Below, in pieces: positions 1 through 29,628 of a stretch of 29,628 nucleotides of DNA. Source of the DNA: Thermotogota bacterium (GTDB lineage: Bacteria > Bipolaricaulota > Bipolaricaulia > UBA7950 > UBA9294); NCBI GenBank assembly GCA_039679545.1, contig JBDKUT010000032.1, positions 1 to 29,628 of the forward strand. Direction: 5' to 3'. Position numbers and translations under genes: made by a program. Each line of letters begins with the position of its first letter. The stretch's first letter is position 1. The notes under the pieces were generated by a model. It searched no databases. It was not told the DNA's origin and saw only the letters and a program-made list of their open reading frames with translations.

Positions 1-2
1 GT

Positions 3-1265
3 GTTCGACGGCCGCAGATTGAACCACCACGCGTCGTACGTGACCGTCAGGCCATCCAAATGATCGACCTCCCCGTCGCCGAAACGTTGCTCCACGGCCT
101 CCAGCACGGCTCGAGGGTCTTCGACCCGGAAGTTTCGCTCCCCAGAGTGAGAGTACCGGCGAAGCGGTGCCACGAGCTCAGCCAGAGACTTCCCTAGCCC
201 GTCCAAGATCCGTAACACCTGCAGCATGGCATAGATCCCGCTCTCGCAGTAGAAGAAGTCCTCGAAGTAGAAGTGGTATGAGAGCTCTCCCGCGAACAGC
301 GCCTCGACATCCCTCATCTGCTGCTTGATAAACGCGTGGCCGACTCTTGTCCGAATCGGCTCACCGCCCGCCTCGCGGATCACTTGCGGAACGATGCGGC
401 TCGCGCGGAGGTCGTACAGGACTCGCCGACCGTGGTGCCTCTCAAGCAGCTCTCGCGCGATCAGCGCCGTGATAAGATCACCTCGGACGACACTTCCGTC
501 CTCATCGAGAAGACAGACACGGTCGCCGTCGCCGTCAAACGCCACCCCGATCGACGGAGAACACGCCAGGACCCTAGCCTTCAGCTCGGCAAGGTTGGCG
601 TCGATCAGGGGGTTCGGATCATGGTTCGGGAACCGGCCGTCGGGCTCGAAGAATAGTGGCCGGAATCGGATGGCCTGACGGCTCAGAATGTCGGGAAGGA
701 TCGCCCCAACTGCACCGTTGCCGGCATCGATACACACAGGCACGTCCAGGGTCACCTGGAAGCGATCCTTAAAGAACGCTACGTACTTCCCCAGCACGTC
801 CTCCCGCTTGCTCTGACAGCAACCACTGGGCTGACGCTTGGACGGTCCGGCCATGGCGAGTTCCTGTACCCCGCGCAGCCCCGTGTCGGAACTGATTGGG
901 ATCGCCTTCTCCCGCACGAGCTTGAAGCCGTTGTAGCCTGCGGGATTGTGGGACGCTGTCACCATGGCTCCCCCCGCAGCACTCAGCACGTTCACCGCGA
1001 AGTACAGCATGGGCGTCGTACAGAGACCGATATCGATGACATCTGCACCCTCCGCCAGGACGCCCGAAGCCAGTGCCTCCGCGAGCACGGCTGAGCTCTC
1101 CCTGGCGTCTCGGCCCACGACGATCCGCATCGCACTAGAACGCGAGAGAAACAGCACCAGCGCAGAGCCTATGCGCCGTGCGACGGCCTCGTCAATCTGG
1201 CTCGGAAAGACTCCCCGAATGTCGTAGGCCTTGAAGATTGAAGGGTCGATGCTCGTGCGCCTCAT
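3..1265 (-). CDS. Phosphomannomutase/phosphoglucomutase, 3' end runs off the window (missing from the ORF track)
   Basis: Manual translation from ATG at 1265: MRRTSIDPSIFKAYDIRG; phosphoserine loop VTASHNPAGYNGFK (~920-965); metal loop AFDGDGDR (~520-542); FAGELSYHFYF near the window edge. Confidence 0.93.
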   Translation of the reverse strand, partial: MRRTSIDPSIFKAYDIRGVFPSQIDEAVARRIGSALVLFLSRSSAMRIVVGRDARESSAVLAEALASGVLAEGADVIDIGLCTTPMLYFAVNVLSAAGGAMVTASHNPAGYNGFKLVREKAIPISSDTGLRGVQELAMAGPSKRQPSGCCQSKREDVLGKYVAFFKDRFQVTLDVPVCIDAGNGAVGAILPDILSRQAIRFRPLFFEPDGRFPNHDPNPLIDANLAELKARVLACSPSIGVAFDGDGDRVCLLDEDGSVVRGDLITALIARELLERHHGRRVLYDLRASRIVPQVIREAGGEPIRTRVGHAFIKQQMRDVEALFAGELSYHFYFEDFFYCESGIYAMLQVLRILDGLGKSLAELVAPLRRYSHSGERNFRVEDPRAVLEAVEQRFGDGEVDHLDGLTVTYDAWWFNLRPSN

Positions 1266-1360
1266 CCCCGCATTCCTCTCTGTTCTGCACAGCACCAATC
1301 GCGCAGCACATCACAGGCACGGGGCGGCGGTCCGGGTTCCCTCTCGTGCGGCACGCTTGG

Positions 1361-2113
1361 TCAGCTGCCCCCGTGTTGCCTGCGGTACGCCTCCACGACC
1401 TCCCCCGCCTCGCCGATCTGCACGACGCACCCACGTTCCAGCCAAAGCACATCGTGGCACCAACCTTCAACGGCCTTGAGGTCGTGACTAACGAAGAGGA
1501 TTGTCTTGCCGGCCGTCTTGAACTCCTCGATGCGCGCCTTGCTCTTTGCGGAGAAGCTGCTGTCTCCGACGGAGAGAACCTCATCCAGCAGCAGGATGTC
1601 TGGATCCACGTTGACTGCAACGGAGAATGCTAGGCGCATGAACATTCCCGACGAGTACGTACGGACAGGGGCGTCAATGAAGTCCTCGAGCTCAGCGAAC
1701 CGCGTGATCTCGCCAAGAAGGTCGCGGATTCGCTTTCGGCTAAGTCCCAGGGCCAAACCACTGATGTAGACGTTCTCTCGCCCGGTAAGGTCAGGGTGAA
1801 AACCGATGCCAAGGCTCAGGAGAGCGGATACTCGGCCGTTCACTCGGATGTGCCCCGATGTGGGATGATAGATGCCGGCAACCAACTTGAGGAGCGTGCT
1901 CTTGCCAGCTCCGTTCGGGCCAACGATCCCGAGCACCCTGCCCTGCTCCACCGCGAGACTGACGTCGCTCAGAGCGGTGAACCTCCGCTCCTTTACCTGC
2001 CCATCAAAGGCCTTCACCCCGCGAGTCAGAAGGTCTTTCAACGTCGTGTGTCCTCCCAATGTCAGTTTCGGGAACGTCTTCGAGACATTCCTGAACTCGA
2101 CTTGTGTGCTCAT
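1361..2113 (-). CDS. wzt: Polysaccharide ABC exporter ATP-binding subunit (Wzt/TagH type), about 250 aa, no C-terminal carbohydrate-binding domain
   Basis: Walker A GPNGAGKST, signature YSSGM, Walker B LLLDE, SHD; start MSTQVEF overlaps the wzm stop by 4 nt. Confidence 0.93.
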   Translation of the reverse strand: MSTQVEFRNVSKTFPKLTLGGHTTLKDLLTRGVKAFDGQVKERRFTALSDVSLAVEQGRVLGIVGPNGAGKSTLLKLVAGIYHPTSGHIRVNGRVSALLSLGIGFHPDLTGRENVYISGLALGLSRKRIRDLLGEITRFAELEDFIDAPVRTYSSGMFMRLAFSVAVNVDPDILLLDEVLSVGDSSFSAKSKARIEEFKTAGKTILFVSHDLKAVEGWCHDVLWLERGCVVQIGEAGEVVEAYRRQHGGS

Positions 2114-2898
2114 AGGTATTCGGGGAACACCTCGCGATTGCGGTCGAAGAGCTGCGTCGCGCCTGCGATGATCACAAGAGCAAGGAGAGCAACGCATCCA
2201 AGGCCCTTCCAGCTCGGCCACGTATTGTAGAAGAAGATGTTTCGGTACGAGTTGATGATTACCGCCAGTGGGTTCAGCGCCAGGATTCCTCTAAACCGCC
2301 CGGGAAGGGATGAGAAGTCGTACATAACGGGCGTCATGAAGACCGCAATCATGAGGAAGTGTCCGATCAGGTATCGCATGTCTCGGACAAAGACGTTGAT
2401 CGTGGAGGTCAAGAAGACGATCCCAAGTGTCAAGAGGAACTGTGTCGCCATGACAACGGGAAGCGCCAATATGCCCCATCCTAGGTCTATCTGGAAGAAC
2501 AGCAACAGCGCCAACATGACTGGCAACGCGAAAATGTAGTTCATCATCCCCGTGCACACGGCCACAACGGGCAGTACATCCGAAGGAAAGACCGAGCTGC
2601 GAAGGAACGCTCCGTGGTCAACGAGGCACGACGTGCCCGCAGTTACGGAGTCGCTGAACCACATCATCCACGGCAGGAGTCCTGTGACCAGGAACGCCGG
2701 GTAATTCGCAGTGCCAATCTTGAGGAAGTACGAGAAAACTAGTGTGTACACAACCATGAAGACGAGCGGATTGGCGAGTGTCCAGAGGAAACCGAGGAAT
2801 GAGTTGCGGTATCGCAGCTTCAACTCCCTTTTCGTCAGCTCGACAATGAGCCATCGCTGCCGAACTGCGTTCCTAAGGACATGCTCAAGACCGGTCAT
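2110..2898 (-). CDS. wzm: Polysaccharide ABC exporter permease (Wzm)
   Basis: RELKLRYRNSFLGFLWTLANP, multiple hydrophobic helices, TPVMY and LNPL motifs; coupled to wzt. Confidence 0.93.
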   Translation of the reverse strand: MTGLEHVLRNAVRQRWLIVELTKRELKLRYRNSFLGFLWTLANPLVFMVVYTLVFSYFLKIGTANYPAFLVTGLLPWMMWFSDSVTAGTSCLVDHGAFLRSSVFPSDVLPVVAVCTGMMNYIFALPVMLALLLFFQIDLGWGILALPVVMATQFLLTLGIVFLTSTINVFVRDMRYLIGHFLMIAVFMTPVMYDFSSLPGRFRGILALNPLAVIINSYRNIFFYNTWPSWKGLGCVALLALVIIAGATQLFDRNREVFPEYL

Positions 2899-4031
2899 GC
2901 CGTGTCTTCACTCCCCCTAGAACAACCTGCGCAGCTCCGAGCAACTCTGTCAGCAATTCGCACTGCCGCCTTGCCGTCCCCAAAGGGATTCGGCGCGTTG
3001 GCCATCTTGGCGTATATCTTAGGATCATGGAGAAGCCGCCGGACTTCCGCGACGATTGTCGCAGGATCAGTCCCCACAAGCTTCCCAGCTCCGCTCTCAA
3101 GAAGCTCTACTCGTTCCGTGACTTCGCGCGTGACTAGTACGGGCTTGGAAAGCGAAGGAGCCTCCTCCTGAATTCCTCCCGAGTCCGTCAGAACGAGGTA
3201 CGCGCGCTCCATGAGGTGCACGAACTCCACATAGTCCAGCGGCTCCAGAAGGTGAATCCGCTCCTCACGCCCCAAGAGCTCGTGGACAGGCCCGCGTACA
3301 TTGGGGTTGAGATGAACCGGATAGACGATCTCTACATCGGACTCCAGGCGGACGATCTCAAGCAGAGCCTTGCAGATGTTTCGGAGTCCGTCTCCGAAGC
3401 TCTCCCTGCGGTGGCCGGTAATGAGAACGATGCGGCGATCTGCTGGGACATGCTCCAGTTCAGGGATTGCGCGGCGCGCGGTTCTCTTCAGAGTCCAGAG
3501 AAGAGCGTCAATCACCGTATTCCCCGTGACCTCGACCTGAGCCTCCGGCACTCCCTCACGCACGAGGTTCTGCTTCGCGCGTGGGGTTGAAGCGAAGTAT
3601 AGGTCAGCCAGAACGTCGACGATACGCCGGTTGGCCTCCTCGGGAAACGGACTGTCCTTGCGATCGGTTCGTAGACCTGCTTCGACATGCCCGACGGGCA
3701 CGTGCAGGTAGAACGCCGCTAGCGCTCCAGCCATGGCAGACGTTGTGTCTCCCTGAACCAAGACGAGATCGGGACTCTCGGTCTGGATAACGTCGCGGAG
3801 TCCGAGAAGTGCCGCGGACGTCACGTCAAACAGCGTCTGGCCCGGTTTCATTAGGTCGAGATCTCGGTCGGCGTGAATCTCGAAAAGCCGAAGGAATGGG
3901 TCGAGCATCTCCCGATGCTGACCGGTGATGCACACGCACGACTCCATGTCTGCACGATGCTCCAGCTCGTGGAGAACCGGAGCCATCTTGATTGCCTCGG
4001 GTCGTGTGCCAAAGATCGAGAGCACTCTCAT
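2895..4031 (-). CDS. wecB: UDP-N-acetylglucosamine 2-epimerase (non-hydrolysing)
   Basis: FGTRPEAIKMAP, TGQHREM, QGDTTS, GHVEAGLRT, FPEEANR, TDSGGIQEEAP, NPFGDG. Confidence 0.97.
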   Translation of the reverse strand: MRVLSIFGTRPEAIKMAPVLHELEHRADMESCVCITGQHREMLDPFLRLFEIHADRDLDLMKPGQTLFDVTSAALLGLRDVIQTESPDLVLVQGDTTSAMAGALAAFYLHVPVGHVEAGLRTDRKDSPFPEEANRRIVDVLADLYFASTPRAKQNLVREGVPEAQVEVTGNTVIDALLWTLKRTARRAIPELEHVPADRRIVLITGHRRESFGDGLRNICKALLEIVRLESDVEIVYPVHLNPNVRGPVHELLGREERIHLLEPLDYVEFVHLMERAYLVLTDSGGIQEEAPSLSKPVLVTREVTERVELLESGAGKLVGTDPATIVAEVRRLLHDPKIYAKMANAPNPFGDGKAAVRIADRVARSCAGCSRGSEDTA

Positions 4032-4247
4032 AGCTCCGGCTCCTCCATGTGCGGAGTATACGAGTGGCTTCGAGAAGCGGCAAAGCTTAGCCGCCTCCCC
4101 AGGGACGTGGCAGCGGCTAGTCTGACCCGTGCATTCGCACTACACAGCGACCTACGACTCTCCCACTGTGCGACAACTCACCACACCGCAAGCGAAGCGG
4201 TACAACGGCCACGCCCCGGAAGCACGGAGCTCTGCGATCGAGAGAGG

Positions 4248-5954
4248 TCACGCCTCTCTCGATCGCAGAGCGGCGGCAACTTGGCGCAACTCGGCGGCCG
4301 GATCTGGTCCTAGATCGAAGGTCTCTACACTTCGCCCGTTCTCCACCAGGGCTTGCGCATCCCCGACCGCCAGGGCGCGCAGGAGCACTCCGAACGTGAG
4401 GCCTGGAGCTCCCAGTTCCTCGCTCCCGGGAATCGGGATATCTTCGCCGTGCGTCCCAATCAACTGGATGAACAGTCCTCGTCCCGCGTCGCCCTTGTGC
4501 AGTTGGCCCGTCGAGTGAAGGAATCGAGGCGCATATCCCACAGTGGTCGGAAGGGTCATTCTGTCGCGCAAGGCATCTCGAAGTGCGCCAAGTGACTCCG
4601 AGGTCTCACGATCCGGCGACAGGTATGCCTGCAATGCGACGTAGCCACCGGGTTTCGCCTTGGCAAGCGCGCTGGCCAGCGCGGCCTCCGTGACCTGAGT
4701 GTCGTCGGACAGGGACCGGCCCGTACGCCACGCCATGACGGCGTTGCGCGCCCGCTCCTTCGACAGCTCGACATCCGGCTGGTCGAAGGGATTCACGTCA
4801 AGGATGTGGCCGGCGACGGCGGTGGCGAACTGCCAAAGGAACAGCTGCCCAGCAAGTTCATTGAGGTCGCCGACATCGATGCGAAGCACGGGATGCCCGG
4901 CATCGGCGAACGCTGCCAGCTTGTCATCCGCAGAAGGGTCGCCTCGCATGCGGATGTGGACGAAAACGCGGTCGCTACAGTAGTCTCTCGGAAAGCCGAG
5001 TGACTCTCCGACGATGGGTAGAATACCCTTCTCATCCTTTCCTGTGCTCTCGGCGATCAGCTGCTCGAGCCAGGGACCAAGACCCGTAATGGTGGGAGAC
5101 AGCACAAACGTCAGCTTGTCCCGCCCCTCAAGCGCGAAGCCCCCGAGAAGCCCGCCAAGCCATACCCCAGGATTGCCGTTCATACGAACGGTAGGTTCGC
5201 AGCGTTCGGCCATTCTCCGAGCTTGCTGGAGAAAGGAATCGAGGTCGACGCCGAGGAGGCTCGCGGGGAGGAGCCCGACAAACGACAACGCTGCGTAGCG
5301 CCCGCCGAGAGTCGGATCGTTGAGGAAGACATGCCGGAATTGATGCTTTTCTGCTAGGGCAGCCAGCGGAGTTCCCGGGTCGGTCACCGCAACGAAGTGT
5401 GCTCCCGCTTCGCCCGGACCGAGCGCACGAACGACGACATCATGGAAGTACCGAAAGAGCGCGAGAGTTTCAACGGTGGTTCCAGACTTCGACGATACAA
5501 CGAACAGCGCACTCGCAGGTTCGAGGCAATCCGTGTAGGCGCGAACCGCCTGCGGATGAGTGCTGTCAAAGACATCAACACGGAGGGAGTCTGGTGCTCC
5601 ACAGAAGCTGCGGCCAAGGGTCTCGGCGATGAGACTGGCTCCGCCCATGCCCAAGACAGTCGCCGTGCGGAGGCCGTCACGACGAAGCTCATCGCGAAAT
5701 GCTCTCAAGATGGGAACCGACGGCACCATGGCGTCGTACGTGCGCAGCCAACCGAGGCGGCTTGCCGTCTTGTCGGGGTCTCCCTTCCACAGCGTGGGAT
5801 CACCACTCCAGAGCCGCATGGCAACCTGCTCCCGGGTCAGGGTCCGTACGATCTTTGCCCATCGGTCAGGGACTCGCGTGATCTGAAGACCACGCAACGA
5901 ACTTACCCCGCATGCTCCCGTCGCGCGTAATCGAACACGCTCGCCATTCTTCAT
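4248..5954 (-). CDS. pgi: Glucose-6-phosphate isomerase (PGI domain of the Tal-Pgi type, stand-alone); start uncertain
   Basis: LGMGGAS, SSKSGTTVET, VTDPGT, GGRYAALS, WLEQLIAESTGK, NPFDQPDVE, RFLHSTGQLHKG. Confidence 0.88.
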   Translation of the reverse strand: MKNGERVRLRATGACGVSSLRGLQITRVPDRWAKIVRTLTREQVAMRLWSGDPTLWKGDPDKTASRLGWLRTYDAMVPSVPILRAFRDELRRDGLRTATVLGMGGASLIAETLGRSFCGAPDSLRVDVFDSTHPQAVRAYTDCLEPASALFVVSSKSGTTVETLALFRYFHDVVVRALGPGEAGAHFVAVTDPGTPLAALAEKHQFRHVFLNDPTLGGRYAALSFVGLLPASLLGVDLDSFLQQARRMAERCEPTVRMNGNPGVWLGGLLGGFALEGRDKLTFVLSPTITGLGPWLEQLIAESTGKDEKGILPIVGESLGFPRDYCSDRVFVHIRMRGDPSADDKLAAFADAGHPVLRIDVGDLNELAGQLFLWQFATAVAGHILDVNPFDQPDVELSKERARNAVMAWRTGRSLSDDTQVTEAALASALAKAKPGGYVALQAYLSPDRETSESLGALRDALRDRMTLPTTVGYAPRFLHSTGQLHKGDAGRGLFIQLIGTHGEDIPIPGSEELGAPGLTFGVLLRALAVGDAQALVENGRSVETFDLGPDPAAELRQVAAALRSREA

Positions 5955-6218
5955 TTCCACGTAACACACTCCCACCGGCCGCGGGAAACATGACGGCTCA
6001 AGGCCACGCACCCCTCGCTAGACCAGTCTTGGCGGTGGAATCCCGATCGGTGTGCACGGAACCTGATTTCAGCGCGGCGATCGAGTAGCGCCAATTGCCG
6101 CGACTTCCGATTCCCGAGCAGGGAAATGCGGTCCTTTTTAATCGTACTCCCCTTGGCCAATCTCACACACTCTCCCCGCCGATCCCCATAGCAGCATCCC
6201 TCCCGTGTGAGCTTTGCG

Positions 6219-8381
6219 CTACATGAGGAGAATGCTGATGAGTCCCTCGGAGCCGTCCAGAGGCTCCAGTGCCTTCCCCACGAAGCCACATGGCGTCTCG
6301 CTGCCCGGATTCCAGCGCATGGCGCAGCCGGGGGTTGAGGAGGGGACCAGCAGATCTCCAGGGCGAATCGGACCTCCCTCGTCCGTCACCTTCACGGGCA
6401 CAACTCCAACCAGCGCAAGGAGCGCACCACTGGAAGCTCCGGATTCGACCACGATTGAGGAATCGCCACTCTCTGCAGCAAGGACAACTCCCGGGACCGT
6501 CGAGACCACGCCGGCAACGAGGGCTGAGCAGGCACCGCTCGACTTCCGATAGCAGCCCGGGTTCGCCGGGTCTAGTTCCAGGACGTCGCCCGGCCCCACC
6601 CCTTCCGATACCGACACCCACTCAGCGACGTCCGCCGAGCCGATGTGGAACTGGCTGCCGTAGAACGCTCCGTCAGCATAGGTATTACCCTCCGCGTCGA
6701 CCCGGAAGATGGCCTCCGCGGGGCTGAGTTCAAGGTTCAGCCGCCCGGAGCCGTACGTGTTGTCCTTCCCGGAGGTCCCCATGTCGATGGCGGATACCTC
6801 GAGGAGGTTCTGCAACTGATCAGCGGTTCGAGTCGGGTCTTCCGACAGAAGCAGCGCGGCAGCTCCAGCCACGTGAGGCGAGGCCGCGGAGGTGCCGTAG
6901 AAGCTGCCGTACGTGTAGCTCGAAACGCCGTCCACGCCGCAGAGGTCCGGCTTCGTGATGCTCGCCGCATACAGGCTGGTGTTGGACGGTCCACGCGAGC
7001 TGAACGACTCGATCGGGCCGCTCGTCCAGTTGTAGCGGGCAATCGCACCGGCGGCGAGGACCTTCGCGGAGTTGGCGGGCTCGGCGATCGAGCTCGACGC
7101 GATGTGGTGCTGCATCCCGGGATCCGCGCCGGAGTCGAGGTAGGCGAAGAACTCGATCTCCGGTTTGGCCGGGGCAGCGTAGTTCTTGATCACGATCTCG
7201 TAGTATCCCGACGCCGTGACGCTGTAGTAGATCGCCTCGGTGGGCTGTTGATACCCACCCTGATACCCGGTGGACGATGCGACGATCGTGCCAGACGAGT
7301 TGTACAAGTAGAGATCGTAGTCCTGATCCGACGTGGTCCAGTCGTTCCACGTCATGTAGACGCGAACGACGTCCCCGCTACTTGCGTAGATGCGTGCGCC
7401 CTCGTCCCGCGTGTCGCCGTCGACGTAGTCGCTGCCGGTGCCGAAGTCGAGGAAGCCGTCTCCGTCGGTGTCGGTGAACGCCCCCTGCCAGTGGCCATCA
7501 GAGCCCTCGTTCCCGGCGGCGTTGACCCACAGGATGTTGTTGTCCCGCGCGTCGTTGGCCACGCCGGCCACGTCGCCCGTCCCGTCGTAGTAGTCGGTGT
7601 TGTACCAGCCCACGGAGTGGTTGATGACGCGGATCCCGTGGTCGATGCAGTACTGGGCGGCATTGGCCAGATCGACCTCATCGCCGATCAGGAGGAGATA
7701 GAGCGACGCGCCGGGGGCCATGTCCTCGACGATCTCAGCGACGGCCGTGCCGTGCACTTCGCCGGTCGTCTCGACGCCGCTGGATCCGGTGATGTAGTTC
7801 CAGGTGTACGCGACGTGGGCAAGCTCGCCGGCCGCTTGTGCGTCCGCCAGCCCGTCGAACCCGAGGTCGATGATCGCGACCTTGACGCCGACGCCTGTGT
7901 ACCCGGCGCTGTGGAAGACGCTCGCGCCCGTGAGCGCGACGCCCTGGCTCGTCACGACAAGCGGACGTGGCTTGTACGGCTCGCGGATGTAGGCCACGCC
8001 GGAGACCCGGTCGGCGACTTCAAGAAGCCGGTCGACGGGGACGGAAGCGCGGATGAGGGTCTCGGACTTCGCCTCAACGGTGCCGCCGAGCGCGCGAATC
8101 GCCGCCTCATCGAGATTGGCCACGCGGCCGGAGGTCGGCTCGATGATGACGTCGATGCGATCGCCGTCGAGCACGATGCCGGAGTCCTCCGCGCGAGGTT
8201 GGAGAGCAGACGGATTCGAGGTTGCGATCTCGGCAAGAAGCTGAAGGGACGGCGCAAGCCGCGGGTTCGCACGTTCTGGTGGGATGGCTTTCTCCGCGCC
8301 TGCCACGACGGTCGAAACGACCAGCAGTCCGAGGAGAAGACCGAATCCGATCTGGCCGAGGTGCCCTGCCGTCCGATGCAA
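6219..8381 (-). CDS. Secreted S8 (subtilisin-family) serine protease with an inserted beta domain and a C-terminal intramolecular-chaperone-like (Peptidase_G2-like) domain
   Basis: Catalytic triad IIDLGF / HGTAVAE / GTSAASPHVAG, oxyanion AAGNE; hydrophobic signal segment GFGLLLGLLVVSTVVAGA; TTG start at 8381 follows an AAGGAG RBS (ORF-track start 8678 overlaps galE). Confidence 0.88.
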   Translation of the reverse strand: MHRTAGHLGQIGFGLLLGLLVVSTVVAGAEKAIPPERANPRLAPSLQLLAEIATSNPSALQPRAEDSGIVLDGDRIDVIIEPTSGRVANLDEAAIRALGGTVEAKSETLIRASVPVDRLLEVADRVSGVAYIREPYKPRPLVVTSQGVALTGASVFHSAGYTGVGVKVAIIDLGFDGLADAQAAGELAHVAYTWNYITGSSGVETTGEVHGTAVAEIVEDMAPGASLYLLLIGDEVDLANAAQYCIDHGIRVINHSVGWYNTDYYDGTGDVAGVANDARDNNILWVNAAGNEGSDGHWQGAFTDTDGDGFLDFGTGSDYVDGDTRDEGARIYASSGDVVRVYMTWNDWTTSDQDYDLYLYNSSGTIVASSTGYQGGYQQPTEAIYYSVTASGYYEIVIKNYAAPAKPEIEFFAYLDSGADPGMQHHIASSSIAEPANSAKVLAAGAIARYNWTSGPIESFSSRGPSNTSLYAASITKPDLCGVDGVSSYTYGSFYGTSAASPHVAGAAALLLSEDPTRTADQLQNLLEVSAIDMGTSGKDNTYGSGRLNLELSPAEAIFRVDAEGNTYADGAFYGSQFHIGSADVAEWVSVSEGVGPGDVLELDPANPGCYRKSSGACSALVAGVVSTVPGVVLAAESGDSSIVVESGASSGALLALVGVVPVKVTDEGGPIRPGDLLVPSSTPGCAMRWNPGSETPCGFVGKALEPLDGSEGLISILLM

Positions 8382-8482
8382 TCGCGACTCCTTCTGTCCC
8401 CAGCCCTTTCTGCGCTTGACTAGTATACCTAGGAAACGGGAAGAGGTTCCCCGAGAGGAACACGCAGTGCACTCAGCAGGGC

Positions 8483-9466
8483 CTACGTCCACCCTCGCCG
8501 CTCGCGCTTGAGGCGCCACTCCCAGGCGGTCGTCACCATGGATTCGAGATCCGGGTGGCGCGGACGCCAGCCGAGGGCGGCCTGGGCCTTTCGGACGTCG
8601 GCGACAAGCGCGGCCGGATCGCCGGGCCGCCGTGGCGCCGTGACGGCAGGAATCGTCCGGCCGGTGATGCGTCGACACCCCTCGACGACCTCGCTCACCG
8701 TGTGGCCGGCACCGGTCCCGAGGTTGTACGCCCCTCCCGGCAGACCCTGGCGGAGCCGATCGAGCGCCGCGACGTGGGCGTCGGCGAGGTCGCTCACGTG
8801 GACGAAGTCGCGCATGCAGGTCCCGTCGGGCGTGTCGTAGTCCGACCCGAAGAACTCAAGGCGCTTCTTCCGCCCGAGCGCGACCTCAAGAGCGAGGGGG
8901 ATCAGGTGCGTCTCCGGATCGTGCCACTCTCCGAGCTCGAGCTCTGGATCCGCGCCCGCAGCGTTGAAGTAGCGAAGGGACACGGACCCGATCCCGTCGG
9001 CGGCTCTGGTCTCAAGAACCTGCTCGAAGAGCCACTTGCTGCGCCCGTAGGGGGTCTTCGGATTCTTCGGGTCTTCCTCGCGAATCGGAAGGCGTGTGGG
9101 ATCGCCGTAGACGGACGCGCTGGAGCTGAAGACAAAGTGCCGCACGCGGTGGCGGATCGCCTCCTCGAGCAGGCGGAGGCTGCCGACGACGTTCTGGCGG
9201 TAGCACTCGACCGGATCGGCCAGGGACCTGGCAATGTTCGTCTCGGCGGCGAAGTGCAGCACGGCGTCGATCGGGCCGCTCGCGAAGACCCGGCGGAGCG
9301 CCTCAGGGTCGAGGAGGTCGCCCAACACGAACTCCTTAGAGAGGACCAGCTCTCGGCGCCCTTGCGAGAGGTTGTCGAAGACGACGACCTCGTCGCCGTG
9401 CTCGAGAAGCGCCTTGACGGCGTGGGAACCGACGTACCCTGCTCCGCCCGTTACGAGGACTCTCAT
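8483..9466 (-). CDS. galE: UDP-glucose 4-epimerase
   Basis: VLVTGGAGYVGSH, FSSSASVYG, YGRSK, LRYFNAAGA, PETHLIP, DGTCMRDFVHV, RRPGDP. Confidence 0.95.
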   Translation of the reverse strand: MRVLVTGGAGYVGSHAVKALLEHGDEVVVFDNLSQGRRELVLSKEFVLGDLLDPEALRRVFASGPIDAVLHFAAETNIARSLADPVECYRQNVVGSLRLLEEAIRHRVRHFVFSSSASVYGDPTRLPIREEDPKNPKTPYGRSKWLFEQVLETRAADGIGSVSLRYFNAAGADPELELGEWHDPETHLIPLALEVALGRKKRLEFFGSDYDTPDGTCMRDFVHVSDLADAHVAALDRLRQGLPGGAYNLGTGAGHTVSEVVEGCRRITGRTIPAVTAPRRPGDPAALVADVRKAQAALGWRPRHPDLESMVTTAWEWRLKRERRGWT

Positions 9467-9508
9467 GACCCGTCCAGGATACCCGGCGCGGCGTTGGTTT
9501 CGGAAAGG

Positions 9509-9667
9509 CGTTCGTAGATGGACGTAGCGTCGCACCTTGGTACGACGTTCGTGAACGGACGTAGCGTCTATGCGCTCGGTTCACACGCGAGAGCGCACCG
9601 CACCTTGCGTGCGACGTTCGTGAACGTCGGGGTCGAGGTGAACGTCGGAGACAAGCTCCGACGCTAC
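9509..9667. repeat. REP-like cluster A: three GTAG-CGTC...GACG-TTC hairpin units, two on + and one on -
   Basis: GTAG(9524)-cgtcgcacc-tt-ggtacgacg; GTAG(9561)-cgtc-[tgcgctc..gagcgca hairpin]-gcac..gtgcgacg; minus-strand GTAG(9667)-cgtcggag-cttgt-ctccgacg-ttc. Confidence 0.85.
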
Positions 9668-9734
9668 AGCGCCATAAGCGGCCGACACTACGGCCCCATA
9701 GACCGCCGACGCCGTGGGACGAACGCCACAACCA

Positions 9735-10088
9735 TCAAACTGGGTGTTCCAAGAAGTCGGCTATCTTCGACAGGATGGCCGACAAGCGCTGAGACGAGAT
9801 CTCGCCGAGTACGCCCGCGATCATCGTCCCTTCGAGCGTGGCAAGCTTGCCGGTTCTGATGACGGAGCGCTCCTTGAGCCCGGACTCGTCGAAGTCGACG
9901 TCGGTTACCTCGACTACCTCATCCCAGTTCGCGACGGCGTGCCTAAGTTGGGATGTGATTGCACAGACCAGCCAGTCGTTGAACGGGCCTGGCAGCTGGG
10001 CTAAGAGAAGGACGGGCCGATACTTCCCCTGCTGCAAATCCGCCTGCGGGAACCGAACGAGGGCAACATGGCCCGGCTGGGGTCTCAT
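9735..10088 (-). CDS. PemK/MazF-family endoribonuclease toxin
   Basis: PGHVALVRFPQAD...GKYRPVLLL...VCAITS...GLKERSVIRTGKLAT; 4-nt overlap with the upstream small gene. Confidence 0.88.
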   Translation of the reverse strand: MRPQPGHVALVRFPQADLQQGKYRPVLLLAQLPGPFNDWLVCAITSQLRHAVANWDEVVEVTDVDFDESGLKERSVIRTGKLATLEGTMIAGVLGEISSQRLSAILSKIADFLEHPV

Positions 10089-10303
10089 GGTGTCGGCCGG
10101 AGGTCAGCGAGCGAGTACTCCGCTTCTTCGCGATCATTCCAGAACTCGAATGACCGGCTGCCAAGCGCGAAGCTTCCCCATGAGTTCCCGGCCTCGTCCA
10201 CTAGCTTCCTCTCCTGGATGAATGTGACGAAGTCATAGACTTGCTCAAGGACATCCTCCGGAAGGCTCTCGATTCTCCTGATCAACTGGTCCCTGACTCT
10301 CAT
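10085..10303 (-). CDS. Putative antitoxin (DUF2281-like), 72 aa
   Basis: IESLPEDVLEQVYDFVTFI motif, acidic tail FWNDREEAEY, GGAGG RBS before the ATG at 10303, coupled to the PemK gene. Confidence 0.78.
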   Translation of the reverse strand: MRVRDQLIRRIESLPEDVLEQVYDFVTFIQERKLVDEAGNSWGSFALGSRSFEFWNDREEAEYSLADLRPTP

Positions 10304-10403
10304 AGTGTTCCTCCCCGCCAGCATCCACTGAGTCCACGATACCACGCCTGACCGACACAGGCCACTGGCAGGAGATCCAGCTCACCTTTACATTGCACCC
10401 GTG

Positions 10404-10519
10404 TGTGCGACGTTCGTAGACGGACGTAGCGTCTATGCGCTCGGTTCACACGCGAGAGCGCCAATGCGTTCGGTTCTGCCATGAGAACGCACCACCATCT
10501 GCGTGCGACGTTCGTGAAC
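10404..10519. repeat. REP-like cluster B with two nested hairpins
   Basis: gtgcgacgttcgtagacggac-GTAG(10426)-cgtc-[gcgctc..gagcgc]-[tgcgttc..gaacgca]-..gtgcgacgttcgtgaac; near-identical to 9543-9625. Confidence 0.85.
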
Positions 10520-10626
10520 AGGCCCATGCGCCCCCGCTTCGGGTAGACTCACTCCCGCAGGGCGGGTCGGCTGGTGTTCTGTGCCCTCGCCCTCGGAAGC
10601 GACTGAGTGCAAGAGAGGAGGGTGGG

Positions 10627-11994
10627 TTGTCGCATACAGAGTCGATCGATCGCTACATCGCGGCCGTGACGGACGCGCTGTCGAAGCTGGATCGCCAGGC
10701 GATCGGCGAGGTCGTCGACGAGTTCCTTCGCGCGTGGCGCGAGGGTGCGACCCTCTTCTTCGCGGGGAACGGAGGCAGCGCGGCCACGGCCGCCCACTTC
10801 GTCGTCGACATGAGCAAGGGGACCGCCGTCCCAGGGCGCCCGCCGCTTCGCGCCATCTCGCTGACCGACAACCTCCCGAGCCTGACGGCGTGGGCCAACG
10901 ACTCCTCGTACGACATCGCGATGTCCGAGCGACTGCGCGCACTCGCCTCGCCCAACGACGTCCTCGTCGCGATCTCTTGCAGCGGCACCTCGCGCAACGT
11001 CCTCCACGCCGTGCAGACCGCTCACGCCCTCGGCTTGCGAACGATCGGGCTCGCCGGCCGGGACGGGGGTCGGCTGAAGGACATGGTCGACGTCTGTGTC
11101 TGCGCCCCCGCGGAGTGGATCGGCCAGCAGGAGGACCTCCACATGGTCCTCGACCACGCCATCACCCTTGCGCTCCGCGACGCCATGCTCGCGGAGTCGA
11201 CGCGCATCGACGGAACGACCGTGAAAGCGATGATCCTCGCCGCGGGGGAGGGGGTCCGGCTGCGCCCCCTCACCAACACATACGCCAAGGCCGTGCTCCC
11301 GGTCGGCGGCAAGCCCGCCCTTGAGCACGTCCTTGAATGGTTGCGCTCCTACGGCATTCGCGACGTCGGCATCAACCTACACCATTGCCCCGAGAGCATT
11401 ACATCCTGCTTCGGCGATGGGGAGCGCCTCGGGATGCGGCTCACGTACAGCCGCGAGCCCGAGCTCCTCGGCACCGCGGGCGGGGTTCGCGCGCTCGCCT
11501 CGTTCCTCGACCGCCGGTTCGTCCTCGTGTACGGCGACGTCTTGACCGATCTCAACTTGGGCGACCTCGTGCAGTACCACGCCAAGAAGGTTGCGTCTCT
11601 ACCCGCGGCCGCACCCGCACTCACGATGGCACTCTGGAAGACCGAGCGGCCGTCGTCCGAGGTCGGCATCGTCGAGGTCGACGCAGGCGGCCGCGTCACG
11701 CGGTTTGTGGAGAAGCCGTCGCCGGGGACGACCTTCTCCAACCTGTCGAACGCGGGAGTCCTCGTCCTGGAACCCGGAATCCTGGACCACATCCCGGCAG
11801 GGCGAGCCGTCGACTTCGGACAAGACGTCTTCCCCGCGCTTCTCAAACGCGGCGTCCCGATGTTCGGCTGGCGCATCCCAGACGGCGCCTACCTCGCGGA
11901 CTACGGAACTCTCGAGTCCTACGCCAGGGTTCAGGTCGAGTGGCCTCCAAAGCGCGGTCGACGGGACGGAGTTCATGAACACCGCAGCGGTTAA
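10627..11994 (+). CDS. gmhA: Fusion of phosphoheptose isomerase (GmhA, SIS domain) and sugar-1-phosphate nucleotidyltransferase (HddC-like)
   Basis: N-terminal GNGGSAATAAH, TAWAND, ISCSGTSRNV, QEDLH; C-terminal KAMILAAGEGVRLRPLT, EPELLGTAGG, YGDV, FVEKP; TTG start at 10627 after AGGAGG (ORF-track start lies inside repeat B). Confidence 0.88.
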   Translation: MSHTESIDRYIAAVTDALSKLDRQAIGEVVDEFLRAWREGATLFFAGNGGSAATAAHFVVDMSKGTAVPGRPPLRAISLTDNLPSLTAWANDSSYDIAMSERLRALASPNDVLVAISCSGTSRNVLHAVQTAHALGLRTIGLAGRDGGRLKDMVDVCVCAPAEWIGQQEDLHMVLDHAITLALRDAMLAESTRIDGTTVKAMILAAGEGVRLRPLTNTYAKAVLPVGGKPALEHVLEWLRSYGIRDVGINLHHCPESITSCFGDGERLGMRLTYSREPELLGTAGGVRALASFLDRRFVLVYGDVLTDLNLGDLVQYHAKKVASLPAAAPALTMALWKTERPSSEVGIVEVDAGGRVTRFVEKPSPGTTFSNLSNAGVLVLEPGILDHIPAGRAVDFGQDVFPALLKRGVPMFGWRIPDGAYLADYGTLESYARVQVEWPPKRGRRDGVHEHRSG

Positions 11995-12574
11995 CGCCAA
12001 CTCGAGTACCCTCACAACGGTGTTCCTCGACCGGGACGGCGTGATCAACCGCAAGCCCCCGGCGGGCGAGTACGTCGCGCGCTGGTCGGAGTTCGAGCTC
12101 CTGCCCGGCGTTCCCGCCGCCATCGCTCGGATGACGCGCGCCGGACTGCGCGTGGTCGTCGCGACCAACCAGCGCGGCATCGCGAAAGGCCTCGTCGAGA
12201 AAGCCGAGGTCGAGAGGATCCACCACCGAATGGTCGAGACCCTGGCGAAGTCGGGCGGTCGGATCGACGCGGTCTACTACTGCCCGCACGATGACGGGGA
12301 GTGCGACTGCCGCAAGCCCGGTGTCGGCCTCTTCCGGGAAGCAGAGCGCGAACATCCCGACATCGACTTCGCGAAGTCCGTCGTCATCGGCGACTCGCTG
12401 AGTGACATCCAAGCCGGAAACGCCATCGGGGCTCACACAATCTTGATCGAGTCCGAGCCCGAGACGCCGCAAGGCGCTACGAAGAGAGCGACGGAACTCG
12501 GGTTGAGGGTGGACGCTGTCGTCGGGTCGCTGGCGGAAGCGGCGGATTGGATCCTTGGGCGACAGCGTTCGTAG
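11975..12574 (+). CDS. gmhB: D,D-heptose 1,7-bisphosphate phosphatase (HAD family)
   Basis: VFLDRDGVIN, TNQRGI, CPHDDGECDCRKP zinc motif, IGDSLSDIQAG. Confidence 0.93.
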   Translation: MNTAAVNANSSTLTTVFLDRDGVINRKPPAGEYVARWSEFELLPGVPAAIARMTRAGLRVVVATNQRGIAKGLVEKAEVERIHHRMVETLAKSGGRIDAVYYCPHDDGECDCRKPGVGLFREAEREHPDIDFAKSVVIGDSLSDIQAGNAIGAHTILIESEPETPQGATKRATELGLRVDAVVGSLAEAADWILGRQRS

Positions 12575-12600
12575 GATTCGTTGAGTTCGTTGGGTCCGTA
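12567..12600 (+). repeat. 9-nt tandem repeat (gttcgtagg attcgttga gttcgttgg gtccgta)
   Basis: Read directly; the first unit contains the gmhB TAG stop. Confidence 0.75.
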
Positions 12601-12607
12601 GTCCATG

Positions 12608-12726
12608 GACGGACGTAGCGTCTATGCGCTCGGTCCTCACGCGAGAGCGCACCACCTTCAGTGTGCGACGTTCGTGGATGGGCGTAGCGTCGCACCTTGG
12701 TGCGACGTTCGGAACGTCGGAGACAA
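12608..12726. repeat. REP-like cluster C
   Basis: GTAG(12615)-cgtc-[tgcgctc..gagcgca]-..gtgcgacgttc; GTAG(12684)-cgtcgcacc-tt-ggtgcgacg (perfect 9-bp stem); then gaacgtcggagacaa, a truncated copy of the last unit of cluster A. Confidence 0.85.
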
Positions 12727-12746
12727 TGAACACCGCGGATCAGGCC

Positions 12747-12768
12747 AACTCAACGAACCCCACGAACC
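12747..12768 (-). repeat. 9-nt tandem repeat (aactcaacg aaccccacg aacc)
   Basis: Reverse-complement relative of 12567-12600, downstream of hicA. Confidence 0.7.
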
Positions 12769-12802
12769 GCAGGCTTGGGGCCCAGCGTGCGCCTGGAACC
12801 CA

Positions 12803-13036
12803 CTAGCGAAGAAGGGCGTTGAGAGCGTCCGGCGTGATGTCGGCGTCGTTGAGGATGGCACGAACGACCTTGGGATGGAGCGTCTTGCGCGCGTGAGTCG
12901 GAAGGGTCACCCTCTTCCCGGCCGCATTCTTGAGGATCATGTGACTGCCGCTCTGCCGAACGGCCACGAACCCTGCATGCTCGAGAGCCCGTCGCATCTC
13001 CGCTGCTGTGATGCGGGGAGTCCGCGCGTCGGTCAC
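12803..13036 (-). CDS. hicA: HicA-family toxin (mRNA interferase)
   Basis: ALEHAGFVAVRQSGSHMIL...RVTLPTH...ILNDADI. Confidence 0.92.
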   Translation of the reverse strand: MTDARTPRITAAEMRRALEHAGFVAVRQSGSHMILKNAAGKRVTLPTHARKTLHPKVVRAILNDADITPDALNALLR

Positions 13037-13257
13037 ACGGTCACTTCCAGCGACGTTAGGCTGACAGAGAGATCCTGAGGAATCTCCTCGCCGGACTGGA
13101 GGCGATCTTCGATGTGAAGGTGAAGGGCATCTCGGATCTCAGCTAGAACATCCTCGTACGTCTCCGCTTGTGCGTAGCACCCCTGGAGCTGGGGGCAGAA
13201 GGCGAAGTAGCCGTCCTCATCTCTTTCAATCACCACAGTGCAACGGTACTGGGCCAT
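13033..13257 (-). CDS. hicB: HicB-family antitoxin, short form without a DNA-binding domain
   Basis: VVIERDEDGYFAFCPQLQGCYAQAETYEDVLAEIRDA; AAGGAGG RBS; 4-nt overlap with hicA. Confidence 0.92.
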   Translation of the reverse strand: MAQYRCTVVIERDEDGYFAFCPQLQGCYAQAETYEDVLAEIRDALHLHIEDRLQSGEEIPQDLSVSLTSLEVTV

Positions 13258-13323
13258 CAGGGGCCTCCTTCCTCGCGCTTGAGGACCGCATGGTTCGATT
13301 ATAGCGGGGGGCCCCGAGTGAAG

Positions 13324-13436
13324 GGGCTCGCCGGGTTCGCGGGGTTGCGGAACCCCAAGAACACAATGAACCCAACGAACCGGCTGTGATCCCGGTGCGC
13401 CGTCCAGCAGATCGAACCCTACGAACTCAACGAACT
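13324..13436. repeat. 9-nt tandem repeats, including an inverted arrangement
   Basis: gggctcgcc gggttcgcg gggttgcgg | aaccccaag aacacaatg aacccaacg aacc (13351-13381); aaccctacg aactcaacg aact (13415-13436). Confidence 0.75.
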
Positions 13437-13476
13437 GGAATAACTCGCCGAGAGAACGATCCGCCCTAGGGCGGAG

Positions 13477-14457
13477 TTAGTCGATCGTGTAGATTCGGCT
13501 GCCCTCGGGCGCGAAGGCGAACGGGACGCGGCGCAGTCCGGGAAGGGCGCGGAGAATCCTGTCTTGGCGCTCGGGGGCCGCGTAGAGGAGCAGGAATCCG
13601 CCGCCGCCGGCGCCGAGGATCTTTCCCCCGATGGCTCCCCGCGCACGCGCGGTTTCGTACCACTCGTCGATTTGCGGATTCGTGATCCCCTCCGCAAGCT
13701 GCCGCTTGAGCTGCCATCCTGCGTCGAGCAGCCTTCCTAGCTCTTCGGGGCGGTCGGCTTCAAGGGCATCGCGCAGGTCGTAGGCCATACGCGCCATCTG
13801 CACGAGCGCTTTCGAGTTCGCGTTGCCGGCGCGCGTGTTCTCGCCTTGCTGCTTCAAGACTGCGTCGCTCTCCCGGGCCATCCCGGTGTGGAGGAGCATC
13901 AGGCTTCTCTCCAGCCGATCCTTCGTCTCCTGTCGGCAGCGGACGGGTTCGACGAGAACGCGTTCGTCGGGCAGGAACCGAATGAACTGCATTCCGCCGA
14001 ACGCCGCGATGTACTGGTCCTGCTTCCCGATCGGCTTGCCGCATCGCTCGATCTCGATCTCGCACGCCTCGTTCGCCAACCACGCGGCGTCCGCCGGCTC
14101 ACCGCGATGGGCGCGGAAAGCGTTGAGGAGGCCCACGGTGTACGAACTCGACGATCCGAGTCCCGTGCCGTGCGCCGGCACGTCGGAGATGGACGCGATC
14201 TCGACGCCGGCGTCGATGCCCACCGCGGTGAGCGCTTCGCGGACGAGCTCGTGACGCAGCTCGCCCACGGAGTCGACGACCTCGGTGATGGAGTAGCTCA
14301 CACGAACCTTGCGGTCGAACTTCTCGTTGACGCAAATGAAGATGTACTTGTCGATCGCAGTGCTCAGGACCGCACCCTCGTGGTCTCTGTAGAAGGCGGG
14401 AAGGTCGGTGCCGCCGCCGACGAAGCTGATCCGCAAAGGCGTTCGGGAGACGATCAT
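13477..14457 (-). CDS. hddA: D-glycero-alpha-D-manno-heptose-7-phosphate kinase (GHMP family)
   Basis: MIVSRTPLRISFVGGGTD, GTGLGSSSS, PIGKQDQY, GGKILGAGGGGF. Confidence 0.9.
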   Translation of the reverse strand: MIVSRTPLRISFVGGGTDLPAFYRDHEGAVLSTAIDKYIFICVNEKFDRKVRVSYSITEVVDSVGELRHELVREALTAVGIDAGVEIASISDVPAHGTGLGSSSSYTVGLLNAFRAHRGEPADAAWLANEACEIEIERCGKPIGKQDQYIAAFGGMQFIRFLPDERVLVEPVRCRQETKDRLERSLMLLHTGMARESDAVLKQQGENTRAGNANSKALVQMARMAYDLRDALEADRPEELGRLLDAGWQLKRQLAEGITNPQIDEWYETARARGAIGGKILGAGGGGFLLLYAAPERQDRILRALPGLRRVPFAFAPEGSRIYTID

Positions 14458-14469
14458 CCGCTGCCCATC

Positions 14470-15768
14470 CTACTTTCCCTCATCGAGCGGGAGACGCGGC
14501 GCGTGGTCGATGGGCTCGAGCTCCGGCAGGGGTTTCTCGGACGCCGTCATCTCTTTGAGGCGACGGGCTCCGGGGAGGAGCCGCCCCTCCAACGACGCGA
14601 CCGCCTTGTTGTAGGCTTCGACGCTCTTGTCCAGGTGCTTGCCGACTTCGCCGATCGGGCCGAGGACGTTGACCACGCGGTCGTAGAGCTCCCGGCCCTG
14701 ATCTGCGATGGCGCGGGCGTTCTCGGCGACGTAGAGCTGATCCCACCCGAACGCCACGGTGCGTAGGAGCGCGTAGAGCGTGATCGGGGAGGCGAAGAGG
14801 ATCTTCTGCTTCAGCCCGTACTCGAGCAGCTCCGCATCTTCCTCGAAGGCCGCCGACAGCGCGGACTCGATCGGCACGAACATGACGACCAGCTGCGGGG
14901 CGTTCGCAAACTGGTTCCAGTACTGTTTCCGCGCCAGCTCTTGGATGCGCAGGCGCGTGGCCTTGACGTGGTCGGCGAGCTTCGCGCGCCGCGCGTCGCC
15001 CTCGAGCTGCATCGCGTCGAGGTACGCGGCCGCGGACGCCTTCGCATCGACGGGCAGAATGCCGCCGCCGGGGAGATGGATGATCATGTCCGGCCGTCCG
15101 TCGTCGGTGACGGCTTGCTCGTCGAAGTCGATGTGGTCTTCCATCCCGGCCAACTCCGCGATGCGTCGGAGCTGAAGTTCGCCCCACCGCCCGCGCGCCG
15201 TCGACGACTTCATCGCCTGCGACAAGGTTGTGGTGGTGGACTGGAGCTGAATCTGTGCCTCGCCGAGGCCGCGGATCTGCTGCTCGATGGAACGGTAGGC
15301 GCCTTCCCGCTTCTCTTCGAGGGTGCGAATCTGACCGTCGAGAGCGGTGAGCGACTTCTCGAGCGGCGCGACGAGTCCCTTCAGTTCTTCTTTGTGGGTT
15401 CCCCAGTCGCCGCGCACCTTGTCGAGGAGGCCGCCGAGTTGCTCGCGGGACCGCGCGAGGTACTGCTCGGCGTTCGCCGTCAGGGCGTTGGCGGCCAGCG
15501 CGGCGAACACCTCGCGCAGCGACTCCTGCGCCTTGTCCACCCACAGGACGCGCTCGCCCGCCGCGGCGCGCTCGGCATCGGCGCGGGTCGCGTCGACGCG
15601 CAGGCGGTCATTCTCGGTGCGCATCGCCTCGAGCCCCTCGAGGGCTTCATTCTTCGCACCGAGTTCGGCGGTCAGGGCGGCCAGCCGCGTCTGCGCCCGG
15701 AGGTGCGCGACGATCGCGCCGAGTCCCGCGCCGACGATCAGCCCAGCCGCAAGAAGAACCCACTCCAT
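14470..15768 (-). CDS. rmuC: DNA recombination protein RmuC (alternative start 15795)
   Basis: N-terminal TM segment, coiled coil, RGRWGELQL, RPDMIIHLPGG, VDAK, VVMFVPIES, ASPITL. Confidence 0.92.
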   Translation of the reverse strand: MEWVLLAAGLIVGAGLGAIVAHLRAQTRLAALTAELGAKNEALEGLEAMRTENDRLRVDATRADAERAAAGERVLWVDKAQESLREVFAALAANALTANAEQYLARSREQLGGLLDKVRGDWGTHKEELKGLVAPLEKSLTALDGQIRTLEEKREGAYRSIEQQIRGLGEAQIQLQSTTTTLSQAMKSSTARGRWGELQLRRIAELAGMEDHIDFDEQAVTDDGRPDMIIHLPGGGILPVDAKASAAAYLDAMQLEGDARRAKLADHVKATRLRIQELARKQYWNQFANAPQLVVMFVPIESALSAAFEEDAELLEYGLKQKILFASPITLYALLRTVAFGWDQLYVAENARAIADQGRELYDRVVNVLGPIGEVGKHLDKSVEAYNKAVASLEGRLLPGARRLKEMTASEKPLPELEPIDHAPRLPLDEGK

Positions 15769-15843
15769 GCGCACCCCTTGTCGACCGAACGTCACCTCAA
15801 CCTTGGGAGATCCTACCCGGCTCGGCGAGAGAAGCCCAGCCTG

Positions 15844-16023
15844 CTAGCGGTCGGCCAGGAGCTTCAGGATATGCTTCGCCAAGGGCTCCTTGATCTCCTG
15901 ATGACGGGGAACAGGCTGGCAAACTCTGGTCCTTGGGTTCTGATACCAGTCGTGGCGCGCTCCGCGCCGCAGGAGGATGCACCCCTGCCTCTCGATCTCC
16001 CTAACAAGATCTCGCCGATTCAT
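15844..16023 (-). CDS. hicA: HicA-family toxin, 59 aa (missing from the ORF track)
   Basis: Manual translation MNRRDLVREIERQGCILLRRGARHDWYQNPRTRVCQPVPRHQEIKEPLAKHILKLLADR*; 4-nt overlap with hicB. Confidence 0.9.
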   Translation of the reverse strand: MNRRDLVREIERQGCILLRRGARHDWYQNPRTRVCQPVPRHQEIKEPLAKHILKLLADR

Positions 16024-16211
16024 GAAACCTGGAGCTCGGCCACGCGGCGGGCTTCGGGAATGCTCCCTCCGGCCAGTTCCTGATAGAGGTCCCTGAGGTT
16101 ATCAGCCAGCTCCTCGTGAGTCGCGCCCTGCGTCCAGTAGTCCGGGAACTCCAGCAAGTACCCGATCCAGGCGCCATCATGCTCCCAATGCACGTACTGC
16201 AGGGTCTTCAT
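16020..16211 (-). CDS. hicB: HicB-family antitoxin, short form, 63 aa
   Basis: MKTLQYVHWEHDGAWIGYLLEFPDYWTQGATHEELADNLRDLY. Confidence 0.88.
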   Translation of the reverse strand: MKTLQYVHWEHDGAWIGYLLEFPDYWTQGATHEELADNLRDLYQELAGGSIPEARRVAELQVS

Positions 16212-16261
16212 AGCCCCCAGAGCATACAGAGCCGACCCTAGGGAAGGCAATGGACGCAACA

Positions 16262-16302
16262 CGCAGGCTCCTGCAAGGGTCCAAAGTGTGGAGGAGCCTG
16301 CG
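16262..16302. other. 11-bp inverted repeat upstream of the second hicBA (terminator- or operator-like)
   Basis: cgcaggctcct (16262-16272) pairs with aggagcctgcg (16292-16302). Confidence 0.55.
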
Positions 16303-16338
16303 ACCTGGGTTCGCTGAGTGCCCGCGTACTGCAGATCC

Positions 16339-17358
16339 TTAGGAAGCTTCCTCTCGTAGGTCGATCTCCCCGGACTCTTCGCCGGGGCCGCGCAGGACGT
16401 GACCGCGGACGCCGTCGACGCGGACGAGGATGTAGTCCGGATCCTCCGGGCCCTGCGGCCAGTCGTCGCGCCACGGCTCGTGCCACAGCCGTGCCCGCCG
16501 CTCGGGATCTTCGACGAGCCGCGCGATGCCGTGGAATGCGGCGTAGTTGAAACGATCGGTGTCCACGAAGAGGACGGTGACCTCGGGGTGCTCTCCGATC
16601 TGCTGTACCTTGCGCGAGGCTCGCGAGGTGGCAAACCAGAGGGTGCGACCCTCGCGGAGGACGAGGTCCATCGGGCGGGATTGAGCGAAGCCGTCCTCCC
16701 CGATCGTCACGAAGAGAGGAAACTCGATCCCGTCGACCATCGACCAGAGGGTCTCGGCCAGAGGGCCGGCCGCCGGGTCCGGACGCCGCGGCGCGAGGCG
16801 AAACACGTCTGCGCCCTGCAGGCCGAACGTGGCGATCACGTCATCGACGAACGCCTCTCGAACGAGGAGCACGGCCACCGCGTTGGATGCCGCCAACTCT
16901 CGGACGCTCTCCGCGTGACCGCCACCGTCGAGCTCCCACCGCCCAACCTCGTCGACGAACACGACGTCGCACTGTCCCGCGGCGCGATGGATGGCCGCAC
17001 GGGCAAACCGCAGCGCCTCCGGTCGCACGAAGAACCGTCCGACCGGTCGTCCCGGCGGCGTCGGCTCCGCGAACCCGCGCTCTTCGCCCGTCTCGAGATC
17101 CACGACACCATAGCCGACGGTGACGTCGCCTTTGAGGCGGCGCGGGGCGAGGATGCCGCCGACGGAGACTCCCCGATCCCGCAGATGCTCGGCGACGCGC
17201 TCGGCGGTTCGTGTCTTGCCGGCAGCGATTCCTCCAGCCAGGATCACGGGCGCCTGCGGCCGGGTTCCCCGCGACGCCCGAAGCTTCGCCTCGACGGCGC
17301 GGGCGATCTCCTGTGCGAGCCGCTCGGCCTCGGCGTCCGTCGCTTCCCGCGACGTCAT
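16339..17358 (-). CDS. Fusion of P-loop NTPase (NTPase_1/DUF2478-like) and pyridoxamine-5'-phosphate-oxidase-like FMN-binding domain
   Basis: GGIAAGKT Walker A, VFVDEVG Walker B; C-terminal VTIGEDGFAQSRPM..LWFATSRASRKVQQI..HPEV. Confidence 0.8.
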   Translation of the reverse strand: MTSREATDAEAERLAQEIARAVEAKLRASRGTRPQAPVILAGGIAAGKTRTAERVAEHLRDRGVSVGGILAPRRLKGDVTVGYGVVDLETGEERGFAEPTPPGRPVGRFFVRPEALRFARAAIHRAAGQCDVVFVDEVGRWELDGGGHAESVRELAASNAVAVLLVREAFVDDVIATFGLQGADVFRLAPRRPDPAAGPLAETLWSMVDGIEFPLFVTIGEDGFAQSRPMDLVLREGRTLWFATSRASRKVQQIGEHPEVTVLFVDTDRFNYAAFHGIARLVEDPERRARLWHEPWRDDWPQGPEDPDYILVRVDGVRGHVLRGPGEESGEIDLREEAS

Positions 17359-18833
17359 GCGCGCGCCAGCTCCTTGCGCAGCCCGACGCGATCGTTGAAC
17401 GCCTCGATCCGTTCGTCAATCGCGGCGACTGATTCATGAATTCGGTCCCAGTACGCAGGGTAGTCGTACCACTGTGCATTCAGCTCGTCGACGGAGTGGC
17501 CGAGCTGCTCAACCCACGTGAAGTACTTCAGGTTGTGGATTCGCTTGCGCTCTCGGTACCCGAGTTCGAGGGCGTTGTCGGTCTTGATTCCGTGCAGGTG
17601 CGCGTGGAGGTCGATGGCGGCCCGCGTCTCAGTGTACGTCCCGTTCGCCTTCTCCAGCTCGGCTAGGCGGGTTCGGTAGAGCTCCATGGAGTCGGTGAGC
17701 ACCGTGAGGACGATGTCGCCTTCTCCGAGTTCGTAGTACTTGGCGAACTTGATCGACGAGAGCAGGTTCGCCACGCCCGAGATCCCGAGAAGGTCGAGGC
17801 GGTCGACGAGCTCCGCGGCGATCCCTTGGCGTTTCAAGTAGGCACGCCCAGCGGGCTCGTTGAACAGCCGGATCAGCGCCATCGTGTCCGCGTCGTCGAT
17901 GGCCACGACCATGTCCGTGTTGCGAACGTTGTGGATCCACGGGACGTGCTTGTCGCCGATCCCTTCGATGCGGTGCGCGCCAAAGCCGTTCTCGAGGAGC
18001 GTCGGGCACTGCAGCGCCTCCGAGACGGCGAGCTTGCTCCGCGGGTATCGCTCCTTCAGGTAGTCGCCGCACCCCATCGTTCCGGACGATCCTGAGGTGA
18101 GGACGACGCCGGCGTAGCTCCCGCCCCGCAACTCGGCCTGGAGAACCTCCTCCATCGCGTGCCCCGTGACCTCGTAGTGCCAGAGGTGGTTTCCGGGCTC
18201 GTCGAACTGGTTGAAGATCATGACGTTGTCCCGCGTCGCTTCGAGCTCCTTGCACTTCTGGAAGATCTCCCAGACGTTCGACTCCGAGCCCGGCGTGGCG
18301 ATGACTTCCCCGGCGATCTTCGCCAGCCATTCGAACCGCTCGCGCGACATCCCTTCCGGGAGGATGGCGATCGATTCGCAGCCGAGGAGGTTCGAGTTGT
18401 AGGCCCCGCCGCGGCAGTAGTTGCCCGTGGAGGGCCAGACGGCCTTGTGGAACGTCGGGTCGAATTGCCCGGTCACGAGGCGAGGAGCCAGACACCCGAA
18501 CGTGGCGCCGACCTTGTGGGCGCCGGTGGGGAACCACGTCCCGACGAGCGCGATGATCCTGGCCCGGACCCCCGTGAGCTCGCTCGGAAACTCGACGGCG
18601 TTCACGCCGCCAAACCCGCCGCCCTTCTGCACCGGCTCGTTCTTCCACGTGATGCGGAACAGGTTCAGCGGATGGAGGTCCCACAACCCGATCGACCCGA
18701 GCTTCTTCACGATGGGAGCCGGAATCTTCCTCGGGTCTTTCATCTCGGCGAACGTCGGAACGACGATCCCCCTCTCCCGTGCGCGCTCGACGGTTCGCTT
18801 CAGCTGTGCAGGATGCTCTTTCAGATCGATCAT
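17355..18833 (-). CDS. Fold-type II PLP-dependent enzyme (long cysteine-synthase-like family), 492 aa
   Basis: GAHKVGA PLP lysine, PSTGNYC, NQF, SGSSGTMG phosphate loop, HRIEGIG; GAGGAG RBS before MIDLK. Confidence 0.87.
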   Translation of the reverse strand: MIDLKEHPAQLKRTVERARERGIVVPTFAEMKDPRKIPAPIVKKLGSIGLWDLHPLNLFRITWKNEPVQKGGGFGGVNAVEFPSELTGVRARIIALVGTWFPTGAHKVGATFGCLAPRLVTGQFDPTFHKAVWPSTGNYCRGGAYNSNLLGCESIAILPEGMSRERFEWLAKIAGEVIATPGSESNVWEIFQKCKELEATRDNVMIFNQFDEPGNHLWHYEVTGHAMEEVLQAELRGGSYAGVVLTSGSSGTMGCGDYLKERYPRSKLAVSEALQCPTLLENGFGAHRIEGIGDKHVPWIHNVRNTDMVVAIDDADTMALIRLFNEPAGRAYLKRQGIAAELVDRLDLLGISGVANLLSSIKFAKYYELGEGDIVLTVLTDSMELYRTRLAELEKANGTYTETRAAIDLHAHLHGIKTDNALELGYRERKRIHNLKYFTWVEQLGHSVDELNAQWYDYPAYWDRIHESVAAIDERIEAFNDRVGLRKELARA

Positions 18834-18890
18834 TCGGTCTCTCCTCGAGCCCCACGGCCTCTGTGGATCTCTCCGATGCAGTCTCGCCGG

Positions 18891-18932
18891 TTGAGGCCTC
18901 GTTCGGGCAATGCTATCATGCTGTCTGACCAA
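18891..18932 (+). promoter_or_regulatory. Sigma70-type promoter for the dihydropyrimidinase gene with a candidate operator
   Basis: TTGAGG-17 nt-TATCAT with an extended -10 TG, followed by GTCTGACCAA. Confidence 0.6.
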
Positions 18933-18971
18933 TTCGCAAGATTCCGCATTCCGCCGCGAAATGGGGAGCCC

Positions 18972-20333
18972 ATGCATGATCTCGTCATCCGCAACGGAAC
19001 CCTGGTCAGTCCGCTTGCCGTTTTGTCGTCCGACATCGCCGTCGATGGGGAACGGGTTGCCGCCGTCGGTCCCGCGCTTCGAGGACGTCGCGAGATCGAT
19101 GCGACGGGGCTCCTCGTCTTCCCGGGCGTGATCGACGCCCACGTTCACATGGCGCTACCTGTCGCTGAAACCCACTCGAGCGATGACTTCCTCTCCGGAA
19201 GCCAGGCCGCCGCATGCGGCGGGGTCACGACGATCGTCGACTTCACCATCGGCGCCCCTGAGCGAACGATCCCACAAGGGATCGAAGAACGCCTCGCCGA
19301 GGCGGCCCCGGCGATCGTCGACTACGCCCTCCACGGAGAGGTCGTCGGCTGGCGCGCGGGGCGGGAACGCGAGTTCCGCGACGCGGTGGATCTCGGGGTC
19401 TCGAGCTTCAAGTTCTATACGACGTACGCCGCGTCGGGACGACGGACGGCGCCGCGCGAGATGGCGGCGGCGTTCCGCGAGCTGGCCCGACTGCGCGCCT
19501 TGGCGGTGGTCCACGCCGAGGACGACGGTCTGATCCAATCGATCGCCGCGCGCTTGACAGACGAGGACCGCGGCCGAATGCGAACGCTGGCCGCGGCGCG
19601 CCCCGACCTCGCAGAGCAGGCCGCGATCTCGCAGGTCACGGGAGCCGCACGCAGAGCCGGCTGCCCCCTGCACATCGTGCACGTGAGTTCGCGCATCGGC
19701 CTCGACGCGGTCCGCGCGGCACGATCCGACGGGGCGTCCCTCAGCGCGGAGACCTGCCCGCAGTACCTTCTCCTGACGAGCGCCGTCTACGACCGCGACG
19801 ACGGGCGCCTCTTCTCGGCGGCGCCGCCGCTGCGAACGGACGGCGACCGCGAGGCGCTGTGGGCCGGACTCCGCAGCCAGGACCTCGACTACGTCGCCAC
19901 GGACCACTGCCCGTTCACCTGCGAGCAGAAGGCGTGGCGCGGTTCGTTCCTCGATCTCCCGTACGGACTCCCGGGCGTCGAGACGCTCTTACCGCTCCTC
20001 TACACCGAAGGCGTCGCCACGGGGCGCCTCCACCTGACCGACCTCGCTCGGATCCTCTCCGAGCGCCCGGCGAAGCGGCTGGGCATCTACCCGCGCAAGG
20101 GAGCCCTCGACGTCGGGTCCGACGCCGACGTCGCCCTGTACGATCCGAACGGGGAGTCGAAGGTCGCCGCGGCGAGCCTCCACTCCCGCACCGACTTCTC
20201 CCCTTACGAAGGCCGATCGATCGTCGGTCGTGTGGTCGGAGCTTTGTCGAGGGGCGAAGTCATCTACGAAATGGGACACATCGCGGCAGTCCCCGGTCGG
20301 GGCCGCCATGTCCACACCGGAGGTAATCGGTAG
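18972..20333 (+). CDS. hydA: Dihydropyrimidinase / D-hydantoinase (HyuA/HydA family)
   Basis: PGVIDAHVH, GGVTTIVDF, SFKFY (carboxylated Lys), VHAED, VHVSS, ETCPQYL, ATDHCPF, GSDAD. Confidence 0.9.
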   Translation: MHDLVIRNGTLVSPLAVLSSDIAVDGERVAAVGPALRGRREIDATGLLVFPGVIDAHVHMALPVAETHSSDDFLSGSQAAACGGVTTIVDFTIGAPERTIPQGIEERLAEAAPAIVDYALHGEVVGWRAGREREFRDAVDLGVSSFKFYTTYAASGRRTAPREMAAAFRELARLRALAVVHAEDDGLIQSIAARLTDEDRGRMRTLAAARPDLAEQAAISQVTGAARRAGCPLHIVHVSSRIGLDAVRAARSDGASLSAETCPQYLLLTSAVYDRDDGRLFSAAPPLRTDGDREALWAGLRSQDLDYVATDHCPFTCEQKAWRGSFLDLPYGLPGVETLLPLLYTEGVATGRLHLTDLARILSERPAKRLGIYPRKGALDVGSDADVALYDPNGESKVAAASLHSRTDFSPYEGRSIVGRVVGALSRGEVIYEMGHIAAVPGRGRHVHTGGNR

Positions 20334-20368
20334 GTCCCCGAAGGCCGGTAGCTGGCAAGGCCTCGGCG

Positions 20369-20418
20369 TTGCGGCCTGCGGAGGACGGTGTACAATCCCG
20401 TCTGACAAGCTGACCACC
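20369..20418 (+). promoter_or_regulatory. Possible promoter and operator upstream of the AOR operon
   Basis: TTGCGG-16 nt-TACAAT followed by GTCTGACAAGCTGACCA. Confidence 0.5.
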
Positions 20419-20503
20419 AAACAGGACGCAGGAGGGGGAAACAGAGCCTCGCACACTCTCTCGCAGCCCGGCCGGGCCGAGCGCGCGAGCTAGAGCTCTC
20501 AAG

Positions 20504-22360
20504 ATGCGGAAGACGGCGTACGTAGATCTTTCTCTCGGCACGACCGAGATTGTCGACACGCCGAGGAATCGACTCGACGAGTTCCTCGGCGGTCGAGGGT
20601 ACGGCGCAAGCCTGCTCTGTGACCTGGTTTCCCCGGGCGTCGCACCGCTCGACCCAGAGAACGCCCTCGTCCTGACGTCGGGGCTCTTTTCCGGCACGCC
20701 ATGGCCGGCCGCTTCCCGCTACCACCTCACGTTCCGATCGCCGCTCACCGGGTGCTATGGGTATTCCAATGCCGGCGGCAAGGTCGGCCCGTTCCTCGCA
20801 GCGTGCGGCTTCGACGCGCTCGTCGTGCGCGGTCGCGCCGAGGAACCGATGTACCTGCTCGTGGGCCGCGGGTCGGTCGCCACCCTGCCGGCCGGCGACC
20901 TCTGGGGGAAGACGACACGAGAGACCGAGGAGGCCCTCCACACGCGATGCCCAGACGCCGCGGTCGCCGGCATCGGGCCGGCGGGCGAGAACGGCGTCCG
21001 GTTTGCCGCGGTCATCAACGACGGCGGTCGCGCGGCGGCGCGCACGGGGGGCGGCGCCGTGTTCGGATCGAAGAACCTGAAGGCCGTCGTCGTTGAGAAG
21101 ACCCCGCCCGATCGGGCGCCGAAGCCGTTCCTCGCCGAGGCACGACGAGCAACCGAGCAGCTGCTCTCCGCCCCGTCCATTCCGAACCTGAGCCGGTGGG
21201 GAACCCCCTTTCTGACGGCCATCAAGAACGAGATCGGCGACCTGCCCGCAAAGAACCATCAGCGGGGGCAGGTCCCGTTCATCGATCGGATCGACGCCGA
21301 GGCGCTCGAGGCCTACAAGTCGGAGGTCAAAGGCTGCTTGGGCTGTCCGATCCGGTGCGGCCGAATCTCGACGGTTCGCGACGGCGCCTACGCCTGCACG
21401 ACGGCGGGGCCGGAGTACGAGACCGTCGACTCCCTCGGGCCGCAGTGCGACTGCTCCGATCCGGAAGTCATCATCTACGCCAACATGCTCTGCAACGAGC
21501 TCGGCCTCGATACGCTGTCGACCGGCGCCGCGATCGCGTTCGCCATGGAGTGTCACGAGCGCGGGCTGCTCAACGACGCGACCCTGTCACTCGAGTGGGG
21601 AGATCCCAAGACCGTTGTCGGGGCGATCCGCCAAATCTCCGCGCGGAACGGGATCGGCGACCTCCTGGCTTCTGGTGTACGCGCGGCCGCGGCCGCCTTG
21701 GGCGGCGAGGCCGGCCGGTACGCCATGGAGGTCAAGGGCCTCGAGATCCCATCGCAGGAAGGCCGCGTGGCGAAGAGCTTCGGCCTCGGGCACGCGACGT
21801 CGAACCGCGGCGCCGACCACCTCTACGCACTGCCGACGATCGACACCGCGGGGCTCGAGGAGGCCGCTCGCATGCACCTCGCCCACGTCTTGCCCGACGT
21901 TATGGACCCGAGCGACGAGCGCCACAAGCCCGACCTCGTGGTCTTCAGCGAGCACTACTGCGCCGTGGCCGACTCGCTCGGCGTGTGCAAGTTCAGCACG
22001 GTGGAAACCCATCCGCTGCACCCGGAGGACCTCGCCCGCGGGGCCCGCGCCCTCGGCGTGGAGACAACGGCCGACGACCTCCTGCGCGTCGGCGAGCGCA
22101 TCGTCAACCTGGAACGGATGTTCAACGTCCGACTCGGGCTTTCGTCCAAGGATGACCGGCTTCCCACCCGATTCACGGAAGAGCCGATGCCCGTGGAGCG
22201 AGGCGGACGGACGACGCACCACGTGATCGAGGATTTCGACGGAATGCTCGCCCGCTACTACAGGCTGCGCGGCTGGGACGAGGACGGGATTCCGACGCCG
22301 GAGACGCTCCGGAGGTTGGGCCTCGAACGGTGGCGGGGCGACGTCGGAGGGCGAGAATGA
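20504..22360 (+). CDS. Aldehyde:ferredoxin oxidoreductase family protein (W/Mo bis-pterin), copy 1
   Basis: FLGGRG, SPLTG, IGPAGEN, GSKNLKA, CLGCPIRC, PEYET, GLDTLSTG, TSNRGADH, DSLGVC, DDRLP, YYRLRGWD. Confidence 0.93.
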   Translation: MRKTAYVDLSLGTTEIVDTPRNRLDEFLGGRGYGASLLCDLVSPGVAPLDPENALVLTSGLFSGTPWPAASRYHLTFRSPLTGCYGYSNAGGKVGPFLAACGFDALVVRGRAEEPMYLLVGRGSVATLPAGDLWGKTTRETEEALHTRCPDAAVAGIGPAGENGVRFAAVINDGGRAAARTGGGAVFGSKNLKAVVVEKTPPDRAPKPFLAEARRATEQLLSAPSIPNLSRWGTPFLTAIKNEIGDLPAKNHQRGQVPFIDRIDAEALEAYKSEVKGCLGCPIRCGRISTVRDGAYACTTAGPEYETVDSLGPQCDCSDPEVIIYANMLCNELGLDTLSTGAAIAFAMECHERGLLNDATLSLEWGDPKTVVGAIRQISARNGIGDLLASGVRAAAAALGGEAGRYAMEVKGLEIPSQEGRVAKSFGLGHATSNRGADHLYALPTIDTAGLEEAARMHLAHVLPDVMDPSDERHKPDLVVFSEHYCAVADSLGVCKFSTVETHPLHPEDLARGARALGVETTADDLLRVGERIVNLERMFNVRLGLSSKDDRLPTRFTEEPMPVERGGRTTHHVIEDFDGMLARYYRLRGWDEDGIPTPETLRRLGLERWRGDVGGRE

Positions 22361-24267
22361 GCCGGACCGGCGGGTATGCAGGCCAGTACCTACGGATCGA
22401 TCTCTCGAGCGGCGAGATCGCCGCGGCCGATACGCCGCAGGCGCTCCGCCTTCGCTACCTCGGGGGAAACGGCTTCGGCGTTCGCATCCTCTGGGACGAG
22501 GTTTCGCCCGCCGTCGACGCCCTTTCGCCGGAGAGCGATCTGATCCTCGCGTCCGGTCCTTTGTGCGGCACGGCCTGGCCGACCTCCGGGCGCTTCGAGG
22601 CGATCGCGAAGTCCCCGCTCACCGGCATCTACGGCGACGCCAACTGCGGCGGGACGTTCGGCCCGGAGCTGAAACGGAGCGGCTACGACTTCCTCGTCTT
22701 CACCGGCCGAGCGGACCGCCCCGTGTGGCTCTGGATTGACGACGGCCGCGCGAGGCTCGAGGACGCCGGGAGGCTTTGGGGGCTCGACACGGTCGAGACG
22801 GAGGCCGCGGTCCGGCGGGCGAAGGCCGACGATCGAGTCATGGTCGCCTGCGTCGGTCCCGCGGCGGAGACCGGCGTACGCTACGCGTCCATCCAAGCCT
22901 CGCCGAACCGCAGCCTCGCCCGGACGGGCGTGGGCACAGTGATGGGCGGGAAGCGGCTGAAGGCGATCGCCGTCCGCGGGTCACGTCCCGTGCCGATTGC
23001 CTCGCCGGCCGAGTTCACCCGGCTCGCACGGGCGATGCACGAGCGGATCCGGAGAAACGAGTTCTACCCTTCGATCTCGCGCCACGGGACTTCGGGTCTC
23101 GTCCCCGTGGTGAACGAGATCGGGCGGTTCCCGACGCGCAACTTCCAGTCCGGCGACTTCGCCGCCGCGGACCGAATCGCCGGCGACACCCTGCGCCGCG
23201 ATCACTGGGTGAAGGACTTCGGGTGCTTCGGCTGCCCGATCCGCTGCGACAAGGTCTTCCACGTGGCGTCCGGGGAGTTCGCAGGGGCGGTAACGTCGAG
23301 CCTCGAATACGAGACCCTGAATGCGTTCGGCGCCGCGGTCGGAAACGACGACCTCCCGTCCATCATCCGCGCGAACGAGCGGTGCGACCGCCTGGGAATG
23401 GACACCATCTCGGCCGGGCGGTCGATCTCGTTCGCGTTCGAACTCTACGAGAAGGGCATCCTGACCAAGGTGGACGCGGACGGCCTCGAGCTGCGGTGGG
23501 GCAACTACCACACCGTGCTCGAGCTGATCGAGAAGATCGCCCGCCGCGAGGGTCTCGGCGACCTCCTCTCGCTCGGGGTGCGCGAGGCGGCGCGCCGCAT
23601 CGGCCGGGGCGCCGAGGAGTACGCCATGGAGGTCAAGGGACTCGAGATCCCCGCTCAGGATGGGCGGGCCCAGCAGTCGATGGGGCTCGCGCACATCACG
23701 TCAAGCCGCGGAGCCGATCACCTGAAGGCGTTCCCGACGATCGACGAGACCGGGAGCCCGAACGAGGTCGCTCGACGCTACGGCGCCGAGTTCCTGCCGG
23801 ACATGGCGAACCCCCACGCGACGAAACACAAACCGTTCCTGGTGAAAGACGGCGAGGACTTCGGTGCGGTCGTCGACTCGATCGGCGTCTGCAAGTCCGG
23901 CGGAACGTTCGTGATGGCCGAGGTCTACTGGCCGGACCTCGCAGAAGGTTTGACGTACGCGACCGGGGTCGAGACGACGGCCGGCGACCTGCGCGAAACC
24001 GGCGAACGGATCTACAACCTCATGCGCGCCTACAACGCCGTCCACGGGATCACCCGCGTCGACGACCGGCTCCCCCGTCGCTTCAAGGAGGAGCCGTCTC
24101 CGTCGATGGGCGCGCGTGGCGAGGTCGCCCACGCCGAGGAGATGCTCGACGAGTACTACGCGCTCCGCGGCTGGGACACCGAGCGCGGCTGGCCGACGCC
24201 CGACACGCTCCGCCGCCTCGAGCTCTCCGACGTGGCGGCCCGGCTGGAGGTGCTCCGACATGGATGA
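22357..24267 (+). CDS. Aldehyde:ferredoxin oxidoreductase family protein, copy 2
   Basis: YLGGNG, KSPLTG, CFGCPIRC, LEYET, GMDTISAG, SSRGADH, DSIGVC, YYALRGWD; ATGA overlap with copy 1. Confidence 0.93.
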   Translation: MSRTGGYAGQYLRIDLSSGEIAAADTPQALRLRYLGGNGFGVRILWDEVSPAVDALSPESDLILASGPLCGTAWPTSGRFEAIAKSPLTGIYGDANCGGTFGPELKRSGYDFLVFTGRADRPVWLWIDDGRARLEDAGRLWGLDTVETEAAVRRAKADDRVMVACVGPAAETGVRYASIQASPNRSLARTGVGTVMGGKRLKAIAVRGSRPVPIASPAEFTRLARAMHERIRRNEFYPSISRHGTSGLVPVVNEIGRFPTRNFQSGDFAAADRIAGDTLRRDHWVKDFGCFGCPIRCDKVFHVASGEFAGAVTSSLEYETLNAFGAAVGNDDLPSIIRANERCDRLGMDTISAGRSISFAFELYEKGILTKVDADGLELRWGNYHTVLELIEKIARREGLGDLLSLGVREAARRIGRGAEEYAMEVKGLEIPAQDGRAQQSMGLAHITSSRGADHLKAFPTIDETGSPNEVARRYGAEFLPDMANPHATKHKPFLVKDGEDFGAVVDSIGVCKSGGTFVMAEVYWPDLAEGLTYATGVETTAGDLRETGERIYNLMRAYNAVHGITRVDDRLPRRFKEEPSPSMGARGEVAHAEEMLDEYYALRGWDTERGWPTPDTLRRLELSDVAARLEVLRHG

Positions 24268-25579
24268 GCGGATCCTTCTCGGCGGGGCCTTGCTGACGGC
24301 GGCCGACGCCGAACTCCGGACGGGGTGGGGCGTGCGAATCGTGGACGGCACGGTCGCCGAAGTAGGACCCAACGAGGCCCTTGCCAAAACGCGGCGGGGG
24401 ATCGAGACGATCGACGCGCGCGACCTTCTCCTTATGCCGGGGTTCGTCAACGCGCACATGCACTCCTACGGCCTCCTGGCGCACGGCATTCCCCTTGCGC
24501 AGCCGCCGGCCGGGTTCTACCCGTTCCTGGCCGAGTTCTGGTGGCCGCGCGTCGAGGATCGCCTCGACGTCGCGATGGTCGAGGCTGCCTTCCGCCTCGC
24601 CTGCGCGAAGATGATCCGCTCCGGCGTCACGACCGTGTGCGACGTCCTCGAGGCGCCTCGCGCGGCGCCCGGCGTCCTCGACGTCGAGGCCCGCGTCGCC
24701 GAGGAGGCCGGAATCCGAGCCGTGCTCTCGCTCGAGGCGTCCGAGCGTCACGGGCCGGCCGCGGCACGGGCGGCGCTGTTCGAGAATGCTGGGTTCGCCG
24801 CGACGCACGGGACGGGGCGCGTGACTGGGATGATGAGCCTCCACACGTCCTTCTCCTGCTCGGAAACATTCGTGCGCGAAGGAAAGGCGCTCGCCGTCGA
24901 GTCGGGCGTCCGCATCCACCTTCATCTCTCCGAGAGCGACGACGAGCCGTCGTTCACCCTCGAGCGATACGGACTGCGGCCCGCGATTTGGTACGACCGG
25001 TTGGAGTTCTGGGACAACTCGGTGCTCGCCTCCCAGGGCGTTGCCCTCGACGCGGACGAGATTGCGGTGCTGGCGAAGCGGCGGGTCCGCCTCGCCCACA
25101 TGCCGGCGAGCAACTGCGAGGTCGGCGGAGGCGTCGCCCCCGTCCCGGAGATGCTCGAGGCCGGGATGCACCCCGGCCTCGGCACCGACGGGTACATCAA
25201 CGACCCGTTCGAGGTCATGCGCGCCGCGTTCCTCGTTCACAAGGGAGTCCGGCGCGACGCCCGTGTCATGCCGGCGCGCACGGTTCTCGCGATGGCCACG
25301 TCGTGGGGCGCTGACGCCGTCGGCGTCAACTCGGGCGTCTTGGCGCCGGGACGGCGCGCCGACGTGATCGGGGTTCGCCTCGACCTCGACACTCCGCTCA
25401 CACCCGAGAACGTCGCCGATCAACTCGTCCTCTACCGCTCTGGCACCGACGTGGCTCTCACGGTCGTCGACGGGCGGGTGCTCTTCCAAAACGGCGAACT
25501 CCTGACCGTCGACGCCGAGGCCGCACGCCGCGAAGCCCACGTTCAGGCGCGACGTCTGTGGAGGAAGGACGGGCAATGA
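24260..25579 (+). CDS. Metal-dependent amidohydrolase (SsnA / SAH-MTA deaminase-like)
   Basis: PGFVNAHMH, SGVTT, HLHLSE, PASN, GTDG, LAPGRRAD; GGAGG RBS. Confidence 0.88.
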   Translation: MDERILLGGALLTAADAELRTGWGVRIVDGTVAEVGPNEALAKTRRGIETIDARDLLLMPGFVNAHMHSYGLLAHGIPLAQPPAGFYPFLAEFWWPRVEDRLDVAMVEAAFRLACAKMIRSGVTTVCDVLEAPRAAPGVLDVEARVAEEAGIRAVLSLEASERHGPAAARAALFENAGFAATHGTGRVTGMMSLHTSFSCSETFVREGKALAVESGVRIHLHLSESDDEPSFTLERYGLRPAIWYDRLEFWDNSVLASQGVALDADEIAVLAKRRVRLAHMPASNCEVGGGVAPVPEMLEAGMHPGLGTDGYINDPFEVMRAAFLVHKGVRRDARVMPARTVLAMATSWGADAVGVNSGVLAPGRRADVIGVRLDLDTPLTPENVADQLVLYRSGTDVALTVVDGRVLFQNGELLTVDAEAARREAHVQARRLWRKDGQ

Positions 25580-26838
25580 CCGACCTCGCGACGAACCTGT
25601 GCGGCCTGAAGCTCCGGACACCCTTCGTGCTCGCCTCAGGTCCGCTCTCCTTTGACGGAGACGCCCTCGTGCGTGCCCACCGCGCCGGCGCGGGCGCCGT
25701 CGTCACGAAGACTGTCGGCGCGCAGGCGGCCGTGAACCTGGTGCCGCACATCGCGCGGTCGAGCGGCGGACTCCTGAATGCCGAACGCTGGTCCGATCTA
25801 CCTGCCGAACGTTGGATCGAGCGGGAGATCCCGCGCGCGCGCAAGGCCGGCGCCGTGGTCATCGCCAGCGTCGGATTGACTCGCGAGGACGTTCGCACGC
25901 TCGCCGCCGCTCTGGCCGAGGCGGGAGCCAGCGCGCTGGAGATCGTCTCATACGACGGAACCGCTCTGCCCGGCATGGTCGAAGAGGCGGCAAGTCTCGC
26001 CTCCGTGCCGGTGTTCGCCAAGGTGAGCGCCAATTGGCCGGACGTTGCCGCGATTGCGCGCGCCTGCCTCACAAGCGGTGCATCGGCCATCACGGCCATT
26101 GATTCGCTAGGACCTGCGTTGCGTTTCGACCTCGCCTCGCGCCGGCCGCGACTCGAAGGATACGGGTGGCTTTCGGGACGGCCGATTCTGCCCATCGCCC
26201 TGCGCGTTGTCGCCGACATCGCGCGCGAAACGGGATGCCCCATCGTCGGGACGGGGGGCGTCGCGACCGCCGACGAGGCCGTCGAGATGCTCTATGCGGG
26301 GGCAAGCGCCGTCGGAGTTTGCACGGCGCCCTTGCTGCGCGGCGTGTCCGTCTTCGGAGACCTCGTTCGTGGCCTGTCGGCGCGCCTCTCCTCTCTCGGA
26401 TTCGAGAGCGCGGTCGAGGCGACGGGCGCCGGCCTCCCGGGGCTCGTAGGCGCCTCGAACCGGACAAAGACCCGGGAAGGCTGGAGATTCACGTGGAGCC
26501 GTGAGATTTGCACGGATTGCGGAGCCTGCGTCCGCGTCTGTCCGTACGGGGCCCGACGGAGCACGGAAGTCGTCGCGGAAGGCGACTGCCGCGGTTGCGG
26601 ACTCTGCGCCGCGTCCTGCCCGACGGGGGCCCTCCTTCTTCTGCAAGGGGGAGGGGGCCCTTCTCCTGCGGAAAGAAGGGCGCCGTCTCGCGAAGGAGGC
26701 CCAGCCAGGAGACGCGCGAGTCCCTGCGCCCGCGGACCTTGCGCCGGAGGCGCTGGGCCTGTCCTCGAAGGCAGGGGTATCATCGAAGAGAACGACACAA
26801 GATGGAGCAGCGAAGGAGACGGCCATGCGGTTCAATAG
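25576..26838 (+). CDS. Dihydroorotate dehydrogenase / PreA-like flavoprotein with a C-terminal 2x[4Fe-4S] domain
   Basis: PFVLASGP, GAGAVVTKT, VPVFAK, GWLSG, PIVGTGGV, GASAVGVCT; CTDCGACVRVCP and CRGCGLCAASCP. Confidence 0.85.
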   Translation: MTDLATNLCGLKLRTPFVLASGPLSFDGDALVRAHRAGAGAVVTKTVGAQAAVNLVPHIARSSGGLLNAERWSDLPAERWIEREIPRARKAGAVVIASVGLTREDVRTLAAALAEAGASALEIVSYDGTALPGMVEEAASLASVPVFAKVSANWPDVAAIARACLTSGASAITAIDSLGPALRFDLASRRPRLEGYGWLSGRPILPIALRVVADIARETGCPIVGTGGVATADEAVEMLYAGASAVGVCTAPLLRGVSVFGDLVRGLSARLSSLGFESAVEATGAGLPGLVGASNRTKTREGWRFTWSREICTDCGACVRVCPYGARRSTEVVAEGDCRGCGLCAASCPTGALLLLQGGGGPSPAERRAPSREGGPARRRASPCARGPCAGGAGPVLEGRGIIEENDTRWSSEGDGHAVQ

Positions 26839-27532
26839 GGTGCAGTCGCGGAAGGTCTCGGCGATCGCCGCCGAGCAGATCGTCGAGGCGATCCACCGAG
26901 GCGATTTCCCCGTGGGGAGCCGCCTTCCGTCCGAGTTCGAGTTGGCCGAGCAGATGGGCGTCAGCCGACCGTCGATCCGCGAGGCGCTGTCAGCCCTTCA
27001 GGCGATGGCCATCATTGAGTCACGCCCCGGAAGCGGCAACTACGTGCTCCGGGTGCCGTCGACGACGGAGGAGACGAACACTCTTCATCTTATCGAGAGT
27101 GAGGCCGGCTGTCTCGAGGTCATGGAGGCCCGCGAGGCCCTTGAGCCGCCCGTGGCGGCGATGGCGGCCGAGAAGTCCGATGAGGCCGCCATCGATCAGC
27201 TTCGGGAGATCCTGCAGATAATGCGCCGTCGCGCCGCCGAGAACGACTTCGACGCGTACTTCGCAGCGGACAAGGCCTTCCATCGCGCCCTGGCCGACGC
27301 GGCGGGAAATCCTCTGGTAGGATCCGCCCTCGTCCCGCTCATCGACACGATGGATCAGAAGGTCTACCGGGAATTCACCCGGCACTACTACTTGAAGAAC
27401 GTGAGCGACCTGCAACACGTCGTCGATCTTCATCGAGAGATTCTCGACGCGATCGAAGGCGAGGACGAAGACGCGGCGTTCGCCAAGATGGTCGAGCATT
27501 GGACGCGGATGCGGGAGATCTGGGAGGCGTAG
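26825..27532 (+). CDS. GntR/FadR-family transcriptional regulator
   Basis: RLPSEFELAEQMGVSRPSIREAL winged HTH; FCD domain EAREALE..DKAFH..AAGN..H; AAGGAG RBS. Confidence 0.93.
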   Translation: MRFNRVQSRKVSAIAAEQIVEAIHRGDFPVGSRLPSEFELAEQMGVSRPSIREALSALQAMAIIESRPGSGNYVLRVPSTTEETNTLHLIESEAGCLEVMEAREALEPPVAAMAAEKSDEAAIDQLREILQIMRRRAAENDFDAYFAADKAFHRALADAAGNPLVGSALVPLIDTMDQKVYREFTRHYYLKNVSDLQHVVDLHREILDAIEGEDEDAAFAKMVEHWTRMREIWEA

Positions 27533-27571
27533 GCCCGTCCCATCCGCCAACGAAACAGGAAGGGTGATGGA

Positions 27572-28528
27572 ATGCAAGTCGAGAAGAAAGTGGTCGTCGT
27601 TGCCCTCGGCGGGAATGCCATTCTCCAGCCCGGGCAGCGCGGTACGTTCGAAGAGCAGATGAAGAACGTCCACGTCACCTGCGAGCAGCTCGCTCACATG
27701 GTGGAGTCGGGCAAGTACAAGATCGTCGTGACCCACGGCAACGGCCCGCAGGTCGGGAACATCCTGCTCCAGAACGAGGTGGGCAGGGACGTCGCGGCGC
27801 CGATGCCGCTCTACGTCTGCGGTGCGGAGAGCCAGGGGCTTATCGGGTACATGATCCAGCAGAACCTGACGAACCTCTTCGCCGCCAAGGGGCGCCCGGA
27901 CATCCCGGTGGCGACGATCGTCACCCAGGTGGTCGTCGACAGGGATGACCCCGCCTTTGCCAACCCGACGAAGCCGGTCGGTCCGTTCTACAGCGCCGAG
28001 GAAGCCGCTCGTCTAAAGAAGGAGAAGGGGTACGACGTCAAGGAGGACGCCGGGCGCGGGTGGCGCCGCGTCGTCCCGTCTCCCGATCCGGTTGAGATCT
28101 TCGAGAAGACGGCGATCCGCCAGCTCTTGGACGCTCGCACGATCGTCATCGCCTCCGGGGGCGGCGGGATCCCCGTCGTGCGGGAGAACGGAGGGCTCAA
28201 GGGCGTCGACGCCGTCATCGACAAGGACCTCGCCGGCGAGCGGTTGGCCGTCGACGTCAAGGCCTCGATTTTCATGGTCCTGACCGACGTCGCCCAGGTG
28301 AAGCTCGACTACAAGAAGCCGCAGGAAAGGAACCTCGCCCGGATGACCGTGGCCGAGGCGAAGACGTACGCCGCCGAAGGGCACTTCGCCAAAGGCTCGA
28401 TGGAGCCCAAGGTACGCGCCGCGATCCGGTTCATCGAGTCGGGCGGTGAGAAGGCGATCATCACGTCGCTCGACAAGGCGACGGACGCGCTGGAAGGCAA
28501 AGCGGGAACCACGATCACGAGGGAGTAG
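27572..28528 (+). CDS. arcC: Carbamate kinase
   Basis: VALGGNA, THGNGPQVG, PTKPVGPFY, GWRRVVPSP, GGGGIPV, VIDKD, GSMEPKV. Confidence 0.96.
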   Translation: MQVEKKVVVVALGGNAILQPGQRGTFEEQMKNVHVTCEQLAHMVESGKYKIVVTHGNGPQVGNILLQNEVGRDVAAPMPLYVCGAESQGLIGYMIQQNLTNLFAAKGRPDIPVATIVTQVVVDRDDPAFANPTKPVGPFYSAEEAARLKKEKGYDVKEDAGRGWRRVVPSPDPVEIFEKTAIRQLLDARTIVIASGGGGIPVVRENGGLKGVDAVIDKDLAGERLAVDVKASIFMVLTDVAQVKLDYKKPQERNLARMTVAEAKTYAAEGHFAKGSMEPKVRAAIRFIESGGEKAIITSLDKATDALEGKAGTTITRE

Positions 28529-28543
28529 ATCCAAGGAGAGATC

Positions 28544-29581
28544 ATGTCGAACACAACGCTACGAGGACGAGATTTCATCACCTGGTTGGAGTTTTCGCGC
28601 GACGAGATCGATGCCATGCTCGACACCGCGCATGATTTGAAGCGGAAGTTCATCCGCCGCGAGCCGCATCGGGTGCTCGACGGACAGACGCTCCACATGC
28701 TGTTCTACAACACGTCGCTGCGAACGAGGAACTCGTTCGAGACGGCGATGACGCAGCTCGGCGGTCACGCCCACTTCCTGCAGCCCGGCGCCGTGTACAC
28801 CCCGGCCCTGTCGGGCGACGAGAAGGCGTACTCGACGGAGCGGATCAGCGACGTCGCCCGCGTGCTCGCCGAGATGGGTGACGCCATCGCCATTCGCATC
28901 TACGGCAAGTACACCGATTGGATCTACGGAAAGGGAGACCGGATCGTCCGCGAGTTCGCTCAGTGGTCGAAGGTCCCGGTCATCAACATGGAAGACGACA
29001 TGTACCACCCGTGTCAGGACCTGGCCGACGTCATGACGATGCAGGAGAAGCTTGGCCACAACCTGCAGGGGAAGAAGTTCGTCATGAGCTGGGCGTACTC
29101 CGGATCGGTCGAGAAACCGCTCGCCGTACCGCAGAGCTGCATCATCGCCGCGTCGACGATGGGTATGGACGTCACCCTTGCGCATCCGAAGGGCTTCGAT
29201 CTCGACCCGAAGGTGCTCCAGGCGTCGAAGGACCTCGCGAAGCGCCACGGCGGGTCGTTCAAGGTCGTGAACGACATGGACCAGGCGTTCAAGGGTGCCG
29301 ACGTCGTGTATCCGAAGGCGTGGACGGTTCAGGCGACGGACGGCAAGACGCCGATGGATGCGGAGAAGGCCAAGGTCCTTTTCGAGGCGAACAAGCATTG
29401 GATCACGACGCCCGAGAAGATGAAGCTGACCAACGACGCGATCTACATGCACTGCCTGCCGGCGGATCGCGACCAGGAGGTCACCGACGACGTCATCGAC
29501 GGGCCGAACTCTGTAATCATCGAGCAGGCGGCGAACCGCCTGCACGGCCAGAAGGGGATGATGGCCTGCATCATGGGCTAG
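28544..29581 (+). CDS. Carbamoyltransferase of the knotted YgeW/AOTCase-like group (not a canonical ArgF or PyrB)
   Basis: SLRTRNSF, HPCQ, SWAYSGSVEKPLAVPQS, YPKAW, YMHCLPADR, QAANRL. Confidence 0.85.
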   Translation: MSNTTLRGRDFITWLEFSRDEIDAMLDTAHDLKRKFIRREPHRVLDGQTLHMLFYNTSLRTRNSFETAMTQLGGHAHFLQPGAVYTPALSGDEKAYSTERISDVARVLAEMGDAIAIRIYGKYTDWIYGKGDRIVREFAQWSKVPVINMEDDMYHPCQDLADVMTMQEKLGHNLQGKKFVMSWAYSGSVEKPLAVPQSCIIAASTMGMDVTLAHPKGFDLDPKVLQASKDLAKRHGGSFKVVNDMDQAFKGADVVYPKAWTVQATDGKTPMDAEKAKVLFEANKHWITTPEKMKLTNDAIYMHCLPADRDQEVTDDVIDGPNSVIIEQAANRLHGQKGMMACIMG

Positions 29582-29604
29582 GGGATTCAGGAGTCCACCG
29601 AGAG

Positions 29605-29628
29605 GTGCGGGCCGGGATCGGCCCGCAC
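29605..29628 (+). terminator. GC-rich hairpin after the carbamoyltransferase, likely terminator; any U-tract would lie beyond the window
   Basis: gtgcgggccg-ggat-cggcccgcac, perfect 10-bp stem. Confidence 0.55.

Follow-up and report, generated by a model that had tools for sequence, protein, structure and literature searches.

A GTAG-type REP family in Candidatus Bipolaricaulota and a toxin-antitoxin pair at a likely former RAYT site

Clusters A and B of the window (the whole 29,628-nucleotide stretch analysed, from the source genome G000) were best explained as REP arrays at the site of a cognate RAYT gene, which was likely lost and now has a PemK toxin-antitoxin (TA) pair in its place, both REP arms having been kept; this reading is held with somewhat better than even confidence. 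The identification of the two clusters as REPtron arms follows from the RAYT that stands between these same REPs in relatives. What was observed directly is the repeat family, the presence of RAYT at the orthologous site, and variation in what this and other REP-bounded slots contain; the exchange of RAYT for a TA pair was likely the result of ordinary recombination rather than of an integron-like cassette machine. No account of TA pairs between retained REP arms was found in the literature.

The three repeat clusters described in the sequence-only reading were recovered at the same coordinates (9509-9667, 10404-10519 and 12608-12726), together with the sequence common to A and C, gaacgtcggagacaa, present at 9640 and 12712 only. 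The shared frame, written as GTAGCGTC-N5-90-CGACGTT, matched 6 times in the window; 100 third-order Markov simulations of it gave a mean of 0.03 (maximum 1). Cluster A extended further than proposed, to about 9715, through two degenerate sub-repeats of 24 nt, and it included a unit on the minus strand. The gene calls were upheld by Pfam and NCBIfam searches, with the correction that gmhA and hddC, both present, form one fused ORF (Table 1).

GTAG started every intact unit, unpaired at the 5' foot of the hairpin, and was the commonest tetramer before such hairpins (470 counts, the next having 99, in loci that overlap). The 8-bp stem showed compensatory changes: its three variable pairs were Watson-Crick in 47, 54 and 49 of 56 distinct variants (shuffle maxima of 39, 42 and 39), counts that do not amount to a probability because the variants are related. 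When folded, short units gave z values of -3.6 and -4.5 and long units did no better than shuffles. The source genome contained 9 REP clusters in total, extragenic and dispersed, in inverted doublets or arrays, and the pattern was matched in 83 of the 184 genomes of the class, with 0-2 matches per genome in the reversed control. The GTAG REP family is real, and it is a new, low-copy sequence family in Ca. Bipolaricaulota; no description of REPs in Bipolaricaulota was found in the literature, where the supplementary REP tables of PMC3733652 and PMC6006769 could list it.

The repeats had been placed only at module junctions, which was true of the window and not of the genome, where six more clusters were found. 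The annotated ones adjoin ogt, a PHP gene, a tRNA-like gene (recognised by eye), an M20 peptidase, accC and a MoCo/oxidoreductase pair. A TA pair was beside none of the six, and at four of these sites, common to congeners, no cargo change was seen. Additionally, an Rfam scan of the window gave no match, no tRNA or tmRNA was found in it, and between 9400 and 13500 no sigma-70 or terminator signal rose above shuffles.

Table 1. Features of the repeat-bearing locus, in window coordinates.
Feature	Position	Strand	Basis or remark
galE, UDP-glucose 4-epimerase, left backbone gene of slot	8483..9466	-	TIGR01179 over cut-off; 85% DNA identity to congener G003
Cluster A, short REP (GTAG + hairpin)	9524..9550	+	
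Cluster A, long REP: short form with ~31-nt insert after first 8 bases	9561..9619	+	
Cluster A, inverted REP, doublet with + units	9640..9667	-	folds with z = -4.5
Two degenerate 24-nt REP-derived sub-repeats	9668..9715	-	also at RAYT 3' flank of G003
Probable decayed scar, last ~7 codons of lost RAYT	9713..9734	-	alignment to relatives' RAYT ends
PemK/MazF-family toxin gene, in probable former RAYT slot	9735..10088	-	PF02452
Putative antitoxin	10085..10303	-	weak DUF2281 match, below cut-off
Headless REP remnant, right breakpoint of PemK module	10395..10417	+	
Cluster B, long REP with internal partial duplication	10426..10513	+	orthologous to congeners' RAYT 5'-side array
Fused gmhA-hddC-like gene (SIS + nucleotidyltransferase)	10627..11994	+	fixed backbone
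gmhB-like HAD phosphatase	11975..12574	+	
9-mer tandem repeat (second, unrelated repeat family), left arm of inverted pair	12567..12598	+	same junction in G004, G005
Cluster C: long REP, short REP, headless inverted REP	12615..12726	+	secondary copy, absent from 4/4 congeners
9-mer tandem repeat, right arm of inverted pair around cluster C	12736..12767	-	
hicB-hicA pair in gmhB-hddA slot	12803..13257	-	
Two further 9-mer tandem runs between hicB and hddA	13362..13435	-	
hddA-like GHMP kinase, same heptose pathway	13477..14436	-	outside REP clusters

GTAG followed by a hairpin had been taken as the mark of RAYT-type REPs, and a search for a RAYT flanked by the same REP had been proposed. This interpretation was borne out, as a cognate RAYT with the same REPs on its flanks was found in relatives at the orthologous site. 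The order galE-REP-RAYT-REP-gmhA-hddC was present in G003 and in metagenome contig L154, and REP-RAYT-REP-gmhA-hddC in G004 and G001, the contigs of which end at or before galE; RAYT is just upstream of gmhA-hddC in these three congeners and the one metagenome contig. A metagenome scan with gmhA-hddC yielded one close locus of 80. The RAYT matched profile NF047646 with 104.9 and 103 bits (cut-off 80), its best PDB match was 4ER8 (E 1.6e-7), and H64/H66 and Y123 were invariant in all 14 aligned copies. The gene was detected in 14 of the 184 class genomes, one copy each; every one of these had at least 8 REP matches, and none of the 101 REP-less genomes carried it. In the closed genome G044, 55 of 65 REPs lay within 15 kb of RAYT, and other REPtrons, too, are described as having their REPs concentrated near the RAYT gene (PMC2817692). 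At the RAYT slot of G047, a DUF559-like remnant seen by eye was set aside, being confirmed by neither family search nor tblastn.

That the window holds no RAYT was correct, the slot between the REP arms being occupied by the PemK pair. Genome-wide blastn and profile searches of G000 found no cognate RAYT or remnant apart from the probable scar of about 20 bp, and a copy elsewhere could be missed, since the G000 MAG, in 163 contigs, is 93.6% complete. C150, the only Y1 gene of G000, was rejected as the partner of the window REPs: it has different inverted repeats and no GTAGCGTC REP nearby. A RAYT scar probably remains 3' of pemK; with boundaries chosen post hoc, after inspection of the alignment, the anchored alignment gave P = 0.002-0.004 against the RAYT ends of G003 and G004 and a weak P = 0.05-0.07 against that of G001. 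In the tree, G000 grouped with the RAYT-bearing G001 and G003, apart from the RAYT-bearing G004, at a node that is not strongly supported (83/93, unstarred), and the RAYT identities (93% and 85%) tracked those of gmhA-hddC (92% and 79%). The GC content of the PemK module was 0.59, as opposed to 0.67-0.69 for galE and the gmh block, and the putative antitoxin was paired with a PemK homologue in all 4 relatives drawn.

A plausible course of events would begin with the RAYT making the REPs and spreading them near its own gene, a spread that would account for cluster C. A one-off illegitimate event may have exchanged RAYT for the TA pair, with the left break in the last RAYT codons and the right break in a REP. 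The REP arms and the conserved galE and gmhA flanks would then provide passive homology, through which host recombination could pass the module between congeners. The role of the REPs is taken as passive because homologous PemK and hicBA modules occur elsewhere without conserved REP ends. Of the breakpoints expected in the repeats, comparison with relatives placed the right PemK break in the REP remnant, and the left one appears to lie in the last RAYT codons. A two-step model, in which the TA pair inserts 3' of RAYT (as in G001) and REP-REP deletion then removes RAYT cleanly, was also considered and fits less well, because the probable RAYT scar stands 3' of pemK.

The suggested gain and loss of modules at the repeats applied to TA modules, which vary in slots with REP borders, both here and in two further genera, and not to the sugar genes. 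These had been read as a REP-delimited module; the order gmhA-hddC-gmhB followed by hddA was conserved in all 4 congeners holding the block, with a REP at the gmhB-hddA junction in none of them, and the gmh block was not found in G002 (85% complete). The sugar genes are a fixed backbone and not a cassette. Furthermore, 8 of 21 listed sequencing runs were examined, all as contigs, with X1 excluded from support as a possible source sample. In X8 and X10 the PemK module (9683-10417) was 97.1-97.6% identical and the hicBA module 97.0-97.3%, the flanking genes galE, gmhA-hddC and hddA being 86-95% identical, a difference that speaks for recent exchange. In X10 the module had a depth of 21 and the backbone one of 32-39, which would fit a polymorphic slot or a second carrier. 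The genomic location of these modules was left unplaced because Logan contigs break at REPs, and contig joints that skip a module, with sides of 22-32 nt inside repeats, were untrustworthy and were unused as evidence.

An active RAYT would also yield the observed association of TA pairs with REPs and with RAYT. It could bind same-strand REPs on both sides of a module, cut between C and T and release a ssDNA circle in the peel-and-paste style of IS200/IS605, the REP arrays serving as attachment sites and the TA pairs as non-autonomous cargo REPtrons. In line with this, TA pairs stood in the slot right beside RAYT in 3 of the 14 cognate loci (HEPN/MNT in G001, hicBA in G044 and AbrB-PIN in G104), and in G044 3 of 9 toxin genes lay within 600 bp of a REP (P = 3e-4 against uniform placement). 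In another genus, the BacT-PglD slot held REP-RAYT-REP in G061 and REP-MNT/HepT-REP-RHH/PIN-REP in G032, and is a second RAYT-or-TA slot. In genus g23, one hicBA (72-95% identical) occupied 3 different slots, with a common REP junction at 2 of the 3 copies, and DUF433/DUF5615 occupied 2; in G044, a three-gene block was inverted with a REP array at one end. The stretch common to X8 and X10 ended at REP remnants on both sides, and CT preceded GTAG in 20 of 76 outermost REP heads, sites that are not independent and at which cleavage is a prediction. In vitro, TnpAREP cleaves and recombines ssDNA, at C-T positions far from the REP according to the parts of PMC3333891 and PMC8266576 used here.

Against such activity, G000 is without the enzyme, the left break seemingly lies inside RAYT, and module ends appear not to be conserved: alike in X8 and X10 (site unplaced), they were not common to the 4 PemK and 7 hicBA homologues at other sites. 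None of those 7 hicBA homologues (67-72% DNA identity) was REP-flanked, and the PemK homologues were mostly among 7-mer tandem repeats or in TA clusters. A toxin match within 1 kb of RAYT was found in 1 of 80 wider RAYT loci (tblastn with Bipolaricaulota queries, of limited sensitivity); TA modules near RAYT are not general. TA genes beside a REP numbered 2 of 10 in G000, 1 of 9 in G001 and 0 of 2 in G003, counts that exclude PIN matches in ORFs of 355-367 aa as likely non-TA, and 0 of 6 in G047. The genome-wide TA search covered five families, HepT not among them. We regard active movement of REP-flanked cargo as unlikely, and we are just as doubtful that RAYT runs a REP-based cassette exchange in which TA pairs (PemK, HicBA, HEPN/MNT, VapBC and DUF433/DUF5615) are cargo displacing RAYT and moving between slots and species. 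Enzyme-driven cassette exchange is unproven. IS110, a candidate mobiliser, was present in G001 and G044 and was not found in G000, G003 or G004.

A further possibility is that REPs play no part: TA pairs and repeat families of several kinds would each have settled on their own in the same permissive intergenic gaps of glycan loci, with adjacency as a by-product. The gap between rmuC and PPOX contained hicBA without REP in G000 and 9 REPs without TA in G001, and was empty in G005. Likewise, the gmhB-hddA gap held a different hicBA (42-43% identical) without any repeat in G001 and no hicBA in G003, which has 7-mers, or in G004 and G005, which have 9-mers; in the window, the far side of hicBA is bounded by the 9-mer tandem repeat, different from the REP. 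The same slots were filled by an unrelated CCCTCACC-type repeat in G047 and G050, and most of the many TA pairs in the glycan locus of G044 had no REP. At the locus studied here TA pairs also enter with no REP, a second hicBA-like pair at 15844-16211 has none, and many other TA modules lack them. This explanation is nevertheless improbable, as it does not account for a PemK pair exactly at the RAYT position with a RAYT scar, nor for a 97%-identical stretch that stops at REP remnants in two other samples.

Integron gene-cassette arrays (attC/IntI) often carry TA cassettes, and the window resembles them in its small promoter-bearing TA modules between repeats. The integron-style array of the sequence-only reading, with attC-like sites for a tyrosine recombinase and sugar genes as cassettes, has just this alternating look in its favour and is contradicted, to the point of being dismissed, by the absence of RYYYAAC and GTTRRRY boxes (0 in the three clusters, both strands), by TIGR02249 over cut-off in 0 of 5 genomes, four of them incomplete MAGs (best 77 bits against 265), by the lack of an Rfam match, by inverted doublets instead of one site per gene, and by the gmh block fixed in 4 of 4 congeners.

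With RAYT loss and passive REP arms as the preferred reading, the locus bears on the host role of RAYTs and on whether they move anything besides REPs, treated as an open question in the parts of Bertels 2017 (PMC5581495) and Bertels and Rainey (bioRxiv 2021.07.10.451892) drawn on here. One genus offers the before, intermediate and after states (REP-RAYT-REP, REP-TA-REP-RAYT-REP and REP-TA-REP), a second slot alternates likewise, and the module seems to have passed from one species to another in recent times. Cargo mobilisation by RAYT thereby becomes open to test, using a short enzyme and defined substrates. Were the active reading true, the system would amount to a counterpart of integrons driven by an HUH enzyme and would give RAYT a concrete function for its host. 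A passive role would extend the hicAB observation from E. coli to a recurring pattern, in which the REP arms of an uncultured phylum are places where TA modules land and are exchanged.

Compared with REPtrons, as these are described in the portions consulted of Nunvar 2010 (PMC2817692), Ton-Hoang 2012 (PMC3333891), Corneloup 2021 (PMC8266576) and Quentin 2018 (PMC6006769), the system is alike in the GTAG at the hairpin foot, the inverted doublets and arrays, the single-copy Y1 HUH gene with Y---NP and WQ..D[RH]..R, the REPs concentrated near that gene and the placing of a REP at the stop codon or beside it. In its perfect 8-bp stem, which follows GTAG directly, the REP is like the group 3 REP of Stenotrophomonas, and the D/R residues of the RAYT match Quentin subclasses 2.5 and 2.7, an assignment made by residue listing without a reference RAYT tree. 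C150 (287 aa), whose inverted repeats fit GGGG[AT][CG]A[CG], corresponds to the TIRtron/TIRYT type as far as it is set out in Di Nocera 2013 (PMC3733652) and Quentin 2018 (subclass 2.1). Unlike in a complete REPtron, the RAYT itself is likely gone from G000. For E. coli, the consulted part of Ton-Hoang 2012 (PMC3333891) reports a hicAB operon at the former REPtron site in 24 strains and deletion of tnpAREP with the BIMEs left in 7 strains; there the TA operon replaced both gene and BIMEs, whereas here both REP arms stay around the TA pair, several TA families (PemK, HEPN/MNT, MNT/HepT, VapBC and HicBA) are involved, and the pattern recurs in three genera.

The three cluster positions of the sequence-only reading were recovered upon re-examination of the window, and the GTAG-hairpin frame that they had been said to share proved to be real, occurring six times as compared with 0.03 occurrences expected. 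The REP unit consisted of GTAG, a hairpin with the outer stem CGTC(G)...(C)GACG and a final TT, and was present in short (26–28 nt) and long (~59 nt) versions, with 63-nt forms outside the window in the same genome (G000; 2.35 Mb, 65% GC, 163 contigs, 93.6% complete). A 14-base REP pattern was matched in 83 of the 184 class genomes, the reversed control giving 0–2 matches per genome. Three variable stem pairs were Watson-Crick in 47, 54 and 49 of 56 distinct variants, exceeding every shuffle, and the element was therefore defined as a hairpin with 8 bp in the stem and 5 nt in the loop. No match was obtained in Rfam; the unit corresponded to the GTAG REP definition in the excerpts consulted of PMC3733652, PMC3333891 and PMC8266576, in agreement with the proposed RAYT-type identity. 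The proposed restriction to module junctions held within the window, but six of the nine clusters of the genome lie elsewhere. The 9-mer tandem runs, a second repeat family, were also found on contigs C45, C21, C34, C48 and C130, often in inverted pairs, several of them on the TA-rich C45 (ParE x2, HicBA, PemK x2, Fic); in relatives, 7-mer tandem runs had a comparable role.

Coordinates of the features in the window, in other contigs (C) of G000 and in loci (L) of related genomes
Feature	Location	Description
REP cluster A	window ~9509-9667/9715	two + units, one inverted unit, two degenerate 24-nt sub-repeats
PemK stretch	window 9683-10417	97.1–97.6% identical in runs X8 and X10
REP cluster B	window ~10395-10519	headless remnant and one long unit
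Fused gmhA-hddC-like ORF	window 10627-11994	
Base difference	window 11961	one extra base in runs X2 and X3; would alter last codons of fused ORF
Start of gmhB	window 11975-12013	first ~40 bases
9-mer tandem runs	window 12567-12767, 13362-13435	
REP cluster C	window 12608-12726	long, short and headless inverted unit, inside inverted pair of unrelated 9-mer repeat
Segment just 3' of cluster C	window 12727-12767	resembles start of gmhB
Second hicBA-like pair	window 15844-16211	between rmuC and pyridoxamine-oxidase-like gene (PPOX)
Y1 gene (L001)	C150:25448-28450	287 aa, ~22-bp inverted repeats
Tandem ~30-nt repeats (L008)	C153:21950-22300	like long-REP insert, without GTAG head
Tyrosine-recombinase fragment (L340)	C8:39886-40446	~9 kb from REP cluster; far under IntI cut-off
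PorV/PorQ-like gene and large protein with T9SS-like sorting tail	L133 3741-7561 (G044) and orthologues	adjoin RAYT in several genomes of family f6
Duplicated tiny Lys/Pro-rich ORFs	L133 9700-10250, L147 14900-15450	upstream of tauE in genus g23, each with own ribosome-binding site (by eye)

A RAYT flanked by the same REP, which the earlier reading had suggested looking for, was found in relatives, where matching REPs surround the gene for an additional, shorter Y1 protein. This protein passed the NCBIfam RAYT model, had E. coli TnpAREP as its best PDB match and kept the HUH and Tyr residues invariant in 14/14 copies. One copy each was present in 14 of the 184 genomes, every one of which had at least 8 REP matches, and none in the 101 genomes lacking the pattern, related genomes in these counts not being independent. 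The stop codon was TAG in 13 of the 14 copies and belonged to a GTAG in 12, several of these GTAGs opening a REP or a unit derived from one; in the closed genome G044, 55 of 65 REPs lay within 15 kb of the gene. Excerpts of established work describe that TnpAREP binds GTAG-REPs on single-stranded DNA and cleaves and recombines DNA at C|T, and that REPs multiply near the gene. Neither a cognate RAYT gene nor a DNA remnant of it was found in G000, at 93.6% completeness. Its sole Y1 transposase, the TIRYT-type gene of contig C150, was ruled out as the REP partner by its different inverted repeats and the absence of REPs; across the family, Y1 genes with reading frames of comparable length were common.

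The window carries, in order, galE, the PemK toxin and, upstream of it, its small partner, the fused gmhA-hddC-like ORF, gmhB, hicBA, hddA and rmuC, and the PemK pair occupies the position of the RAYT in congeners. In the congener G003 and the metagenome contig L154, the order (window orientation) was galE, REPs, RAYT, REPs and gmhA-hddC. G004 showed REPs, RAYT, REPs and gmhA-hddC from its contig start, which by eye resembled galE upstream sequence; G001 showed, from a contig end, REPs, HEPN-MNT, REPs, RAYT, a long REP array and gmhA-hddC, and the contig of G005 begins within gmhA. The alignment of G000 with G003 extended on the left through cluster A and its sub-repeats and resumed on the right at the headless REP. 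A stretch of 22 bases, lying between the final sub-repeat and the stop codon of pemK, was similar to the 3' end of the RAYT gene in G003 and G004 (P 0.002–0.004, post hoc) and weakly so to that in G001 (P 0.05–0.07, post hoc). In the gmhA-hddC tree, G000 shared a group with G001 and G003 that excluded G004 (support 83/93, not starred), and the divergence of the RAYT copies ran parallel to that of the backbone. Because of this synteny, likeness, grouping and parallel divergence, the RAYT was likely the ancestral occupant of the PemK slot.

The sugar genes, read earlier as a REP-delimited cassette, are not cargo. The fused ORF was present in G000 and 4/5 congeners (not found in G002, 85% complete), and gmhB and the convergent hddA followed it in 4/4 of these, with a REP between them in 0/4. 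That gap held a hicBA unlike that of the window (42–43% identical) and without repeat in G001, 7-mers in G003 and 9-mers in G004 and G005. In other family members, gmhA and the hddC-like nucleotidyltransferase gene were separate and differently ordered. The difference at 11961 probably reflects an assembly error in the window sequence, and the N-terminal extension of gmhB looks, by sequence impression, 9-mer-repeat-derived.

The proposal that TA modules are shuffled at REPs was upheld insofar as the TA content of REP-bounded slots varied across relatives, but many TA pairs stood without REPs. The gap between a sugar transferase gene and PglD held REP-RAYT-REP in G061, REP-MNT/HepT-REP-RHH/PIN-REP in G032, a degenerate REP with MNT/HepT in G065 and REPs with a shortened HepT module in G001, and was empty in 7 of 11 distinct loci drawn (from 12 matches, one left out). 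Downstream of endoV in genus g23, one hicBA occurred in three different slots (G044; G047 and G105; G050) and DUF433/DUF5615 in two, and a three-gene block was inverted in G044, where 3/9 toxin genes lay <600 bp from a REP (P 3e-4 vs uniform placement, a generous null). In X8 and X10, runs from two other studies, the PemK stretch was bounded at both ends by REP remnants and the hicBA module was 97.0–97.3% identical, the contigs leaving both module sites unplaced; in X10 the PemK stretch had a depth of 21 vs 32–39 for the backbone. Since the modules are ~97% identical whereas the flanking genes are at 86–95% (galE 86–94%, gmhA-hddC 90–92%, hddA 94–95%), these sequences point to recent between-species transfer of both modules.

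That the RAYT itself catalyses cargo movement seems unlikely. A TA pair adjoins it in 3/14 cognate loci, AbrB-PIN in G104 (g23) among them, several contigs stopping nearby; among 80 related RAYT loci, 76 from other lineages, GTAG/GTGG hairpins stood on both sides in 48 and a toxin match within 1 kb in only one. In the run contigs, joints skipping a module had sides of 22–32 nt inside repeats, and none was a trustworthy excision joint.

It is similarly doubtful that TA modules and repeats colonised permissive gaps independently, the PemK pair in the RAYT slot and the REP-bounded PemK stretch speaking against it. Toxin genes beside a REP numbered 2/10 in G000, 1/9 in G001, 0/2 in G003 and 0/6 in G047, and REPs flanked 0/7 hicBA homologues. 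The rmuC|PPOX gap held a hicBA-like pair without REP in G000, nine REPs without TA in G001 and nothing in G005. PemK homologues (63–69%) had the promoter region in common but not the REP ends, and were located in TA clusters, amid 7-mer repeats or in the interval from rmuC to an epimerase gene. The REP sites at accC|ffh, the M20 peptidase, ogt and the PHP gene were common to congeners, with no cargo change seen (several at contig ends). These data were evidence that REPs are not required for TA presence. In G047 and G050, another repeat occupied the g23 slots matching REP slots of congeners, as dense CCCTCACC/GGGGAGAG arrays (L147, L143), in G047 also in the RAYT slot; a DUF559 gene was present in G047 and G109. 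An integron-style array, as proposed earlier, is scarcely credible, no attC box having been found in the clusters on either strand and no integron integrase above the model cut-off in five genomes (four of them incomplete MAGs).

The reading that we favor, with moderate confidence, is that the RAYT would have built the REP arrays, that the PemK pair would have taken its place in a single replacement, and that the remaining arms may act as passive homology for host recombination. In the article text consulted, a recurrent, multi-family replacement of RAYT by TA with retained arms was not found. In E. coli, excerpts of PMC3333891 report the loss of tnpAREP with BIMEs (REP arrays) left behind in 7 strains, and the displacement by hicAB of the REPtron (RAYT and REPs) plus its BIMEs in 24 strains (also cited in PMC6006769). 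Unlike that hicAB case, the replacement described here retained the REP arms, involved several TA families and was recurrent.
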